Positions 1 to 64,000 of a DNA stretch of 64,000 nt are shown one piece after another. This DNA is from Bacteroidaceae bacterium (GTDB lineage Bacteria > Pseudomonadota > Alphaproteobacteria > RF32 > CAG-239), in contig CAVIDY010000006.1 in assembly GCA_963641885.1 (NCBI GenBank), forward strand, positions 5,574-69,573, read 5' to 3'. Within the stretch, counting starts at the first letter, position 1, and each line of letters opens with the position of its first letter. Under the pieces are notes generated by a model. It had not been told where the DNA came from. It saw only the letters and a program-made list of their open reading frames with translations, and did no database searches. Both the position numbers and the translations under genes were made by a program.

Positions 1-300
1 AGCTTCGTCAAAACAAGCGATTGCTTCTTTATATAGACCACGCATACTTAACGTTACGCCTTTATTATTCAAAACCTCTACAGACTTAGGATTGATAGCC
101 AATGCTTTATCAAAACATTCCACTGCGTCTGTGTATTTACTCATTTTTTGATATGCGAACCCTTGGCTGTTCATTGCTTTCCAAGCTCTTGGGTTTTCAG
201 CTATCACTTCTGCAAATTTTTGGATAGCTTCTTCATATTGACCGGCGTCTAAAAGTTCCTGACCCCTTTTGTATGCTGTGTTTTCGTTTAATTTAACCAT
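1..300 (-). CDS. TPR-repeat protein, N-terminal part (gene runs off the left edge)
   Basis: Not in the ORF track. The reverse complement of 1-300 reads MVKLNENTAYKRGQELLDAGQYEEAIQKFAEVIAENPRAWKAMNSQGFAYQKMSKYTDAVECFDKALAINPKSVEVLNNKGV..., which is consecutive 34-aa TPR-like units. It lies downstream of MoxR/DUF58 on the same strand. Confidence 0.6.
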   Translation of the reverse strand, partial: MVKLNENTAYKRGQELLDAGQYEEAIQKFAEVIAENPRAWKAMNSQGFAYQKMSKYTDAVECFDKALAINPKSVEVLNNKGVTLSMRGLYKEAIACFDEA

Positions 301-374
301 TTTTACCTCTTTTATTATACAATAATAATACTTCTGTAAGTGTTAGCACAATAATGTTATTATGTCAAGTTTTT

Positions 375-1295
375 TTACATTAAGCGTAACTGCTTGAAAC
401 TAGGAATATATGTGCGAATTTCGATATATTTGCACAAAAATTTTTGGCAATTTCTTCTAATATTTTCTCGATTTTGGGCAAAATATTGCCGATAATCAGC
501 GTCAAATAGTTTAGATGCGCTGTTGAAAACAAGTTCTTCGCCCTTATACACCGCCGCATATTCGCCTTTGGGCGGAGCGTTTTCTTCCAGCTTGTCAAAT
601 ATATTCACGCAATACACTTTATTGTTTTTCGCCAACGCCGCCAGATTTTTAAACTGCTCGCCGCTAAAGTTATGGAAATCACTCAAAATAAAAATAGTTT
701 CCTGTCCTTTTTGATGATATTTCAAAGTCTTCAGCGCCGAGCTTAAATCTCCGCTTAAAGGATTATTCAAAACATTTTCACTGATTTCAGCAATTTTACT
801 AAATATCGCCATCAAATTTTTGATGCTGCTCTGCGGCTTATAATAATATGAATTTTCACCATCAAAAATCAAAATTCCAAAACGGTCTTTATTGCGAACT
901 GAAAGCCAGCCAAGCAAAGCCGCGATTTTTGCCGCCGTCACCGATTTAAACTCTTTTTTGGTACCAAAAACCATTGTCGCCGACAAATCCAGCAACACAT
1001 TGATAACCCTATCTTTTTCCTCGGCATATACTTTGGTAAACGGCTCTTGCTTGCGGGCTGTAATACGCCAGTCTATATCGCGGATATCGTCGCCAAAATT
1101 ATAGGCGCGCACCTCTTCCAGCTCTATACCCCTGCCCTTAAACGCCGATTTTACATTTCCGGCTTGAGCCGAAGTCAAAAAATTCTGCCTCTGCTGCAAA
1201 TATGGCAAATACCGCTGCTGCTCAATCAGCTCCGGCACTGTCACCGCCAAACCAGTTTTGTTGTTCTGCTTTTTATCTTTTTTAAAAAACAGCAT
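375..1295 (-). CDS. DUF58 family protein (vWA-like MoxR partner)
   Basis: 306-aa ORF with the motif DDIRDIDWRITARKQEPFTKVYAEEKD. It starts 12 nt after the MoxR stop on the same strand. Confidence 0.8.
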   Translation of the reverse strand: MLFFKKDKKQNNKTGLAVTVPELIEQQRYLPYLQQRQNFLTSAQAGNVKSAFKGRGIELEEVRAYNFGDDIRDIDWRITARKQEPFTKVYAEEKDRVINVLLDLSATMVFGTKKEFKSVTAAKIAALLGWLSVRNKDRFGILIFDGENSYYYKPQSSIKNLMAIFSKIAEISENVLNNPLSGDLSSALKTLKYHQKGQETIFILSDFHNFSGEQFKNLAALAKNNKVYCVNIFDKLEENAPPKGEYAAVYKGEELVFNSASKLFDADYRQYFAQNRENIRRNCQKFLCKYIEIRTYIPSFKQLRLM

Positions 1296-1307
1296 AATCG
1301 TAATCCT

Positions 1308-2297
1308 TTATGGCAGCGGCACAATTTTCAGCAAACGAGTGATAATATCATCTGCCGAAAGTCCCGAAGCCTGCGCCTCAAAGCTCAATATAATTCTATG
1401 GCGCAGCACATCATAAACCACCGCATGCACATCTTCCGGCGTCACAAAATCGCGACCTGCCAGCCATGCGTTGATTTTGGCGCATTTATCCAAAGCTATG
1501 GTGGCACGAGGACTAGCACCGAAAGCAATGGTATTTTTCAAAGATTCGTCATATTTTTCCGGATGGCGGGTTGCCATAATCAACTGAATCAAATATTCTT
1601 CAACCGAATCGCTGCAATGAATTTTATACGCTTCCTGACGCGCGGCAAACACATCTTCAGCCTTAATCGAACCGAATTTAACTTTGAATTGCGCCAAACT
1701 ATCAGCCGCTGTCTGCGTGCTGTTTTCCTCATTGCGCACTAATTGCAAAATTTTACGCTCGGTAGCGGCTTCCGGCTGGTCAATTTTGATATACATCAAA
1801 AATCGGTCAAGCTGTGCTTCCGGCAAATTATATGTGCCTTCGTGCTCAATTGGGTTCTGCGTTGCCATCACCATAAACAGTTTCGGCAGTTTATATTGCT
1901 TTCCGCCCACACTGACCTGACGTTCTGCCATAGCTTCCAGCAAAGCCGACTGCACTTTTGCAGGCGCGCGGTTAATTTCATCTGCCAGCACCAAATTAGC
2001 AAAAATCGGTCCTTTTCTAAACTCAAACTGTCCGGTTGACGCCACATAAATATCGCTGCCGGTAATATCCGACGGCAGCAAATCCGGCGTAAATTGAATA
2101 CGACTGTAAGCCGCCTCAATACACTCCGACAAAGTTTTTATAGCCTTGGTTTTAGCTAACCCCGGAGCGCCTTCCACCAATGCATGCCCATCGGCAAGCA
2201 TGGTAATAATCAGTTTGCGGACAAGTTCTTCCTGCCCCAAAATCCGGCTTTCCATAAACTGTTTCAAGTTGGTGATTTTATCTCTGACTTCTGACAT
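1308..2297 (-). CDS. MoxR-family AAA+ ATPase
   Basis: 329 aa. Walker A is LVEGAPGLAKT, and ...VMATQNPIEHEGTYNLPEAQLDRF is typical of MoxR/RavA-like ATPases. Confidence 0.9.
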   Translation of the reverse strand: MSEVRDKITNLKQFMESRILGQEELVRKLIITMLADGHALVEGAPGLAKTKAIKTLSECIEAAYSRIQFTPDLLPSDITGSDIYVASTGQFEFRKGPIFANLVLADEINRAPAKVQSALLEAMAERQVSVGGKQYKLPKLFMVMATQNPIEHEGTYNLPEAQLDRFLMYIKIDQPEAATERKILQLVRNEENSTQTAADSLAQFKVKFGSIKAEDVFAARQEAYKIHCSDSVEEYLIQLIMATRHPEKYDESLKNTIAFGASPRATIALDKCAKINAWLAGRDFVTPEDVHAVVYDVLRHRIILSFEAQASGLSADDIITRLLKIVPLP

Positions 2298-2404
2298 TTT
2301 ACGCCTCTCAAAAAATTGTACGCAAGTCTAAATAAAGACTTTTCTTTCTCTTATATTTACGATATATAAGTTTTAAAAATGTTAAAAACAAGAAGATTTC
2401 AAAA

Positions 2405-4747
2405 ATGAGCGATATATTTGATTTAGACGACAGCAGCTGCGCGCCGCAGCTTTATGACAATATCAGCGCTTTGCGCCCGTCCGCCCCGTGGCTGAACGAA
2501 CTCAATCCGGAGCAAAGACAGGCTGTGGAAACAACCGAAGGTCCATTGCTGGTACTTTCGGGCGCAGGTACGGGCAAAACCAAGGTTTTAACCACCCGTT
2601 TAGCCTATATTTTGACTATGCAGAAGGCGCAGCCGTGGAATTGTTTGGTTGTCACTTTTACCAACCGCGCCGCCAAAGAAATGAAAGAGCGCGTGCAAAG
2701 TCTTATCGGCGATGTGGCAAACAGCGTATGGCTCGGCACATTTCACAGTATCTGCGTCAAAATTTTGCGCGCGCACGCCGAAGTGGTAGGTCTGCATTCT
2801 AACTTTACAATTTTAGGCGAAGACGATCAAAAGCGTCTGATTAAGCAAATTTGCGAAGCTTCCGGCATTGACGAGAAAAAATATCCGGCGCAAAGCCTGA
2901 TGGAAAGAATTGCCCGCCTCAAAGACAAAGGCATAACCGTTGATAAAGCTGAGCAGGAATACCGCTCAAACACCCTTTTAGAAGTCTATAAAAAATATCA
3001 AGCCCGTTTGGTAGAACTGAATTGCGTTGACTTTGGCGATATTCTACTGGATACGCTCACTATTTTAATGTCCGATGCCGAAATTTTGCGCAAATACCAA
3101 GAAAAATTCAAATACATTATGGTGGATGAGTATCAAGACACTAATGTTACACAATATCTGTTTTTACGCCTGCTTTCACAGAAATACCGCAATTTGTGCT
3201 GCGTGGGTGATGACGACCAATCCATTTACTCGTGGCGCGGCGCGGAAATTGAAAACATTATGCGCTTTCAAAAAGATTTTGAGGATGCCAAAGTTATCCG
3301 TTTGGAGCGCAACTATCGTTCCACAGCCAACATTTTGAACGCTGCCTCGGCTCTGATAGCACATAACTCCACCCGTTTGGGCAAAACTCTGCGCGTGGCG
3401 GAAAATAGTCCGGCATGCCAAAGCACTAATGAAAAAATCAAGGTGTTAAGCATTTACAGTGGCGAAGAAGAAGCCAAATGGATTGCCTCGGAAATTGAGC
3501 GCCTGCACCGTGACGGACACTCCTACTCCGATTTTGCGGTTTTGGTGCGCACGGCTTTTCAAACCCGCGAATTTGAAGAAAAATTTATCAGCGAGGCTAT
3601 ACCTTATCAGGTTATCGGCGGACCAAAGTTCTATGAACGCGCCGAAATCCGTGATTTATTGGCTTATTTCCGTGTTATATTGCAGCCCAGCGACGATTTG
3701 GCGTTTGAGCGCATTATCAACAAGCCAGCGCGCGGTATTGGCGCCAAAACCATAGAAAAGCTGCAAGACACCGCCCGCGGCAATCACACTTCTATGTTTG
3801 CGGCGGTCAATATTCTGCTGGAAAACGGCGGACTGAGCGGTAAAGCCAAGGCAAATTTAAGCGAGCTTATGACTAAATTCTCCGAATGGCAGCGCACCGC
3901 CAACGCTGTATCGCCTAATGATTTAGCCGAGCAGGTTTTGGAAGAGTCCGGCTATTTGGAAATGTTGAAAAATGATACTTCTCCCGACGCTTCGGGGCGT
4001 ATTGAAAACTTAAAAGAGCTGGTCGGCGTGATGAGCGACACCGAAAACTATCCGAATTTGGCGGAGTTTTTGGAGCATGTCAGTCTGGTAATGGATAACG
4101 ACAACGCAGTAGACACCAACAAAGTAATGCTGATTACCCTGCACTCCGCCAAAGGTTTGGAATTCAACATTGTCTTTTTGCCGGGGTGGGAAGAAGGCTT
4201 GTTTCCGCACCAAAAAAGCCTTGACGAAGGCGGTGCCAACTCGCTGGAAGAAGAACGCCGTTTGGCGTATGTGGCAATCACCCGCGCCAAGCAAAAGCTT
4301 TATATCACTACCACTTATTGCCGCCGCGTTTACGGGCAATGGCAAAACAATATGCCGTCACGCTTTTTGAACGAAATTCCAACTTCCACGCTGGATATTG
4401 TCAACCAAACCAGCAGCTGCTATAATGGCGGAGGTTCTGGATATAACTCTTATGGTAGCAACAGCGGCTATAATAGCGGATACAAAAAATACAGCAGCAA
4501 ATACAATAATAAGCCGAAATTTTCCACCAAGCCAAGCTACCAAGCCGACTATGACTATGAACCTGACGATTACGCCGATTATGATTCATATCAAAGCAGC
4601 AAAGCCTCCAGCCTGATTGGCGTCAGAGTATATCATGAAAGTTTCGGCTACGGTAAAATAACCAATGTAGAGGGACAAACCTGCGAAGTGGATTTTGAAA
4701 AATTCGGTCGCCGCAAAATTATGGGTACTTATTTAAGAAGAGCCTGA
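2405..4747 (+). CDS. uvrD: UvrD/PcrA-family ATP-dependent DNA helicase
   Basis: 780 aa. Contains GAGTGKT (Walker A), DEYQDTN (motif II), VGDDDQSIYSWRGA and TLHSAKGLEF. A G/S/Y/N low-complexity linker precedes a small C-terminal domain. Confidence 0.9.
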   Translation: MSDIFDLDDSSCAPQLYDNISALRPSAPWLNELNPEQRQAVETTEGPLLVLSGAGTGKTKVLTTRLAYILTMQKAQPWNCLVVTFTNRAAKEMKERVQSLIGDVANSVWLGTFHSICVKILRAHAEVVGLHSNFTILGEDDQKRLIKQICEASGIDEKKYPAQSLMERIARLKDKGITVDKAEQEYRSNTLLEVYKKYQARLVELNCVDFGDILLDTLTILMSDAEILRKYQEKFKYIMVDEYQDTNVTQYLFLRLLSQKYRNLCCVGDDDQSIYSWRGAEIENIMRFQKDFEDAKVIRLERNYRSTANILNAASALIAHNSTRLGKTLRVAENSPACQSTNEKIKVLSIYSGEEEAKWIASEIERLHRDGHSYSDFAVLVRTAFQTREFEEKFISEAIPYQVIGGPKFYERAEIRDLLAYFRVILQPSDDLAFERIINKPARGIGAKTIEKLQDTARGNHTSMFAAVNILLENGGLSGKAKANLSELMTKFSEWQRTANAVSPNDLAEQVLEESGYLEMLKNDTSPDASGRIENLKELVGVMSDTENYPNLAEFLEHVSLVMDNDNAVDTNKVMLITLHSAKGLEFNIVFLPGWEEGLFPHQKSLDEGGANSLEEERRLAYVAITRAKQKLYITTTYCRRVYGQWQNNMPSRFLNEIPTSTLDIVNQTSSCYNGGGSGYNSYGSNSGYNSGYKKYSSKYNNKPKFSTKPSYQADYDYEPDDYADYDSYQSSKASSLIGVRVYHESFGYGKITNVEGQTCEVDFEKFGRRKIMGTYLRRA

Positions 4748-4850
4748 TTTTGTGATATATAACTGCTCATAAGTCTAAAAAAATCTTTGCTATTTAAGAG
4801 GAAACCTGTATGATTAAGGCAAATTATTAACCTCTCAGCGGAGAAATTTT

Positions 4851-7800
4851 ATGCGGACTAAATTTATAAAACTTGCAGCTATCGCCTTTATTTGCACCAC
4901 AACTGCACGGGTGTCGCAGGCATATAACCTGTCGCCGATATCGTTTGAAAATTTCTACCGCATTGCCGCAGATGGAGATTTGCAAGGGCTGAAAGACGTG
5001 CAACGCCGCGGTCTGAACCTTGACTCTACAAATATGCACGGCGACACGGCGGTATGCGTTGCAATAAAAAGACAAGACTATCTAGCTTATAAAACGCTTA
5101 TCCGCGCCGGAGCAAAAAGCAATCCGGATTGTGTTGAGAGCATACCAGAATATGCCCATAAAAACTTTTTAGCCAACTATAATCAAAAATACGCCGCACC
5201 GAAAACTCCGACTAATTGGACCAAGAACGGCACCGCCTTTTTGGTTGGCGGAGGCATCGCCGCCGGTATTGTGGCATTAGCTGGTTCAGGCGGTGGCGGC
5301 GGAGGCAGCAAAGGCAGCAGCAATGCCGATGATGCATCCAACACAGCCAAATGCGACTTAAACCCTTGTGCTGAAGGCTGCTATGAAAACATTACCTGCG
5401 CAGCAGGCTATCAATGTACACAATATGAATCCAAATGCAATTTAGGCTGCACCAAATGCGAACAAAAGCCGGAATGCGCAAATGTTCCCGAATGCACTAA
5501 AGGCTGCTACACCAATTTAACCTGCCAGTCCGGCTATACCTGCACAAAATACAACAAATGCAGTGGCTGTGACAAATGTGAAAAAGTAACCGAAATACCT
5601 GACACTTCAAATTCCCGCAACTGTAAAGATTTTAACAGCTCTAAAAACTACTGCAACACTTGCGATGACGGCTATACCTCAGTTAACGGCTCATGCAAGC
5701 AGAGTGCTCCGGAACATTGCAGCAACTATGATGTATCCAGTGAAACCTGCTCAGTTTGCGAAACTGGCTATAAACTATCAGCAAACAAACGCGTTTGTTT
5801 GGTTGACGCAGAAATTGACCCCACAACCTGCACCGCGGCAAACTATCCGCTGCAAAGTTGTCCGACCAACGCGCAAACCTGCGACAACTGCACGCCGACA
5901 GGCGCAACTTCGCCGATTTATAAAATCAACGCCTGCAAAACCGGCTACACTCTCAGTTCCGACAAAAAATCATGTGACGCCATTCCGGCCGGAACCTGCA
6001 CCGCTGCGAATTATCCCCTGACCACCGCTCCAACCAATGCGGCTTATGAATCCTGCCTCGACGGCTCTACGCCACGCTACAGAATAACCTCCTGCAACAC
6101 TGGTTACACACTCTCTTCCGACGGCAAATCATGCGTTGTAGATTCAACGAAAACATGCAACACTACTATATACCCTTTAACTTCATGTCCGAGCAATGCC
6201 TTTTGCCTTAATTGCACTGACTCCTCCGGCACACACTATTTAATATCACAGTGCACAAATGGCACAAATCCATCAGCGGACAATACCAGATGCGAAACTA
6301 CTTGTGATACCACATCATATCCGCTTTCCGCTTGTCCGGCTGGAGCCGTTTGTGGCAGCTGCACTGATGCAAACGGTACGCATAACAAATTTTTGAAATG
6401 TATGGCTGGCTACACGCAAGATGGCTTAAATGAAGCCTGCGTTCAACAACAAATCACCGAAAACTCTACAGATGTGATAAATGATACACAGCTGACGGTT
6501 TCAGGAGCAAACAGCACTATTGTAGATACAACAACCGTTAAAAAATGGCGTTTAGGTTTTACAAACTATACAGCAGATGGAAAAACCGTAAATTCAAATT
6601 TGTATAACGCCTATAGCACAGATGCTTCCATTACCATAAATCAAGATAATTTTGACAGTAATTTGCCTTTAGCCGGACTTGCTTCAATGTATTCAAACAT
6701 TCCGGTTACCATAAACGCTTATAAGCATTCCGGAACTATCAATATAACCACCAACAGCAACAATATTGTATATGGAATTCTATCTTCTGGAACCGCCTAC
6801 AACTCCTATAACGGTAACGGAACAATTAAACTTATCCGTAATTTTACGGATAGTAACGAGCAAGGTTACAGACTGGTAGGAATGGGCGTAAATTATGAAT
6901 ATTTAAATGACATATCGGGATTAGGGCAAAAAGCTCGACACACAGATTACGAAAAGACTTTTTTGTATAATGCTTTTGGCGGAACTGGTTTGATTCAGAT
7001 AGAAGCAACTCAAGGTGAAATCATCGGAATGCGCGGTGAAAATGCCATAAACGCTGCGGAAGGCGGAAGCGGTACAATTAAATTAACTGGTTATAAAAAA
7101 CTTTATGGCATAGGATATAATGATAATGCTGATAACAATACTTCAATAAAAATAAACGCTTACTCCTCAAACAATCAAGACACTGTCGGAAAAATTGTTA
7201 TCAATAATAATAATTTAGATTCAGTTGGTGTCGGCACTGCCGTTGGAATATATAGTAATAATTTGGCTGCTTATAATGCCTACGGAAAAGGTGCGATTGG
7301 ATACATAACCATAAACGGTGCGGGTATCGGTATGCATAACGGTAACAATGCCGGCAACGAAGGAACCGGATATATAACCATAAACACTAATGTTGAAAAT
7401 CAAAAACTTTACGAGATTATCGGCATTGAAGGAAGCCAAATTCGCAAAACGAATTACAATGGGGTCGGAACAGGCAGTAAAGGCTATATAGACATTACAG
7501 TTGATAAAGAAATTACAAAGGGTGTTAATGATGATTACACCGAAGCTGTATATGGAGTAAAAGATAATGTCGACAACGGTTCGCCGGACGGCGGTGTGGG
7601 AAGCATCACCATTACCGACACCGGAAACAACAACATAATCGGTATCAACGGCGGCGGAAACCATAAAAATTCCGTTGTCAAAATAAAAAGCAATGCGGAC
7701 AGCACCAAATCCATTTACGGCATCACAGACATTTCGCTTGATACCAGTAGAAAGGCAACCCTGACTGCATTTACCAATCAAAACTACGGTACGATTAATA

Positions 7801-10550
7801 TAACTTTACGTGACAGCGGTAATGCCTACGGAATATACGCGTCTGAAAATGTGCTAAATTCCGGTAATATTACCATAACAAATTCAAGAGATGATTCCAC
7901 ATCCCAAGCCTATGGTATTTATTCTGTAACTCCAAACAATAATAATTTAAACACCGGAAGCATCATTTTAGAATATGGAATAAAAACTGTAGGTCTGGTA
8001 AATGTTAATAACGGTATCGGCGGTTATATAAATTTGTCACCTGTTGGACCATTATATACATACGTTCCTGCAACCTCATATTTTTATAAATCCGAAGCTA
8101 CAGGTATTTTAGCCTCACGCCCTAATAATTACAGCGCTGATGAAATAATAACCATTACAAATGGTTCTGCTGCTTCACCAGCAACGTCTGCGTCAGATTC
8201 AAAAAATGGCTACATATTCATCACTGGTTCAGGAAGAAATCAAAATAAAGATTCTGCTGATAGCGAGGCATTACCTAATCTTGTCGGTATACGCGGAGCG
8301 ACTAATACAAATATTTTTAACTACGGAGTAATCTCTTTATCTGGGAACAGCATTGCAGGAATACTAAATGAATATTCAGGAAAAATTTATAACTATGGTT
8401 TTGTAAATATAGTAACAAAACTCTCTACTGCTCTTGGAATCTACGGCAGCTCTGATACAGAAATTTATAACGAAAAGGATATTATACTCACATCCTCTAT
8501 GGGAGCATATGCCAATAGGCGCTGGTACGGAATTTATGGAGGAACTGCTACAAATAATGGTACTATCACAATGAATATCAATGATGGCTACGAAGCAAAA
8601 GCTATGAGCGGAACTATAGTTACAAATAATGGCAATATACTTTTCAACACTACTTCCGCCACAGCTTCTCTAGGCATAAGTAATAATAGTTATAAAAATT
8701 CATATTTAACAAATAATGGAAATATACAAATCAATAGCGGTTCATACTTTACATACGGTATTTATGCTATTTATGGTGAATTGTCAGACAATACATACTC
8801 TGTAACCGCAATAAACAGCAAAACCGGCACTATTTCTATAGACAATATTTCTGCATATACTGCATATGGAATGTACGCCGATAATAAAGCTCTAATACAA
8901 AATAGCGGAAAAATAACTATCAATAATTCCGCTAATGCTAGAGGAATGTCTGCTGATGAAGGCAGTACAGCCCAAAATGATGGCAGTATAACACTTGATA
9001 ATATAACCGGTAATGCATACGGCATCTATTCAAACGCATCTAATGTTGTTAATACTGGCAGCATCACCCTTACAGATGTAGATGAGAGCAACTCTTATGG
9101 TATTTACGCCGTAAACGGCTCTAAGGTTTATAACAGCGGGACGATAACCATCAACGGCGAGTCCTATAACAAAAACGAAGCTGACGGCAAATTTATTTAT
9201 ATAGACAACACCTCATCTATGGTAAATGAAGGTGAAATTTCGACTACCTCCCTTTTTGACACGAACGCTTTAGGCGGCGGAAAATTTGCATTGAGCAAAA
9301 ACGGAAAAATCAGCGCACCAAAAGTGAAAGGCACTATCACGGCTGATGCGGAAATCACTTCCGGCGGATTTGATAAAACTTATGCCAACACCGACGCTTT
9401 TTCCGGCGACACCAGCGAAGTTAAGCTCAATTCCGGCTCCGCCCTGTTTGATGTGACGCTCAAAGACAACGACATTGTCATGACTATGAAAGATTTTGAC
9501 GAGGTTGTAGACGACAAATCACTCGCAGCTTATCTGCAGCGCAACTATGACGCCAAACGCAACGAAGATTTGTTTAACTCACTCAAACTCCACGCCACAG
9601 CAAGCTCGCTGAACAATTCGCTGAATCAACAGCTTGGTTTTAGTCTGCTGCCTAACTTTGCGCAAGAAAATATGAATGTCTTTCGCAGCCTGTCCAACCT
9701 TGTAACAGACACTATGTTTGCGCAAGATTTAACCAACGAGCGTATGATGGTCGGCTATGACTATCTCGGTCAAGATCGTTCGAACAAAGGTCGAGTAACC
9801 GGCTATGAAAACACAGCCAACAGCGCTTATTTCCTCGCCGACACCAAGCTGAACAACCGCCAGCGCTTTGGCTTGGGCGTCGCCCTCACCCGCTTCAACT
9901 CGGACTATGACGATGACTCCAGCCGCAAAGCCACATTGGCTCAAGCTTTGGCTTCTTATATGCATGACTTTGGCAACAGCTGGAAATACGCAGGCTTGCT
10001 GCGCGCCGGTTATGCCGACGGCGACTATAAACGCCAAAACAACGGCACTCGCATCAGCGGCGATACCAGCGATATTTTATATGGCTTTAACAACGAACTG
10101 CGTTACAGCTATGACCTTGGTCTTGCTGTGTTGGAACCGCAGTTGGAACTAAACGCTTCCGGCTATTATCAGCGCAAAATCAAAGAAGACAACGCTAAAA
10201 CCGATGCATTGCAAATTAAAGGCACAAACAACCTGTCGCTGGAAAGCGGCGCCGGTTTATATCTTAGCAAAGAAGCGGTTTACGGCGAAAACGGACACGT
10301 AAAAGGACGATTGGGCGGCAGCTATTACCGTGAATTATCGCAGCCGTATCACACCATGCGCGCCCGCGTTAACGACACCGAAGGCTACTACTTGATTGAA
10401 AGCACGGATATTTTTGACCGTGACAGAATAGTTGTGCGAGCCGACATCACTTTCAGCTGGAAAGCTCTCGACTTCTATCTGCGTGGCAGCCAGTTTATGG
10501 AAAACAAGCATACAACCGTCATCAACGCTGGTATTAAATATAACTTTTAA
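4851..10550 (+). CDS. Giant autotransporter-type outer-membrane protein (signal peptide, ankyrin repeat, Gly-rich hydrophobic segment, Cys-rich modules, repetitive passenger, C-terminal beta-barrel)
   Basis: 1899 aa. N-terminus MRTKFIKLAAIAFICTTTARVSQA is a signal peptide. ANK-like HGDTAVCVAIKRQDYLAYKTLIRAGAKSN. Long G/N/T/I-rich passenger with YGI/GIY repeats. The C-terminal ~290 aa have an alternating beta-strand pattern ending ...NAGIKYNF (terminal aromatic). Confidence 0.8.
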   Translation: MRTKFIKLAAIAFICTTTARVSQAYNLSPISFENFYRIAADGDLQGLKDVQRRGLNLDSTNMHGDTAVCVAIKRQDYLAYKTLIRAGAKSNPDCVESIPEYAHKNFLANYNQKYAAPKTPTNWTKNGTAFLVGGGIAAGIVALAGSGGGGGGSKGSSNADDASNTAKCDLNPCAEGCYENITCAAGYQCTQYESKCNLGCTKCEQKPECANVPECTKGCYTNLTCQSGYTCTKYNKCSGCDKCEKVTEIPDTSNSRNCKDFNSSKNYCNTCDDGYTSVNGSCKQSAPEHCSNYDVSSETCSVCETGYKLSANKRVCLVDAEIDPTTCTAANYPLQSCPTNAQTCDNCTPTGATSPIYKINACKTGYTLSSDKKSCDAIPAGTCTAANYPLTTAPTNAAYESCLDGSTPRYRITSCNTGYTLSSDGKSCVVDSTKTCNTTIYPLTSCPSNAFCLNCTDSSGTHYLISQCTNGTNPSADNTRCETTCDTTSYPLSACPAGAVCGSCTDANGTHNKFLKCMAGYTQDGLNEACVQQQITENSTDVINDTQLTVSGANSTIVDTTTVKKWRLGFTNYTADGKTVNSNLYNAYSTDASITINQDNFDSNLPLAGLASMYSNIPVTINAYKHSGTINITTNSNNIVYGILSSGTAYNSYNGNGTIKLIRNFTDSNEQGYRLVGMGVNYEYLNDISGLGQKARHTDYEKTFLYNAFGGTGLIQIEATQGEIIGMRGENAINAAEGGSGTIKLTGYKKLYGIGYNDNADNNTSIKINAYSSNNQDTVGKIVINNNNLDSVGVGTAVGIYSNNLAAYNAYGKGAIGYITINGAGIGMHNGNNAGNEGTGYITINTNVENQKLYEIIGIEGSQIRKTNYNGVGTGSKGYIDITVDKEITKGVNDDYTEAVYGVKDNVDNGSPDGGVGSITITDTGNNNIIGINGGGNHKNSVVKIKSNADSTKSIYGITDISLDTSRKATLTAFTNQNYGTINITLRDSGNAYGIYASENVLNSGNITITNSRDDSTSQAYGIYSVTPNNNNLNTGSIILEYGIKTVGLVNVNNGIGGYINLSPVGPLYTYVPATSYFYKSEATGILASRPNNYSADEIITITNGSAASPATSASDSKNGYIFITGSGRNQNKDSADSEALPNLVGIRGATNTNIFNYGVISLSGNSIAGILNEYSGKIYNYGFVNIVTKLSTALGIYGSSDTEIYNEKDIILTSSMGAYANRRWYGIYGGTATNNGTITMNINDGYEAKAMSGTIVTNNGNILFNTTSATASLGISNNSYKNSYLTNNGNIQINSGSYFTYGIYAIYGELSDNTYSVTAINSKTGTISIDNISAYTAYGMYADNKALIQNSGKITINNSANARGMSADEGSTAQNDGSITLDNITGNAYGIYSNASNVVNTGSITLTDVDESNSYGIYAVNGSKVYNSGTITINGESYNKNEADGKFIYIDNTSSMVNEGEISTTSLFDTNALGGGKFALSKNGKISAPKVKGTITADAEITSGGFDKTYANTDAFSGDTSEVKLNSGSALFDVTLKDNDIVMTMKDFDEVVDDKSLAAYLQRNYDAKRNEDLFNSLKLHATASSLNNSLNQQLGFSLLPNFAQENMNVFRSLSNLVTDTMFAQDLTNERMMVGYDYLGQDRSNKGRVTGYENTANSAYFLADTKLNNRQRFGLGVALTRFNSDYDDDSSRKATLAQALASYMHDFGNSWKYAGLLRAGYADGDYKRQNNGTRISGDTSDILYGFNNELRYSYDLGLAVLEPQLELNASGYYQRKIKEDNAKTDALQIKGTNNLSLESGAGLYLSKEAVYGENGHVKGRLGGSYYRELSQPYHTMRARVNDTEGYYLIESTDIFDRDRIVVRADITFSWKALDFYLRGSQFMENKHTTVINAGIKYNF

Positions 10551-10557
10551 TCAGAAA

Positions 10558-10586
10558 TGAGGCGCCGCAAAATCAACGGCGCCTCA
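10558..10586. terminator. Bidirectional hairpin between convergent genes
   Basis: Perfect 10-bp stem tgaggcgccg / cggcgcctca with a 9-nt loop, between the autotransporter and arsR-like stops. Confidence 0.6.
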
Positions 10587-10607
10587 AATTTATCAAAAAT
10601 TTTGCTT

Positions 10608-10961
10608 TTACAACGGACATTTAATATCTAAAATATCATCCAAAGCGCGGTGGAGCAACGCGGCTTCTGCGGTTTCAGCCAGTTTATAATACATCTCTTT
10701 CCCCTCGCGGCGGCTTTCCAGCAAACAGGCTTGTTTCAGCAAACGCAAATGATGCGACACCGCTGGCGAGCTCATATTTACCGAAACCGCAATATTGTTC
10801 ACGCACATTTCATTATGGCACAACAACCACAAAATTTTTAATCTTGTAGCATCAGAAATCAGCTGAAAAGTCTCGGCTGTCCGCAAAAAAGCCTTGTCGT
10901 CCGGCGTATTCTGCAAGTTTTCATTGTTGTTATGATGATGTAAATGCTGTGTTTTTTCCAT
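10608..10961 (-). CDS. ArsR/SmtB-family metalloregulator with His-rich N-terminus
   Basis: 117 aa. MEKTQHLHHHNNNEN..., followed by a wHTH: DATRLKILWLLCHNEMCVNNIAVSVNMSSPAVSHHLRLLKQACLL. Confidence 0.8.
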   Translation of the reverse strand: MEKTQHLHHHNNNENLQNTPDDKAFLRTAETFQLISDATRLKILWLLCHNEMCVNNIAVSVNMSSPAVSHHLRLLKQACLLESRREGKEMYYKLAETAEAALLHRALDDILDIKCPL

Positions 10962-11017
10962 GATATTTCCTTCATTTCCTTGATATTAGCGAATCTAACC
11001 TATGCTGTCAATCGAAT

Positions 11018-11389
11018 TTAAGGAATATATCTATAAGACTGCGGAGCGGTAAAATTAGCCATAAATTTTTGAGGTTCTAACGGTACGGCATAGCGTACAG
11101 CCTGCCCAACTTCTAAGGCATACGCCTTATTCCGCCCCTGATAATAAGCGTCAAAAAATGATTTATTTATACCAGCAAATTTTTCTGTTTGCCGCCAAAT
11201 TTGCTCCAGTGATCCTACATGCACTTTTTTCAGCTTAAATTCCCCCACAATTTTACCGACTGGCTTAGTGGCGTACAAAACCACCATGTCAACAGGTTTA
11301 GAAAATCCCTGTTTTCTAAATTCGTAGCGTTTAGTCCCATTCAAAATTTTTTCGGCAAATTCAGGTTTTATAGATAACAGCACTCGCAT
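11018..11389 (-). CDS. ASCH (PUA-like) domain protein
   Basis: 123 aa. MRVLLSIKPEFAEKILNGTKRYEFRK... is a typical ASCH N-terminus. Confidence 0.65.
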   Translation of the reverse strand: MRVLLSIKPEFAEKILNGTKRYEFRKQGFSKPVDMVVLYATKPVGKIVGEFKLKKVHVGSLEQIWRQTEKFAGINKSFFDAYYQGRNKAYALEVGQAVRYAVPLEPQKFMANFTAPQSYRYIP

Positions 11390-11512
11390 ATTTTTTCCTT
11401 TTTTCTTAATTTAATCAACAATTTTTATCTAATGCAAGCAAAAAATTCTTGACCTAAAGCCCGCTCTAATCAATATACTATAAACAAAATTAACTCAATA
11501 AAAGGATTGCCC

Positions 11513-12787
11513 ATGTCTAAATTTCTGCGATATTTCCGAGCCGGCGTTGCTGTTGTTATCGGCGTGCTGTCTGTTTTGGCTTTTAGCGGCTTGTTTTACA
11601 AAGTAAAAATTTTTGACATTCAAATAACCTCGTTGTTTCAAAATATTGCCATAAATTTTTCATTTTTCGCTTTAGTTCTATTAGGCGGAATAATTTTGCT
11701 AACTTTATTGTTTGGACGCCTATATTGTTCCACCCTCTGCCCGCTTGGACTATATCAAGAATTTTTAATGCTGCTGTTCCGTCGCAAAAACAAAATGCCT
11801 CCCAACCGCCCTTATAAATACTTTTTAGCGGCGCTTGCTTTTGGCATATTATTCGGCGGTTCGGTTTATTTGGTTCGCCTCATCGACCCTTACACCTTGT
11901 TTGGTTCGGCAATCAGCGGAGCTTGGTTCGGACTTGGTTTTATAGCATGTTTGAGCGTGCTCGTTTGGTTCAAAAGCCGCATTTTTTGCACTAACATCTG
12001 CCCTGTCGGCGCTCTTTTAGGACTCCTTGCCAAATTTTCGCTTTGCAAAATGTACATAAAAAACGACAGCTGTGTTGCTTGCGGTTTATGCGCCTCCAAA
12101 TGTCCGACCGGAAGCATTGACTATAAAAATCACTCTATAAACAATGAAACTTGCATCAAATGTTTCAAATGCCTTGACGGCTGCAAACGCAACAGCATCT
12201 GCTACGGACTGCCGCCGTGCCCAAAGGTAGAATTTAACTTAAACAGACGGAAACTGCTAATCGGCGGAGCTGCTGCCACGCTGTTCGCCATAGCCGTTAA
12301 AGATGGTATGCAATTAGCTAAAATCACTGCGGCAAAAGTAAAAAAAACTATTCTGCCTGCTGGCGCACAAAGTCCCGAAAAATTTGCTAATCGTTGCTTA
12401 AACTGCAATTTATGTGTGCAAAACTGCCCAATGAAAATTATAAAAAAAGCAAACCCAAACTGCTCAACCATACACATTGAATATAATGGTAATTTTTGCG
12501 ATTATAATTGCAACAAGTGCTCGCAGGCTTGTCCTTCGGGCGCGCTAAAACGGCTGACTTTGGCAGAAAAACAAAAAACGCAGATTGCCATTGCCTCTAC
12601 CGATGAAGAAATTTGCATCAGTTGCGGTTTCTGCGTTGAAGTATGCCCTCGGCAGGCTATTAGTCTGAAAAGAGGCGAATTTCCACAATTTAATCCAAAC
12701 CAATGCATTGGCTGCGGCAAATGCAAATCCATTTGTCCAGTCAAAGCCATCAGTATAAAACCAGTTGCTGAACAGCGGATTTTATAA
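11513..12787 (+). CDS. Membrane-bound 4Fe-4S polyferredoxin (NapH/MauN-like)
   Basis: N-terminal TM helices are followed by several CxxCxxCxxxCP clusters (CVACGLCASKCP, CLNCNLCVQNCP, CISCGFCVEVCP, CIGCGKCKSICP). I prefer the ATG at 11513, which is preceded by aagga, over the TTG at 11507. Confidence 0.8.
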   Translation: MSKFLRYFRAGVAVVIGVLSVLAFSGLFYKVKIFDIQITSLFQNIAINFSFFALVLLGGIILLTLLFGRLYCSTLCPLGLYQEFLMLLFRRKNKMPPNRPYKYFLAALAFGILFGGSVYLVRLIDPYTLFGSAISGAWFGLGFIACLSVLVWFKSRIFCTNICPVGALLGLLAKFSLCKMYIKNDSCVACGLCASKCPTGSIDYKNHSINNETCIKCFKCLDGCKRNSICYGLPPCPKVEFNLNRRKLLIGGAAATLFAIAVKDGMQLAKITAAKVKKTILPAGAQSPEKFANRCLNCNLCVQNCPMKIIKKANPNCSTIHIEYNGNFCDYNCNKCSQACPSGALKRLTLAEKQKTQIAIASTDEEICISCGFCVEVCPRQAISLKRGEFPQFNPNQCIGCGKCKSICPVKAISIKPVAEQRIL

Positions 12788-12857
12788 CAATATACCAAAT
12801 AACCAAAAACACGGAGCAAGCTACCTTGCCCCGTGTTTTGCTATCATAAATTGCTAA

Positions 12858-15464
12858 TTACAGTTTGAAATCAATCACACCGTCATAAGCGTAACGATAC
12901 ATCTGCTCAATTTCCTTAAACAGCGGATAACGCGGATTAGAAACTGTGCATTGGTCGTCAAACGCCAATTCCGGCAGAGTTTTCATAGCTTCTTCCCAAT
13001 CTTCCTCTTTAATACCCCATTCACGGATAGAAGCCGGAATATTGAGTTTGCGTTTCATTTCTTCCAAGGCTTTAATCAAATTGTCAACAGCCTCGTCATC
13101 TGTTTTGCCTTTTAAGCCTATACCACGGGCAAATGCGGCATATGCGGCTTTAGTATTCGGAAAACGATATTGCGGGAATGTCGCTTGTTTTGCCGGACAA
13201 TCGTTGGAATTGAAACGAATGACTTGACAAATCAGCAAAGCATTGGCGAAACCATGTGGAATATGGAAAGCCGCGCCCAACTTATGCGCCATGGAGTGGC
13301 AAACACCCAAGAAAGCATTAGCAAACGCCATACCGGCAATCGTGGCGGCGTGATGCACTTTTTCACGAGCTTCCGCGTCTCCGGTTTCGTATGATTTAAT
13401 CAGATTTTCATAAATCAAACGTCCGGATTCGATTGATAAACCGCGGGTGTAATCAGTTGCCATGCTTGAAACATATGATTCCAAAGCGTGGGTCATTACG
13501 TCAATACCCGAAGCAGCGCACAAACCTTTCGGCATTGTCAAAACCAAATCCGTATCCACAATCGCCATAGTCGGTGTCAAAGCGTAGTCAGCAATAGCAT
13601 ATTTTACGCCAGTAGCGTCATCGGTGATAATAGAGAACGGCGTAACTTCCGAACCTGTACCAGATGTAGTCGGCACAGCCACCATTTCAGCTTTCTGCCC
13701 CATCGGAGGAAATTCGAAAATACGTTTGCGAATATCCATAAAGCGGCGTGCCAAATCTTCAAATTTAAGTTCCGGATGCTCATACATAATCCACAAAATT
13801 TTGGTCGCGTCAATCGGAGAACCGCCGCCCAGAGCAATAAACACATCAGGTTCAAAGCTGTTTACCATATCGCGGGCTTTGTTAATAGTCGACAAATCCG
13901 GATCCGGTTTTACATCGCTGAATATTTTATATTGAATACCCAGCGGCTCTAAAATATCGGTCAATTTTTTGGTGTAACCTAAATCGAACAAAGGCTTATC
14001 GGTCACGATAAAGGCTTTTTTACGACCTTTCAGCTCTTTCAACGCAAAAGACAAACACCCTGGTTTGAAATAAACTTTCGGTGGAACTCTGAACCACAGC
14101 ATATTTTCTTCACGTTTAGCCACATTTTTAATATTCATCAGATGTTTTACTCCCACGTTTTCACTAACTGCGTTGCCGCCCCAAGAGCCGCAGCCCAAAG
14201 TCAAAGACGGATCCAATCTAAAGTTATAAATATCGCCGATAGCGCCCTGCGCCGATGGACAGTTAATCATCACACGTCCGGTCGGCATAACATCGCCGTA
14301 ACGTTTGATACGATCGTCATTGCGCACGTTTGTATACAAAACCGAAGTGTGACCGCAGCCAGCAAATTCCACCAAAGCTTTAGCTTTTGCCATAGCGTCT
14401 TCAAAATCTTTGGCTTTATACATAGCCAAAACCGGAGAAAGTTTTTCGTATGAAAAAGGCTCTTCCGCGCCGATTTTAGAAACTTCGCCAATAATAACCT
14501 TAGTATTTTCAGGCACTTTCACACCAGCCATAGCCGCAATTTTTGCCGCTGGCTGACCAACGATGTCAGCGTTAATTCTGCCGTCTTTCAAAATTGTAGC
14601 CGCCACTTTTTCACGCTCTTTAGAGTTCAAAATATAAGCGCCGCGTTTTACAAATTCTTCTTTTACTTCATTATAAACTGCATCACAAACCACAACTGAC
14701 TGTTCAGATGCGCAAATCATACCATTATCAAAAGTTTTAGACATCAAAACCGAACTTACAGCCATTTGAATATCGGCAGATTCGTCAATTACTGCCGGAG
14801 TATTTCCAGGACCAACACCCAAAGCCGGAGTGCCGGAAGAGTATGCGGATTTAACCATACCTGGACCGCCGGTTGCCAAAATCAAATCAGCCTGCTGCAT
14901 CAAATATTGCGTACGTGGCAAAGTCGGCTCATCAATCCAAGCGATAATATCTTTCGGAGCTCCTGCTTTTACCGCTTCTTCCAAAATCATTTTTGCGGTT
15001 TCGATAGTGCATTTTTTAGCACGCGGGTGCGGAGAAAAGATGATACCATTACGAGTTTTGAGGGCTATCAAGGATTTAAAAATCACGGTAGAAGTCGGAT
15101 TGGTGGTCGGAATAACACCAGCAATCACGCCAATCGGCTCAGCAAACTTAATCAAGCCGTTTTCTTTATCTTCTTCAATAATACCGCAAGTCTTAGTGTT
15201 TTTATATTTGTTATAAATATATTCAGAAGCAAAGTGATTTTTTATAACCTTATCTTCTGCCACGCCCATTCCGGTTTCTTTCACAGCCATTTTAGCAAGC
15301 GGAATACGCATAGAGCTGGCTTTCAAAGCCACACGGCGGAAAATTTCATCCACCTGCTCCTGAGTAAAAGTAGCAAATTTCTTTTGGGCAGCGCTGACTT
15401 TTTTAATCAGTCCGCCGATATATTCTTGTTCTTTTTGTTCATCAACATTCAAAATTTTATCCAT
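12858..15464 (-). CDS. adhE: Bifunctional acetaldehyde-CoA / alcohol dehydrogenase
   Basis: 868 aa. An N-terminal aldehyde dehydrogenase domain is fused to a C-terminal Fe-ADH domain (GGGSPIDATK, ...HSMAHKLGAAFHIPHG). Confidence 0.9.
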   Translation of the reverse strand: MDKILNVDEQKEQEYIGGLIKKVSAAQKKFATFTQEQVDEIFRRVALKASSMRIPLAKMAVKETGMGVAEDKVIKNHFASEYIYNKYKNTKTCGIIEEDKENGLIKFAEPIGVIAGVIPTTNPTSTVIFKSLIALKTRNGIIFSPHPRAKKCTIETAKMILEEAVKAGAPKDIIAWIDEPTLPRTQYLMQQADLILATGGPGMVKSAYSSGTPALGVGPGNTPAVIDESADIQMAVSSVLMSKTFDNGMICASEQSVVVCDAVYNEVKEEFVKRGAYILNSKEREKVAATILKDGRINADIVGQPAAKIAAMAGVKVPENTKVIIGEVSKIGAEEPFSYEKLSPVLAMYKAKDFEDAMAKAKALVEFAGCGHTSVLYTNVRNDDRIKRYGDVMPTGRVMINCPSAQGAIGDIYNFRLDPSLTLGCGSWGGNAVSENVGVKHLMNIKNVAKREENMLWFRVPPKVYFKPGCLSFALKELKGRKKAFIVTDKPLFDLGYTKKLTDILEPLGIQYKIFSDVKPDPDLSTINKARDMVNSFEPDVFIALGGGSPIDATKILWIMYEHPELKFEDLARRFMDIRKRIFEFPPMGQKAEMVAVPTTSGTGSEVTPFSIITDDATGVKYAIADYALTPTMAIVDTDLVLTMPKGLCAASGIDVMTHALESYVSSMATDYTRGLSIESGRLIYENLIKSYETGDAEAREKVHHAATIAGMAFANAFLGVCHSMAHKLGAAFHIPHGFANALLICQVIRFNSNDCPAKQATFPQYRFPNTKAAYAAFARGIGLKGKTDDEAVDNLIKALEEMKRKLNIPASIREWGIKEEDWEEAMKTLPELAFDDQCTVSNPRYPLFKEIEQMYRYAYDGVIDFKL

Positions 15465-15634
15465 AATGTCCTCCTGTTAATTCGCATTCATTGTATTAGA
15501 TAAATCATAAAAAAGAAGTAAATTTTGAACTGATTATCTTCACTTTTTATTACCAAATATGTCGGTCACCTTGAAAGCACGCTTTTTGCCCATATATCGT
15601 ATGCGTAAAGTTTTTATAAAGAGGAGACAAAAAT

Positions 15635-16027
15635 ATGAAACATACATTTTTAAGCCTGTTGGCAGTTTGCGGACTTGCTTTATTAAGCAACAATGCTATG
15701 GCGGCAGATACTGCAAAAACCGAAACAAAACCAGTCAGCAAAATTTCTGACGTAAACAATTTGCCTGACGACGCTGAAGTAGTTATTCAAGGCGTTATTG
15801 TGCAAGATTTAGGCAATGACAATTACTTAGTCAAAGATGACAGCGGTACAGTCAATATTGAAATTGATGAAGATTTGGTGCAAGGCAACACCATTACTCC
15901 AGAAGCCGCCGTACTGATTACCGCCACCGTAGATAAAGAAGGCGATGTAACATCTTTAGACGCGGAAGAAGTGCAATTTGTTCCGGCAGAAGCTGTAAAT
16001 TCAAGCGCATCAGCAATGGCAAAATAA
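15635..16027 (+). CDS. Secreted bacterial OB-fold (YgiW/BOF-like) protein
   Basis: 130 aa with a signal peptide MKHTFLSLLAVCGLALLSNNAMA. VVIQGVIVQDLGNDNYLVKDDSGTVNIEID resembles YgiW. A good SD (aggaga) is present. Confidence 0.6.
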   Translation: MKHTFLSLLAVCGLALLSNNAMAADTAKTETKPVSKISDVNNLPDDAEVVIQGVIVQDLGNDNYLVKDDSGTVNIEIDEDLVQGNTITPEAAVLITATVDKEGDVTSLDAEEVQFVPAEAVNSSASAMAK

Positions 16028-16087
16028 ATTGTTTTTAAACAATTCAACAAAAAAATACCGATTTCTAAAAAACCGGTATTTTTTTAA

Positions 16088-17605
16088 TTATCTGTTTCTA
16101 TTATTCATTCGCTGTCTTGCTTTTTGCGGCTGCAGCATATCGGCTAAGCCGTTTACGGCAATATATGCCATTTGCGGACGATAAATAACTTCATAGTTCA
16201 CTTCATACAAATTTTTGCGTAAGACTTCTAAACCCAGCCACGGCTCTTTCAGGCTATGACCTTTCAAAACCAAGCGCGCTGACTCGTTAATCAACGGCTC
16301 AACCGCTTTTTCTGCATAGCTGCGACGAGCTTTAGCGCTAACCTCATCAGACGCATCTGCCACAAATTCTTCAACTGCCGCGCTGCCTAAATATCCTTTA
16401 ATTGAACGATACATTCCCGCCAAATCGCGTACGGAAATATGTTTTTGCGAACGCTCTTCCAACGGAGCAGCCGGTTCTCCGGCAAAATCTATAAAGCGCA
16501 GATCGTTGTCTTTGGTAACCATCACCTGCCCCAAGTGAAAATCACCATGAACCCGCACTAATTTGTCATTGCTGGCTGTGGCACCGGCTATTTGCTTTTT
16601 CACATACTCTCCAGTTAATTTATCCCAGTTTTGCAAAAGATGCGATGCTTTGTCTTTTGTCGGCTGCGGCAAATTATCTAAGTTATCGCGAATTACATTG
16701 CGTGTTTTTGTTAATAAAAATTCCAAATGCTTTTGATAAAGATGAACAGTTTTTTCATTAACCATCTCCGGTGCAAACGCCGGATTTTTATCTGTTCTAG
16801 ACAAACATTCAGACATTTCAGCCGTCTTATCGCCAAGAATTTTCATCAACTGCATAAAATGCGGATTTTCCTCCGGCGTTAAATCTTTTTGCAGCAAATA
16901 GCCTGCCGTCAGGCGTTTTTTCAAATATGACAAAGCGTAGTTCCACAAATCGCCCTGATTTTTAACATATTCTTGCACAATACCGGCAGACGATTTTGTG
17001 CCGCTTTTTGGGTCATTGAGTAAAAAGTAGCCATAGGTTTTTGGCATAACCGAACTTTTTTCACGCATCAGTTTTTCATTCATTTCAAATTCAGGATTTT
17101 CTTTTTTAGAAAATTGCAGCATACGCTCCAGCTTGAACGCAATTTCATCATCGCCCACAGACAATGTGGTATTGCTTTGCTGCACGCCCAGCGGACGGGA
17201 TTGGGCTTTGCCGTGCTCTTTCATAAAATTTTCATCTACCAAATTTTTATAAGTCAGCTGCCAACCGTTTGGAAAGGTTATCACATTGTTATTCTGACGT
17301 AAAAACTCATTCATCTTTTGCCAATAATCCGAACGCTGCAAAGCATCTACATATTTTTGTCCATCAATTTCAATTGTATCCGTTTCATTTATTTCGGCTT
17401 TTGCCAACGGCATCATAAAATAACGCACAGGCTCTTCTGACTGCACAGATAAATTTGCTTTGCCTATGGTCAGCATCTTGCTGCCCTTATCAAACGGCAA
17501 TGACATATAATTGATATTTTCGACATTGCCCAAGCGGATTTCTTCTTTAAAATTACACCAGCGTTGATGAAATAAATAATCCGCTGTATTTTTATCTATT
17601 GTCAT
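16088..17605 (-). CDS. Maltokinase-like kinase (Mak/Pep2 family, APH fold)
   Basis: VHGDFHLGQVMV...LRFIDFAGEPAAPLEERSQKHISVRDLAGMYRS matches the maltokinase catalytic and DFxGEP motifs. I prefer the ATG at 17605, preceded by aaggaga; the ORF track start is 17641. Confidence 0.7.
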   Translation of the reverse strand: MTIDKNTADYLFHQRWCNFKEEIRLGNVENINYMSLPFDKGSKMLTIGKANLSVQSEEPVRYFMMPLAKAEINETDTIEIDGQKYVDALQRSDYWQKMNEFLRQNNNVITFPNGWQLTYKNLVDENFMKEHGKAQSRPLGVQQSNTTLSVGDDEIAFKLERMLQFSKKENPEFEMNEKLMREKSSVMPKTYGYFLLNDPKSGTKSSAGIVQEYVKNQGDLWNYALSYLKKRLTAGYLLQKDLTPEENPHFMQLMKILGDKTAEMSECLSRTDKNPAFAPEMVNEKTVHLYQKHLEFLLTKTRNVIRDNLDNLPQPTKDKASHLLQNWDKLTGEYVKKQIAGATASNDKLVRVHGDFHLGQVMVTKDNDLRFIDFAGEPAAPLEERSQKHISVRDLAGMYRSIKGYLGSAAVEEFVADASDEVSAKARRSYAEKAVEPLINESARLVLKGHSLKEPWLGLEVLRKNLYEVNYEVIYRPQMAYIAVNGLADMLQPQKARQRMNNRNR

Positions 17606-17715
17606 ACAGTAATCTCCTTGCGTTTTTTGATTTTTTGTCAATATATCATAAAAAATAGGTATTGTAAAGTACGTTTTTTATTGCTAGGATAAGCAAAATC
17701 AAAAAGGAGAAGACT

Positions 17716-19860
17716 ATGCAAGATTTGCAAACTTTGGCAGAAAAAGCCGGAATATCATCATCTTATATAGATAAAACCGGACAAATTCATTATACAACAG
17801 ATGAAGTCAGAAAATTTTTTTTGAAAAATATGGGATATAAAGCCGACACCAAAGAAGAAATTAACCAATCTTTGCAAATTTTAGAAAAACAGCCGCCCGT
17901 TCCTGAAGTATTATCTTTTTATGAAAACGAGACACCGGAATTTTATTTAAACGGCACTGGAAACTATGCGCTCAAGTTAATTGATGAAAAAGGACAATGC
18001 GTATGGCAAACCCAAACTGAAAGCAGGCAAAAAATCCAAATACCCAGCCTTAAAATCGGCTATTACAAGTTATTGACCAAAAATGAAAATTTTGAGCAAG
18101 AAAGCCTTTTAATTTATGCCCCGCAAAAATGCTGGCAGCCGCAATTTTTACAAAATCACGAGCATATTTTTGGCACTGCGGTAATGCTTTATGCCCTGCA
18201 CTCAAAGAACAGCATGGGTATCGGTGATTTTTCGGACTTAGCAGAAATTGTGCGTCTGACTGCGCAAAACGGCGGCGATGTTGTGGGAATAAATCCTTTG
18301 GGAGTAATGAGCCCCTACACGCAAAATGAAGAACGTTTTGCTTCTGGCAAACAAAGCGATGTTTCCCCTTACCGCACTTTAAGCCGCTTATTTGTAAATT
18401 ATATCTATGTAGATTTGCGTGCAGAAGAAGACTTCAAAAATTCAGCGTTGGTTCAAGCCTTTGTTTCTCTGCCTGAAACCATTGCTGAAATTAAAAGTTT
18501 AAATGAAAGCCCTAAAGTTGAATATGCAGCAGTTCTATTGTTAAAAAAACAAATTTTGGAAATGATGTTTGCCTATTTTCAAAGCAGCGCCACGGCAGAG
18601 CGCCGTCAGCAATTTGACGCCTATATTCAAGAAAAAGGCGATGAGCTGGAAAACCTTGCCGTTTTTGAAACCCTGCTGGAAAAACTTGAACCAGTTGACT
18701 ATTGGCGCCATTGGCAGCAAATCTATTCCTCTCCGCAAGCTGTCGAAACCATAGATTTCAAAAAGCAAAATGCCGATAAAATAAAATTTTATCAATATTG
18801 CCATTGGCTGGCTGACCAACAAATTAAAAAGGTTCAGCAGCTGGCAAAATCATTAAATATGAAAATAGGTTTATATACCGATATGCCTATCGGCGCTGCC
18901 TCAAACGGGGCGGAAGTTTGGGAAAATCAAAGCGCCTATGTGCTTGATGCTGGTATCGGCGCTCCTGCTGACCCAATGCGCCCGCGTGGACAAAGCTGGG
19001 GCTTTACGCCGTATCATCCGCAACAGCTGCTTAAACAACATTACGCGCCATTTATTAAGCTGGTGCAGGAAAATATGCAATACTCAGGAGCTTTGCGCAT
19101 TGACCACGCCATGGGACTGCGCCGGCTGTTTTGGGGATTTTTCACTACTGACAATCCGGTAGTGCAAGGCGCCTATGTTTATTATAACATCAAAGATTTA
19201 GTCTCAGTTCTGACTTTGGAAAGCACCCGCCGCCGCTGCCTTGTTATCGGTGAAGATCTCGGCACCGTGCCGGAAGGTTTCCGCGAATATATGGCAGAGC
19301 ACGGCTTGCTGTCATACAAAGTTTTTTGCCGCCAAAAAGAAAAAGACGGCAGCTTTATCGCACCTGAAAAATATATGTATTTATCACTGGCACAGCCTTC
19401 CACTCACGACCAAGCCACCGCCTGTGGATTTTGGCAAAACGAAGATATTGAAGTATTTAACCACTGCGGTTTGTACGTCAATCAAACCCAATATAAAGAC
19501 AACTTGGAAGGACGTTTTAAAGACCGGAAGAATATGACAGCAGCATTTGCGCAGCAAAATATTCTAAACGAAACCGAAGCACAGGAAATGACTCAAACCA
19601 TTGACAGCGGCAAAACTGCACCGCACGGAATTGAACTGAAAATAAACGAATATTGCGCCCGCACCAACAGCGCTTTGTTTTTAGTCCGCCTTAATGACAT
19701 CTACCGTCAAAAAGTTTTGGATAATGCTCCGGGGACGGTGCAAGAATATCCGAATTGGCGCATAAAAATGAGTCTTTCGGTTGAAGAAATAGTTGACTCG
19801 CCGGAATTTAAAAATATGATGAATTTAATCAAAAAAAATCGTCCGCAGCAAGGAGAATAG
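17716..19860 (+). CDS. malQ: 4-alpha-glucanotransferase (amylomaltase)
   Basis: 714 aa. GINPLG...SPY, GALRIDHAMGL and IGEDLGTVPEGF are GH77 signatures. Confidence 0.85.
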   Translation: MQDLQTLAEKAGISSSYIDKTGQIHYTTDEVRKFFLKNMGYKADTKEEINQSLQILEKQPPVPEVLSFYENETPEFYLNGTGNYALKLIDEKGQCVWQTQTESRQKIQIPSLKIGYYKLLTKNENFEQESLLIYAPQKCWQPQFLQNHEHIFGTAVMLYALHSKNSMGIGDFSDLAEIVRLTAQNGGDVVGINPLGVMSPYTQNEERFASGKQSDVSPYRTLSRLFVNYIYVDLRAEEDFKNSALVQAFVSLPETIAEIKSLNESPKVEYAAVLLLKKQILEMMFAYFQSSATAERRQQFDAYIQEKGDELENLAVFETLLEKLEPVDYWRHWQQIYSSPQAVETIDFKKQNADKIKFYQYCHWLADQQIKKVQQLAKSLNMKIGLYTDMPIGAASNGAEVWENQSAYVLDAGIGAPADPMRPRGQSWGFTPYHPQQLLKQHYAPFIKLVQENMQYSGALRIDHAMGLRRLFWGFFTTDNPVVQGAYVYYNIKDLVSVLTLESTRRRCLVIGEDLGTVPEGFREYMAEHGLLSYKVFCRQKEKDGSFIAPEKYMYLSLAQPSTHDQATACGFWQNEDIEVFNHCGLYVNQTQYKDNLEGRFKDRKNMTAAFAQQNILNETEAQEMTQTIDSGKTAPHGIELKINEYCARTNSALFLVRLNDIYRQKVLDNAPGTVQEYPNWRIKMSLSVEEIVDSPEFKNMMNLIKKNRPQQGE

Positions 19861-19863
19861 AAA

Positions 19864-20208
19864 ATGGAAAAACCCGAAACCGAATTAGAAGTGTTTTCGC
19901 CTCTATCGTTTATGGAATATGTGCGGCTGATGACGGCGGCTCATTATATCAACCAAGGTGCGGGATCCGGCGCGGCGCGTTTTAAAATTTCGGCTGAAAA
20001 TTATGCGAAAATGAACGCTGAACCGCTAAAAACTCCGTTAATCGGCTTAACGCTCAATTATAACGATGCAGAGCAAATTTTGGAAGTCTGTGCCGACGAA
20101 GCGTTTTTACACCTTTATGAAAATAAAATTATGAATGAAGTGGCGCGCGTTTTTGCCGTTAATTATAAAAACCGCTATGCTTCCGTAATTATGGCTGAAA
20201 ATGTTTGA
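19864..20208 (+). CDS. Hypothetical protein
   Basis: 114-aa ORF. It is translationally coupled: it starts 4 nt after malQ and overlaps the next gene by 8 nt. No motif recognised. Confidence 0.5.
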   Translation: MEKPETELEVFSPLSFMEYVRLMTAAHYINQGAGSGAARFKISAENYAKMNAEPLKTPLIGLTLNYNDAEQILEVCADEAFLHLYENKIMNEVARVFAVNYKNRYASVIMAENV

Positions 20209-20551
20209 AGAAGTTTTTGCAAAACTGGAAAAATCCTCCTTCCGCAGCAAATTTAAACTGACAGATGCGGATAAGCAATATATTGCGGAAAAAGGCTGCG
20301 ACACTATCCGCCGCCATGCGGAAGATTTTGTAAAAAAGCGCTTATCTCCGCCGGCTTCACAGCTCAAAAATGACGGCAAGCAAACGCCTATGCGCGGACA
20401 CCCTGTGTTTGTAGCCCAGCACGCCTGCGCTTGTTGCTGCCGGCAGTGTCTTTATAAATGGCACCATATTTCCCCTGACCATTGGCTGACGGAGGCGGAA
20501 CAAAAATATATTGTCAGCCTGCTGATGAGTTGGATTGAAAAAAACATCTGA
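20201..20551 (+). CDS. DUF4186-like protein
   Basis: 116 aa. ...NDGKQTPMRGHPVFVAQHACACCCRQCLYKWH... resembles the conserved DUF4186 core. Confidence 0.55.
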   Translation: MFEEVFAKLEKSSFRSKFKLTDADKQYIAEKGCDTIRRHAEDFVKKRLSPPASQLKNDGKQTPMRGHPVFVAQHACACCCRQCLYKWHHISPDHWLTEAEQKYIVSLLMSWIEKNI

Positions 20552-20554
20552 ATT

Positions 20555-21055
20555 TTACCATTCACGCATATCCTGCAGCTTGCGGATAAAATGTACATCA
20601 TCAAAATCAAACTTTACAATTTTTCGACGGTCTGGAAATACCACACAAAAATTACCACTGCAATTTTCTATTAAAAATATATCAACGCAGCCTTCGCCAG
20701 AACATAACGTATTATACGAATTCATCAAAAAAGGTGTATGTTCATAAGACTTGTCTACACAAGCCAGCTTTAACCACTTGTCAATTATTTTTTTGCGGTG
20801 TGCGCTTATCGGGCAGTCAGCACCAAACCAAACAATTTTCCTTTGTCCATGAATTACAGAATAAAACTGATTTTCCGAAGTGGTGCTATCATAAACCGCC
20901 TGCGGTATATCAACTATTTTCAAAGTAAAAAAATAGCGAAAAACGGCAACACCGACCAATATCAATATCATATATTTAATAATTCTCGGTAAAATCGGTT
21001 TTTTGACATTATTTAATTCAACTTTTGTTTTTTTAATTTGATGTACTGACGGCAT
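20555..21055 (-). CDS. Hypothetical membrane-anchored protein
   Basis: 166 aa with one N-terminal TM (ILPRIIKYMILILVGVAVFRYFF). No motif recognised. Confidence 0.5.
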   Translation of the reverse strand: MPSVHQIKKTKVELNNVKKPILPRIIKYMILILVGVAVFRYFFTLKIVDIPQAVYDSTTSENQFYSVIHGQRKIVWFGADCPISAHRKKIIDKWLKLACVDKSYEHTPFLMNSYNTLCSGEGCVDIFLIENCSGNFCVVFPDRRKIVKFDFDDVHFIRKLQDMREW

Positions 21056-21072
21056 TGTTTTTTCCTAAAATT

Positions 21073-21546
21073 TCAAACCTGCGAACGCTGGCGAAACGAA
21101 TAATATTTATGCAATATAAAGGTTGTGATGGTCGAAAATGTTAAATATAACGCTTGCGCCACCAGCGGAGACAAACCGACAACTACCATCAAAAAGCTCA
21201 AAATAGGCGAGTTTATCAAATATAAAAACAAATACACCGACCAGGCTTTGACAAACTCTTTTTTCCAGTCGCCGTGGCTTTGAAAAACATAGTAGCGCAT
21301 TGTTAAAAACGACACATTGATAGTGATAACATATTGCACAAACAATGCAGCATTTGCCACCAAAACCGGCGCAAAGCCCAATTCAGCCGAATTATTGATA
21401 TTTTCAAACAACCACAAAATCAAAGCTAGAATTGTATAAGCAAAAACGGTGTTAAACCCGCCGACCAGCAAAAAACGCAGTTTCTGCGGCAGCTTAAACC
21501 AAATATTTTCCGCCCATAGATAAAGTTTGATAAAAGCTTTAATCAT
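21073..21546 (-). CDS. GtrA-family membrane protein (putative polyprenyl-sugar flippase)
   Basis: 157 aa with 4 TM helices. RFLLVGGFNTVFAY is a typical GtrA N-terminus. Overlaps the upstream gene by 8 nt. Confidence 0.7.
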   Translation of the reverse strand: MIKAFIKLYLWAENIWFKLPQKLRFLLVGGFNTVFAYTILALILWLFENINNSAELGFAPVLVANAALFVQYVITINVSFLTMRYYVFQSHGDWKKEFVKAWSVYLFLYLINSPILSFLMVVVGLSPLVAQALYLTFSTITTFILHKYYSFRQRSQV

Positions 21547-22369
21547 TTATCCCCTCCGGCACATTTTTATCCAATAGCGTTTCCAATTCAACCGTACGAT
21601 ACGGCGACAAAATATTCTCGTCCCACACGTCCTCGGGATATTGCTTGTCAATTTCCGGCGTTCCTGGGTGAATCATAATTTCCACCGCTTTATAGCCGGA
21701 CGGAATTTTCACGCCTTTGAACTGCTCTTTGGCTATTTTGCAGGTATACAGCAATGTATAAAAATACACATCGTTTTTATAGCCATTCCACCAGCACAAA
21801 AAACGCAGCAGCATATATTTTATCAACGCTCCATCAAACAGCCAGCTTTTGTTTTTATTATATTTTAGAGTATTGAAAATATTTTCATTCATCACCCGAA
21901 TACGCGGCACGGCAAATTCTTTTTGCAATTTGCGCATTGCCTTAAAAATCGGCGGAATTAAATGCACATGGCGATGACTGTCCAAATGCTGCAAAGGCAA
22001 ACCCGTTGCCAAATATTTGGCAATTTGCGCGCGCATTTCAATTTCTGTTTGCTGCTGCAGCTGCTTAGGTTTCAAAAAAGAAAGCAAAAACAAGTTCACA
22101 AAACCATTTTTGAGCTTGCCCTGCCCGTCAACCAGCAGCGGAATTTGCTGTGCCGGCGCTGCCGGATATTCATTGGTCAAATTAACATGCAAGCCAATTT
22201 CCAGTTCCGGCATTTCCTTAGCTATTTTAACCGCCTCGTCAGCATATTTCTGATTTATCATCAGACTGGCGCTGTTCAAAATTCCCTCGCGGTGAGCCTT
22301 CACGATAGAGGCGTTAACACCTTTGCTGATACCGAAATCATCGGCGTTAAATATCTTTTTTATCGTCAT
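21539..22369 (-). CDS. YdjC/ChbG-superfamily deacetylase (NaxD/LgmC-like)
   Basis: 276 aa. FNADDFGISKGVNASIVKAHREGILNSASLM and the later LDSHRHVH are YdjC signatures. Confidence 0.75.
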   Translation of the reverse strand: MTIKKIFNADDFGISKGVNASIVKAHREGILNSASLMINQKYADEAVKIAKEMPELEIGLHVNLTNEYPAAPAQQIPLLVDGQGKLKNGFVNLFLLSFLKPKQLQQQTEIEMRAQIAKYLATGLPLQHLDSHRHVHLIPPIFKAMRKLQKEFAVPRIRVMNENIFNTLKYNKNKSWLFDGALIKYMLLRFLCWWNGYKNDVYFYTLLYTCKIAKEQFKGVKIPSGYKAVEIMIHPGTPEIDKQYPEDVWDENILSPYRTVELETLLDKNVPEGIND

Positions 22370-23315
22370 GTTTATCTTCTTTCGTCACATAATCTGCCAC
22401 ATAGAGCGGACGTTTTTTCACTTCCATATGGATTTTGCCGATATATTCACCGATAATTCCCAAACAAATCAGCTGCACCGAACCAAGGAAAATCACCGTT
22501 ATCATAATCGTAGCATAGCCTGGAGTCGGATTATGTAGAAAGAAATGTTCAATAAACACATAAACTCCCAGCAAAAACGCCGTAGACGCCGCCAGCAATC
22601 CCAAATATATGGCAAAGCGCAGCGGCAGCACAGAAAATTGCACAATGCTGTTAACCGCCAAATGCAGCGACTTGAAAAAGTTATATTTAGACTCGCCGCT
22701 GAAACGCTCCGGCGCCACAAAATCAATAATTGCCACATGGTCGTGCGGCATAATCCAACTTAAAAGCCCGCGGAACAAGCGATCTTGCTCATTAAATCCT
22801 TTCAGAAAATCCACATACTTACGGTCAAGCAGCCGAAAATCCGGCGCGCTTTCCATAATTTTAGTATCCGATAATTTGTTCAAAATAAAATAAAATGTCT
22901 TGGCGCAAAACTTATACAATTTGGAAGTTGCTTTATTGTCAATCCGCTTGGTCAGCACAATTTCTTTGCCCTGCTGCCAAAGCTCTATCATTTTCGGAAT
23001 ATAAACCGGCGGATGCTGTAAGTCGGAATCCATAAAGATAACCGCGTCGCCTTTGGCATAGTCCATTCCCGCAGTCATAGCTATTTCATGCCCGAAATTG
23101 CGTTTAAGCTGCACCACTTTTACCCGACTGTCTTTGGCTTGCAGTTTCAGGCAGTTATCATAAGTTTTATCCGAGCTACCGTCGTCAACATACAAAAACT
23201 CAAAATCCGTATTTTTAACCTTTTTCAGTTCCTTAACCAGCTGTTTGTAAAGTTCACTCACATTATCTTGTTCATTATAAGCTGAAATAACTATGCTAAC
23301 CAGTTTATTTGGCAT
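22347..23315 (-). CDS. GT2 polyprenyl-phosphate glycosyltransferase (ArnC/LgmA-like)
   Basis: 322 aa. SIVISAYNE...YVDDGSSD...MDSDLQHPP, plus two C-terminal TM helices. Confidence 0.8.
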   Translation of the reverse strand: MPNKLVSIVISAYNEQDNVSELYKQLVKELKKVKNTDFEFLYVDDGSSDKTYDNCLKLQAKDSRVKVVQLKRNFGHEIAMTAGMDYAKGDAVIFMDSDLQHPPVYIPKMIELWQQGKEIVLTKRIDNKATSKLYKFCAKTFYFILNKLSDTKIMESAPDFRLLDRKYVDFLKGFNEQDRLFRGLLSWIMPHDHVAIIDFVAPERFSGESKYNFFKSLHLAVNSIVQFSVLPLRFAIYLGLLAASTAFLLGVYVFIEHFFLHNPTPGYATIMITVIFLGSVQLICLGIIGEYIGKIHMEVKKRPLYVADYVTKEDKHDDKKDI

Positions 23316-24771
23316 TATTAGCCTCCTTTACATTATAAAATCCCACAAACAAATCACGAATTTTCACTCTGCCGCCAAGCGACGTGTACGCAGCTTTTAT
23401 ATTTTGCGGAGCCGTGAGTTTATCGCCGAATTTTTCTTTATATTTCATATAATCGTGGTAATTTGACGACACGACCAACGCGCCTTTTTCTTCAAAATCG
23501 TCGGTATCAAACCATGGATTATTGTCCGGACTGAGCCAAATCATCGGCTTTACTTCATGCTTGGCATAAAGCGCAAACATATCGGCAAACCACACGTCTG
23601 CCCCCACATATTCCAGTTTCTGCCCACCGGTATGCTCGTTCCATTTCTGCTCCAGCATACTAACCATTGTCGGACAATCAGTACGGAAACGCTCGCTGGT
23701 CGTACTATAGCACTGCACACCATAGGCAAAGGCAAACAGCAAGCTCCAGCCTGCCAGAACCGCCGAATAGTGCAAAGTTTTGCCTTCGTTTAGTTTTATC
23801 GGGAAAAAATAAACCAGCATAATTCCGCTTAAAAATTGGCATGGGAAACCCCACATGCTTTTAAGCGGAGTTCCGGCGGCTAAGCTTATTGCCATAAACA
23901 CTGCCATCGGCAAAAATCCGCATAACAGCAAAAAACGTCCTTCTTCATTTTTGCCTTCCGGACGGTTTTCTTTTTCCGAAATTTTATAAAAGGCAGCATA
24001 ACAAAGCAAAGCTGCCCCCGCAAACAAAATCTGTGCAACGGCAAACTTTAGCGGATATAACAAATGACGCCACTCGCTGTCCATAATTTTAGTTGGATTA
24101 TTGCGCATTAAAATATAATTCAGCATTTCAAAATTATGCTCGGCAAGCCACCAAATATGCGGTGTCAAAACTGCCGCCACACACAAAACCGCCGCATAAG
24201 CCTTATAGTTTATAAACTGCTTCCAGCCTTTGGCACCAGTCAGTAAAAACACACCAATAGCCCCCAAAAGTAAAGCACCAGTATATTTATTGAGCAGGTT
24301 AATTCCGCCAACTATGCCAAACAACAGCCAATCTTTCAGTTTGTTTTGCTGATATGCCTGCCAAAAATAATATGTGCACATCGGCCACAGCGCCAAAGAA
24401 ATGACATTCACATTAAATTCCACGCTCGAGAAATCATAATAAATAATGCCAAACTGCAGCATTGCTGCCAAAATAGCCTTATATTCATCAACAAACAAAC
24501 GTGCTAATTTATATATATACACAACGCCTAACGCCGTAAAAATCTGACTTAATAAGTACATAGCGCCGTCAAATTTGCCAAACAGCAAATAAAAATAGTA
24601 TGCGATGATTCCCGAAAACGGCGGGTGCTTAGTGGTTCCCAGCAAACTGTATTTACCCCACACGATAGCTTCCTGCGTATCCATCGGCAGGCTCAGACGC
24701 AGCAGCGGAACCACGCTCCACAGCACCAAATTACACAGTAAAAACAATCCGAATTTCTTTTTTAAAGTCAT
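23305..24771 (-). CDS. ArnT/PMT-like (GT39/GT83) membrane glycosyltransferase
   Basis: 488 aa, polytopic. The N-terminal loop PMDTQEAIVWGK...KHPPF is typical of the ArnT-like family. First gene of a 4-gene overlapping operon. Confidence 0.7.
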   Translation of the reverse strand: MTLKKKFGLFLLCNLVLWSVVPLLRLSLPMDTQEAIVWGKYSLLGTTKHPPFSGIIAYYFYLLFGKFDGAMYLLSQIFTALGVVYIYKLARLFVDEYKAILAAMLQFGIIYYDFSSVEFNVNVISLALWPMCTYYFWQAYQQNKLKDWLLFGIVGGINLLNKYTGALLLGAIGVFLLTGAKGWKQFINYKAYAAVLCVAAVLTPHIWWLAEHNFEMLNYILMRNNPTKIMDSEWRHLLYPLKFAVAQILFAGAALLCYAAFYKISEKENRPEGKNEEGRFLLLCGFLPMAVFMAISLAAGTPLKSMWGFPCQFLSGIMLVYFFPIKLNEGKTLHYSAVLAGWSLLFAFAYGVQCYSTTSERFRTDCPTMVSMLEQKWNEHTGGQKLEYVGADVWFADMFALYAKHEVKPMIWLSPDNNPWFDTDDFEEKGALVVSSNYHDYMKYKEKFGDKLTAPQNIKAAYTSLGGRVKIRDLFVGFYNVKEANNAK

Positions 24772-24960
24772 TTTTTCACCTGATTAACTTATCTTAAACA
24801 TTCTGTTTATATCATAGCTGACAAAAAAGTATAGTTAAAAAATGAATTAACTAACCGTTTGCCTGAAAAATGTACAAAAATATTTTTTGTCATTTTTATT
24901 GCAAAATGTGAAAATATACGCTATACTGAACAAAAATGAGTTATGTTTATGGAGAAAAAA

Positions 24961-27900
24961 ATGGCTGACAATGCAGATAACAAAGAATTGTATGACAATA
25001 TCGCGGCAATTCAAACCAAAGAAAAAGCAAACACTCCGGTTACAGATGAAGAGAGAACCGCTTTGCTTGCTAAGCTTAACGAAATAGCCAACAGTTCGGC
25101 AGATTTTGATCCCGACCGCTTGGAAAGCATTGAGGCTTTTGCCGCAAGTTTTGGCAGCAATAACTCCAACGCCGAAAGAATTTTGAAAAAAATTGCCGAA
25201 CAAAGAGCAAAAAACAATACCGACGCCACTCAACAGCAAGATGAACCAAAAGCGGAAGAAAAGAAAATTGATATTGCCAATGAGCCGTCTTATAATGTTT
25301 ACAAAGAATATCAAGGACTAAAAAGCAAGGAAGCCCCGTCCGACACAGAAAAAGCCCGTATGGCGCAGATTGAACAGTTTTCTTCGCAGATGTTGGATAA
25401 TGTCGACCCGCAAAACATTCAGCCGGACGCTGCAGTTGCCTTAAAAGACTATTTGGATATCGCTCATTTAGCTAATCCGGAAACAGCTCAAGAAAAATAT
25501 CAACAGCTGCAAAACTCAGTAGATTCACAATTAGGCGAATATGACTCCAGCCATAGTTTGGGAAACGCCGCTGGCAAAACTCCTGAAGAAATGAAAGCAA
25601 ATGAAAATGCTTGGACGCAAACTGCTGGTCAAATTGACATTAAGCCAGTGTTAACCGAATTAAATCCTATCTTTAGCGAACTAACTAAAGAAGAGCAAAA
25701 AGAAATCATCAGCACCTTGCAAAAAACAACAATTTTTGATTTAAAAGACAACGCTCCCGATGCCAACGGCGCTAAAACCATGCAAGAAAAGCTGGAAAGC
25801 AATACCGCGGAATTTAAAGCTTTGGTTATTGCAGAATATCTGAAACAGCAAGCTAAAGCAGAATTTTGCGAACAAAATAAAATAAAGCCCGAAGAGTTGA
25901 ATGCTTTACTGCTTAAAAATGCCAAAGGCGAAGAACTGAGCGAAGAAGAAAAAAACGTTTTAGGCAAATTGAATGAACATACCGCCAAACTCTTTCAAAA
26001 ATCGCAAAACTTTAACGGTCCGTTCAGCAATAAAGAATTTTTGAAAAACGCCGTTGAAACAACCCGCGCTCAAATTCTCAGCCAATCTGTAACCAAAGAG
26101 TGCCGCCGTTCTCGTTTAATGAACGCCAAAGAAATTTCCAGCCGCGTTGCTAAAATGAACAAAGATTTTGCTTTAAAATACCCAGCCGTTTACACATATG
26201 CTAACCTTGGCAAAAACTTTGGTAAAAACTTCTTGCGCACTGCGGCTATCAGCGCTACCTTAGGTCCTGTCGGCTTGACCGCTTATTCAGCTTATAAAAC
26301 CTATAAAACAATCCGTAAAGCCTATGAAGAACATCAAGCTCAAGAAGGCGGAAACTTCAAAGACTTTATAAAATCTTTAGCTAAACCAGAAAACCGCTCT
26401 AAAGCCTTGACTTTAGCTGGTCAGGTTGCGGCTACCGCAATTTCCGGATACTTTTCACTCGGCGGAGGAGTTGACGGCATTGTCGACAATCTTGGTCTTG
26501 CCGGAAAAGCAATTCACGGAGTAACTGGTGCAGGCACAGAACATATCGCCGCCGCAGCCCAAGCTACACAGCATATAGATTCAATTGGCGGAGCTATAAA
26601 AGCAGGAGCTGATAAAATTTTCAGTTCTCCAAGACGCCTTGTTTCTATGACAACTTCTTTAGGTATCGGTATTGTGAAAGGCTTATCCGAAAAATATAAT
26701 TTGAACAAAGCCCGCAAAAATATGACCAAAATTTTGGAAGCTAACGGCGTGGCTGCTGATAAAAAAATGCTTCAAGCGTTTGAAAAAGCTCAAGCACCTG
26801 AAAAATTCAAAGCTTTGTTAAATAAAGTTGTTCCAAACATCAGCCAAGAGCAGGCACAAGAATTGTTAGCCAATGCGGACTTAGCCCGCAAATCAAACCC
26901 GAAATCTGTTGCAGCTGCAGCCATTGCTGGTGCTTCTATCGGATTGGTTACCTCTGCAGCAGGCGAAGCCTTTTTCTCTCACCATGCAGACACAAATCTT
27001 GCGGCTGAAGGAGCTGGCGCGGGCAACACGCTTGGCGATGAAGTAAGCAAAGCAGCCTCCTCTCAAGAATTGCTGGAGGCTTGGGATAAAGGCTCTGAAC
27101 AACGCAGCGAATCTTTTGGCATTGACGCCGAAGGAGGAAATAAAATGTTGCGGGAAATGGGCATTATCAAAGAAGACGACCACACCTTCTATAAACAAAG
27201 TGGTTTAACCAAATTGGTCAACAGCGCAAATCTAACTGACGAACAGCGCAGCAAGATTCAAGATTGGGCTAATGACCGACAGTCACGCGTCAGCAATATG
27301 CTGAAATGTATTCGCGAACATCACCACGGCGGACACGGGCACTCCGGAGCTGGCAGCCATGCAGACGTATCTCATACCATTTCTAAATCTGCTGAAGAGT
27401 TGAACAAAACAGAAGAAGAATTGACTGCTAACTCTGAGGAAAAATCTGAAGAGCAGGAAACTGGCAGCACTTACCACGTTGAAGGCGTTATCCGCAAAAG
27501 AGGCAGCATCAGCGGCGACGCACAAGCCAACGACCCGTTAAGCGCAGCTTCTGCTGTGGCTCATGCCAAAGGTGTAAACGGAGCCCGTCATTCTGAATTT
27601 ACCGTAACCGACAGCAACGGCAATCAAACCGAAATAAATTCTCATGTCGGCTCTCGCTCTACCGTAGTTAAAGCCACTTATCATAAAGGCGATGCTGAAA
27701 ACGGCGAAGTTCTCGGAAAGCAAAAAATAAAATCTTACACTTCCGGAAAATCTGAAGGCAGCACCAAAATTGTGGAACACCGCGATGTTGACGGCGACGG
27801 CAAAAAAGATAAAATTGAAACCGTTATCAGCAAAGACGGCAGCAAAGTTACATATACCAAACTGTCCGCCAACGGCGACCGCGTTTTGGCTACAGATGAC

Positions 27901-28038
27901 GGACACGGCAATAAAACAACTGTTTCCGCTAATGAAAAAGCCGAACAAGAAGGCACAGGCAAATCATCTGCCCGCCACGCATTAAGAAGCACATTTAACG
28001 ATTTAAGCAAACATTTCAGAGGAAGAGGCAGCCGCTAA
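24961..28038 (+). CDS. Large orphan protein (acidic coiled N-terminal half, Gly/Ala-rich hydrophobic centre, His-rich patch, DxDGDG motif)
   Basis: Long ORF (track start 24943). I prefer the ATG at 24961, which lies 6 nt after ggag. No signal peptide and no family recognised. Confidence 0.7.
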   Translation: MADNADNKELYDNIAAIQTKEKANTPVTDEERTALLAKLNEIANSSADFDPDRLESIEAFAASFGSNNSNAERILKKIAEQRAKNNTDATQQQDEPKAEEKKIDIANEPSYNVYKEYQGLKSKEAPSDTEKARMAQIEQFSSQMLDNVDPQNIQPDAAVALKDYLDIAHLANPETAQEKYQQLQNSVDSQLGEYDSSHSLGNAAGKTPEEMKANENAWTQTAGQIDIKPVLTELNPIFSELTKEEQKEIISTLQKTTIFDLKDNAPDANGAKTMQEKLESNTAEFKALVIAEYLKQQAKAEFCEQNKIKPEELNALLLKNAKGEELSEEEKNVLGKLNEHTAKLFQKSQNFNGPFSNKEFLKNAVETTRAQILSQSVTKECRRSRLMNAKEISSRVAKMNKDFALKYPAVYTYANLGKNFGKNFLRTAAISATLGPVGLTAYSAYKTYKTIRKAYEEHQAQEGGNFKDFIKSLAKPENRSKALTLAGQVAATAISGYFSLGGGVDGIVDNLGLAGKAIHGVTGAGTEHIAAAAQATQHIDSIGGAIKAGADKIFSSPRRLVSMTTSLGIGIVKGLSEKYNLNKARKNMTKILEANGVAADKKMLQAFEKAQAPEKFKALLNKVVPNISQEQAQELLANADLARKSNPKSVAAAAIAGASIGLVTSAAGEAFFSHHADTNLAAEGAGAGNTLGDEVSKAASSQELLEAWDKGSEQRSESFGIDAEGGNKMLREMGIIKEDDHTFYKQSGLTKLVNSANLTDEQRSKIQDWANDRQSRVSNMLKCIREHHHGGHGHSGAGSHADVSHTISKSAEELNKTEEELTANSEEKSEEQETGSTYHVEGVIRKRGSISGDAQANDPLSAASAVAHAKGVNGARHSEFTVTDSNGNQTEINSHVGSRSTVVKATYHKGDAENGEVLGKQKIKSYTSGKSEGSTKIVEHRDVDGDGKKDKIETVISKDGSKVTYTKLSANGDRVLATDDGHGNKTTVSANEKAEQEGTGKSSARHALRSTFNDLSKHFRGRGSR

Positions 28039-28059
28039 TTTTCTTCTTATTGCAAATTT

Positions 28060-28091
28060 AATCCCAACCCTGAAAAGTTGGGATTTTTTTA
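28060..28091 (+). terminator. Rho-independent terminator
   Basis: aatcccaac / gttgggatt 9-bp stem followed by a T-run. Confidence 0.75.
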
Positions 28092-28157
28092 TTGTAATTT
28101 ACAAAAAATACAGCTAGACTAACCGCATTGCTATTATTTTTATAAAGGAGAAAAAAA

Positions 28158-29093
28158 ATGGAAACTTTAGCAGTTGTGTTAATCGCTTTGGTTTTGGTTG
28201 TTTTAATCAAATCCATTGTAATTGTTCGTCAAGGTTACGAATATACGGTTGAAAACTTTGGTCGCTTTACCCGTTCTCTGCACCCTGGTTTTCACCTGTT
28301 GATTCCGGTATTGGAAACTATCGGCGCCAAAATCAACCGCAAGGAACAGGTTTTGGAAGTTTCATCGCAAGAAGTCATCACCAAAGATAACGCCATGGTA
28401 ACCGTCAACGGCGTGTTGTTCTATCAAATTCAAGACGCAACAAAAGCCGCTTATCAGGTAGAAGATTTGGACTATGCCATTATGAATTTAGTTATGACCA
28501 ATATCCGTACGGTTATCGGCAGTATGGAAATTGATGAATTGCTGTCACAGCGCAATATCATCAACCAAAAATTACTGTCTGTTGTCGATGAAGCCACCAT
28601 TCCTTGGGGCGTAAAAGTTACTCGTGTAGAAATTAAAGATATTACTCCTCCAAAAGATTTGATTGACGCCATGGCGCGCCAAATGAAGGCTGAACGTGAA
28701 AAACGCGCCAACATTTTGGAAGCCGAAGGTCTGCGTCAAGCTGAAATTTTACAGGCTGAAGGTTCTAAACAATCGGTAATTTTGGAAGCTGAAGGTAAAA
28801 AAGAAGCAGCTTTCCGCGAAGCCGAAGCCCGCGAGCGTTCTGCCCAAGCTGAAGCTATGGCAACAAAACTCATCTCTGATGCCATTGCCAAAGGCGATCC
28901 TAAATCTCTTTCCTACTTTTTGGGACAGCAATATATCACCGCTTTGCAAGGCATTGTAACCTCGCCTAACGAAAAATTGCTTATGCTGCCGGTTGACACC
29001 ACCCAAGTTATGGGTACGGTAGCCGGAATTTCCGAATTAGTCAAAGATGTAATGAACGCCAAACCGGCTAAAAAATCCATAAACAAGGAGTAA
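28158..29093 (+). CDS. SPFH/band-7 (stomatin-like) protein
   Basis: 311 aa with an N-terminal TM, an SPFH core and a coiled EAEG-repeat region ([25 protein letters not shown]). Confidence 0.85.
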
Positions 29094-29099
29094 TGAAAG

Positions 29100-29543
29100 A
29101 TGTTCGATTCTCCTGTTATTAACTGGATTATTGCCGGATTAGCGCTCTCTTTGCTAGAGCTTATAGTTCCGGGGGTATATTTAATTTGGTTTGGTTTTGC
29201 CGCTTTTATTGTTGGTATAGCCGTTTATTTTATGCCAATGGAAATTACAACTCAGCTGATTGTTTTTGCAATAGCTTCTGGTATTTTTGCCGTTATCGGC
29301 GTAGCTGTTTACCGCTATGTTTTTAACAAAGCTCAAGTTCCTGAAGAATACAAAAACCTGAACAACACTGCCGAACAATATGTCGGTCAGCTTGTTACTG
29401 TAGCCGAAGACGCCGTAGATAACCGTACAAAAGTTAAAATCGGCGACACCTATTGGCTGGCTTCCTGTCAAAAAGCCTTCAAACAAGGCGACACGGCAAA
29501 AGTTGTCGGCGTTAAAGACAGTTTGATTTTAATTATTGAATAA
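29100..29543 (+). CDS. NfeD-family membrane protein
   Basis: 147 aa. TM helices plus a C-terminal OB-like domain (GQLVTVAEDAVDNRTKVKIGDTYWLA). The usual partner of stomatin. Confidence 0.8.
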   Translation: MFDSPVINWIIAGLALSLLELIVPGVYLIWFGFAAFIVGIAVYFMPMEITTQLIVFAIASGIFAVIGVAVYRYVFNKAQVPEEYKNLNNTAEQYVGQLVTVAEDAVDNRTKVKIGDTYWLASCQKAFKQGDTAKVVGVKDSLILIIE

Positions 29544-29552
29544 GAGGGAAAA

Positions 29553-30395
29553 ATGCTGCATATCGGTTGTCATTTATCAATTTCTAAAGGTTTTGCGCAC
29601 ATTGGCAAAGAGGCTTTGTCTATCAAAGCTGACACTTTTCAATTTTTTACCCGCAATCCGCAGGGCGGCAAAGCCAAAGAAATAGACCTCGCTGATGTAG
29701 CAAAATTCCGCGCTTTAGCAGCTGAAAATCATTTTGCGCCGCTGGTTGCGCACGCTCCCTACACTCTCAATCCGTGTTCGGATAATCCGCAAACGCGAGA
29801 ATTTGCCGAAATGGTATTCAGCAACGACCTCAAGCGTATGGAGCATATTCCCGACAATTACTACAACTTTCACCCCGGTTCGCATGTTGGACAAGGTGCC
29901 AGCGCTGGCATAGCCATGATTATAGACCTGCTAAACCGCATTTTAACACCGGAGCAGCATACCGTTGTTTTACTGGAAACTATGTCGGGCAAAGGTTCGG
30001 AAATCGGACGCAGTTTTGAAGAGCTGGCAGAGATTCGCGCTGGCGTCAAACTAAAAGACAAGCTAGGCGTCTGCCTCGATACCTGCCATATTTTTGCAGC
30101 TGGCTATGACATTGTGCACAACCTCGATGGTGTTATGACTGAATTTGATAAAATAATAGGTCTCCAACACCTGAAAGCTGTTCACCTCAACGACAGTTTG
30201 ATGCCGCTTGGCTCGAACAAAGACCGCCACGCCAAAATCGGCGCCGGAGAAATCGGAGCAGACGTACTTATCCGCTTTGTAAACCACCCAGCAGTAAAAA
30301 ATCTGCCGTTTATCTTAGAAACACCTAACGATTTAGCCGGATACGCAGCCGAAATTGAGTTTATGCGAAAAAATTATTCAGCGTCTTTATCCTAA
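29553..30395 (+). CDS. nfo: Deoxyribonuclease IV (endonuclease IV)
   Basis: 280 aa. VAHAPYTLNP, LLETMSGKG, CLDTCHIFAAGYD and HLNDS are Nfo metal-site motifs. Confidence 0.9.
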   Translation: MLHIGCHLSISKGFAHIGKEALSIKADTFQFFTRNPQGGKAKEIDLADVAKFRALAAENHFAPLVAHAPYTLNPCSDNPQTREFAEMVFSNDLKRMEHIPDNYYNFHPGSHVGQGASAGIAMIIDLLNRILTPEQHTVVLLETMSGKGSEIGRSFEELAEIRAGVKLKDKLGVCLDTCHIFAAGYDIVHNLDGVMTEFDKIIGLQHLKAVHLNDSLMPLGSNKDRHAKIGAGEIGADVLIRFVNHPAVKNLPFILETPNDLAGYAAEIEFMRKNYSASLS

Positions 30396-30436
30396 TATTA
30401 TGTAACAATGAAAGCTCCTATAAGGAAAAAATAATA

Positions 30437-30565
30437 ATGAAAGATTTTTGGGATGATCTTTGGGGCAATTTTATCAAGCCGTTCTTTTTCGTGTTGATAG
30501 TAATTGCAATAATATGTTGGATTATGGTATATTCCTATCTTCTTTATTACGGCAGATTAAAATGA
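30437..30565 (+). CDS. Small hydrophobic protein (42 aa)
   Basis: Not in the ORF track. aagga-N10-ATG, translating to MKDFWDDLWGNFIKPFFFVLIVIAIICWIMVYSYLLYYGRLK*. One TM. Confidence 0.35.
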   Translation: MKDFWDDLWGNFIKPFFFVLIVIAIICWIMVYSYLLYYGRLK

Positions 30566-30574
30566 TTTGATATT

Positions 30575-30835
30575 TTGGGATTTATATTTATAATATCTCA
30601 AGCAATTATTGCTTTATTTTATGAAAAAAGCAAACTTATCAGACGGTTAGAACCCATTGTATTTTCCGATAATTTTTTTGAAATCACATTTTATGTGGTG
30701 ACTTTTTCCAATTTAATGCATTTGGATGCAGCTTGGCCGCTTTTTTGTTATATATTAAAAACAAGAGGCATCGTTTTAGTGTTAGCATTTTTAGGATTTG
30801 GAATTTACAACTATTTTACCATTCCCAAAAACTAA
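30575..30835 (+). CDS. Small membrane protein (86 aa, TTG start)
   Basis: ORF track only. Very AT-rich, 3 predicted TM helices, non-ATG start. Confidence 0.3.
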   Translation: MGFIFIISQAIIALFYEKSKLIRRLEPIVFSDNFFEITFYVVTFSNLMHLDAAWPLFCYILKTRGIVLVLAFLGFGIYNYFTIPKN

Positions 30836-30854
30836 ATTATTTATAAAACTAAAA

Positions 30855-30882
30855 AACTCTCCTTATCAAAATAAGGAGAGTT
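30855..30882. terminator. Bidirectional terminator
   Basis: aactctcctta / taaggagagtt 11-bp stem with a 6-nt loop, flanked by an A-run and a T-rich tract, between convergent genes. Confidence 0.7.
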
Positions 30883-30901
30883 TCTTTCATTGAACAAAGT
30901 C

Positions 30902-31798
30902 TTAAACAGCCTCATCAAGAGCTCTGCTTAGATACTCGGCATAAACTTCACGGCTGGCAAAATCGCTGAAAACCTGTGGATAGTCTTTTACCACGGCTCT
31001 AAACTGTTTTTCCATTTGCGCAATCAGACCAAAACAGTCTCTTTGCATCAAAAAGTCCAGTCCCAGTGGGTGCATGGCAAACACGCGGAAGTTATCAATT
31101 CTATTCGGACTAGCCACAGCATCAACCAAATACACCAGCATATCTTCTGCCGGAATTTTGGCTGCCCAGCGGCAAATTACAGCTTTGACCTTGGGAACGA
31201 CATTAGCCATGTCAAACTTATTCAGATAGTGAATAACATAGTTGCTTTGCCCGCGCTCAATCAAAGTGTCAATTTCGCCGCAATGCAAAAGCAAATCGTC
31301 CGAAAAGTTATTCTCGAGCTTGTCTTTTGGAAAAACACCGCGCCAAGAATCCGCCGTTAAAACCGTAGACTCTTTAACGAGTCTAAACACGTTTACTTCG
31401 CCAAATTGCTTCTCGCGAAGTTTTTGCCACCAGTCATAGACTAGACTCTTGGCAGCCTCTTCGTCCGCAGCCTCTGTATTGCCAGAAAGCTGAATAAACC
31501 AACGCAAAAGATGATTCCAGTCACGCACATCATCGGCAGTTTTAAGCCCCTGCGGAATAGCGTTGTGGCTGAAAATAAATCTTTCAACCGCAGCCGCGGT
31601 TTTTGAAGCGCTCTTCTGTTTCAGCATACGTTTATATATGCTAACCAACACCTGAAAAGACGAAACCGAAAGCTTTTGCTCCTGAGCGCAAAAACCTTCC
31701 AATACAGTCCATTTGCGGGTACTGCTTACAGACTTGAGAAAAGCCAAAGTTGTATCAGATTTCTGAGCATTTTTAGAAATTTTAAGACTCATATGCAT
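30902..31798 (-). CDS. Orphan helical protein, paralog A
   Basis: 298 aa. Clearly homologous to the neighbour 31942-32832 (SWRGVFP...LLHCGEI.TL.E.GQS..VI.YLN.FDMA). No family recognised. Confidence 0.7.
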   Translation of the reverse strand: MHMSLKISKNAQKSDTTLAFLKSVSSTRKWTVLEGFCAQEQKLSVSSFQVLVSIYKRMLKQKSASKTAAAVERFIFSHNAIPQGLKTADDVRDWNHLLRWFIQLSGNTEAADEEAAKSLVYDWWQKLREKQFGEVNVFRLVKESTVLTADSWRGVFPKDKLENNFSDDLLLHCGEIDTLIERGQSNYVIHYLNKFDMANVVPKVKAVICRWAAKIPAEDMLVYLVDAVASPNRIDNFRVFAMHPLGLDFLMQRDCFGLIAQMEKQFRAVVKDYPQVFSDFASREVYAEYLSRALDEAV

Positions 31799-31830
31799 AA
31801 AATTTAAATTAATAATAATGAATTATTCTG

Positions 31831-31859
31831 AATATAGTGTGTTTTGTACTTTTTGTCAA
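31831..31859 (-). promoter_or_regulatory. Sigma70-type promoter for paralog A
   Basis: The minus strand reads TTGACA-17 nt-TATATT, about 30 nt upstream of the ATG at 31798. Confidence 0.6.
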
Positions 31860-31874
31860 TTAAATTTTCACCCA

Positions 31875-31921
31875 CAAAAAAAGTAATCCGCCCAACAAAT
31901 CGGCTAGATTACTTTTTTTTT
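31875..31921. terminator. Bidirectional terminator separating the two paralogs
   Basis: A-run, then agtaatc..gcc / ggc..gattact stem, then T9. Confidence 0.6.
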
Positions 31922-31941
31922 ACATACAAAATTCAGATTCT

Positions 31942-32832
31942 TCAAACTAATGCACCACGCAGCATAGCAGCATAATGTTTTCGAGATTGATTTTTTTCAA
32001 ATTCATACGGATAGTTTTCTACAATCGCTATAAAGGAATTTTTCATTGCTGCAATCAGCTCAAAATAACCTTTACTTGCCAAACATTCCAATCCTTGTGG
32101 GTGGCTGGCAAAAATACGAAAGTTCTCAAGTTCGTTCTGCTTTTTTGCATTTTTCTTCAAAAAACGCAGCAATTCCTTTTGGGGAATACAGGCAGCCCAG
32201 CTGCAAACAATCACTCTAATCCGCTGGTCGACAATTCTTGCCATGTCAAAATTATTCAAATAAGAAATGACAAGTTCGCTTTGCCCTTGCTCAACCAAAG
32301 TTGTTATTTCTCCGCAATGCAAAAGCATCTCAAAATCACCATCTTGTGCCAACAGCTTTGCAGGAAAAACACCCCGCCAAGATTCTGCCGTGTCAATAGT
32401 TGTGTTTTTCGCTATGTCAAAAACATTTAACACAGATTTATAGCTATTTGCGGTAGCGCGCCACCAGTCATAAATAAATTTGTCTGAAAGCCTATTGTCT
32501 GTGGCAGTATCATCGCCTGATAGTGCCAAAAACCAAAGCAAAGCATTGTTCCACCCTCGTACGCCGCTGGCGTTGCTTATTCCACGCGGAATAATAAGAT
32601 GACTCCGAAAGAAATTTTCAACCCAGCAAGCAGATTCCGGCACACATTTTTGCTGCAGCATTTTTTTATACATACGCAGCAAAAGCTCTGCATCAGCTAA
32701 ATACATTTTCTGCGGCTTGGTGCAAAAATCTTTAAGTAGATTCCAATCATCTCTGCTTACTACAAACAACAGAAATTCCGCGGTAGTTTTCCGTTTTTCC
32801 TTAACTGAAATTTGTTTTATCATATTTTGCAA
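31942..32832 (-). CDS. Orphan helical protein, paralog B
   Basis: 296 aa, homologous to 30902-31798. Appears to have its own promoter-like TTGACT-17-TAATAG at 32866-32894 on the minus strand. Confidence 0.7.
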   Translation of the reverse strand: MQNMIKQISVKEKRKTTAEFLLFVVSRDDWNLLKDFCTKPQKMYLADAELLLRMYKKMLQQKCVPESACWVENFFRSHLIIPRGISNASGVRGWNNALLWFLALSGDDTATDNRLSDKFIYDWWRATANSYKSVLNVFDIAKNTTIDTAESWRGVFPAKLLAQDGDFEMLLHCGEITTLVEQGQSELVISYLNNFDMARIVDQRIRVIVCSWAACIPQKELLRFLKKNAKKQNELENFRIFASHPQGLECLASKGYFELIAAMKNSFIAIVENYPYEFEKNQSRKHYAAMLRGALV

Positions 32833-32921
32833 AATTATAACGTTAATAATAGATTTATGCTTGTTCTATTATCACATTCAAATGCTCAAGTCAACTTTAT
32901 ACTAAAAAACAAATTAGCTGT

Positions 32922-33236
32922 TTATTCGTCGTCCAAAATGATAAATTCATCATCGCCGATTACATTTAAAACCGCGCGGGCGCGCTCATCAAGCAAATCC
33001 AAATCCAAACTGGCAGATGAAAGCAAATCAACTTTCTGCTTCCAATCTTGGCGCTGTTTATCATAATTTTCATTAACTTTTTCAGCTTCGGCAACTTTAT
33101 CCATCAAATATATATAGCGGAAGAATCCACGGTCGCCTTTAATAGCAAAATAGGTAAAATATGAGAATAAAGCCATCAGCAACACAATAAAGCCAGAGCT
33201 TTTACATTTTGCGATGATATACGACCAAAATCCCAT
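32922..33236 (-). CDS. ftsB: Septum formation initiator (FtsB/DivIC family)
   Basis: 104 aa with an N-terminal TM, a coiled coil, and ...LDLDLLDERARAVLNVIGDDEFII. Confidence 0.7.
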   Translation of the reverse strand: MGFWSYIIAKCKSSGFIVLLMALFSYFTYFAIKGDRGFFRYIYLMDKVAEAEKVNENYDKQRQDWKQKVDLLSSASLDLDLLDERARAVLNVIGDDEFIILDDE

Positions 33237-33310
33237 TTTTTTACCTCTATATCTCTTTTCTTTTTATCATTAGAGCTTATCTTTATTAAAAAAAGGTTAG
33301 TTTCACCAAC

Positions 33311-34030
33311 TTAATAAAAATTTTCTGTATTCTTCAAAAAATTGCTGCTGCGGTTTTCTATTAAAGTTCCGTCCTTTAAATTAACCACCCTATCCATTTT
33401 ATTCGCCAAATCAATATTATGCGTAGCAATCAGGGCGGAAAGTCCTGTTTCTTTCACCACTTCCAAAAGCGTAAAAAACACATTGTCCGACGTATTCGGA
33501 TCCAAATTTCCGGTCGGTTCATCTGCCAAAAGCAATTTCGGAGTGTTTGCCAAAGCGCGGGCAATAGCGACTCGCTGCTGTTCGCCGCCGGAAAGCTCTG
33601 CCGGACGGTGATGCTCTCTTTCGCTCAGCCCCAAACGCTGCAGCAGCCACATAGCTTTCTCGCGCGCCTCTTTATATTTTGCTCCGGCAATAAGCTGCGG
33701 AATAATTACATTTTCAGCAGCATCAAAATCCGGCAGCAAATTATGATATTGATACACAAAACCCAAATAATCTCGACGCAAAGCCGTACGTACATTGTCT
33801 GAATTTCCGGTGCAGTTTTCGCCGTCTATATAAACTTCTCCGTCTGTAGGATTTTCGAGCAATCCGGCAATTTGCAGCATTGTCGATTTACCCGAACCAG
33901 ACGGACCGATAAGCGCCACCACTTCTTTAGGTTTAATATCCAAGTTCACATTTTTTAAAACTTCCAAAACTTCATTACCCTGTCGGAAAGTCTTGTTAAT
34001 ATTTTTTAAGCTCAAAGTAGTGTTATTCAT
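33311..34030 (-). CDS. lolD: Lipoprotein-releasing system ATP-binding protein
   Basis: 239 aa. GPSGSGKST and LSGGEQQRVAIARAL. Overlaps the lolC/E-like permease by 8 nt. Confidence 0.85.
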   Translation of the reverse strand: MNNTTLSLKNINKTFRQGNEVLEVLKNVNLDIKPKEVVALIGPSGSGKSTMLQIAGLLENPTDGEVYIDGENCTGNSDNVRTALRRDYLGFVYQYHNLLPDFDAAENVIIPQLIAGAKYKEAREKAMWLLQRLGLSEREHHRPAELSGGEQQRVAIARALANTPKLLLADEPTGNLDPNTSDNVFFTLLEVVKETGLSALIATHNIDLANKMDRVVNLKDGTLIENRSSNFLKNTENFY

Positions 34031-35267
34031 AGCGCAAAGCCTCCGAAGGGTCTAATTTTGCAGCGCGGTAAGCTGGATACAAAGTTGCTAAAAACGATAA
34101 AACCAAAGTCAATACCACCACCAGACTGACTTCCATTGAGTCAACTTTCGCCGGCAGTTTTGATAAAAAGTAAATTTCTGCCGAAAACAAATCCCGCCCC
34201 ATCATATTTTGTAAAAACTGCCTGATATTTTCGATATTGTCGCAAAACAGCAATCCCAACGCCACGCCGATAGCCGTTCCCACAAAGCCGATAAAAGCTC
34301 CGTCTAAAAAGAAAATACGCATAATCATTCCGCGGGTTGCCCCCATGGTTCTAAGCACTGCCACATCTCGGCTTTTATCTTTTACCAGCATAATCAAGCC
34401 TGTAATAATATTAAACGCCGCCACCAAAATAATCAGCGTCAGAATCAAAAACATTACATTGCGTTCCACGTCTATGGCATTAAAAAAGGCTGAATTTGTC
34501 TGTTTCCAGTCATAAACATAAGCATCTAAGCTAACACTTTTTTCAATCAAAGCACGCAGTTTCGGCAACTGTTTTTCATCTTGCAGGCTGACATCAATCA
34601 CCGTCGCCGAATCTTTTAAGCCAAAATATTTCTGCGCAGCTTCCAAAGGCATAAAAACATAGTTGGAGTCATATTCATACATTCCCATATTGAAAGTTCC
34701 AATAACTTGATATGACTTAATTCTTGGTACTGAACCAAACGCCGTAACTTTGCCGTTTGGCGAAATCAATGTAATTTCATCTCCCACAAACACGCCTAGC
34801 TTTTGCGCCAGCTTTTCGCCCAAAACCACAACATCGCCTTCAAAGCCTTCTATATCCATAGAGGCAAATCCATCGCGCATAACTTTTTTCTTGAGAATAT
34901 CCGTTTTTTCAATACCGCGAACCATGGCGCCTTCTGCTCCGCGCGCAGACGACACCAGCAGCTGTTTTTCAATCATCGGCAAGGCGGATTCAATGCCATC
35001 AATACTTTCCAGTGTGCTCACGGCTTGCTTGTAATTATTAAACGGAAAACCTGCTGACGCCACAATGGCTATATGCCCGTTAATTCCCAAAATACGATTA
35101 AGCAGTTCGGCTTTAAAGCCATTCATGACAGACATCACAATAATCAGCGTAGCCACGCCCAGCGCAATTCCCGTAAAGGCAAAACCAGTAATAACCGAAA
35201 TAAACCCTTCTTTTCGTTTAGCCCGCAAATAGCGCCAAGCTGCCAGCCGTTCAAACTTTGAAAACAA
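34023..35267 (-). CDS. Lipoprotein-releasing system permease (LolC/LolE family)
   Basis: 414 aa with FtsX/MacB-type topology, a periplasmic domain and a C-terminal ...LYPAYRAAKLDPSEALRYE. Confidence 0.85.
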   Translation of the reverse strand: MFSKFERLAAWRYLRAKRKEGFISVITGFAFTGIALGVATLIIVMSVMNGFKAELLNRILGINGHIAIVASAGFPFNNYKQAVSTLESIDGIESALPMIEKQLLVSSARGAEGAMVRGIEKTDILKKKVMRDGFASMDIEGFEGDVVVLGEKLAQKLGVFVGDEITLISPNGKVTAFGSVPRIKSYQVIGTFNMGMYEYDSNYVFMPLEAAQKYFGLKDSATVIDVSLQDEKQLPKLRALIEKSVSLDAYVYDWKQTNSAFFNAIDVERNVMFLILTLIILVAAFNIITGLIMLVKDKSRDVAVLRTMGATRGMIMRIFFLDGAFIGFVGTAIGVALGLLFCDNIENIRQFLQNMMGRDLFSAEIYFLSKLPAKVDSMEVSLVVVLTLVLSFLATLYPAYRAAKLDPSEALRYE

Positions 35268-35357
35268 TGCATTTCTCCCATATTTTTGTTGAATGTAGCT
35301 AAAAGCGGTAAATTTTGCAAGTTTTTCAAACGGATATGCACAAGGTTATTTTTATAT

Positions 35358-36353
35358 TCACATACCGATTTTTTGATTTAGCTTTAAAATGTCGACAATA
35401 GAAAAAACTGTATAGAATTGTTCAAAAACACGGTCGACTTTCTTTTTGTTGACATTGCTTCTGAAAAACGAACAAGCCTCAAACATATCTTGCTTGGTCG
35501 GGATTGCCAACAGCAACTGGTTATTCTCAAAACTGAATTGTATAGATTTACCGCCGTACAATTCGCTTAATTTCAGCATACGCTCCATAAACGCCGTCGT
35601 TAGCAGATAGCGCGCTTCTATTTGGTCGGAAGAATAAACTTCAAACAAATCTTCAAACCTCATATCTTCCAATTTTACCCGCTGCAAACCGGATATACGC
35701 TTGAACACATTGAATATTCCTTTGTCTTTCAAAACAACAGTGCGTCCCTTAAAATTTTTGTTCATTGTCAATAAAACGCATATCCCTTGAAACACCGTTT
35801 TTTTCTTGGTCTCACGGTGTCCCAAACGGCTGCCGTTTGAACTGATATCCATAACTTCATATGAGGTTTGATTTTGCAAAGTTTCTTCAGAAATCGTAAT
35901 GCCGACGTTTTTATAGGTGCCGAAAAAAAAGTCGTCGCCTTTATGTAAATTATAACTATCGAACAGTTCAGATTTTTTCAAAAGTGCGTCCGGCAGATAG
36001 CGCTCGTTTTCATAGCTGAAACTGCCGAAAAAATTTGCAAAATCAGCCATAATAGTTTTTTTAGCTTTCTTTTTATAAAAATAAATCGGTCCGCGCAAAA
36101 CCATAATTACCCCGCCGGACAGCACCAGCACCATACCAATATCCGGCAAATTATCATTAGATAATGTAATCAGCGTCAACAGCACCAACGGATAAAAAAT
36201 CACCGCCATTATCAACAGAACAATAAACATTCCAAAATAACGGCTGCGGATTTTATCGTTTTCTTGCAGCTTAGGCTGCAAAATCCGCGCATAATAATCA
36301 TCAAATTTTGCTTTAAGTTCTTTGAAATTTTTATCAGCCGTCAAATCAATCAT
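35358..36353 (-). CDS. DUF3137-like membrane protein
   Basis: 331 aa. A TM hairpin is followed by ...VVLKDKG...VKLEDMRFEDLFEVYSSDQIEARYLLTTAFMERML, which I recognise as DUF3137-like. Last gene of the LemA operon. Confidence 0.55.
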   Translation of the reverse strand: MIDLTADKNFKELKAKFDDYYARILQPKLQENDKIRSRYFGMFIVLLIMAVIFYPLVLLTLITLSNDNLPDIGMVLVLSGGVIMVLRGPIYFYKKKAKKTIMADFANFFGSFSYENERYLPDALLKKSELFDSYNLHKGDDFFFGTYKNVGITISEETLQNQTSYEVMDISSNGSRLGHRETKKKTVFQGICVLLTMNKNFKGRTVVLKDKGIFNVFKRISGLQRVKLEDMRFEDLFEVYSSDQIEARYLLTTAFMERMLKLSELYGGKSIQFSFENNQLLLAIPTKQDMFEACSFFRSNVNKKKVDRVFEQFYTVFSIVDILKLNQKIGM

Positions 36354-37272
36354 GCGCCGCAGCCATTTCCGCCAAAGTTTCTAAAATGCAGATAATATTA
36401 AATGCTTTTTCCAGCTGCTTATCAACTTGTTCAAATTGCTTTTCTGTTCCTGCTGAATGCCAAACACTGCTTTTCTGATATGCTAACTCACCGTTTTGCA
36501 AAAATATATCAAGCTTGCTGCCGTCCAGCTGGAAATATAGCTTAGACGCATGAAACGCCTCGCGCAAATCCAGCAAATTTTCGAACAGCGCCGCACAGAC
36601 TACATAATTTTTGACGCTGTTGCTTTCGGTGAAAGTTAAAAAGTAATTTGAAATCGGCACGGAACACGCCGTTTTTTCTAAATCATTATATTTTTTCTGC
36701 TTAAAAAAGCCGCCTTTTTCAAACAAATTAAGTTTGCCTTTTATTGACTGTGAAAGCTGGCAGCTCAGCAATATCCCCGCTCCTGTTTTGTTTTTTTTCT
36801 TATCATCGGCGCTATACAGAACAATGCTTTGCAAAACAAACTTTTTGTTTTCATCTGCAACCGCAAAATTTTGCAAAGTTTCATTGTGCGGCGGTAAAAA
36901 ATCTCCGCTCAAAACAACCGGTTGCTCATATTGAGTCTGCCAGTTGCCGTAATATTTGAAAAAATCATCTAAAATATGGAAATTATGTTCTTTAACAAGG
37001 TGTTTAGTATAAAAAAACAAGAACAAAATTGACGCAACAGCGACCAAGCTTAATTGCTCCCACGAAAGCGACTTGCCGTTAACTAAGTGATGAAACAACA
37101 CAATCAAAACATTTGCACAATTTGCAAAAAACAAAATACCGAAATAAAGCCAAATTTTGCTTTTAACTTTTTGCCGATATTTATTTTCATTTTCCAGCAA
37201 AGGCGTAATGTTTTGCGTTAAAAAATCCTGCAACTCATCTTGCTGTTCAATATTTTCCGCCATTTCTACCAT
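36346..37272 (-). CDS. Membrane protein with the same architecture as the DUF3137-like neighbour
   Basis: 308 aa with an N-terminal cytoplasmic segment, a TM hairpin and a ~200-aa C-terminal domain. Overlaps the downstream gene by 8 nt. Confidence 0.5.
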   Translation of the reverse strand: MVEMAENIEQQDELQDFLTQNITPLLENENKYRQKVKSKIWLYFGILFFANCANVLIVLFHHLVNGKSLSWEQLSLVAVASILFLFFYTKHLVKEHNFHILDDFFKYYGNWQTQYEQPVVLSGDFLPPHNETLQNFAVADENKKFVLQSIVLYSADDKKKNKTGAGILLSCQLSQSIKGKLNLFEKGGFFKQKKYNDLEKTACSVPISNYFLTFTESNSVKNYVVCAALFENLLDLREAFHASKLYFQLDGSKLDIFLQNGELAYQKSSVWHSAGTEKQFEQVDKQLEKAFNIICILETLAEMAAAHD

Positions 37273-37283
37273 TATAGTCCACC

Positions 37284-37865
37284 CTATTTAAAATAATTGC
37301 TGCTGTTTATCGGCTGTTTTTCTATTTCGCTTATTTCAAAAAATGGCGTATCGGCATAGTTAACGCCCACCAGCTTAGCCACCAAATTGCCTGGGAAAAT
37401 TTCAACGGCGTTTTTCAAACTGTTAACATTGGAGTTATAAAAACGGCGGGCAGCCGAAATATGCTCTTCCACTTCATTCATACTTTGCATTGCAGCAATC
37501 ATCGTCTGATTAGATTTCAAGTCTGGATAATTTTCCAAAGATACTTTAAAGTCATTTAGTTTTTGATTGAGCAGACTTTCCAACTCCATTTTTTCTTTCG
37601 GCGAACCGACAAAGGTATTGGACATAGCCTTAGTGCGAAGTTCGGTAAGTTCGGTCATCAAAGATTTTTCATGCTCCATAAACTTCGCCGCCATCTGCAG
37701 CATATTCGGAATCAAATCATAGCGTTTTTTTAATTGCACATCAATATCCGCCGCCGATTCTCTAACTTTGTTGCGGACCATTATCAACCGTACATATTGC
37801 GCATAAAACAACACAATAACCACAACACCGCCAATTACCCACGGTTCAGACCAATTTATTTCCAT
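37284..37865 (-). CDS. lemA: LemA family protein
   Basis: 193 aa with an N-terminal TM. ...QLKKRYDLIPNMLQMAAKFMEHEKSL...ARRFYNSNVNSLKNAVEIFPGNLVA is classic LemA. Confidence 0.85.
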   Translation of the reverse strand: MEINWSEPWVIGGVVVIVLFYAQYVRLIMVRNKVRESAADIDVQLKKRYDLIPNMLQMAAKFMEHEKSLMTELTELRTKAMSNTFVGSPKEKMELESLLNQKLNDFKVSLENYPDLKSNQTMIAAMQSMNEVEEHISAARRFYNSNVNSLKNAVEIFPGNLVAKLVGVNYADTPFFEISEIEKQPINSSNYFK

Positions 37866-37942
37866 AACAATCTCCTGTTTATATTTTTTATCATTTTAAC
37901 GCGCTAATCTTAAAAATTTCCTAAAAATCATTTTGTTAACCC

Positions 37943-37971
37943 TTGATAATACGCTTGCCTTGTGATATGAT
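37943..37971 (+). promoter_or_regulatory. Sigma70-type promoter
   Basis: TTGATA-17 nt-TATGAT, about 20 nt upstream of the start at 37991. Confidence 0.55.
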
Positions 37972-37990
37972 AATTTTAAGGAGTTAAGCT

Positions 37991-38527
37991 ATGGATTTTT
38001 CTAAAAATACAGTTTCACCGCATCGAGTACACAAGCTCTTAGATAAATTAAGCGCTCTGAACAAAGAGCACAGCGCAAAATTTCACCCTGCCGCATCAAA
38101 AGAAAAAAACATTGAACAGCCGCAACTGGTTAAAATAAAAAAATTGCCTAAGCTGTCTGCTGCCGAAATGATTGCCCGCCTGAGAATGGGCAAGCCTATA
38201 ACCGAACAGCCGCACAAAAAAGCTCTCTTCCACCGCAAAAACATCAATCAGCAGGAAAACCGCACAACCACATCAAACCGCGACGTTGCCTTAAATCAAA
38301 TTATGCATAGTCTTTCCAACACTCGCCGTAAAATGATAGAAAACATCATCAATCACGACAGCAGCAACGATTCTGTTGCAGACAAAATAAAAAACAAGCG
38401 TTTAATCGACGAGCTGACTGGCAGAGATTTGGAACGTCCGAGTCTCACGTTGGAACGAGACCGTGAGCGCGAACATGAACGAACACAATCTCATATCCGC
38501 GTTAGACAGCGCCAGCACACTAGATAG
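37991..38527 (+). CDS. Hypothetical basic protein
   Basis: 178 aa, Lys/Arg/His-rich, with C-terminus ...ERDREREHERTQSHIRVRQRQHTR. No family recognised. Confidence 0.5.
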   Translation: MDFSKNTVSPHRVHKLLDKLSALNKEHSAKFHPAASKEKNIEQPQLVKIKKLPKLSAAEMIARLRMGKPITEQPHKKALFHRKNINQQENRTTTSNRDVALNQIMHSLSNTRRKMIENIINHDSSNDSVADKIKNKRLIDELTGRDLERPSLTLERDREREHERTQSHIRVRQRQHTR

Positions 38528-38593
38528 CACAAAATCGCTTGACAAATTATATATTTTTGACTAAAGCTGAATTTAGTCAAAAATTTTTTAAAT

Positions 38594-39088
38594 ATGGATT
38601 ATATACTTAATTTAATTACCTCCGGTAATGTTGACGAACTCTCTAAAAAAGTGTTCAATCAGCATCTGTCTCCCCAAAGTGTCTCGGGCTATACGCAATG
38701 TCTTAATACTGAAGAAGAAGTTGCGCTTATGCACAAGCTTTTAGAACCAGACAGCAAAAAATGGCTTAATTTTGCCAGCAAATATATTGAACACTACCCT
38801 TTATCCGGCAGCGCTGTCATCAACATGGCAGAACATATTGACAAACAGTCCGTCCGCGCTTTGCTTGAAAACAACCTGAAAAAGTATGGCGCCGGCGAGC
38901 CTGAATGTTTGGCAATTTGCAAGCAGATACGCTCAAAAGACAAACTAGATGCCGAATTTTTAGCGGTGTTTTGCGACAGCGCCCGTCAAAATTATGACCG
39001 CGTGGTTTATGAACTTGCCCTGATAGGTGAAAAATGGTGGCAGCGCTATGTCAACGCCGTAAAAGCTTATCAGCTGCAATGCCGTTAG
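38594..39088 (+). CDS. Hypothetical protein
   Basis: 164-aa ORF followed by a strong terminator. No family recognised. Confidence 0.5.
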   Translation: MDYILNLITSGNVDELSKKVFNQHLSPQSVSGYTQCLNTEEEVALMHKLLEPDSKKWLNFASKYIEHYPLSGSAVINMAEHIDKQSVRALLENNLKKYGAGEPECLAICKQIRSKDKLDAEFLAVFCDSARQNYDRVVYELALIGEKWWQRYVNAVKAYQLQCR

Positions 39089-39113
39089 CCTTAATCAGGC
39101 TTTCTGCGTTAAA

Positions 39114-39146
39114 AACTTCTATTCATCTGTGAATAGAAGTTTTTTT
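39114..39146 (+). terminator. Rho-independent terminator
   Basis: aacttctattca / tgaatagaagtt 12-bp stem with a 4-nt loop, then a T-run. Confidence 0.8.
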
Positions 39147-39238
39147 GTTACAAAATTATGAACTTTTAAGGTATTTTTAAAAAAACATTTGAGCTTTTTT
39201 CAAATATATATAATACTCTGTATATATTGGAGGGATAA

Positions 39239-39679
39239 ATGCGTAATTTATACAATGCCATACATTTAACAAAAGAGCAGAAAATTGCTTATATACGAGT
39301 GCTGTCCTATTTAGCCAAAGTTGACCGCAATCCGGCTTATATTGAAAAAGATTTTATCAGTAAACTTATTGATCGTATGAATTTATCTATAGAAGTTCTG
39401 AAACAAATCTATATTCCGCGCAATACCGAAGAATTATACCGTGCGCTTATGCCTATTTGCACTAGAGCCATCGCTATTGATTTGCTGCATTGCCTATGGT
39501 TTGCCGCCTCGGTTAATACAATTATTTCCGATGAAGAAATTATGATTATCCGCAAAATCGCTCAAATTTTACGCATTGACAGCGACACGCTGCTTAATAT
39601 TCACCATTTTGTCACCGATGAAATTATGTTTTTGCAGCATGCACGAGAAGTTTTGGAAGCCTACGATATTCGCTGTTAA
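39239..39679 (+). CDS. TerB-like (tellurite-resistance TerB fold) protein
   Basis: 146 aa. IAYIRVLSYLAKVDRNPAYIEKDFISKLIDRMNL and ISDEEIMIIRKIAQILRID resemble the paired TerB helices. SD ggaggg is present. Confidence 0.4.
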   Translation: MRNLYNAIHLTKEQKIAYIRVLSYLAKVDRNPAYIEKDFISKLIDRMNLSIEVLKQIYIPRNTEELYRALMPICTRAIAIDLLHCLWFAASVNTIISDEEIMIIRKIAQILRIDSDTLLNIHHFVTDEIMFLQHAREVLEAYDIRC

Positions 39680-39742
39680 TTCACTATAAATTAAGCTAAC
39701 AAAAAAGGCTCTGCTCCCAAAAGAACAGAACCTTTCATTTTT

Positions 39743-40576
39743 TTACTTGTTTGAAACCGGAATGCTTATCATCGGCACGCTTCCGCCAAACATATACTGT
39801 GGAAGTTTACCATCCCATTGCTGCACGGCTTCATACTCGGTCAAACCTTTGTTTTTAGCCAAAGCAGCGGCTTTAATTTCCATAGCCTCTGCTTCAGCCT
39901 TGGCAGTTATAACCTGCTGATTAGCCTCTTCGGTAACACGGCGCGTGTTGTTAACTGCCTCTTGAGCTTTTTGCTCAGCGATAACCTTGTCTTCAATTGC
40001 CCCTTCGAACTTGTCAGAATAGTCAATGTCTATCAGTTGAAACGAAATGTTTTGGAAATAATTTCTTCCCAAATTTTCGTTTAACTTTTTGATAATTTCC
40101 AAACGAGCTTTGTCTCGATTGCTAACCAAATCTTGAGCTTGCCACTTACCGATAACGTCTTTAATCACGTCAGCCAGCACCGGAATAATTTTTTTCGCCT
40201 CATAGTCCATACCAGTGGTCTCATAAAGCTGATAAACATTATTCGGATTCAGATTATACGTAAACGTATATTTCAGACTCGCGGTCTGAACATCTGACGT
40301 GTAAGTAGACACAGAGTCGGTCATTTTTTGAGTACGCACGTCAATCGGAATCATCTTTGCCACAAAAGGAGCTTTAAAGCCAATTCCGTTAACATAACTC
40401 TGCGGCTCAACCTTGCCGAACATCACTTGAACACCGCGGTAGCCCGGATCTATCACATAAACCGAACTCCAAGCAAGAACCATTACAAACACGGCAACGA
40501 CGCAGATGATTGACCAGGTTGACCACTTTAACCAGCTTTTATTGCCGTTACTACTGTTTCCAAAATAATTACTCAT
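39743..40576 (-). CDS. Prohibitin-type SPFH/band-7 protein
   Basis: 277 aa with an N-terminal TM. VIDPGYRGVQVMFGKV..., and a C-terminal coiled coil AEQKAQEAVNNTRRVTEEANQ. Confidence 0.8.
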   Translation of the reverse strand: MSNYFGNSSNGNKSWLKWSTWSIICVVAVFVMVLAWSSVYVIDPGYRGVQVMFGKVEPQSYVNGIGFKAPFVAKMIPIDVRTQKMTDSVSTYTSDVQTASLKYTFTYNLNPNNVYQLYETTGMDYEAKKIIPVLADVIKDVIGKWQAQDLVSNRDKARLEIIKKLNENLGRNYFQNISFQLIDIDYSDKFEGAIEDKVIAEQKAQEAVNNTRRVTEEANQQVITAKAEAEAMEIKAAALAKNKGLTEYEAVQQWDGKLPQYMFGGSVPMISIPVSNK

Positions 40577-40708
40577 AATCTAAAAGTTTTTTGAAGTTAA
40601 TAATATTAAAAATTATAAAAAAGTGATGTTTTAGTACTCTTTTCACAGACAAAAGTCAAGAAAATTGCAAAAAAAAATATAAGTGTAATTTTTTTTATAA
40701 AAAAAGTG

Positions 40709-40737
40709 TTGCAAATAAAAACTTTATGCTTTATACA
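40709..40737 (+). promoter_or_regulatory. Putative promoter of tRNA-Lys
   Basis: TTGCAA-17 nt-TATACA, ending ~20 nt before the tRNA 5' end. Confidence 0.45.
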
Positions 40738-40756
40738 ATACATACATTGTTGATAT

Positions 40757-40833
40757 GCGTGCGTAGCTCAGTTGGCTAGAGCAACTGACTCTTAATCAGT
40801 GGGTCCAGGGTTCGAATCCCTGCGCGCGTACCA
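40757..40833 (+). tRNA. tRNA-Lys (anticodon CUU), CCA encoded
   Basis: Hand-folded cloverleaf: gcgtgcg-ta-gctc/agttggcta/gagc-a-actga/ctCTTaa/tcagt-gggtc-caggg/ttcgaat/ccctg-cgcgcgt-a-cca. The acceptor stem has two G-U pairs. Confidence 0.85.
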
Positions 40834-40842
40834 ATAACAAAG

Positions 40843-40866
40843 AAACTCCCTTTTGGGAGTTTTTTT
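40843..40866 (+). terminator. Rho-independent terminator of tRNA-Lys (copy 1)
   Basis: aaactccc-tttt-gggagttt stem-loop running into T7. Confidence 0.8.
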
Positions 40867-41015
40867 GTTATACGCGCAGTAAGGGAAAGAACCCTGGAAC
40901 GAAGGGTTCGACAAGGACGAGAGGCAGGCGGGAGCATGCCGGTGAGCGTCCGCGAACGAGGACGCAGCGGCGAAGTGAAACAAAGCCAATCCCTGCGCGC
41001 GTACCAATAACAAAG

Positions 41016-41039
41016 AAACTCCCTTTTGGGAGTTTTTTT
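41016..41039 (+). terminator. Identical terminator, repeat copy 2
   Basis: Same sequence as 40843-40866, shifted by 173 nt. Confidence 0.7.
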
Positions 41040-41188
41040 GTTATACGCGCAGTAAGGGAAAGAACCCTGGAACGAAGGGTTCGACAAGGACGAGAGGCAG
41101 GCGGGAGCATGCCGGTGAGCGTCCGCGAACGAGGACGCAGCGGCGAAGTGAAACAAAGCCAATCCCTGCGCGCGTACCAATAACAAAG

Positions 41189-41212
41189 AAACTCCCTTTT
41201 GGGAGTTTTTTT
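41189..41212 (+). terminator. Identical terminator, repeat copy 3
   Basis: Same sequence as 40843-40866, shifted by 346 nt. Confidence 0.7.
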
Positions 41213-41600
41213 GTTATACGCGCAGTAAGGGAAAGAACCCTGGAACGAAGGGTTCGACAAGGACGAGAGGCAGGCGGGAGCATGCCGGTGAGCGTCCGCG
41301 AACGAGGACGCAGCGGCGAAGTGAAACAAAGCCAATCCCTGTCAGCAACTTATAAAATACTACAAAAACACTACATAGAAGTCGCCGAAAACATAACCTC
41401 TATAATCGTTTAAGCTGCCAAATAAACACACTTATTCACAAGAACGAGCATGTTTATAGTTGATTTATTTTTGCTAAAACTATTTATCGTCTAGGCACAA
41501 AAACAATCTTCTGCTATGCTGAACATACATTTACACCGCCGCAGAACAACCTAAACAACTAATACATCTCCTTTATAGCAAACCAGCCGCTTCTTTTATT

Positions 41601-42311
41601 TTAATCGGCGCCCAATAAATCGCGGATAATCTCTCCAGCCATCATCAGTCCCACAACCGCTGGAACATAGGATATACTCCCAGGAGTCTGCCGTTTATTG
41701 CTGTCTTCTGCCGTTCCCAGCGGAGTAATAGCCGGTTCTTCAGAATAAACAACTTTAAAATGTTCTATACCGCGTTTGCGCAGCTCTCGGCGCATAACTT
41801 TCGCCAGCGGACAAACCGACGTTTTGCTTATATCCGCCACCTTAAAATCGCCAGCATTAAGTTTATTTCCTGCTCCCATAGCGCAAATAATCGGAGTATT
41901 TGCTTTTGCCGCCTGCTGCACTAAAGCGATTTTTCCAGCAACCGTATCAATTGCATCAGCCACATAATCATATTGGGCAAAATCAAAACTATCCGCAGTT
42001 TCCGGCAGATAAAAACAATTATGGCAAACAATTTTCAAATTCGGATTTATATCCAAAAGCCGCTGCTTAGCCGCCTCGGTTTTCAAAATGCCGATTGTGG
42101 AATGCAGCGCCAAAATCTGCCGGTTGATATTGCTTAAACTCACTACATCATTATCAACCAAATCAAGTGTTCCTACTCCGGCTCGAGCCAAAGCCTCTGC
42201 CACATAGCCGCCGACGCCGCCAAGTCCGAAAACCGCCACCCGTGAATTTTTAAGTTTTTCGGCACCTTCAGTGCCAATCAGCAATTCTGTACGAGAAAAC
42301 TGTGTAATCAT
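41601..42311 (-). CDS. tcdA: tRNA threonylcarbamoyladenosine dehydratase (ThiF/E1-like)
   Basis: 236 aa. VAVFGLGGVGGYVAEALARAGVGTLDLVDNDVVSLSNINRQ. Confidence 0.8.
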   Translation of the reverse strand: MITQFSRTELLIGTEGAEKLKNSRVAVFGLGGVGGYVAEALARAGVGTLDLVDNDVVSLSNINRQILALHSTIGILKTEAAKQRLLDINPNLKIVCHNCFYLPETADSFDFAQYDYVADAIDTVAGKIALVQQAAKANTPIICAMGAGNKLNAGDFKVADISKTSVCPLAKVMRRELRKRGIEHFKVVYSEEPAITPLGTAEDSNKRQTPGSISYVPAVVGLMMAGEIIRDLLGAD

Positions 42312-43978
42312 TTTTCCCTCTCCTTCTTCTTTTCACGGATAAAATCTTCTACTTCATCTTTTATAACTTCTTTGAGTTGCCCGTTTTGACGTTGATATTC
42401 AATAAATTGATATTCCTCAAACAAGTTGTTGCCATGCACAAAAAACACATCATTGCTATAATTTGGATTTGTTACTTTATACCCCAAATAATGCGCCGCC
42501 AATTCCGAAATTTCATAATGAGAAATCACACCTTTCGGCAAAACAGGGGCTTTCCCGTCCGCGCTGTATATAAAAAACGGCACGCGCATATCTTCCATAA
42601 CCAACTGATTATGTCCATACCGCCCGTCAGGCAGTCCCAGCATTTCTCCATGGTCAGAAGTAAAGATAAATTGCGAATTAGGTACATTCAAACGCTTAAA
42701 TTCATCAAGCAGCTGTCCTAATATGCTGTCTATATATAAAATTGCGTTTTCATAGGCTGCATTTTCCTCTTCAAAACGGCTGGAATCTTTAGGTTTGAAC
42801 ACATCAAATTCCGGATGATTTGCATAATTTTCCTCATAAGGCGAATGTACGCTCTTAAAATTCAAAACCACAAAATTTTTACCGTTTTTCAAATCAAGTT
42901 TTTTAAACATTTTCAGCAGCAAATCTTCTTTTTTGCGCTTAAATTTGCGCGGATTATGCTCGGACGTAACCATTTCATCAATATAGCGCACACCGATAAG
43001 GTTGGTTTGTTTCATATCGTACGCCGAATAAAAATAGGTTTTGAATCCGTTTTCCTTTGCCATTTTAAACAAGTTTGTGTCTTCCTCTTCCAGTTTTTGA
43101 ACATTCCCTGGCTCTTTCATCATATTGAAAAAAATCGGCAATGATGAATGGGTTGAAACCGCGCCTGAAATTGCCAAACTATAAGCAAAGCCTTTTTCAT
43201 CTTTCATTTTATCCAGCTGCGGTGTGGTTTGGCGGGCATTCGGATTAAACAGGTGCATTTTATCCGCACTAGTGCTTTCTCCCATAATCAGCACCACCAG
43301 CTGTGACGATTCCGGCAATCTTTCTATTTTATACGGCAAATAAAAATCCATCGGCACAATATCGTGAATATTTTTGCTGTCCGCTCCGTGCACGGCATAA
43401 AAAGAAAAAGAATTTATCGAATTATGAATGGAATATCTAGTTTCCGGCGGCAAAAAAGAATGCAATCCACGCCGCGTCGCCCGTTCCGGCTTTACGCCTA
43501 AAAAGATTATAACCGCCAAAATTCCGACAAATGAAAAATATAGTTTTTTCCGCCACTTAAACTCCATAAACAACAAAATTAAAAAAGGCAAAGCCGCCGC
43601 CACGGGAACAAACCAAAAATCATCTGCGCCTGATATACCAGCAGAATAAATATCATCAAACTCGTCAAAAACCTTGCCTATATCCAGCGGATTTATCGGA
43701 CGGGAAAAATACACAATATGTCCCAGCTGAATGGTTTGCATAAAAATAAAAAGTCCACAGCAAATTGCATAAACCCATATTCCGGCAAGTGAAAGGAAAA
43801 ATCCAAAGGCAAACATTACCAGCAAAAACACCACATCTGTCAAATAAACAATATTCGGCAAAAACGCCATAAACAAATAGTCCGGCGCCACCACCAAAGC
43901 TGCAAACAAAATTCCCATCAGTGCGTTATACTTCAGCTTGGGTAAAAAAGCTGAGATTTTACTAAAAAACTTCTTCAT
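42308..43978 (-). CDS. Phosphoethanolamine transferase (EptA/LptA-like, sulfatase superfamily)
   Basis: 556 aa. About 5 N-terminal TM helices plus a periplasmic sulfatase domain (VLIMGESTSADKM, FTSDHGEMLG). Overlaps tcdA by 4 nt. Confidence 0.75.
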   Translation of the reverse strand: MKKFFSKISAFLPKLKYNALMGILFAALVVAPDYLFMAFLPNIVYLTDVVFLLVMFAFGFFLSLAGIWVYAICCGLFIFMQTIQLGHIVYFSRPINPLDIGKVFDEFDDIYSAGISGADDFWFVPVAAALPFLILLFMEFKWRKKLYFSFVGILAVIIFLGVKPERATRRGLHSFLPPETRYSIHNSINSFSFYAVHGADSKNIHDIVPMDFYLPYKIERLPESSQLVVLIMGESTSADKMHLFNPNARQTTPQLDKMKDEKGFAYSLAISGAVSTHSSLPIFFNMMKEPGNVQKLEEEDTNLFKMAKENGFKTYFYSAYDMKQTNLIGVRYIDEMVTSEHNPRKFKRKKEDLLLKMFKKLDLKNGKNFVVLNFKSVHSPYEENYANHPEFDVFKPKDSSRFEEENAAYENAILYIDSILGQLLDEFKRLNVPNSQFIFTSDHGEMLGLPDGRYGHNQLVMEDMRVPFFIYSADGKAPVLPKGVISHYEISELAAHYLGYKVTNPNYSNDVFFVHGNNLFEEYQFIEYQRQNGQLKEVIKDEVEDFIREKKKEREK

Positions 43979-44095
43979 AAGTTCCTCATAATTTAGTCCG
44001 ATACCTGCTCTATAATATACTTTTTATACTTTGATAACAAAATAACGGCAACTATCCACATCTATAGCACCATACCGCTGCAAGCACAAGCCTAA

Positions 44096-44557
44096 TCAAC
44101 GAGAAAAACTAATGGCGTCCAACGCACCCTGCAATATATAAGCGGCGGCTGACGCGTCCAAAATCTTTTTGCGTTTACCGCGCGACATATCGACTTCTTC
44201 AATTAAAAAACGCTCAACCGCCGATGAAGACAACCGCTCGTCCCAAAAAATATACGGCAAATCGATTTCCTGCGCCAATTTTTCGGCAAACGACCGCACC
44301 TCTTGCGCAATAGCGCCTTCTTCACCGTTCATCTGCAAAGGCAAGCCGTAAACCAAGCCGCCGATTTCTTTTTCAGTAATCACTTTTTTGAGCTCAGCAA
44401 CATCTTTTTCCCATTCGCCGCGATATAAAATTTTGTACGAAGTAGCAATGCTGCGCCCCAAATCAGACACCGCCAGTCCCATTCTTTTAGAACCGTAATC
44501 CACCCCCAGCAAAGCTTTATATTTTGGCAAAACCGCCTTAAATTCTGCAATATTCAT
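44096..44557 (-). CDS. ruvX: Holliday-junction resolvase-like nuclease RuvX/YqgF
   Basis: LLGVDYGSKRMGLAVSD... I prefer the ATG at 44557, preceded by aagga-N6; the ORF track start is 44578. Confidence 0.85.
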   Translation of the reverse strand: MNIAEFKAVLPKYKALLGVDYGSKRMGLAVSDLGRSIATSYKILYRGEWEKDVAELKKVITEKEIGGLVYGLPLQMNGEEGAIAQEVRSFAEKLAQEIDLPYIFWDERLSSSAVERFLIEEVDMSRGKRKKILDASAAAYILQGALDAISFSR

Positions 44558-44721
44558 TATATTTCCTTTTTGTTTCAAAGCTATGCGGTTTATCCGCCAT
44601 TGTCAAGCCCCTAAAATTCTATATATTTATGTCCATAAACTCTTTTTTAGCTTTACTATTATTTACATTGCGTATATGGTAAAGACAGTTAAAATTTTAA
44701 TTAGTTCCAAAGGTAAAAGCA

Positions 44722-46041
44722 ATGAAATTAAAATATATTTTAGCCGCATTTTTAACATTGATTATTTCCCCTGCTCATGCGGAATTGGAAATTGATGTGC
44801 GCGGCGCAACTCGTAACCCTATGCCTATTGCCATTCCGGAAATGATTGGCAACAACGGCAACTTTTTTACTAAAATTATCGGCAATGACTACGGCGACAA
44901 AGTACGCGAAGTCTTGGTTGCAGACCTTGATCGCAGCGGATTGTTCAAAGTTTTGCCGACCAACAGCTATATTGAAACGCTGACCTCTATTGACCAGCAG
45001 CCAAAGTTTGTTAACTGGCAGGCAATAAAATCACAAGCCTTGGTGCAAAGCCAAATTGTCGAACTGCCGAATGAAAGAATCCGTGTAGATTTCCGTTTGT
45101 GGGACGTGGCGTCTGAACAGCAGCTTATCGGCAAATCTTTTACCACCACCAAAAGCAACTGGCGCCGAATCGCCCACGTTGTCGCCGATGCTATTTATGA
45201 GCGTCTGACTGGCGACAAAGGCTATTTCAACACCCGTATTGTCTATGTTTCGGAAACCGGTCGCGCCACACGCCGCATCAAACGTTTGGCAATGATGGAT
45301 CAGGACGGCGAAAATCATAAGTTCTTAACCGACGGCAGAAATTTGGTTTTGACGCCGCGTTTTTCACCGAATATGCAAAAAATTGCTTATTTGGAATTTG
45401 TAGGCAACAATCCGCGTGTTTATATGCTGGATTTGGACACCAATCGCCGTCAGGTTTTGGGCAACTTCCCTGGAATGACTTTTGCTCCGGTATTTTCTCC
45501 GGACAGTTCTAAAGTTTTGCTGAGTTACGCTAACCATGGCTCGACCAACATTTATGAAATGGATATCAGAACTCGTAAAACTCATCAGCTTACTTACGGC
45601 AGCGCAATTTCCACTTCGCCGAGCTACTCTCCGGACGGCAGCAAGATTGTATTCAACTCCGACCGCGGCGGCAATCAGCAGCTTTATGTAATGAATGCCG
45701 ACGGCAGCGACGTACAGCGCATCAGTTTTGGCAAGGGACGCTATGCTACTCCGGTATGGTCTCCGCGTGGCGACTATATTGCCTTTACCAAAATGGCAAA
45801 CGGCGCCTTTTATATCGGCGTGATGTATCCTGATGGTTCAGGCGAACGTATTTTGGCAGACGGCTATTTAGTTGAAGGTCCGACTTGGTCTCCAAATGGA
45901 CGAGTGCTGATGTACTTCCGCCAAGACAGAGGTTCTCCGGTACGTTTGTACAGCATTGACCTGACTGGTTATAACGAACGCCGTATTGTTACACCGGCAG
46001 AAGCTTCTGACCCAGCATGGTCGCCGTTGCTTCCGTTATAA
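44722..46041 (+). CDS. tolB: Tol-Pal system beta-propeller protein TolB
   Basis: 439 aa with a signal peptide and repeated SPDGSKI / [10 protein letters not shown] / [10 protein letters not shown] propeller blades. Confidence 0.9.
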
Positions 46042-46080
46042 AAAACGGCATAAAAATGGTATAAAAACGACACTCAAAAA

Positions 46081-46105
46081 GCGGTTCCCAACGAACCGCT
46101 TTTTT
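46081..46105 (+). terminator. Rho-independent terminator of tolB
   Basis: gcggttc-ccaac-gaaccgc followed by T6. Confidence 0.8.
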
Positions 46106-46164
46106 CATACAATTCATACAATATTTTTATTGCAAACTAAATTTTTATCTGATAGTGTGGATTT

Positions 46165-46378
46165 ACACTTTAATAAAGGTGTGGGCTTTGAACGGCTCTT
46201 ATAGTATTCGGTGATGATGTAACACCGTTAAATCTTATATCCCAGATTCTGGTCTGGGGGCTTTTAGCGTATGTCCAAGAATGGTTTATCTCTGAAAGAA
46301 CATTCTAAAGGCTAAAAGAGTCATTTAATACTATATGATTGTTCAACTCCCTGACCACCTTTGTTATAGGTGGTTTTT
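46165..46378 (+). promoter_or_regulatory. Candidate structured 5' leader or small RNA ending in a terminator-like hairpin
   Basis: A possible TTGCAA-17-TAGTGT promoter lies at 46130-46158. Hairpins: cggtg/caccg (46209-27), cccaga/tctggg (46241-58), and nested cttttagc/gctaaaag (46261-318) with agaatg/cattct (46278-306). accacc/ggtggt+T5 (46354-78) lies just before the SD of the next gene. Confidence 0.3.
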
Positions 46379-46402
46379 AATTTTTATATGGAGCTTGAAC
46401 TT

Positions 46403-47008
46403 ATGAAAAAAACATTAATATTAACAACAGCATTGTTAACGTTAGTAACAGCGATTCCTAATTATTCTTATGCGGAAGACTTTGAAGAAATGTGGGAATA
46501 TCTAAATGATCCGGAAACTGCGGTATTTACACAACTAGTCAAAAACGCCAATAAAGCACAACGTTTTCAACAATTGGGCGAAATTCCCGAAATTGAACAA
46601 AACTTTATAAATTTGTTAGTAAAATATCAAAATGAAGTTTCTTCATCTAATGTAAAAAATGACATTCAAAAAAGAATGCTATTAAAGAAAAGAACCAAAG
46701 AATTAACCGAAGCAGATTTTAACGGTATAGCAAAAGATTGGGGTGGCTTTGTTAGTAACATTGAAACGTTGGGTGACAATATTCAAATTGATATTGAAAT
46801 TTCACCAAATATAACTTTGCGCTATACATCAAATATGAATGACCCACTGATAGATACAATAGCAGAACTGCAAGTCAATGATAAAGTAACATTTTCCGGC
46901 AAGCTAAAACCTAGCGATAGCTTAGGATTTCAAGAATACAGTTTAACAACAGTAGGCAGCTTAAAATCACCGGATTTTGAATTTAATGTAACAGAAATTG
47001 CAAAATAA
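46403..47008 (+). CDS. Secreted hypothetical protein
   Basis: I prefer the ATG at 46403, 9 nt after ggag. Signal peptide MKKTLILTTALLTLVTAIPNYSYA. No family recognised. Confidence 0.55.
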   Translation: MKKTLILTTALLTLVTAIPNYSYAEDFEEMWEYLNDPETAVFTQLVKNANKAQRFQQLGEIPEIEQNFINLLVKYQNEVSSSNVKNDIQKRMLLKKRTKELTEADFNGIAKDWGGFVSNIETLGDNIQIDIEISPNITLRYTSNMNDPLIDTIAELQVNDKVTFSGKLKPSDSLGFQEYSLTTVGSLKSPDFEFNVTEIAK

Positions 47009-47041
47009 TATTAAATTAGAAAGGATAAAAAATGTCCTTAT

Positions 47042-47458
47042 ATTAAAAAAACTTTAATACCTGGCGAAGAAGTAAAAGTTGTAGCTAAAAAACATATATT
47101 TGTATATAGGTGGGTTATTTTTTGGTTGTTATTAACGGTTATTTTTCTAGCAAATGATACACCGCTTTTTATATTAACTGGAATCTTTGCATTTTGGGCT
47201 TGGTTAAAAACAGCCACAACAGAAATGGTTTGCACAAACAAAAGAATTGTATGTCGTGAAGGTATATTATTTGTAAATGTAAATGAAATCCGAAATGCTA
47301 AAGTTGAATCCATAGAGTTAAAATATAGCATTTGGGGCAATATTTTTGGTTTTGCGACTTTGCACGCATCAGGTACTGGAACATCGCACGTTTTATTTAA
47401 GGATATAAAAAAGCCGTGGAAAATAAAAGCGGAAATAGAAAAAGTCATAAACGAATAA
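47042..47458 (+). CDS. bPH_2 (YdbT/DUF304-like) membrane PH-domain protein; 5' end ambiguous
   Basis: The frame is open from 47015 and reads ..YIKKTLIPGEEVKVVAKKHIFVY, then two TM helices, then TNKRIVCREGILFVNVNEIRNAKVESIELKYSIWGNIFGFATL.. The only well-placed SD-ATG (47032) is one nucleotide out of frame. Confidence 0.55.
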   Translation: MKKTLIPGEEVKVVAKKHIFVYRWVIFWLLLTVIFLANDTPLFILTGIFAFWAWLKTATTEMVCTNKRIVCREGILFVNVNEIRNAKVESIELKYSIWGNIFGFATLHASGTGTSHVLFKDIKKPWKIKAEIEKVINE

Positions 47459-47521
47459 ATCTGTTTACAGCTGAAAATATTTGTTTTATGTTTTCAGCTG
47501 TAAATTTTTTAGAGAAATGAA

Positions 47522-48076
47522 ATGTCTAAATTATACCGCTGTTTATATTTTATTTTTGCTTTAGTTTTGTTATTAACTGGTAAATTTTCCTTTGCTAAAA
47601 CTGACATTTACTTTTCACCGTCTACTAAATGCGAAAACAGCATAATCAAACTTATAAAACAGTCTGAAAAAAATATAGACATAGCTGTATATTCCATAAA
47701 TAACAAAAATATTGTAAAGGCTCTAAAAGACAGTCACGACAAAGGCGTAAATATCAGGATTCTAACAGATAAACAGCAAGCTGCATCTAAACATTCTAAA
47801 GTGTTGGAATTGTATAACTACGGCATAAATATCAGAGTTCATTCAAAATTTAAAATTGAACATAATAAATTTGCTGTTTTCGATAACAAATACGCTTCAA
47901 GCGGTTCATATAATTGGACAAACCCCGCTAGTTCAAAAAATAGTGAGAACTGCGTATTTTTTATCCGTAATAAAAAAGCCGTTGTTTCTTATCAAAATAG
48001 GTTCAATTACTTATGGCGTATTAACACTAAGCAAAAATCCGAAAATTGGTTTAAACGAAAAAATATTCACGATTAG
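47522..48076 (+). CDS. Secreted phospholipase-D-family endonuclease (Nuc-like, single HKD motif)
   Basis: 184 aa with a signal peptide. HNKFAVFDNKYASSGSYNWT is HxK(x)4D plus GSxN. Confidence 0.8.
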   Translation: MSKLYRCLYFIFALVLLLTGKFSFAKTDIYFSPSTKCENSIIKLIKQSEKNIDIAVYSINNKNIVKALKDSHDKGVNIRILTDKQQAASKHSKVLELYNYGINIRVHSKFKIEHNKFAVFDNKYASSGSYNWTNPASSKNSENCVFFIRNKKAVVSYQNRFNYLWRINTKQKSENWFKRKNIHD

Positions 48077-48167
48077 TTTTCATACACAAAATTAACCTGT
48101 TGCTAAACAATTTTTGCTATATATTTAAAGCATAAGTATTTAACAATTTTTGTGAAAGGAAACAACT

Positions 48168-49331
48168 ATGACTGCAAAACGTTTTATGTTAAATGAAACC
48201 AGCTATCACGGCTACGGCGCCAAAGATGAAGTAATCACCGAAGCTAAAGCCCGCGGCTTTAAAAAAGCTTTGATTGTTACCGATGCAGACTTGGTAAAAT
48301 TCGGCGTGGTGAAAAAAATCACCGATTTGCTGGATAAAAACAATATGGCTTATGCGATTTATGACAAAGTAAAAGCCAATCCGAGCGTAACTGTGGTTAA
48401 AGAAGGCGTTGAGGCTTTCAAAAAAGCCGGAGCCGACTATATGATTGCCATTGGCGGCGGTTCTCCGCAAGACACAGCCAAAGGTATCGGTATAATCATC
48501 AACAATCCGGAATTTGCCGATGTCGTTTCTTTGGAAGGCGTCGCTCCGACCAAGCATAAAAGCGTTCCGGTAATCGCTATTGCCACTACAGCCGGCACTG
48601 CTGCCGAAACCACTATTAACTATGTGATTACCGATGAAGAAAAGCGCCGCAAATTTGTCTGCGTTGATCCGCATGATATTCCGGTTGTGGCGATTGTCGA
48701 TCCGGAAATGATGTCTTCTATGCCGAAAGGTTTGACCGCTGCCACCGGTATGGATGCTCTTACTCACGCTATTGAAGGCTACACCACTCTGGCTTCTTGG
48801 GAATTGGCAGATACTTTGAATCTTAAAGCTATTGAAATTATCTCGCGTTCTTTGCGCAAAGCCGTGGAAAACGCCCCTAAAGGACGTGAAGATATGGCGC
48901 TTGGTCAATATATGACCGGTATGGCGTTTTCTAATGTCGGCTTGGGCGTTGTACATGGTATGGCTCACCCGCTCAGCGCGTTTTATAACACTCCGCATGG
49001 CGTGGCTAATGCGGTTCTGTTGCCGTATGTTATGGAATTTAATGCTCCATATACTGGCGAAAAATTCCGTGAAATTGCCCGCGCTATGGGTGTTAAAGGG
49101 GTTGATGAAATGTCGCAGGAAGAATACCGCAAAGCCGCTATTGATGCTGTAAAACAACTGAAAAAAGACGTAAACATTCCGGAAACCTTAAAAGATATCA
49201 ATGTTAAGGAAGAAGATTTGGAAGCTTTGTCCGAAGCTGCCATGGCAGATGTCTGCACCGGCGGCAATCCTCGTCCTTGCTGCAAAGAATTGGTATTGGA
49301 AGTTTATAAAAAGGCCTTTTATGGCAAATAA
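48168..49331 (+). CDS. Iron-containing alcohol dehydrogenase (lactaldehyde reductase/FucO-like)
   Basis: 387 aa. AIGGGSPQDTAKG, ...DALTHAIE..., HGMAHPLSAFYNTPHGVANA. Confidence 0.85.
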   Translation: MTAKRFMLNETSYHGYGAKDEVITEAKARGFKKALIVTDADLVKFGVVKKITDLLDKNNMAYAIYDKVKANPSVTVVKEGVEAFKKAGADYMIAIGGGSPQDTAKGIGIIINNPEFADVVSLEGVAPTKHKSVPVIAIATTAGTAAETTINYVITDEEKRRKFVCVDPHDIPVVAIVDPEMMSSMPKGLTAATGMDALTHAIEGYTTLASWELADTLNLKAIEIISRSLRKAVENAPKGREDMALGQYMTGMAFSNVGLGVVHGMAHPLSAFYNTPHGVANAVLLPYVMEFNAPYTGEKFREIARAMGVKGVDEMSQEEYRKAAIDAVKQLKKDVNIPETLKDINVKEEDLEALSEAAMADVCTGGNPRPCCKELVLEVYKKAFYGK

Positions 49332-49358
49332 TTCGTAACCGAAAATCTATACACCTCG

Positions 49359-49391
49359 CACCGCCTTGCTTTTGCAAAGCGGTGTTTTTTT
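49359..49391 (+). terminator. Rho-independent terminator
   Basis: caccgccttgc-tttt-gcaaagcggtg (one mismatch) followed by T7. Confidence 0.75.
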
Positions 49392-49476
49392 ATAACCTGC
49401 AATTTGTTACAGAAAATAAAAAACGCCTCTTTAGAGACGTCTTTTATTTCAAAACAAAAGTTCGAATCGAACAATG

Positions 49477-50835
49477 CTAAGCAGATTTTTTAGCTTTCTT
49501 TTCTTTCTTAGCACCAGCTTCGCTAAAGTCATACAGTTCTTCAACAGAAACTTCTTTATCAGCCACGTTAGCTTTTTCCAAAACATAATCAACGATTTTT
49601 TCTTCATATGCAGGAGCTTTCAATGCTTCAACAGCATCTTTATTCTTTACATAGTATTCCAAAACCATTTTTTCTTGTCCTGGATAACGCTTTGCTTCAT
49701 TCATAATAGCCTTGTTTACGTCATCTGCAGACAGCTGCAATTTAGCATCGGCACCAATTTCAGAAAGCAGCAAGCCCAATTTAACGCGGCGCAGAGCAAT
49801 TTCTTTATATTCAGCCAAAACGTCTTTTTCATCACGAGCTTTTTCGCTTTCGTCCAACTGATTTTTAGCTTTAGCGTCTTGATATTGTTTTTCAATAGCT
49901 GCATATTCAGCATCAATCAATTTTTGAGGAACTTCAAAGCTGTATTCTTTATCCAAAGCGTCCAGCAAATCGCGTTTTAATTTAATGCGTGAAGTTGCGT
50001 TGTAGTCTTCCAAAATACGAGCTTCAATTTTAGATTTCAAATCGGCAACGTCTTTTGCGCCCATAGATTTTGCAAATTCATCATTCAATTCAACCGGCTT
50101 ATATTCGCGGATTTCTTTGATTGTGGTAACAAACAAAGCTTCTTTACCAGCCAAATCTTTAGCATGATAATCAGTAGGGAAAGTGGTTTTAACATTAACT
50201 GTTTCACCAGCTTTTTTACCGATTAACTGGTCTTCATAGCCTGGAATGAAAGAGTTAGAGCCCAATTCCAACGGATATGCATTACCTTTACCGCCTTGGA
50301 ACTCAACACCATCGATAGAGCCGACAAAGTCTATAACGGCGATATCGCCTTTTTTGGTGGCTCTGTCTTCTTCTACTTTTGCAGAATCACGGCGGGAATC
50401 TGTCATATATTTAACAGCTTTTTCAATTTCTTCAGCCGGAACTTTGGCAACATATTTGTTTAAAGTAATTTTAGAAAAATCACCTACTTTAATTTCAGGC
50501 AAAACTTCTACTTCAACTGTAAATTCAACGTCTTTGCCGTCTTCAAATTTTTCAATTTTGATATCCGGAGTAACAGCCGGACGCAATTTGTTGTTGGCAA
50601 TAACTTCATTAACAGCATCGCGGATCATATCGTCAAGAACTTCGCCTAAAACGCTTGGACGATATTGTTTGTCAATCATTGCTTTTGGCGCGTGACCAGC
50701 TCTGAATCCCGGAAGTTTAACTTTTTTAGCAACCTGTTCCAATTTTTTATCAACAGCAGTGGCAAAATCGGCAGCAGCCAAAGTAACATTATACTTTTTA
50801 TTCAAACCTTTTGCTTTTTCTTCTTTTACATTCAT
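49477..50835 (-). CDS. tig: Trigger factor
   Basis: 452 aa. N-terminal ribosome-binding region ...KLPGFRAGHAPK..., an FKBP domain and a Lys-rich tail. Confidence 0.9.
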   Translation of the reverse strand: MNVKEEKAKGLNKKYNVTLAAADFATAVDKKLEQVAKKVKLPGFRAGHAPKAMIDKQYRPSVLGEVLDDMIRDAVNEVIANNKLRPAVTPDIKIEKFEDGKDVEFTVEVEVLPEIKVGDFSKITLNKYVAKVPAEEIEKAVKYMTDSRRDSAKVEEDRATKKGDIAVIDFVGSIDGVEFQGGKGNAYPLELGSNSFIPGYEDQLIGKKAGETVNVKTTFPTDYHAKDLAGKEALFVTTIKEIREYKPVELNDEFAKSMGAKDVADLKSKIEARILEDYNATSRIKLKRDLLDALDKEYSFEVPQKLIDAEYAAIEKQYQDAKAKNQLDESEKARDEKDVLAEYKEIALRRVKLGLLLSEIGADAKLQLSADDVNKAIMNEAKRYPGQEKMVLEYYVKNKDAVEALKAPAYEEKIVDYVLEKANVADKEVSVEELYDFSEAGAKKEKKAKKSA

Positions 50836-50888
50836 TGTGATTTTCTCTAAAATAAATTGTTATTAACTCAAAACCATCAAAAAAACGA

Positions 50889-50973
50889 TGGTGCGGGTAA
50901 AGAGACTCGAACTCTTAAGCCTCGCGGCACCAGATCCTAAGTCTGGCGTGTCTACCAATTTCACCATACCCGC
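50889..50973 (-). tRNA. tRNA-Leu (anticodon UAG), long variable arm, CCA encoded
   Basis: The reverse complement folds as GCGGGTA-TG-GTG..CAC-...ccaga/ctTAGga/tctgg-variable arm-aagag/ttcgagt/ctctt-tacccgc-a-cca. Confidence 0.9.
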
Positions 50974-51119
50974 GCTGGGATTATTTCCCAATTACCGCGG
51001 ATTAGAGCATAAAACTTTTTATAAATCAAGCAATTTTTAGCACTTAACCCACAAAAATCTTGCAAATCAGTAAATTTCAGTTATAACTTGCTCTAATAAA
51101 TAAAGTAGTAGAGGAAAAA

Positions 51120-52709
51120 ATGCCTGAACAAATTGTCAACAAACGCAAAACTTTTGCCATTATTTCACACCCTGATGCTGGTAAAACCACTTTAACCGAA
51201 AAATTGCTGCTGTTCGGCGGCGCCATTCAGCAAGCCGGAGCCGTCAAAGCCCGCGGCGAAAACCGCCACGCCCACTCCGATTGGATGAAAGTTGAACAGG
51301 AACGCGGTATTTCCGTGGCGTCTTCCGTAATGAACTTTGACTATAACAACATCACTTTCAATTTGCTGGACACCCCAGGGCACGAAGACTTTTCCGAAGA
51401 CACCTATCGGGTTTTGACTGCCGTTGATTCGGCTGTAATGGTTTTGGACTCTGCCAAAGGTATTGAAACTCAAACTAAAAAATTGTTTGAAGTCTGCCGT
51501 TTGCGCAACATTCCGATTATTACTTTTATTAACAAACTCGACCGCGAAGGCTTAGATCCGTTTGAACTGCTGGACGATATTGAAAAGACCTTGGCTTTGG
51601 ACGTTACTCCGGCGAGTTGGCCTATCGGCAGCGGCAAAGACTTTTTAGGCTGCTATGATTTGATTAACGACCAGCTCATTTTAATGAACAAAAACGGCAG
51701 CAAGTCGCTGATTAACGACACTATTGAAACCTGCAAGGGCTTAGACGACCCGAAACTAGACGAGCTTCTGCCGGCGTATGCCGTTAAAAAACTGCGTGAA
51801 GATGTAGAAATGGTGCGCGAGCTTTGTCCGGCGTTTGATTTGGAGCTGTATTTAGCTGGCGCTTTAACTCCGGTATTTTTCGGCAGTGCCGTCAACAATT
51901 TCGGCGTGCGCGAAGTCTTAAACGGTCTGCACGAATTTGCCCCTACCCCACGCCCTCAGCCAAGCGCTGAACGCGTGGTTAACGCTGACGAAAAGAAAGT
52001 AACCGGCTTTGTCTTCAAAATTCAAGCAAATATGGATCCGAAACACCGTGACCGCATTGCCTTTATGCGTATTTGTTCCGGACACTTTAAGCGCGGCATG
52101 AGCTTGCTGCAAGTCCGCACTGGCAAAGATATTAAAGTGCCGACTCCGGTTATGTTTTTGGCTCAGGAACGTGAATTGGCAGAAGACGCTTACGCTGGCG
52201 ATATTATCGGTATTCCAAACCACGGGCAGCTGCGTATCGGCGACACTTTAACCGAAGGCGAAAAGCTGCACTATACAGGCATTCCAAGTTTTGCACCGGA
52301 ACTTTTGAAATCTGTCCGCGCTAAAGACCCTCTGAAATCCAAACACTTAGCCAACGCACTTCAGCAAATCGCCGAAGAAGGAGGCGCCAGCATTTTCAAA
52401 CCGATTGTCGGTTCTGAATATATTGTCGGTGTGGTTGGCGTGCTTCAGTTTGAAGTAATTGCTGATCGCCTGCGCACGGAATTTAATATTGACGTTATTT
52501 TTGAACCGACGCAATATTATACCGCACGCTGGGTCAGCAGCTCCGATAAAGCGGAATTGGGAAAATTTTATAACACTAACCAAATGAACATTGCCGACGA
52601 CTACGATGGCGAAAAAGTCTTTTTAGCACGCAACGCTTGGCATTTGGGCAAAATCAAAGAAGATTTTCCACATTTGGAACTGCATAAAACCCGTGAACAA
52701 GCAATTTAA
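51120..52709 (+). CDS. prfC: Peptide chain release factor 3
   Basis: 529 aa. RKTFAIISHPDAGKTTLTEKLLLFGGAIQ, DTPGHEDF, NKLDR. Confidence 0.9.
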   Translation: MPEQIVNKRKTFAIISHPDAGKTTLTEKLLLFGGAIQQAGAVKARGENRHAHSDWMKVEQERGISVASSVMNFDYNNITFNLLDTPGHEDFSEDTYRVLTAVDSAVMVLDSAKGIETQTKKLFEVCRLRNIPIITFINKLDREGLDPFELLDDIEKTLALDVTPASWPIGSGKDFLGCYDLINDQLILMNKNGSKSLINDTIETCKGLDDPKLDELLPAYAVKKLREDVEMVRELCPAFDLELYLAGALTPVFFGSAVNNFGVREVLNGLHEFAPTPRPQPSAERVVNADEKKVTGFVFKIQANMDPKHRDRIAFMRICSGHFKRGMSLLQVRTGKDIKVPTPVMFLAQERELAEDAYAGDIIGIPNHGQLRIGDTLTEGEKLHYTGIPSFAPELLKSVRAKDPLKSKHLANALQQIAEEGGASIFKPIVGSEYIVGVVGVLQFEVIADRLRTEFNIDVIFEPTQYYTARWVSSSDKAELGKFYNTNQMNIADDYDGEKVFLARNAWHLGKIKEDFPHLELHKTREQAI

Positions 52710-52733
52710 TTTTATTACCTGTTAAGAAATCTA

Positions 52734-52767
52734 AAGCAAACCTTGCGTTTTTGTCAGGTTTGCTTTA
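52734..52767 (+). terminator. Rho-independent terminator of prfC
   Basis: aaagcaaacct / aggtttgcttt 11-bp stem followed by aatttt. Confidence 0.65.
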
Positions 52768-52810
52768 ATTTTACAATAAATATTGTCAGTAACCTATAGG
52801 AGATAAACTG

Positions 52811-54511
52811 ATGAAGTTTGCAGCAGGTTTAATCAAAATTTTCAGCGGAATGCTGTCCGCAGTCGTTTTCGGTGCGTTTTTATACTACACCTACCAATAT
52901 CAAATCACCCAAGAACACACTGATTTATTTATAGCCGACATTGCCTTGGCGGTATTTTTAATTTCTGCCGTAACATTTGCATTACTTTTTATTTTATTTG
53001 ATGTTTACCAAAACAAAAATACCGAAAGCAATTTAGTTAAGTTGCTAAAAGGCACTGATTTTGGCAAAAACAATGAAAACAGCAACATCACGGATTTGCT
53101 GGTTAAAATAGCCTCGCTCAACAATCAAACCAACCAACTTTTAGATTCCCGTCTAAATGAAATCAACACCGGTTTAAACTCGCTGAACAACAGCTCCGAG
53201 GTCAACAACACTAATCTGCAATCCAGCTTAGAGCAGCTGGCAACCATCTGCGGTGAAATTTCAAAATATGTTGATAATATTAAAACCGAAAAAAGCAAAG
53301 ATCGTCAATTTGCTGTCAGCAACAGCGGCAACTTTGATCTTTTAATTGCTACAGTTTCTGCTCTTAGTACTGATTTTAAGGATATGAACGGTCACCTGAT
53401 TGACGCCGTCAACCGTATCAATCACTATATAAAATCAAGCATTAAAGACCATACCAATATTGACAATGACATTAAAGACTTGCTGAAAGAAATTCTTAGC
53501 GAAAAAAACAGTAACAACACCAACCGAAATTTACCGGTTGTAGAACCGGAACAGCCGACCATGGATATTGCTGCCGCCGCTAAAGAAGGAACCAACGAAC
53601 CTGCCCCGCAGTCTATTGCCGATTTTTATGAAGAACGTTTCAAAGAAATAAACGAAGACCAAGCAGAAAGAAATGAAAACGCTCCGGCAGAAGTTACTGA
53701 AGACAGCGAAGTTTTGCAAGAAAATGAACAGCGTATAGACAGCTTGCTCAGCACGCCGGAACAAGCCGAAACTTTTGCTCCGCAACCTCAAGATTTTACT
53801 GTTTCGCAAGAAGATATGCAAGTAGAAAAACAAGCCGATGCTGAAACAGCAACAGCTGAAGAAAAAGAGCCGTGGAATACGGCGCTTGGCGAAGAAATTT
53901 CCACAGCCGAGCAAGAATATCTGCCGCAGCAAAACACCACAGCAGAAGAACCTGTTGTTGAAGAGCCTGTTATTGCAGAAACTGTTGCTGATGAACCTGT
54001 TGTTGAAGAGCCTGTTATTGCAGAAACTGTAGAAACGCCAGTCGATTTTGATGTAAACACCGCTGTTTCTGATAGTTTTGAAGCCCCTGCGGAAGTTGAA
54101 TCGCCAAACATCTCTGAATCGGTAACTACCATTGATGAACCGCATGTTGAACCATATTTTGAACAGCCTGTTGAAACAACTATTTCTGAGCCGGCTTCGG
54201 TAGATGATTTTTCACTTGCCGCCAGCGACCCGTTTAATCCGTCGCCGGAACATTTCGCCGACTTGAAACAAGCAAATACTGACAATACTGCCAGCACATC
54301 TTTTGATTTGCAAGATGAAGAGCCTGTTTCCATAGATTTGCCGAATGAAGAAAGCAATGTCAAACTTGACGACATTTTCAATGACGATTTTGCTTCTGAA
54401 ATAGCGGATTTAGACATTTTGAAAGATGATGCAAATAACCAAAACGCGGGAGAAATCTCGGTAGAAGATTTGCTTGCCGATGACAAAGACCCGTACAACC
54501 CGAACAAATAA
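52811..54511 (+). CDS. Membrane-anchored, highly acidic low-complexity protein
   Basis: 566 aa with two N-terminal TM helices. The C-terminal half is E/P/V/D-rich with a duplicated EEPVVEEPVIAETV motif. Confidence 0.6.
   Translation: MKFAAGLIKIFSGMLSAVVFGAFLYYTYQYQITQEHTDLFIADIALAVFLISAVTFALLFILFDVYQNKNTESNLVKLLKGTDFGKNNENSNITDLLVKIASLNNQTNQLLDSRLNEINTGLNSLNNSSEVNNTNLQSSLEQLATICGEISKYVDNIKTEKSKDRQFAVSNSGNFDLLIATVSALSTDFKDMNGHLIDAVNRINHYIKSSIKDHTNIDNDIKDLLKEILSEKNSNNTNRNLPVVEPEQPTMDIAAAAKEGTNEPAPQSIADFYEERFKEINEDQAERNENAPAEVTEDSEVLQENEQRIDSLLSTPEQAETFAPQPQDFTVSQEDMQVEKQADAETATAEEKEPWNTALGEEISTAEQEYLPQQNTTAEEPVVEEPVIAETVADEPVVEEPVIAETVETPVDFDVNTAVSDSFEAPAEVESPNISESVTTIDEPHVEPYFEQPVETTISEPASVDDFSLAASDPFNPSPEHFADLKQANTDNTASTSFDLQDEEPVSIDLPNEESNVKLDDIFNDDFASEIADLDILKDDANNQNAGEISVEDLLADDKDPYNPNK
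53948..54030 (+). repeat. Intragenic 45-nt direct repeat (2 copies)
   Basis: gaacctgttgttgaagagcctgttattgcagaaactgt occurs at 53948 and 53993. Confidence 0.8.
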
Positions 54512-54542
54512 ATTCTTAAATTAAATTATTGCAAACCAAAAA

Positions 54543-54572
54543 ATACAGTGTTATCTTAGCACTGTATTTTTT
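54543..54572 (+). terminator. Rho-independent terminator
   Basis: atacagtg / cactgtat stem followed by a T-run. Confidence 0.7.
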
Positions 54573-54603
54573 ATTTTGATGTTTCATTTTTAATATAATC
54601 ATT

Positions 54604-56034
54604 ATGGAAAAATTTGTTTATAATCCAAGGTCTTCCAAAGCTGAGGAGTTCATTTCGCATGACGAAATTTGCGCCACGCTGAACTATGCCGACCAAAACA
54701 AAAACAATCTGGCTTTAGTTCGGCAGATTTTGCAAAAAGCCGAGCAGGAAAAAGGCTTGACACACCGTGAAGCTTCGGTTTTGCTGGCTTGTGACAATCC
54801 GGAAGTTGAGGCAGAAGTTTTTGCCCTTGCCGCACGTATAAAACAAAATTACTACGGCAACCGCATTGTGCTTTTTGCCCCGCTCTATCTTTCCAATTAC
54901 TGTGTCAACAGCTGTGTTTATTGCCCTTACCACATCAAAAACAAGCATATCTTCCGCAAAAAGATGACTCAAGAAGAAATCCGTCAGGAAGTTATTGCCT
55001 TGCAGGACATGGGACATAAGCGCTTGGCGTTGGAATTGGGAGAAGACCCGATAAACAACCCGATTGAATACGTTTTGGAAAGTATCAAAACTATTTACAG
55101 TATCAAGCACAAAAACGGAGCAATCCGCCGCGTCAATGTCAACATTGCCGCCACCACGATAGAAAATTATACCAAGCTGCACCAAGCAGGTATTGGCACT
55201 TACATTCTGTTTCAAGAAACTTATAACAAGGAATCTTATGAACAGCTGCACCCCAAAGGTCCTAAGCACGACTATGCTTGGCATACAGAAGCCATGGACA
55301 GGGCTATGCAAGGTGGAATTGACGATGTCGGGCTGGGCGTATTGTTCGGCTTGTCAACCTATCGTTACGAGTTCAGCGGTTTGCTGATGCACGCCGAACA
55401 TCTTGAAGCCGTATTCGGAGTTGGACCGCACACTATCAGCGTCCCTCGCCTACGTTCGGCAGATGATATTGACCCAAGCCAATTCAGCAACTGCGTGCCG
55501 GATAATATCTTTGCGAAAATCGTGGCGTTAATCCGCATTGCCGTGCCTTATACTGGTATGATTGTTTCTACCCGCGAGAGTCAAAAAACGCGGGAGCAAG
55601 TTCTAAAACTTGGTATCTCGCAAATCTCCGGCGGTTCTAAAACTTCTGTTGGCGGTTATGTTAAGCCGGAAGCGGAAGACGAACGTTCAGAGCAGTTTGA
55701 AGTTGAAGACACCCGTTCGCTTGATGAGGTTATCAACTGGCTGATTCGGCTGGGATATGTACCGAGTTTCTGTACCGCCTGCTATCGTTCCGGACGCACT
55801 GGAGACCGCTTTATGGAACTTTGCAAAGCCAAACAAATCCATAACTGCTGTCACCCGAACGCGCTTATGACTTTGGAAGAATTTTTGACCGATTACGCTT
55901 CGGCTGAGACCCAAGCTGTCGGCGAAAAACTGATTGAGCAGGAGCTAAAAACGTTTCCGCCGAAACTTGCCGAGGCTATCCATGAAAGACTGGATAAAAT
56001 CCGCCGCAATCAGGGAAATGACTTTTACTTTTAA
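54604..56034 (+). CDS. hydG: [FeFe]-hydrogenase maturase HydG (radical SAM tyrosine lyase)
   Basis: 476 aa. CVNSCVYCPY (CX3CX2C) and a C-terminal CTACYRSGRTGDRFMELCKAKQIHNCC that fits the HydG-specific CX2CX22C. Confidence 0.8.
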   Translation: MEKFVYNPRSSKAEEFISHDEICATLNYADQNKNNLALVRQILQKAEQEKGLTHREASVLLACDNPEVEAEVFALAARIKQNYYGNRIVLFAPLYLSNYCVNSCVYCPYHIKNKHIFRKKMTQEEIRQEVIALQDMGHKRLALELGEDPINNPIEYVLESIKTIYSIKHKNGAIRRVNVNIAATTIENYTKLHQAGIGTYILFQETYNKESYEQLHPKGPKHDYAWHTEAMDRAMQGGIDDVGLGVLFGLSTYRYEFSGLLMHAEHLEAVFGVGPHTISVPRLRSADDIDPSQFSNCVPDNIFAKIVALIRIAVPYTGMIVSTRESQKTREQVLKLGISQISGGSKTSVGGYVKPEAEDERSEQFEVEDTRSLDEVINWLIRLGYVPSFCTACYRSGRTGDRFMELCKAKQIHNCCHPNALMTLEEFLTDYASAETQAVGEKLIEQELKTFPPKLAEAIHERLDKIRRNQGNDFYF

Positions 56035-56046
56035 TGTTTACAAAAA

Positions 56047-56079
56047 ATCCGCCTGCTTTTATAACAGACGGATTTTTTT
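56047..56079. terminator. Bidirectional terminator between convergent genes
   Basis: atccgcctg / cagacggat (one mismatch), flanked by an A-run and a T-run. Confidence 0.6.
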
Positions 56080-56084
56080 AAGTT

Positions 56085-56963
56085 TTATTCGCAAGCCTTA
56101 TGTTCCGGCAGAGCTAAATATTTTTGATATTCATTTGCCATATCTTCATTCACATAAGCCGTGATTTCTGCATCAGCATTTTGCTGCTTTTCCACCAAAT
56201 TCCAAACCCTGTCAGTCAAATACGGACGCATCTTATTATATGGAATAACAAAAGCAATCATACCGTCGGCATAGCTGGCAATTTCATATTGCTGATAGGC
56301 AAAACCGACACCGCTGGCTGTTAAAAAAGGCTTGCTTGCAGGCAATGGTAAATTATTTGCATCAAATTCGCCAAACACCGCGTCTTGTAACTTTTCCGGT
56401 TGGAACTCACATTTATAAACAGCGGCTCTCTGTGTGCTGAAATAAGCCGAAACCCCTTGTTTCAAAAGCTGTTTAAATTCTTGGGTAGCAGTGCGCTTGT
56501 TCAAAATTACATCATTTAGCGGCTCGCCATTGCGCTTGTTAACTGAAACCGCCTGCCAAAAGGGCATTCCATGCGCTCCACCGGTATAAGTATAGGCATA
56601 TTTTTCAAAAGTAATAAAATCCGGCGTCTGCGTTGTCATTTTGATTTCGCCGTTATATGTATATGGCTCAGTCGGCTCAAAAACCTCTGCTTTAAGCTTA
56701 TCATTTTCTTCTGCTGCAAATTGCTGTAGAATTTTATCGGCATCAGCCAAATTTCCACTATAATCAGCAATCAGTAAATCAGCAACTTGCTGGCGGATTT
56801 TATCCAAAATTTCATTGCCGCCGGATTGCGGATATTCCATTTCTACAGTTGTTTTAACATGTTCTCCGTCTAAGGAAATATTATATTTTTCGGTTGTAAC
56901 CATATTATCGTTATGACAAGCCGCCGCAGCCAGCACCAACACCGCGCCCCAAATTTTATTCAT
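56085..56963 (-). CDS. DUF3298/DUF4163-type lipoprotein (RsiV/PdaC C-terminal-like)
   Basis: 292 aa with lipobox LAAAAC. ...YAYTYTGGAHGMPF... is the DUF3298 hallmark. Confidence 0.65.
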   Translation of the reverse strand: MNKIWGAVLVLAAAACHNDNMVTTEKYNISLDGEHVKTTVEMEYPQSGGNEILDKIRQQVADLLIADYSGNLADADKILQQFAAEENDKLKAEVFEPTEPYTYNGEIKMTTQTPDFITFEKYAYTYTGGAHGMPFWQAVSVNKRNGEPLNDVILNKRTATQEFKQLLKQGVSAYFSTQRAAVYKCEFQPEKLQDAVFGEFDANNLPLPASKPFLTASGVGFAYQQYEIASYADGMIAFVIPYNKMRPYLTDRVWNLVEKQQNADAEITAYVNEDMANEYQKYLALPEHKACE

Positions 56964-57139
56964 CTGTTTTCTCCTTATTTATTGCATATTTTCTTAAATA
57001 ATAAGCAAGCAAAATTCAATGTCAATATTTGCAAAAATATATTGCGGATATATCTTGACAAGTTTTTAAATAATGTTATTTTACAGCAGTTTTTCTATTA
57101 TTTATTTCAATTATTTTTCACATAAAATTTTTTATCATT

Positions 57140-57355
57140 ATGGTACTACAAGTAATTTTTGGAGTTAGCGTGCTGGTTATTTTTTCTCTTACTGCCGTTG
57201 CCGGAATTGTCCTCAACCGCAGAGAGTGCCGCAACATCGCCGTTTCACAACACAAGCAAGTCAGTGATTTCACCAAGGGATATATCTGCATATATTCCGT
57301 TTTGATTGTCGCCACTGGTTTCATACTTGCTAAAGCAGGATTTTTTGGCTGCTAA
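57140..57355 (+). CDS. Small 2-TM membrane protein
   Basis: 71-aa ORF, hydrophobic hairpin. No family recognised. Confidence 0.35.
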   Translation: MVLQVIFGVSVLVIFSLTAVAGIVLNRRECRNIAVSQHKQVSDFTKGYICIYSVLIVATGFILAKAGFFGC

Positions 57356-57473
57356 GAAATTCGCCTTGGAAACTTTGATTTATTCCAAGGTCATTTTTTT
57401 TATTCTTTTATTGACAAAATCAACAAAATACCATACACTGTTTATATCATTTAATTTTTAACACTTTATCATT

Positions 57474-57695
57474 ATGTCTAGTTTTACTTATGCTATTTGT
57501 TTAGCCGTCGGCTTTTTCGTGGTAATCGGCATTGGCTCCTACCTTGACAGCCGCAGTCATAAAAAAGCCCTAGCCGTCGGAAAAACTCCTAAACCGGAAC
57601 AGCAGCCTAACTACAGCGGCAATTTTATGGTCTACTATCTGATTTTGTGTTTTATCATCAGCATCATTTTAAAACTCTTAAATCTGATTGAGTAA
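57474..57695 (+). CDS. Small 2-TM membrane protein
   Basis: 73-aa ORF, hydrophobic hairpin, followed by a terminator. Confidence 0.4.
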   Translation: MSSFTYAICLAVGFFVVIGIGSYLDSRSHKKALAVGKTPKPEQQPNYSGNFMVYYLILCFIISIILKLLNLIE

Positions 57696-57714
57696 TGAAT
57701 ACTCCAACAAAAAA

Positions 57715-57747
57715 ACAGCCCTGATTTTTTATCACGGCTGTTTTTTG
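57715..57747. terminator. Bidirectional terminator
   Basis: acagcc-c-tgat / atca-c-ggctgt composite stem, flanked by A7 and T6. Confidence 0.6.
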
Positions 57748-57752
57748 TTTAT

Positions 57753-57843
57753 TGGCGGTGAGACAGGGATTTGAACCCTGGGTACCCGAAATGGGTACAA
57801 TTGATTTCGAGTCAATCGCATTCGACCACTCTGCCATCTCACC
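57753..57843 (-). tRNA. tRNA-Ser (anticodon CGA), long variable arm, CCA encoded
   Basis: The reverse complement folds as GGTGAGA-TG-GCAG..-attga/ctCGAaa/tcaat-tgtacccatttcgggtac-caggg/ttcaaat/ccctg-tctcacc-g-cca. Confidence 0.9.
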
Positions 57844-57926
57844 ATATGACCAGTTTGGTTGTATGACAGTTTAAGTAAAAAAGCAAGCATTTTTTAGATT
57901 TATTAAAACATTTTAAATTGTGCCGC

Positions 57927-57955
57927 TTGACAAAAAACACAAAAAGGTATATACA
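57927..57955 (+). promoter_or_regulatory. Sigma70-type promoter
   Basis: TTGACA-17 nt-TATACA. It lies inside the 5' end of the ORF-track model (57920), so the real start must be downstream. Confidence 0.55.
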
Positions 57956-57988
57956 TACTTACATTGTTTAATTTTTAATTTTTGTATT

Positions 57989-58831
57989 ATGATGTATCCA
58001 AAATTATTATGTAGTGTTAACCGTTCCATTCCTGTTGGTCAGCGCCGTGCAGTCATAACCCGAAAGGACGGAAAGATGTATGCCAGCACCGCCATTATGC
58101 CTGGAGATTTTCTGCTTGCAGACGACAGCTTTTCGGCATCTACCGTTTTCCGTCAGGAGCGCGGCATCTTTATCGGCAAGGACGATAAATATATCGAGCT
58201 TTCCACGCTTTCAGATAAAGCCGTAACCCGTGAAGAGGCATTTCAATATTGCCTCAAGAACCGTGTAGCTCTTCCGTCTTTGGAAGATTTGCAAATAATC
58301 GACGAGCCAACCGCCAAAGCTATCAACAACAGCCTCATGCAAATCGGTTTGAAAGATTCGGTGATTTCTGGCAATGTTTCCAACGAGTTCTGGTCTCAAG
58401 ACAGCCTTGAGAACCAAGGAACCATCACCAAGCGCCGCATCATGCTGGTTAAAAAAGTCATTCACGTGAATAAGCCCAGCTTTCCTACCTTGGACGGTCC
58501 GGTCAACTGTATGAAAGTGTTTTTGCCTGATGTGGTTTTAGTGCGTCAAAACTTGAACGACGCCTTTTGGGTGCTGCAAAGTATAGGCACTGACTACTAC
58601 TACATCATGGAATGCCAGCTGTTGGATTTCCACGGCAAGTATGACTTCATCGACAACGGCAATATCCACTTGGAAGGAGCCAGCATAGTCGTTGAACATC
58701 CGGTGGGCGAAGTTTATTTCAACAACGGGGACAAATACGTTAACACGCACAAAGACTACTATCAGCGCAAGTTCAGCAGTCTCTACACCAAGGTTGGTGA
58801 AAACCATGACCGCTGGCAGATAAAGCCTTAA
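57989..58831 (+). CDS. Hypothetical protein
   Basis: The ORF track gives a GTG at 57920, but the promoter lies inside that stretch. ATG candidates are 57989/57992 (no SD) and 58076 (aggacgga upstream). No family recognised with confidence. A terminator-like hairpin lies at ~58843-58878. Confidence 0.5.
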   Translation: MMYPKLLCSVNRSIPVGQRRAVITRKDGKMYASTAIMPGDFLLADDSFSASTVFRQERGIFIGKDDKYIELSTLSDKAVTREEAFQYCLKNRVALPSLEDLQIIDEPTAKAINNSLMQIGLKDSVISGNVSNEFWSQDSLENQGTITKRRIMLVKKVIHVNKPSFPTLDGPVNCMKVFLPDVVLVRQNLNDAFWVLQSIGTDYYYIMECQLLDFHGKYDFIDNGNIHLEGASIVVEHPVGEVYFNNGDKYVNTHKDYYQRKFSSLYTKVGENHDRWQIKP

Positions 58832-58932
58832 ACTTAGCAAAAACAGTTTTCCTTTTCGGGAAAGCTGTTTTTTTATTTGTAAAATATATATTTTTTGCTA
58901 TATATAAAATAAACAACTTATTGAGGATAAAT

Positions 58933-59574
58933 ATGCTAAAACAACAACTGCCGCCGGAAATTATGAAACAAGCCGTTAAGGGAATCTGCTATATCGCCCA
59001 CCCTTTACGCCTGCGGATTTTGGAATTTTTAGATGTGAACGGCGAGGCTTCGGTTTCGCAAATTACTAAAGCTGTAAACGCCGAGCAAATGATTGTGTCG
59101 CAAAGCCTGAAAAAGTTCCGCGACGCCGGACTGGTTAGCACTAAACGGCACGGCATTTTTATTTATTACAGCATACAAGAAGAATACCCTGCCAGCATTT
59201 TTGACTGTTTGCGCAAGCTCTACGGCTATATGACCGACAGCATACGTTTTTTGGCTGATGGCTACAAAGCTGTTTTACCGCCGGACTATACGACTATGGC
59301 GGCAAACCGCATAAAATTGTTTGCCAACTATGATAAAATGCGGATTTTAGAATTTTTATTGCTCAACGGCGAAAGCAATGTCACCCAAATTGTGCAAGAA
59401 ACTCAAAGCGACCAGTTGAAAGTTTCGCAATATCTGCGGCGGCTGAAAGATGATGAATTTGTAACTTGCCGCCGCGACGGCAGATTTGTTTATTATAACA
59501 TTACCAAAGGCGTGCACAAAACTGCATTGCAGTGCATTCACAAACGCTATGAAAAAATAGGTCGGCTTATTTAA
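58933..59574 (+). CDS. Fused tandem ArsR-type winged-helix regulator (two wHTH domains in one chain)
   Basis: The two halves align with each other: AHPLRLRILEFLDVNGEASVSQITKAVNAEQMIVSQSLKKFRDAGLVSTKRHGIFIYYSI and ANYDKMRILEFLLLNGESNVTQIVQETQSDQLKVSQYLRRLKDDEFVTCRRDGRFVYYNI. ATG at 58933 follows gagga. Confidence 0.75.
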   Translation: MLKQQLPPEIMKQAVKGICYIAHPLRLRILEFLDVNGEASVSQITKAVNAEQMIVSQSLKKFRDAGLVSTKRHGIFIYYSIQEEYPASIFDCLRKLYGYMTDSIRFLADGYKAVLPPDYTTMAANRIKLFANYDKMRILEFLLLNGESNVTQIVQETQSDQLKVSQYLRRLKDDEFVTCRRDGRFVYYNITKGVHKTALQCIHKRYEKIGRLI

Positions 59575-59643
59575 AATAATATGTTGAACTAACAGCTTTT
59601 TTTGTTATACTGGCAGCATTACTTCGGCAGAAAGGAGAATCTT

Positions 59644-60108
59644 ATGTTTTCAGAAAAATGGAATTACCGCTTTTTAGAATTGGCAACACTGGTTGCCGGC
59701 TGGTCTAAAGACCCTTCGACTCAAACCGGAGCCGTGGTGGTTGGACCAGACAAAGAAATACGCGCCACCGGATATAACGGTTTGGTGCGCGGAGTTTCAG
59801 ATGATATTCCAGAACGTATGGAGCGCCCGACTAAATATGATTTTTTTGAGCACGCCGAACGCAACGCCATTTATAACGCCTGCTTAACCGGCACCCAGCT
59901 TAAAGGCTGCACCATTTTTTGCACTTTAACTCCTTGCACCGATTGCGCTCGTGCTATTATTCAAGCCGGCATAAAAGAAGTGATAACCTACGAATATAAA
60001 CCAGCTGATAATGACCCGAAAAACACTTGGAGAGATAAGCTTAATTATTCGGCGCAAATGTTTAATGAAGCCGGAGTGGCATACATTGAACTGCCGCGTA
60101 AAAAATAA
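59644..60108 (+). CDS. dCMP deaminase (ComEB-like cytidine/deoxycytidylate deaminase)
   Basis: HAERNAI and TLTPCTDCARAI zinc-binding motifs. ATG at 59644 follows aaggaga. Confidence 0.8.
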   Translation: MFSEKWNYRFLELATLVAGWSKDPSTQTGAVVVGPDKEIRATGYNGLVRGVSDDIPERMERPTKYDFFEHAERNAIYNACLTGTQLKGCTIFCTLTPCTDCARAIIQAGIKEVITYEYKPADNDPKNTWRDKLNYSAQMFNEAGVAYIELPRKK

Positions 60109-60203
60109 TTTATTTTAAGGCAGGTTAACCCCTTTAAATTTATTAAAACATCTATATATATCTTACCGATTGAATTTTGCCCAAAGTTAAAGGAGGTTGG
60201 ATA

Positions 60204-60821
60204 ATGAAAATTTTAATTGCCGACAGCTGTCCCATTTTTCGCGACGGGCTAAGTTTGCACCTTAACCATATTTTACCCGACGCCAAAATCAGACAAGCTC
60301 CGGATTATGCGCAATTTATTAAAATTCTAACTGAAGAGCGAAACTATGATTTGCTGTTTTTAGACTGGGAAATGACTGACCTGCCGCATCAAAATATTTT
60401 TAAGGACATAAAAAAACTAGCTCCGCTCGCTAAAATTATCGTGTTGGCTAATTCTAAAAATTTCCATAACACCAAACAAGTTTCAGCTGCCGGAGCCAGC
60501 GGCTGCCTTGCCAAACAAACCGAAATATCCGAACTTTACACTGCTGTAAAATCAGTTTTAGCTGGTAACAAATATGTTTCAAGCCTGTTAAACTCCCCTG
60601 CCGTATCTGCCGAATCTAGTGAAAAAAATAAAGCTCTGACTAACCGCCAATCACAGGTTTTAGATTTGATAGCGCAAGGGAAATCCAACAAACAAATAGC
60701 TTATGATATGGGGGTTTCGGAATCTACTGTAAAATTACACATCAACGCCCTTTTGCGCTCGTTGAACGTTAGCAACCGCACGCAGGCAGTTGTCACAGCT
60801 CAAAAAATGGGAATTATTTAG
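60204..60821 (+). CDS. NarL/LuxR-family response regulator (REC + HTH)
   Basis: MKILIADS..., DLLFLDWEM (acceptor Asp), and a C-terminal LTNRQSQVLDLIAQGKSNKQIAYDMGVSESTVKLHINALLRSL. No kinase gene is adjacent. Confidence 0.8.
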   Translation: MKILIADSCPIFRDGLSLHLNHILPDAKIRQAPDYAQFIKILTEERNYDLLFLDWEMTDLPHQNIFKDIKKLAPLAKIIVLANSKNFHNTKQVSAAGASGCLAKQTEISELYTAVKSVLAGNKYVSSLLNSPAVSAESSEKNKALTNRQSQVLDLIAQGKSNKQIAYDMGVSESTVKLHINALLRSLNVSNRTQAVVTAQKMGII

Positions 60822-61899
60822 AATCTTTTTTATCTTCGCTGTCTTTTTTAGATTTTAACTGTCCGCACGCTGCTAAAATATCTTGTCCGCGAGCCACCCG
60901 AACCGGCGCCGCAAAACCTGCTTTTTCCAGTTCTTTAGCAAAAGCATGCACCCGATTGTTTGAACTCGGGGCAAATGAACACCCAGGCCACGGATTAAAC
61001 GGAATCAAATTAAAACTGGCTCTGAGCTGATATTTTTTCATCAAAGCAATAAGTTCTCTCGCACAATCCAAACTGTCATTAACGCCGTTTAACAGCAAAT
61101 ATTCAAAAGTAATATATCTGCTGCCGTCTTCGGCTTGATACGCTTTGCACGCTTCCATAACTTCTTCCAGCGGATAGCGGTTGTTAATCGGCATAATTTG
61201 CGAGCGGATTTCATTGTTTGGAGCATGCAGCGACACCGCCAAGCGCACGCCTGTTTGCTGCAGTGTCGGCAAAATTTTAGGCGCAATGCCGGAAGTGGAC
61301 ATCGTTACGCGGCGGCGCGAAATTGCAATGCCGTCGCCGTCTGTTAAAATTTGCAGGGCTTTTATGGTGTTTTCCATATTGTGCAAAGGCTCGCCCATAC
61401 CCATAACTACAATATTGGAAAGATAGCGGGTTTCATTTGTCGGACTAGGCCATTCGCCATAAGTATCACGCGCCACCATAAATTCGCTGACAATTTCTCC
61501 TGCAGTTAAATTGCGGGTAAGCTTTTGACTTCCAGTATGGCAAAAACGGCAGCCAACCGCACAGCCGACTTGGGTGGAAATGCAAACAGCGCCCCTATCC
61601 TCTTCTGGAATATAAACCATTTCCACACGCTGACCGTCTTTAAATTCCAAAAGCCATTTGCGGGTTTTATCAACAGAAAGCTGTTCTGCCACAATTTTTG
61701 GACGACTAACGGTAAAGTTATCGGCTAATTTTTGCCGCAGTTCTTTAGAAAGATTGCTCATTTTGGAAAAATCTGTTTCTCCAAAATAATAAAGCCATTG
61801 CCATAGCTGTTTGGCGCGAAACGGCTTTTCACCGATATTCACCAAAGCATTTTGTAATTCTTCTTTACTTAAACCGATAAGCTCTATTTTTTCCGTCAT
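60814..61899 (-). CDS. rlmN: 23S rRNA/tRNA (adenine-C2)-methyltransferase RlmN (radical SAM)
   Basis: 361 aa. FRAKQLWQWLY, VGCAVGCRFCHTG, GMGEPL. Confidence 0.9.
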   Translation of the reverse strand: MTEKIELIGLSKEELQNALVNIGEKPFRAKQLWQWLYYFGETDFSKMSNLSKELRQKLADNFTVSRPKIVAEQLSVDKTRKWLLEFKDGQRVEMVYIPEEDRGAVCISTQVGCAVGCRFCHTGSQKLTRNLTAGEIVSEFMVARDTYGEWPSPTNETRYLSNIVVMGMGEPLHNMENTIKALQILTDGDGIAISRRRVTMSTSGIAPKILPTLQQTGVRLAVSLHAPNNEIRSQIMPINNRYPLEEVMEACKAYQAEDGSRYITFEYLLLNGVNDSLDCARELIALMKKYQLRASFNLIPFNPWPGCSFAPSSNNRVHAFAKELEKAGFAAPVRVARGQDILAACGQLKSKKDSEDKKDSK

Positions 61900-61901
61900 G
61901 G

Positions 61902-62411
61902 CTATTTTTTCTTACATTTAGCGGAAATTGCCTGATAAGCGCTGGAAAAACCCTTCAAAGAATATGTATCTTTTGTGGTTGTGCCGCGGCTGGATTTACC
62001 ATCAACAATCATTCTTTCACCGCGTTTCATGGCAACAATCAAATTGCGGTCTTCCTGAGAATTTACCATCCAGCCTTTAGAACCTTCAGTAAAGGTGTTT
62101 TTGAAAACTTTATCGCCGATTTTAATTGTAAACGGCGCTTTGGTATCAAAATTATAGCCAGCTACAAAACTTACTTCATCAAATGTTTTTTCAGACGGAC
62201 GATGAGTAATAATCGAATAAATATCACCGCGTTTGGTATATTTTCCTTCATCTTTTTTAGGAGTCGATGACATATAGCAAATTAAATTTCCGCGGTCGTT
62301 ATAAGTCCAAGCGGTCCAATCGCCGTATTGACCCAATTCTTTAGGCATTTCAGCCGCATTAGCCGCCGTTGCCAACATCAAACCACTCAAAACCAATAAA
62401 TATTTTAACAT
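61902..62411 (-). CDS. Invasion-associated locus B (IalB)-like periplasmic protein
   Basis: 169 aa with a signal peptide. ...YGDWTAWTY...LICYMSS... has an IalB-like layout. Confidence 0.55.
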   Translation of the reverse strand: MLKYLLVLSGLMLATAANAAEMPKELGQYGDWTAWTYNDRGNLICYMSSTPKKDEGKYTKRGDIYSIITHRPSEKTFDEVSFVAGYNFDTKAPFTIKIGDKVFKNTFTEGSKGWMVNSQEDRNLIVAMKRGERMIVDGKSSRGTTTKDTYSLKGFSSAYQAISAKCKKK

Positions 62412-62512
62412 ACTTTTTTATCCTTTTACACTTAAATTTTGCTTGGATTATAGCAAAAAATTATATATAAACAATTAAAATTTATAAAAAATGCAAAAGG
62501 AATTTTCAAATC

Positions 62513-63745
62513 ATGATGAAACCGAATTTTTTGGATATGTCAAAACTGCTGACTTCTAAACGAATTTACCGCCTTTTTGACGCTGTGGAAGCGCATGGAG
62601 GCACTTTGCGTTTTGTCGGCGGTTCCGTGCGCGATACTTTAGCCGGCAGACAAAATAATTTTGATTTGGATTTGGCATCAGACTTATCTCCCGATGAATT
62701 GGTGGAGGCTTGTCAAGATTACGGTTTAAAAACCGTACCTATTGGGCTAAAATTCGGAACCATCGGCGTAATTATAGATAATCAGGTGCTTGAAGTAACA
62801 TCTTTGCGCAAAGATGTTAAAACTGACGGTCGCCATGCTGAAGTTGAATTTACCGATGATTGGAGCGTAGATGCTTCCCGCCGCGATTTAACAATCAATG
62901 CCGTTTATGCTGACTTATACGGCAATGTGTTTGACTACTACAACGGCATAAATGATTTGGAAAACGGCGTTGTGCGTTTTATAGGCAATCCGGACGAGCG
63001 TATTAAGGAAGATTATCTGCGCATTATGCGTTTTTTCCGATTTTATTCCATTTTCAGTAAAAAGCCTATAGACAAAGAAGCTTTGAAAGCCTGCATAGCC
63101 AACAAAGACGGCTTGCGCACTGTTTCTATTGAGCGTGTGCGGGACGAGCTGTTTAAATTGCTGGTTACTCCAAAAGCCGCCGAAACTTTGCAGATTATTT
63201 TTGATAATGACATTTTAAGTTACTTTTTACCAAATAAATCAACGCATTTTGACGCCTTAAAACGTCTGACCGAACTTGTCTCCGATATGAAATATGAAGG
63301 CAATTTTCTGCGCCGACTTTTTGTGTTGTATCAGCCTAATGCGTCAGAAGCCGAAAACATTGCCCGCACTTTGCGTTTTTCTAAAAAGCAAAAAGAAAAC
63401 TTTGTGAATTGGGCAAAAATAAACTTAATGCCGGAAAATATTTCCACGCCTATTCAGCGTTTGCGTTTTATTTATCGCTACGGAAAAACCTTTTGTTTGG
63501 ATAAAATTCTGCTCACTGCCGCCATTTTCGGCATAGACAGCTCCAAAGTCACCAATGTGCTGCAAGAAGTTGAAGACGCCGTTGTGCCGATTTTCCCATT
63601 GCGCGGGCGCGATTTAATTGACCATAACCTTGCCAAAGGCGAAAAAATCGGGCAAGCTTTAACTTTGCTGGAGCAACAGTGGATTGACAGCAACTTCAAT
63701 CTTACCCGTGACGAATTATTGGAATCCGCTAAAAAAACAGTTTAA
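62513..63745 (+). CDS. CCA-adding enzyme / poly(A) polymerase family nucleotidyltransferase
   Basis: 410 aa. LRFVGGSVRDTLAG....DLDLA, ...RRDLTINA..., ..EDYLRIMRFFRF. Confidence 0.85.
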   Translation: MMKPNFLDMSKLLTSKRIYRLFDAVEAHGGTLRFVGGSVRDTLAGRQNNFDLDLASDLSPDELVEACQDYGLKTVPIGLKFGTIGVIIDNQVLEVTSLRKDVKTDGRHAEVEFTDDWSVDASRRDLTINAVYADLYGNVFDYYNGINDLENGVVRFIGNPDERIKEDYLRIMRFFRFYSIFSKKPIDKEALKACIANKDGLRTVSIERVRDELFKLLVTPKAAETLQIIFDNDILSYFLPNKSTHFDALKRLTELVSDMKYEGNFLRRLFVLYQPNASEAENIARTLRFSKKQKENFVNWAKINLMPENISTPIQRLRFIYRYGKTFCLDKILLTAAIFGIDSSKVTNVLQEVEDAVVPIFPLRGRDLIDHNLAKGEKIGQALTLLEQQWIDSNFNLTRDELLESAKKTV

Positions 63746-64000
63746 CCTTATTGCCTGACTGTCCGCAGCCTTCGCCATTATTTATTTCGGCTCTTTTAGC
63801 TCCGGTTCCGCCCTGACAGATAAAACAGGTTGCTCCGTCCAAGCCATCAAAAGAGATATAAAATCCGCCGTCATCAGAAGGTTGAATATCCCAGTTTATG
63901 CCCGAAAATCCGTTAAAATCCAATCCTGCTTTGCTTAATCCGGCATAATTGCCAAAATAAGTAGTCTGCACCGTAGCAACCAAATTGCCTAAATCCTGCT
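63729..64000 (-). CDS. Hypothetical protein, C-terminal part (gene continues past the right edge)
   Basis: The frame stays open to the window end. The Gly/Cys-containing C-terminus ...CFICQGGTGAKRAEINNGEGCGQSGNKVKLFF has a possible pilin-like disulfide loop, which is speculative. Confidence 0.35.
   Translation of the reverse strand, partial: QDLGNLVATVQTTYFGNYAGLSKAGLDFNGFSGINWDIQPSDDGGFYISFDGLDGATCFICQGGTGAKRAEINNGEGCGQSGNKVKLFF

Follow-up and report, generated by a model that had tools for sequence, protein, structure and literature searches.

The window analysed here is a stretch of 64 kb, in which an intact tRNA-Lys(CUU) gene runs into a tandem array. The same order of SPFH gene, tRNA-Lys, array and ThiF gene is found at the syntenic locus in independent assemblies of related gut Alphaproteobacteria. 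The features of the locus in the window are as follows.

40709-40737, plus strand: promoter-like TTGCAA-17 nt-TATACA upstream of tRNA-Lys, inferred from reading the sequence
40757-40833, plus strand: intact tRNA-Lys(CUU) with encoded CCA (ARAGORN; Rfam RF00005, 69.5 bits)
40815-41341, plus strand: tandem array of three units and the first 8 nt of a fourth (Tandem Repeats Finder)
40834-40870, plus strand: intrinsic-terminator hairpin, stem-loop 40843-40862 and T-run 40863-40869 (sequence)
41354-41375, plus strand: motif AAAATACTACAAAAACACTACA on the right flank, containing the direct repeat AATACTACAAA and marking the right boundary of the array across orthologous loci

A preliminary description of this DNA had reported a perfect array of three 173-bp units at the 3' end of tRNA-Lys. 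Tandem Repeats Finder (period 173, 3.0 copies, 100% matches, 0 indels, score 1054) and a script comparison agree with it base for base. As assembled, 40815-40987, 40988-41160 and 41161-41333 are identical letter for letter, and the partial fourth unit consists of AATCCCTG at 41334-41341, after which the sequence diverges. A 43-nt core probe matches the window three times, against 0 matches expected from 100 shuffles. The terminator that had been described inside each unit is present in all three (AAACTCCC-TTTT-GGGAGTTT followed by a T-run, with further stem-loops at 41016-41035 and 41189-41208); a terminator scan lists the same hairpins, but assigns them to the minus strand. The earlier G+C counts for the core (72/117, 61.5%) and for the next 59 nt (20/59, 33.9%) proved exact on recount, and the whole window has 41.1%.

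Several identities of the unit could be set aside. It is not a CRISPR array, as the 173-bp units are repeated in full and without unique spacers, and a coding unit was rejected since small ATG frames on either strand are not kept between the Lys and Ser versions described below; both judgements were already made in the preliminary description. So was the statement that the window holds no mobility gene: among the 28 window proteins scanned, Pfam detected neither an integrase nor a transposase domain (four of the 28 have no Pfam match at all), and a P4-type integrase query found no match by phmmer among all 55 window ORFs of at least 100 aa. The Rfam scan that had been proposed for the unit, which the preliminary description could not assign to a family, returned only tRNAs with Rfam 15 (locus at E <= 10, whole window at the gathering threshold, four relatives at E <= 1). 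The best sub-threshold matches over the array are hairpin-derived, namely mir-974 with 23 bits (threshold 90) and Phe_leader with 18 (threshold 55), and the Ser, L035, L036 and L041 versions of the sequence match no Rfam family either. When checked as a dispersed repeat of the REP, BIME or MITE type, the unit has no copy in the 64-kb window outside the array.

Anatomy of the module

The array itself is secondary to a single module of ~125 nt downstream of a tRNA. Many relatives have this module in one copy, it is conserved in three syntenic lineages, and it also occurs beside three other tRNA species. In the ground state of one module, the order is tRNA, terminator, and a ~125-nt GC- and purine-rich module whose end is a copy of the tRNA 3' strand. 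A covariance model built for the module finds three copies in the window with cmsearch and no further one in the 64 kb, also with filters off. These copies and the parts of the module, given for the first unit, are the following.

40871-41006, plus strand: module copy 1 (covariance model, cmsearch, 141.6 bits)
41044-41179, plus strand: module copy 2 (covariance model, cmsearch, 141.6 bits)
41217-41352, plus strand: module copy 3, with shortened 3' strand (covariance model, cmsearch, 123.9 bits)
40871-40898, plus strand, again at +173 and +346: inverted imperfect copy of the tRNA 3' third (sequence comparison)
40903-40911, plus strand: direct copy of tRNA positions 51-59, AGGGTTCGA (sequence comparison; helix table)
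40907-40987, plus strand, again at +173 and +346: conserved "cargo" common to the Ser and Thr versions (alignment, RNAalifold, pair counts, curated helix table)
40907-40910 and 40918-40921, plus strand: helix P3
40923-40929 and 40934-40940, plus strand: helix P4, loop GGGA
40941-40945, plus strand: GGUGA motif
40946-40951 and 40960-40965, plus strand: helix P5
40969-40971 (GGC) and 40985-40987 (GCC), plus strand: helix P6
40988-41006, plus strand: 19-nt direct copy of tRNA positions 59-77, T loop to CCA (sequence; 3' strand of helix P1)

Read in order, the module consists of an inverted tRNA 3' third, a short loop, a direct T-arm 5' half, a conserved, purine-rich centre that forms three to four hairpins (P3, P4, and P5 with GGUGA) and a direct 3' strand. 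A conserved centre is thus held between arms copied in both orientations from the adjacent tRNA, which is an unusual design. The preliminary description overlooked that its "core" starts with the tRNA 3' third copied in inverted orientation. Reverse-complementing this block gives CTGCGCG(CG)TA for TACGCGCAG and an exact match to tRNA positions 48-57 for GAACCCTGGA. Each unit therefore holds a ~96-nt quasi-palindrome, and tRNA end, terminator and inverted copy fold as a ~96-nt hairpin (-61.8 kcal/mol). The AGGGTTCGA copy pairs with 40892-40895 as helix P2, its last part belonging to P3, and the closing helix P1 forms between the inverted block and the direct copy of the tRNA 3' strand. This 3'-end copy recurs at 41161-41179 and, truncated to 8 nt, at 41334-41341. 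In single-copy relatives, where this copy is truncated, just AATCCCTGCGC (CCCUGCGC) is retained, which is exactly the P1 3' strand.

Relatives and other tRNA contexts

The orthologous tRNA-Lys loci, whose comparison had been proposed earlier, carry the module at every locus recovered, and the number of units varies. One unit is present at L010, L011 and L016, at least two at L017, L021 and L022, three in the window and at L002, and at least four, non-identical, at L020; one or two are found in the L034-37 and L040-45 lineages and in that of L075, where the tRNA is tRNA-Thr. The tRNA-Lys(CUU) sequence is 100% identical across all syntenic relatives. The right junction of the array is orthologous at all compared loci, with AAAATACTACAAAAACACTACA kept in the window lineage and in L040-L045, and the terminator hairpin is retained in the L034-37 and L040-45 lineages with altered stem and loop letters. 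The units of the window array are identical to one another, as are those of L002, but five positions differ between these two arrays. With head-to-tail copies whose number varies among close strains, the array qualifies as a variable-number tandem repeat. It resembles bacterial minisatellites in its units of more than 100 bp, strain-variable number and homogenised copies, but its unit is seeded by a tRNA 3' end and holds a structured module and a terminator. The locus offers a natural VNTR marker with which strains of these uncultured gut bacteria could be typed.

The module is retained beside tRNA-Lys(CUU) in three lineages, with SPFH protein identities of 96-100%, 87% and 74%. Between the window and L040, the module is 76% identical, more than the promoter spacer (65%) or the neighbouring coding DNA (67%). 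Between the window and L036, a closer pair, it is 74% identical, less than the flanks (83-88%), which fits replacement or recombination better than simple purifying selection. In more distant SPFH/ThiF neighbourhoods (P0026, P0136, P0189, P0133, P0143), the tRNA is no longer beside the gene.

Homologous modules were also found after tRNA-Ser(UGA) (L008, L064), tRNA-Ser(GGA) (L073) and tRNA-Thr(UGU) (L075, two copies); L064 was the sole further locus gained from relatives of the ORF flanking L008. In each tRNA version, 10-16 nt of the T-arm 5' half of its own tRNA recur as an exact inverted copy. A direct copy of the tRNA 3' end, 17-19 nt long and starting in the T loop, is present in three of the four tRNA versions (19 nt in the window, 19 nt in L075, 17 nt in L008) and is degenerate in L073. 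The types of P3 and P4 occur among the modules in all four possible pairings, and these mosaics hint at the existence of other copies that would exchange sequence.

Phage and plasmid records searched by BLASTN with the window unit or with the modules of L075 gave only short chance or terminator matches. In IMG/VR, an exact 21-mer and a two-gap pattern each gave 0 loci, and the pattern GGAGAAAG...GTTYGAC...AGGC gave L075 again and eight new loci, all of them chance matches by the covariance model. A degenerate P4 pattern gave eight loci, two of which are genuine. Four candidates from genome and metagenome scans (L005, L006, L007, L009) were rejected as chance matches in GC-rich genomic or coding DNA.

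Predicted RNA structure and transcription

A functional RNA structure is expected to be kept through compensatory changes. The RNAalifold consensus has 30 pairs, with 95% of cells paired and seven pairs changed on both sides. The observed covariation score was reached by 0 of 500 shuffles, a control known to be optimistic for related sequences, and slid-partner controls collapse. The covariation comes from only ~6-7 independent lineages. In P4, AU and GC pairs are swapped at two positions, an internal G.A mismatch is invariant, and its loops are mostly of GNRA type (GGGA, GGAA, GUGA, GCAA, AGAA, GCUA, UUUA, GGA). P5 always lies 3' of GGUGA and is formed by seven different stems, and a U.G pair of P3 in other versions is G-C in L073. 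G.U pairs are frequent on the plus strand, and these together with the GNRA-type loops occur on the plus strand only. A single unit folds at -78.7 kcal/mol (z = -7.3). The compensatory changes, mostly GNRA-type loops, invariant G.A and G.U wobbles point to a plus-strand RNA in the shared centre of the module. The outer helices are less constant: P1 is missing in L075 and short in the L040 lineage, and in P2 changes without compensation are tolerated (among them GAACACU and GGUCCCU). Some of the "structure" may therefore merely reflect how the element originated.

Mimics of the acceptor/T minihelix are known from the tRNA-like domain of tmRNA and from RNase P model substrates. The module resembles them in that P1 of the window lineage joins the 3' strand of the tRNA's own T-stem and acceptor to an unbroken complement, with ACCA left as a tail, and in the motif GGUUCGAC, as in tmRNA 5' regions. 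The idea of a tmRNA, in one or two pieces, came from GGUUCGAC, GCAUGCCG and the succession CCA, spacer, 5' strand, and was rejected: the module has no ARAGORN or Rfam match to tmRNA or tRNA and lacks both a tag reading frame and an intact T arm, and neither ARAGORN in the window nor any Rfam tmRNA model at E <= 10 gave a hit. An RNase P minihelix mimic as the general function fits the window lineage, but not L040, L041, L044 and L075; these four and L010 lack the CCA end and full acceptor pairing. A diversity-generating retroelement, considered from variation at A positions of GGGAAAGAACCC, has no support, since no reverse transcriptase lies nearby and other substitutions are of mixed type. 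A CsrA-type GGA sponge and guide RNAs (C/D, H/ACA, bridge RNA) were not adopted, the resemblance being one of motifs without a partner gene.

The only promoter candidate for the whole block of tRNA and array is the inferred TTGCAA-17 nt-TATACA site, a motif conserved in the syntenic lineages L036 and L040. A consensus scan of 40550-41650 reported no promoter, and so none between terminator and module. In L075, the module abuts the CCA of tRNA-Thr with no terminator in between. From the lack of a promoter-like site of its own and from this arrangement in L075, the module would be co-transcribed with the tRNA, its transcript being a 3' extension of the tRNA transcript formed by read-through of the terminator. 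In the Lys lineages, the terminator is strong and lies 5' of the module, which argues against high expression there.

Small RNAs derived from tRNA transcripts are known: the 3' external transcribed spacer RNA of the E. coli leuZ operon is a short, unstructured sponge located before the terminator. The module is similar in lying on the same strand as the tRNA with no promoter of its own. It differs in that it lies past the terminator in most lineages, is ~125 nt long and multi-helical, and has tRNA-derived arms. We consider it about an even chance (probability roughly 0.5) that the module is a structured RNA co-transcribed with its tRNA, and that the array is a variable-number duplication of tRNA end, terminator and module. 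As for its function, our guess is a stable RNA trailer of the tRNA, whose binding partner would be a protein or another RNA, and it may be further guessed that more copies give a higher dose. A literature search found no published description of such a tRNA-linked element, and an RNA element of this type is undescribed. If functional, it would represent a new family of tRNA-linked RNAs, present in Alphaproteobacteria of the human and animal gut as well as in other bacteria.

Origin of the array

The module anatomy and the copy-number polymorphism suggest how the array may have arisen. The terminal copy and the genuine end of the tRNA, 162 bp apart, make up a direct repeat of 11-19 bp, and slippage or unequal recombination between these repeats would yield the first 173-bp duplication. 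Homologous unequal crossing-over could then expand, contract and homogenise the array, and internal units would in this way regain a full CCA end and a terminator. The preliminary description had ascribed the perfect identity of the units to very recent amplification, concerted evolution under selection, a rolling-circle-type origin or an assembly artefact. Recent or ongoing amplification is upheld, since unit number varies among close strains, and the caveat about assembly was legitimate.

A 173-bp repeat longer than the assembler k-mer would form a loop in the graph, and traversal of this loop with bubble popping could give three perfect copies. Consistent with such an artefact, many independent short-read assemblies end inside the array (L001, L003/L004, L012-L015, L017, L019, L021, L022), L020 was scaffolded through it with Ns, neighbouring units are non-identical where resolved (L004, L020), and both fully traversed arrays, those of the window and L002, have exactly three identical copies. 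The array is in any case a recurrent source of contig breaks in metagenome assemblies of these bacteria. However, loci with one, two, three and at least four units and distinct unit variants come from several independent samples and assemblers, and two-copy arrays with diverged units are found in the L036, L040, L043 and L075 lineages. Tandem duplication at the locus is therefore biological and an artefact as its explanation improbable, while doubt concerns only the exact count of three units in the window and their perfect identity, which short-read assemblies cannot certify. We give similarly little credence to a functionless scar, left by a tandem-inversion duplication or an island deletion at the tRNA terminator and now drifting as a neutral minisatellite. 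Snap-back template switching is a general mechanism of tandem inversion duplications, and the direct/inverted/direct layout around quasi-palindromic centres (terminator loop, GGAACGA) fits it, as do an inverted block that tolerates uncompensated changes and the truncated 3' ends in many lineages. The central cargo, on the other hand, is not tRNA-derived and is common to four tRNA contexts in different organisms; its helices are kept by compensatory changes, with invariant G.A and GGUGA. Neutral DNA is also not expected to remain 76% identical at 74% protein identity while the adjacent spacer drops to 65%. The rolling-circle origin would make the array a DNA copy of a viroid-like or retrozyme-like replicon, its multimer cut by a ribozyme to 173-nt monomers. 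It is exceedingly improbable, despite the identical, highly structured head-to-tail units: no ribozyme family is matched at the locus (Rfam, E <= 10), a single copy is the common and ground state, unit boundaries are tRNA-derived repeats, a terminator lies within the units, and the locus is chromosomal and syntenically inherited.

Prophages, ICEs and genomic islands whose integrase crosses over in the T loop leave attL/attR repeats of tRNA fragments (PMC9897764), and the module, with its repeat from T loop to CCA downstream of an intact tRNA that stays functional, is alike in this respect, as is the adjacent integrase prophage in one relative (L075). The direct repeat of the tRNA 3' part, from T loop to 3' end, is thus present here. 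The DNA between the repeats measures 154 bp instead of kilobases and holds no integrase or other protein gene, the L075 integrase lying outside its repeats. Moreover, it is conserved like an RNA gene, vertically inherited, and includes an extra inverted tRNA copy. The earlier statement that this is not a classical tRNA-targeted island accordingly stands as regards the missing integrase and kilobase-sized cargo, but the T-loop-to-CCA repeat is an att signature and L075 has its integrase prophage. CIMEs and ICEs form accretion arrays with several att copies in a row, in which non-autonomous units lack a recombinase; known CIMEs are of kilobase size. The serial att copies at one locus are similar, but units here are 160-180 bp, and homologous unequal crossing-over explains the expansion at least as well.

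A miniature non-autonomous integrative element of 160-180 bp (tRNA 3' end as att, terminator, structured core) is possible but doubtful. A T-loop-targeting tyrosine integrase encoded elsewhere would insert it into tRNA 3' ends, arrays would form by repeated integration (accretion) and later unequal crossing-over, and the core would be a cis-acting part or RNA cargo. The repeat begins at T-loop position 58/59 for Lys and Thr and at ~60 for Ser(UGA), and runs on to CCA. Such an identity block is expected for T-loop crossover integrases (Williams 2002, as cited in PMC9897764). The last tRNA-end copy in L035 and L042/L043 has one or two substitutions and is followed by a different terminator, as expected if the element brought terminator 1 and terminator 2 belongs to the host. 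The L075 order (tRNA-Thr, module 1 with exact att copy, terminator, module 2 with diverged att copy) is not produced by a simple unequal crossover, and a prophage with a P4-type integrase lies 1.6 kb beyond these modules. The same cargo occurs at four tRNA species, with P3/P4 combinations that indicate exchange among copies. Against such an element, no integrase was detected either in the window or at any of ~30 syntenic Lys loci, and inheritance is vertical through lineages down to 74% SPFH identity. Only unit number was seen to vary: every tRNA-Lys locus recovered in synteny has at least one module, and no empty site was seen among them. To our knowledge, a double-stranded circle of 160-180 bp is smaller than any known attP site of an arm-binding integrase. 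Att recombination leaves the inverted copy of the local tRNA unexplained, the AAAGCC immediately left of the repeat is unlike a T-stem half-site, and modules are rare in IMG/VR (two true loci in four scans) and absent from phage and plasmid records. We regard as unlikely, too, a new kind of tiny mobile element with ~75 nt of its own sequence, entering the T loop/3' end of tRNAs or tRNA-gene fragments and building its terminal helices from inverted and direct copies of the local tRNA. It could move by an integrase in trans, single-strand hairpin transposition or an RNA-mediated step; the P3-P4-GGUGA-P5 RNA would be its active or recognised part, and tandem arrays its amplification products.

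If mobile in either manner, the module would be among the smallest tRNA-targeting elements known and would account for "orphan" tRNA-fragment repeats without an integrase. In a single-copy strain, the junction ...AAAGCC|AATCCCTGCGCGCGTACCAATAAC... could come only from an excised circle or a fresh duplication. The tRNA-end copies of the array are also potential secondary attachment sites for prophages.

The array in the window and in close relatives

Tandem Repeats Finder reports a single array with a period of 173, 3.0 copies, 100% matches and no indels, which begins inside the 3' end of a tRNA gene:

40757-40833, plus strand: tRNA-Lys(CUU), found by ARAGORN and Rfam
40815-41341: tandem array

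The three-unit array is a real feature that the preliminary description observed correctly. Comparison by script bore out that the three 173-bp units are identical and that the 8-nt start of a fourth unit follows the third, and the G+C counts given for the core (72/117) and for the next 59 nt (20/59) were exact on recount. A 43-nt core probe matched three times in the window against zero expected, and a covariance model found no further module copies in the window beyond the array, even with filters off. The neighbors are ordinary chromosomal genes, with SPFH/Band-7 on one side and ThiF/TcdA, a sulfatase-family protein, RuvX and TolB on the other. Mobility genes were not detected, in line with the preliminary description: no integrase or transposase domain was found in 28 window proteins, and a P4-type integrase used as phmmer query against 55 window ORFs returned nothing. 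Elsewhere, the window holds an ORF of 1899 aa (4851-10550), two DUF3137 paralogues (35358-37865; annotation in relatives places a LemA gene alongside), and a CCA-adding-enzyme/poly(A)-polymerase family gene (62513-63745), although the tRNAs here encode CCA.

One genome collection was scanned with a 21-mer from the core, and the same locus was observed in two other genomes, a bin titled '[Ruminococcus] gnavus' and a Hadza gut MAG named 'uncultured Alphaproteobacteria bacterium'. The former contig (L002, CAVEOB010000009.1) carries a TolB-RuvX-ThiF-tRNA-Lys-SPFH locus of gut Alphaproteobacteria type despite its title, and the bin is evidently mislabelled or contaminated. Contigs coding for a near-identical ThiF brought in a dozen further human and pig gut assemblies. 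The orthologous tRNA-Lys loci, which the preliminary description had singled out for comparison, were read in tRNA orientation; the array recurs in them and is not unique to the window, and the number of units differs.

Table. Units at the SPFH-tRNA-Lys-ThiF locus of the window and its close relatives
Single unit: L010, L011, L016
Single unit, very probably: L012-L015, L019
At least two units: L017, L021, L022
Three units: window, L002
Four or more units, interrupted by a scaffolding gap: L020

The right-hand junction of the array, AATCCCTGCGC followed by ACACTTTAGAAAATACTAC, is orthologous in all these assemblies, so the block predates these strains. Copies are identical inside the window array and inside the L002 array, and these two arrays differ from each other at 5 positions. 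Adjacent units of the Hadza arrays differ at 2-5 positions, and many contigs end within the array. Just to the right of the array (window 41354-41375) lies AATACTACAAA, a direct repeat present once or twice. It is conserved in two lineages, occurring in the window, L002, L003, L010 and L040-L045, and in L042/L043 it is retained despite a 570-bp insertion ahead of it. The repeat could bind a protein or serve the convergent neighbor as a promoter element.

Anatomy and plus-strand folding of the unit

After the tRNA CCA, each unit continues with a terminator hairpin and then a block that repeats tRNA positions ~47-73 imperfectly and in inverted orientation (TACGCG--CAG / GGGA / GAACCCTGGA). With the terminator and the 3' third of the tRNA, this block makes up a ~96-nt quasi-palindrome (-61.8 kcal/mol). 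A short loop (GGAACGA in the window, GGAGAAA in most relatives) then leads into a direct copy of tRNA positions 51-59 (AGGGTTCGA), followed by ~75 nt that are not tRNA-derived, are 69% purine and are common to all tRNA contexts; a direct copy of tRNA positions 59-77 ends the unit. The order of copies thus gives a direct (tRNA), inverted, direct layout, with a foreign 'cargo' in place of the T loop. Two dinucleotides of the inverted block (window 40883-40895, and equivalents in L003, L004 and L020) are hypervariable between units and strains (GGG[AA/TG/AG]AG[AA/GT/CT/CC]CCC), and the partner strand AGGGTTC is invariant.

One unit folds at -78.7 kcal/mol (z = -7.3). For 18 distinct units, RNAalifold returned a closing helix, P1, and several hairpins, in which 95% of cells pair and 7 pairs are changed on both sides, with covariation support from only about six or seven independent lineages. 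None of 500 shuffles reached the observed covariation score, and pairing drops to 24-52% when partners are slid by 1-3 columns. G.U pairs are common on the plus strand. Together with the helices tabulated below, these features argue for an RNA of the plus strand.

Table. Helices curated from 13 representatives
P4: 7 positions; AU/GC exchanges at 2; internal G.A invariant; closing pair C-G
P4 loops: GGGA, GGAA, GUGA, GCAA, AGAA, GCUA, UUUA, GGA; mostly of GNRA type, on the plus strand only
P5: always starts directly after conserved GGUGA; seven different stems
P3: UUCG/CGAR, or GUCG/CGAC in L073 (a tRNA-Ser(GGA) locus); loops of 4-9 nt

P1 is absent in L075 (a tRNA-Thr(UGU) locus with two modules) and short in the L040 lineage, and the 5' strand of P2 accepts uncompensated changes; the arms of the module may therefore be partly relics, with conservation lying in the centre.

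The preliminary description could assign the unit to no familiar RNA family, and Rfam 15 returns tRNA only. ARAGORN detected no tmRNA in the window, phage and plasmid records gave no homologue, and literature searches yielded no description of such a tRNA-linked module; integration scars consisting of tRNA fragments are reviewed in one paper (PMC9897764). The module is a previously undescribed, structured, tRNA-linked element, new among tRNA-associated repeats and ncRNA candidates, and its architecture hints at an unfamiliar kind of linkage between an RNA element and tRNA genes.

Distant lineages and other tRNA genes

SPFH homologues with 87% and 74% protein identity marked two further lineages in which tRNA-Lys(CUU) still lies beside the SPFH gene, and all loci of both carry the element in 1 or 2 copies. 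The ground state is one conserved module, of which the window array is an amplified copy and no isolated freak. In L035, L042 and L043, the last copy has a complete tRNA-like 3' end with CCA and 1-2 substitutions, and the terminator after it is a different one. This end is cut back in L010, L041 and L044, and the shortest such end, AATCCCTGCGC, is exactly the strand that pairs with the module 5' end. Between the window and L040, identity is 76% for the module, 65% for the promoter spacer and 67% for adjacent coding DNA; between the window and L036, from the closer lineage, the module is only 74% identical and the flanks 83-88%. Module divergence is thus not clock-like. On the minus strand of L036/L037 (1915-2046) and L034 (1914-2042), a second module breaks off after GCGAATG, and the unrelated DNA that it adjoins varies by strain: L034/L035 have a GH108 lysozyme-like gene there and L036/L037 a 347-aa ORF. 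The array in this lineage adjoins a strain-variable region.

A metagenome scan with the most conserved 22-mer, which found L008, and an IMG/VR search with a degenerate P4 pattern and a covariance-model filter, extended the family to other tRNAs, with two true members from IMG/VR (L075 and L073):

L008: tRNA-Ser(UGA) and terminator, homologous core, tRNA-Ser 3'-end copy, terminator copy
L064: close variant of L008 without the second terminator
L075: tRNA-Thr(UGU), directly module 1, exact 19-nt tRNA-Thr-end copy, terminator, module 2, diverged copy
L073: tRNA-Ser(GGA), terminator, one module

In every tRNA context, the T-arm 5' half of a module's own tRNA recurs in the module as an exact inverted copy of 10-16 nt, and all modules except the degenerate L073 carry a 17-19-nt direct copy of the 3' end of that tRNA, from the T loop. 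Partial 5'-half copies of the local tRNA (20 and 24 nt exact, reaching the anticodon loop) also precede the intact tRNA-Ser(UGA) and tRNA-Thr(UGU) by 160-220 nt, at L008 929-1010 and L075 about 11640-11700 (minus strand), so that these tRNAs are flanked on both sides by their own fragments. The L008 copy runs on into GA-rich GCGUAAGCGAAGAUAGGCGAGCGAGAAA, reminiscent of the GCGAA/GAGCGAG motifs of the module. In L075, a chloramphenicol acetyltransferase gene (10336-10959) and an ORF of no assigned function (8234-9409) lie between the modules and a P4-type integrase prophage (ParB-methyltransferase, terminase gpA).

Expression, array formation and alternative origins

No promoter-like site was found between terminator and module, the gap is only about 10 nt, and in L075 the module abuts the tRNA CCA with the terminator after it. 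Together these suggest, as the simplest reading, that the module would be a 3' extension of the tRNA transcript; its synthesis would be constitutive in the Thr version and would require terminator read-through in the Lys versions. P1 and the ACCA tail resemble an acceptor/T minihelix in the window lineage; because this feature is not general, no function is built on it. Where only one copy is present, the tRNA end and its copy form a direct repeat of 11-19 bp with 162 bp enclosed. The first 173-bp duplication could have arisen by slippage or short-homology recombination between these repeats, and the 173-bp homology would later permit ordinary unequal crossing-over. Such a course would explain the differing copy numbers in close strains, the identical copies inside some arrays, the differences from array to array, and the internal units with a full CCA end and terminator ahead of a last unit that retains the old truncated end. 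The quasi-palindromes may destabilize the array further. We give this account, a resident RNA whose array behaves as a VNTR, a probability of about 0.5.

That the array is an assembly artefact is improbable; its variation in copy number and sequence indicates that tandem duplication at the locus is biological and dynamic, and exact copy number and perfect identity are unreliable in any single short-read assembly. A functionless scar is equally improbable, and a rolling-circle replicon is a very faint prospect.

In the main rival account, the module would be a miniature mobile element that depends on an integrase, which we consider rather doubtful. Repeats from T loop to CCA are a hallmark of tRNA-targeting integrases, and in L035 and L042 the last copy is followed by a second, different terminator that looks like the host original. 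Integration of a small circle predicts the arrangement in L075, where a terminator-less module separates the tRNA from an older terminator-plus-module block, and these modules have a P4-type integrase prophage next to them. The cargo has clearly moved among tRNA species, and P3 types and P4 types occur in all four combinations, so copies exchange sequence. However, there are no integrases at any Lys locus, no empty site was found, the module is inherited vertically, and its inverted tRNA copy is not accounted for by integration; its size is, to our knowledge, below that of known arm-type attP sites. If such an element carries the RNA as its cargo, the resident-RNA and mobile-element readings can be reconciled.

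What the first reader, a model, noticed from the sequence alone, without database searches (positions are those of the whole stretch)
40818..41006. Each unit can fold two mutually exclusive ways: a ~30-bp super-hairpin over the terminator, or an acceptor-stem-closed, CCA-tailed module
To the right of the terminator loop lies an inverted, degenerate copy of the tRNA 3' end. The segment gggagtttttttgttatacgcgcagtaaggg (40855-40886) is the near reverse complement of ccctgcgcgcgtaccaataacaaagaaactccc (40818-40850). Read on the minus strand it gives tccagggttcTTTcccTTACtgcgcgta, compared with tccagggttcgaatccctgcgcgcgta in the tRNA. In pairing (a), tacgcgc (40871-77) pairs backwards with the tRNA acceptor 3' strand. 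This extends the terminator into a long hairpin that sequesters the tRNA 3' end. In pairing (b), the same tacgcgc pairs forwards with gcgcgta (40997-41003) of the next unit. That closes a 136-nt module with a 7-bp terminal stem and a free 3' CCA, which is a tRNA-like or minihelix-like end. Inside the module are clean hairpins: gaaccct-ggaacga-agggttc (40889-40909) and gcgtcc-gcgaacga-ggacgc (40946-40965). A GC-rich structured RNA with a tRNA-like terminus, repeated three times behind a tRNA promoter, could be a processed small RNA. It could equally be a decoy or substrate for RNase P, RNase Z, the CCA-adding enzyme or an aminoacyl-tRNA synthetase, or a recombination site.
Basis: partly seen in the sequence, partly recalled or inferred. 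Interest (0 to 1): 0.65.

Follow-up and report, generated by a model that had tools for sequence, protein, structure and literature searches.

The report
Structured cassette array behind tRNA-Lys
Behind a lysine tRNA gene lie three identical copies of a gene-less 173-base cassette, built from the tRNA's own T arm around a conserved folded core, and almost every genome of this gut alphaproteobacterial family carries such cassettes behind many tRNA genes, though nothing like them has been described.

Summary
Both proposed folds are predicted well below shuffled controls (z -4.2 and -7.1).

The unit is one member of a large family. A covariance model finds it in 142 of 151 genomes of the order (19 of 20 genera), with 1-18 copies per genome. 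Copies sit almost always directly 3' of a tRNA gene, and at least 17 anticodon types are used.

Each cassette contains:
- its own palindromic terminator
- an inverted copy of the local T arm
- a hairpin (H1)
- the local T-stem 5' strand plus TTCGA
- a core of 75-110 nt with two three-way junctions, well supported by covariation
- AAT plus the T-stem 3' strand, usually running on to CCA

The super-hairpin (pairing a) is family-wide. The 7-bp acceptor closure (pairing b) is not; it is peculiar to this tRNA's CGCGCG acceptor.

The 3 x 173-bp array is real. A sister genome also has three copies, homogenised separately, which indicates concerted evolution.

No reverse transcriptase, IS110 or IS200-type transposase is present in this genome, and Rfam gives no match. 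The function is unknown. I favour a read-through RNA that rewires the tRNA's 3' half, with a selfish folded-DNA cassette as the main rival.

The parts
40709..40739 (+). Promoter-like TTGCAA (40709-14) ... TACAAT (40734-39) in front of the tRNA
   Evidence: Read by eye. It is identical in sister genome G013. The consensus scan did not call it, because the spacer is 19 nt. This part is inferred.
40757..40833 (+). tRNA-Lys(CUU) with encoded CCA. T arm = caggg-TTCGAAT-ccctg.
   Evidence: ARAGORN. Rfam tRNA match at 69.5 bits.
40815..41341 (+). Array of three identical 173-bp units (40815-40987, 40988-41160, 41161-41333) plus a terminal aatccctg (41334-41341). Unit 1 overlaps the last 19 nt of the tRNA.
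   Evidence: TRF: period 173, 3.0 copies, 100% matches. G013 has the same array, with 5 fixed differences per unit.
40834..40871 (+). Terminator palindrome carried by the cassette: ataacaaagaaactccc-tttt-gggagtttttttgttat. It starts directly after CCA and is repeated at 41007-41044 and 41180-41217.
   Evidence: Sequence. In filled versus empty tRNA-Pro sites the native terminator lies after the second CCA, so this terminator comes with the cassette. The minus-strand reading was flagged as terminator-like.
40871..40898 (+). Inverted, degenerate copy of the tRNA 3' end (acceptor 3' strand plus T arm). Together with the terminator it forms the right arm of a quasi-palindrome of about 47 nt per arm.
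   Evidence: The same long quasi-palindrome is found across the 109 family copies tested.
40889..40909 (+). Hairpin H1: gaaccct-ggaacga-agggttc. The inverted T-stem 3' strand pairs with the direct T-stem 5' strand.
   Evidence: The match to the local tRNA is shown family-wide.
40903..40911 (+). Direct copy of the T-stem 5' strand plus the left part of the T loop (agggTTCGA). This is the 5' strand of helix P1.
   Evidence: P1 covariation at alignment columns 54-58 with 190-194.
40912..40987 (+). GC-rich core inserted in the split T loop. It contains hairpin H2 (40923-40940) and the subfamily hairpin gcgtcc/ggacgc (40946-40965).
   Evidence: Covariance model R1 scores 103.9 bits on each unit. 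Covariation is shown.
40988..41006 (+). Direct repeat of the tRNA 3' end from A58 to CCA (aatccctgcgcgcgtacca). It is the 3' strand of P1 and also the start of unit 2. The final copy at 41334-41341 is cut down to aatccctg.
   Evidence: The repeat is complete in 61 of 97 tRNA-linked family copies.

Best explanation
WHAT IT IS (shown)
The finding covers one unit of a recently homogenised three-copy array of a gene-less cassette. Members of this gut and rumen alphaproteobacterial family carry such cassettes directly behind tRNA genes. Record titles name the bacteria 'Candidatus Enterousia' and relatives.

A cassette lies between the tRNA's CCA and the tRNA's native terminator. In order it contains:
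- its own palindromic terminator
- an inverted copy of the local T arm
- a purine-rich turn
- the local T-stem 5' strand plus TTCGA
- a conserved core folding into two three-way junctions, with a GNNA-capped hairpin and tandem G.A pairs
- AAT plus the T-stem 3' strand, usually continuing through the acceptor strand to CCA

In effect the core sits inside a second copy of the tRNA's T arm, at loop positions 58/59.

HOW THE ARRAY AROSE (inferred)
Unequal recombination or slippage between the 19-nt copies of the tRNA 3' end that flank a unit duplicates or deletes units. This keeps them identical, which is concerted evolution.

HOW THE ARMS STAY MATCHED TO THE LOCAL tRNA (inferred)
The two nested quasi-palindromes are tRNA 3' half / terminator / inverted copy, and inverted copy / turn / direct copy. 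They can be corrected against the selected tRNA sequence by template switching during replication. Cores are exchanged between loci by gene conversion.

WHAT IT DOES (inferred, the weakest step)
The core acts as RNA on the + strand and is made when RNA polymerase reads through the cassette's terminator. The tRNA's 5' acceptor strand is then left to pair with the distal 3' end. The result is a rewired, tRNA-linked RNA that carries the core in its T loop.
For: Family and distribution:
- 10 model hits in this genome, covering 8 loci, 7 of them directly behind a tRNA gene.
- Hits in 24 of 24 same-genus genomes.
- Hits in 142 of 151 genomes and 19 of 20 genera of the order. None in 16 genomes of other families and none in the sister family, and the one sister-family genome again lacked it.
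- An exact 23-mer of the core occurs only in this clade among about 185,000 species.
- 108 of 156 copies directly follow a tRNA on the same strand. Arrays of 1, 2 and 3 units number 76, 10 and 4.

Boundaries:
- An empty tRNA-Pro site has the native terminator right after CCA. Filled sites have it after the second CCA.

Fold:
- 86.9% of cells are paired, against 28-48% for slid controls.
- 22 of 24 pairs have compensatory changes, and 0 of 500 shuffles reach the observed score.
- In 38 copies two Watson-Crick pairs are replaced by tandem G.A.

Arms are local and cores are not:
- Searches show the arms match the local tRNA.
- The core tree groups by host lineage, not by tRNA type.

Concerted evolution:
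- G013 also has three units, identical within the array, with 5 fixed differences from this window.
- One of these differences turns C-G into U.G on the + strand.
- The promoter and tRNA are 100% identical between the two genomes, while the downstream flank is strongly diverged.

Rewiring:
- In 45 of 47 loci the read-through MFE pairs the tRNA 3' half with the inverted copy and pairs the 5' acceptor strand with the distal 3' end.
- On average this is 14 kcal/mol better than the parts folded apart.
Against: - No transcript evidence could be obtained.
- A strong terminator precedes the core, and no promoter is visible inside the cassette.
- The G.U versus A.C strand test is only weakly in favour of the + strand, 84 against 71.
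- A third of copies lack the complete distal 3' end. This includes the last unit here and four single copies in this genome, so the rewired form cannot be needed at every locus.
- Individual copies decay. The tRNA-Met copy of G011 has a damaged H2. That fits selfish DNA as well as it fits a redundant RNA gene.
- The read-through MFE is partly a built-in consequence of the palindrome.
- Heterogeneous arrays and presence/absence polymorphism show real insertion events, for which I have no enzyme.
Confidence: 0.42

Rival explanations
1. Selfish, non-autonomous DNA cassette. The conserved fold is that of single-stranded DNA, as in integron attC sites, the CTX-phage attP hairpin or IS200/IS605 ends. 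An unidentified host-encoded enzyme recognises it and inserts the cassette at the T-loop region of tRNA genes. The inverted and direct T-arm copies serve to align the cassette with both strands of the target. Tandem arrays come from repeated insertion.
For: - Presence/absence polymorphism with clean empty sites.
- Heterogeneous arrays whose units have different terminators and cores.
- Cores cluster by host lineage, not by tRNA.
- Individual copies decay.
- R1-type copies in this genome sit only behind tRNAs with a TTCGAAT T loop: 7 of 13 against 0 of 26, p = 1.1e-4.
- The core contains GCGAAGC, which I recall as a very stable DNA mini-hairpin.
- The terminator carried by the cassette would spare the host tRNA.
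Against: - This genome has no RVT_1, IS110-type or Y1 (IS200/REP-associated) transposase.
- Its only tyrosine recombinases are two Xer-like genes and one 199-aa gene in an island.
- Copies that looked linked to integrases turned out to lie behind displaced tRNA fragments of ordinary islands.
- Known folded-DNA sites are simple hairpins. They are not double three-way junctions with a GNNA loop and tandem G.A pairs.
- No copy was found in viral contigs.
Confidence: 0.3
2. One reading: a 136-nt module closed by an acceptor-like stem with a free CCA. It would be a minihelix-type substrate or decoy for RNase P, the CCA-adding enzyme or a synthetase.
For: - In this unit the 7-bp stem and free CCA are the predicted MFE (z -4.2).
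- The T-loop pentanucleotide UUCGA sits on a T-stem copy throughout the family.
- 61 of 97 copies end in the full 3' strand with CCA.
Against: - The 5' partner of the acceptor stem is not conserved: 7/7 complementarity in 4 copies against 5.5 expected from other copies' arms (one search gives 5.4 against 5.4 for shuffled).
- Here the stem pairs the discriminator base and leans on the self-complementary CGCGCG.
- The module exists only between array units. The last unit and most single copies in this genome cannot form it.
Confidence: 0.1
3. Scars of integrated islands. The repeats would be leftover attL/attR duplications of the tRNA 3' end after loss of an integrative element.
For: - The direct repeat runs from the T loop to CCA, as at T-loop-type integration sites (known from integrase sublocation studies, from memory).
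- Islands with integrases do use these tRNA genes.
Against: - The 150 nt between the repeats is a conserved, covarying structure present in 142 of 151 genomes at at least 17 tRNA types.
- No integrase is adjacent here: the neighbours are an SPFH-type gene and tcdA.
- Independent decay of islands would not leave the same core each time.
Confidence: 0.06
4. Accidental palindrome and duplication product of replication errors at the terminator, with no function. The threefold array would be an assembly or slippage artefact.
For: Template switching at inverted repeats can create direct-inverted-direct triplications (from memory).
Against: - The same architecture with a conserved core occurs family-wide.
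- An independent assembly shows the same three-copy array.
- The element differs by about 3% between the two genomes, while the flank next to it is far more diverged.
Confidence: 0.03

Closest known systems
Direct repeats of tRNA 3' ends made by tyrosine-integrase islands (T-loop sublocation)
   Same: A duplicate of the tRNA gene from the T loop to CCA flanks inserted DNA. The tRNA stays intact, and the native terminator is displaced downstream.
   Different: The insert is only about 150 nt and has no genes and no integrase. It holds an inverted T-arm copy and a conserved covarying fold. The second T-arm copy is split by the core.
Folded single-strand recombination sites and miniature repeats (integron attC, CTX-phage attP, REP/BIME, IS200/IS605-derived palindromic elements)
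   Same: Short, gene-less and multicopy. Structure is conserved more than sequence. Tandem arrays occur.
   Different: Those are simple imperfect hairpins with a known cognate enzyme. Here there are two three-way junctions, arms matched to each tRNA, a strict position and orientation behind tRNA genes, and no cognate enzyme found.
Bacterial tRNA-like RNAs (tmRNA tRNA-like domain, YrlA/Y RNA, viral TLS)
   Same: A T-stem with a UUCGA T-loop motif is reused in a larger RNA, and a CCA end is often present.
   Different: There is no conserved closure of the acceptor stem. The element is physically tied to a cognate tRNA gene and copies that tRNA's own stem. Rfam gives no match.
Type II hammerhead ribozyme
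   Same: The order of elements around the inner three-way junction is the same: C-GAAA, hairpin, hairpin, AUGA-G, with tandem G.A pairs stacked on the open helix.
   Different: The CUG of the catalytic core is base-paired and variable. The position equivalent to the cleavage site is often G. No A15.1-U16.1 pair is present. No Rfam hammerhead hit, even at E <= 10.
Non-canonical archaeal tRNA introns in the T loop (positions 58/59 and 59/60)
   Same: Extra RNA is inserted at the same place in a T loop. Those introns have been proposed to be linked to mobile elements.
   Different: Those interrupt the functional tRNA gene and are removed by the splicing endonuclease, which bacteria lack. Here the functional tRNA is intact and the interrupted T arm is a downstream copy.

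Membership tests
Any Rfam 15 family | Covariance-model match at or near the gathering score | tested here: not met
   Only the tRNA itself passes (69.5 bits). All other hits in 40500-41600 lie far below their gathering scores.
Hammerhead ribozyme | Unpaired, conserved C3-U4-G5-A6-N7-G8-A9 strand | tested here: not met
   Only AUGA is conserved (columns 131-134). The three preceding positions are paired in H3 and covary.
Hammerhead ribozyme | GAAA strand with tandem sheared G.A pairs next to a G-C pair of stem II | tested here: met
   C74-G135 is flanked by G75.A134 and A76.G133 in 102 of 114 sequences.
Hammerhead ribozyme | Cleavage site N-U-H after stem III, with an A15.1-U16.1 pair | tested here: not met
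   H2 is followed by G97-G98-U99. The next base is G in 42 of 114 sequences. A78 faces G97.
tRNA-like minihelix (acceptor/T-arm mimic) | T stem carrying a T-loop motif | tested here: met
   P1 covaries with the local T stem, and UUCGA is nearly invariant.
tRNA-like minihelix (acceptor/T-arm mimic) | 3'-terminal acceptor strand ending in NCCA | tested here: inconclusive
   Complete in 61 of 97 copies. Absent from the last unit here and from four single copies in this genome.
tRNA-like minihelix (acceptor/T-arm mimic) | Acceptor stem closed by a 5' strand within the element | tested here: not met
   Met in this window's internal units but not in the family: 7/7 complementarity in 4 copies against 5.5 expected.
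Integrative island att scar | Direct repeat of the tRNA 3' end | tested here: met
   19-nt repeat from A58 to CCA.
Integrative island att scar | Integrase gene or island remnants between or beside the repeats | tested here: not met
   Only about 150 nt of conserved non-coding structure lies between the repeats. The neighbours are housekeeping genes. The genome holds two Xer-like recombinases plus one island recombinase elsewhere.
Non-autonomous transposon (MITE, REP, IS200/605 derivative, IS110 partner) | A cognate transposase in the genome | tested here: not met
   RVT_1, DEDD_Tnp_IS110 and Y1_Tnp are all absent from this genome and from most genomes of the genus. Other transposase families were not searched.
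Intrinsic terminator | GC-containing hairpin followed by a U run | tested here: met
   ctccc-tttt-gggag followed by T7. The scan tool calls the hairpin on the minus strand only, because the A and T tracts extend the stem on the + strand. Termination efficiency was not tested.

The most novel reading that the evidence does not exclude
Terminator read-through produces a second isoform of the cognate tRNA. The tRNA's normal 3' half is locked away in the super-hairpin, which takes the place of a giant variable arm. The tRNA's 5' acceptor strand, D arm and anticodon arm are then completed by the distal T-stem and acceptor copy ending in CCA, whose T loop carries the folded core of 75-110 nt. Such a molecule would keep the identity elements for aminoacylation but carry a handle. 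It would amount to a programmable family of tagged tRNAs, spread through a bacterial family by a cassette that rewrites its own arms to fit each tRNA.
Probability: 0.12. Interest if true: 0.95.

Novelty: categorically new. Interest (0 to 1): 0.72.

Why it matters
If the core is an RNA, it is a new and widespread structured RNA class. Its expression and shape are tied to tRNA genes in a way not seen before: a T-loop insertion in a duplicated T arm, combined with an antisense T arm that can capture the real tRNA's 3' half.

If it is DNA-level, it implies a recombination route, with no recognisable transposase, that targets the T-arm region of many different tRNA genes and adapts its arms to each.

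Either way it explains a recurrent and puzzling pattern in gut and rumen alphaproteobacterial genomes: tandem repeats and 'att-like' duplications behind tRNA genes, contig breaks in MAGs, and mis-binned contigs. The covariance model also gives a concrete object that can be tested in metatranscriptomes and in vitro.

Tried and rejected
- **Rfam scan at E <= 10.** Nothing but the tRNA.
- **Hammerhead reading of the inner junction.** The topology and the GAAA/AUGA strands fit, but the catalytic CUG and the cleavage site do not.
- **Reverse-transcriptase route.** RVT_1 is absent here and in 25 of 31 genomes of the genus.
- **IS110 bridge-RNA idea.** The DEDD transposase is absent here and in 27 of 31 genomes.
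- **IS200/REP-type Y1 transposase.** Absent here. The one case next to a cassette (G011) is an IS200-like insertion behind the native terminator.
- **Link to small (about 200 aa) tyrosine recombinases.** 4 of 15 such loci have a cassette nearby. In the two read in detail, the cassette lies behind a displaced tRNA 3' fragment, so it marks the far end of an ordinary island.
- **Phage origin.** No match in viral contigs.
- **Synteny-based search for empty tRNA-Lys(CUU) sites via tcdA.** Only G013 shares the neighbourhood.
- **Strand assignment by G.U versus A.C counts.** Inconclusive, 84 against 71.
- **Crude 5-mer tests of arm complementarity.** Too weak, so replaced by 7-8-mer tests with arms from other copies as control.
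- **Literature search for tRNA-linked structured RNAs.** It returned only unrelated tRNA mimics.

Full report
**Observation**

The window holds tRNA-Lys(CUU) at 40757-40833. From base 40815, inside the T loop, a 173-bp unit is repeated 3.0 times at 100% identity up to 41341.

The 136-nt module 40871-41006 is predicted to fold with a 7-bp terminal stem and a free CCA. Its energy is -56.6 kcal/mol, z = -4.2 against 200 shuffles. The tRNA plus one unit folds at -118.1 kcal/mol (z = -7.1). In that fold the tRNA's T arm and acceptor 3' strand are paired to the inverted copy across the terminator.

**It is one member of a family**

The unit recurs in this 1.47-Mb genome behind tRNA-Ser(GGA) and tRNA-Met(CAU) at 78% and 72% identity. 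A profile search adds copies behind tRNA-Pro(CGG), Lys(UUU), Ser(UGA) and Gly(GCC), plus one orphan copy.

Every copy has the same plan:
- The tRNA's CCA.
- A palindromic terminator (ATAACAAAAAAAG-stem-CTTTTTTTGTTAT).
- An inverted, degenerate copy of that tRNA's own 3' end.
- A purine-rich turn.
- That tRNA's T-stem 5' strand plus TTCGA.
- A GC-rich core.
- AAT plus that tRNA's T-stem 3' strand, often continuing to CCA.

A covariance model (R1) finds the core as follows:
- In 24 of 24 genomes of the genus and in none of 16 genomes from other families.
- In 142 of 151 genomes and 19 of 20 genera of the order, all within one family.

An exact 23-mer of the core occurs only in gut and rumen alphaproteobacterial MAGs, among one genome for each of about 185,000 species. 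Several of these MAGs are titled 'Candidatus Enterousia', and a few contigs are evidently mis-binned. No match occurs in viral contigs.

In 125 fetched loci, 108 of 156 copies directly follow a tRNA gene on the same strand, with 17 anticodon types represented. Arrays of one, two and three units number 76, 10 and 4.

Copies without a tRNA lie behind displaced tRNA 3' fragments left by ordinary integrated islands.

**Boundaries**

For tRNA-Pro(UGG), one genome has the native terminator straight after CCA. Others have the cassette, a second copy of the tRNA 3' end, and then that same native terminator. So the cassette brings its own terminator and sits between the tRNA and the tRNA's original terminator. 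Equivalently, it entered at the T loop and carried a replacement 3' end.

The repeat starts at position 58 of the T loop whatever the loop sequence is. It reads AAT, or AGT behind a TTCGAGT loop.

**Fold of the core**

On 114 distinct sequences the following helices are supported:
- **P1**, the T-stem copy, closing everything.
- **P3 and P2**, which stack inward. P2 is extended by tandem sheared G.A pairs.
- **H2**, closed by a GNNA loop with an internal G.A.
- **H3**, highly variable in sequence.
- **H4**, a small GCGAAGC hairpin.

Overall 86.9% of cells pair, against 28-48% when partners are slid by 1-3 columns. 22 of 24 pairs show changes on both sides, and none of 500 shuffles reaches the observed scores. 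In 38 sequences two Watson-Crick pairs of H3 are replaced by tandem G.A/A.G.

The inner junction has the strand order of a type II hammerhead (C-GAAA, hairpin, hairpin, AUGA-G). It lacks the catalytic CUG and a usable cleavage site, and Rfam gives nothing.

That hairpin has a compensated counterpart, gcggca/tgccgc, in the tRNA-Met copy.

The long quasi-palindrome runs from the tRNA 3' half through the terminator to the inverted copy. It is found throughout the family, about 50 nt per arm, and the T-arm part is the best kept.

Hairpin H1 is specific to its locus. It is perfect over 8/8 positions in 41 of 112 copies, against 11.6 expected with arms from other copies.

The acceptor-like closure is not general. 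Perfect 7/7 complementarity occurs in 4 copies against 5.5 expected, and the mean score equals that of shuffled sequence. It works in this unit because the acceptor strand is CGCGCG.

What is general is a different rewiring. In 45 of 47 loci with a complete distal 3' end, the minimum-energy fold of the read-through transcript does two things. It pairs the tRNA's 3' half with the inverted copy, and it pairs the tRNA's 5' acceptor strand with the distal 3' end. On average this is 14 kcal/mol better than the tRNA and trailer folded apart. This is a prediction, and it follows partly from the palindrome by construction.

**Dynamics**

The sister genome G013 (98% identical TcdA) has the same locus with three units of 173 bp. 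The units are identical to each other but differ from this window's units at the same five positions in every unit. The promoter and tRNA are 100% identical between the genomes, and the downstream flank is strongly diverged.

This is concerted evolution of a real array. One of the five changes converts a C-G pair to U.G on the + strand.

Cores do not group by tRNA type but by host lineage. In contrast, the arms of orthologous copies are conserved between species. So cores are exchanged between loci, and the arms stay local.

Some arrays are heterogeneous, with different terminators and cores in successive units. This points to repeated insertion as well as duplication.

The distal repeat is complete in 61 of 97 copies. 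In this window and in G013 the last one is decaying, to 8 and 11 nt.

**Search for machinery**

- This genome has no RVT_1, IS110-type or Y1 transposase.
- Its three tyrosine recombinases are two Xer-like genes and a 199-aa gene in an AT-rich islet on another contig.
- R1-type cassettes in this genome sit only behind tRNAs with a TTCGAAT loop: 7 of 13 against 0 of 26, Fisher p = 1.1e-4.
- Other core families serve other loops, for example behind tRNA-Gly(CCC) with TTCGATT.

**Interpretation**

- **Shown:** the cassette family, its anatomy, its covarying fold, its distribution, and the reality and homogenisation of the array.
- **Inferred:** arrays grow and shrink by unequal exchange between the 19-nt repeats.
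- **Inferred:** arms are kept matched to the tRNA by template-switch correction of the two nested quasi-palindromes. This mechanism is known from E. coli mutagenesis work (cited from memory), and selection on the tRNA would set its direction.
- **Inferred, weakest:** the function. The richness of the fold (two junctions, a GNNA loop, tandem G.A substitutions) fits RNA better than a DNA recombination site. The fixed orientation behind a strong promoter also fits a read-through product.
- **Counter-points:** a terminator stands in the way, no transcript data could be had, and the strand test is weak.

I therefore give the RNA model 0.42 and a selfish folded-DNA cassette 0.30.

I saw that locus myself.

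Noticed in passing
G000 contig C2:97400-100661 (locus L173, 3400-6662): An AT-rich islet lies after trpS. It holds a 199-aa tyrosine recombinase, a pair of small genes of 182 and 136 aa that looks to me like a toxin-antitoxin pair (my reading of the translations, not searched), two small membrane proteins and an orphan cassette. The cassette's end (aatctcgttg) matches the 3' end of tRNA-Pro(UGG) on contig C4. This is probably an island integrated in that tRNA, with the two contigs adjacent.
   Followed up: partly
G000 contig C17:1-260: The contig starts inside about 1.3 tandem units (period 200 bp) of a third core family. It lies behind a tRNA-like 3' end (...ctctccggccctacca) that is not in the assembly. 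Arrays of this kind seem to break MAG assemblies.
   Followed up: partly
G000 contig C2:31900-32540 (minus strand): tRNA-Gly(CCC), with T loop TTCGATT, carries one full and one partial cassette of a different core family. The second unit has a nearly perfect inverted copy of the tRNA 3' end, including TGG (the complement of CCA).
   Followed up: partly
window 40757-40833: The acceptor stem of tRNA-Lys(CUU) has G1.U72 and U4.G69 wobble pairs. The 3' strand belongs to the repeated unit. tRNA-Lys(UUU) on C10 has a C50-A64 mismatch in its T stem. Both could be traces of a replaced 3' end.
   Followed up: no
L192 (G011 contig C11:32300-34035), 1100-1560: An IS200-like Y1 transposase gene is inserted just behind the native terminator of the tRNA-Met cassette locus. 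It appears unrelated to the cassette.
   Followed up: partly
L055, L065, L082, L108: Contigs carrying typical cassettes are filed in public records under Ruminococcus gnavus, Clostridia and Bacteroidaceae bins. This is probably mis-binning of alphaproteobacterial contigs.
   Followed up: no
L068 and L073 (initiator tRNA-Met loci): The two genomes carry the two T-stem alleles (aatgg/ccatt and gttgg/ccaac) in swapped positions between the tRNA and the distal repeat. It looks as if the 3' ends had been exchanged by recombination or by integration at the T loop.
   Followed up: no
window 40889-40919, 41062-41092, 41235-41265 (minus strand): Read on the minus strand, hairpin H1 followed by TTTCCCTT is called terminator-like. 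The main terminator is also bidirectional.
   Followed up: no
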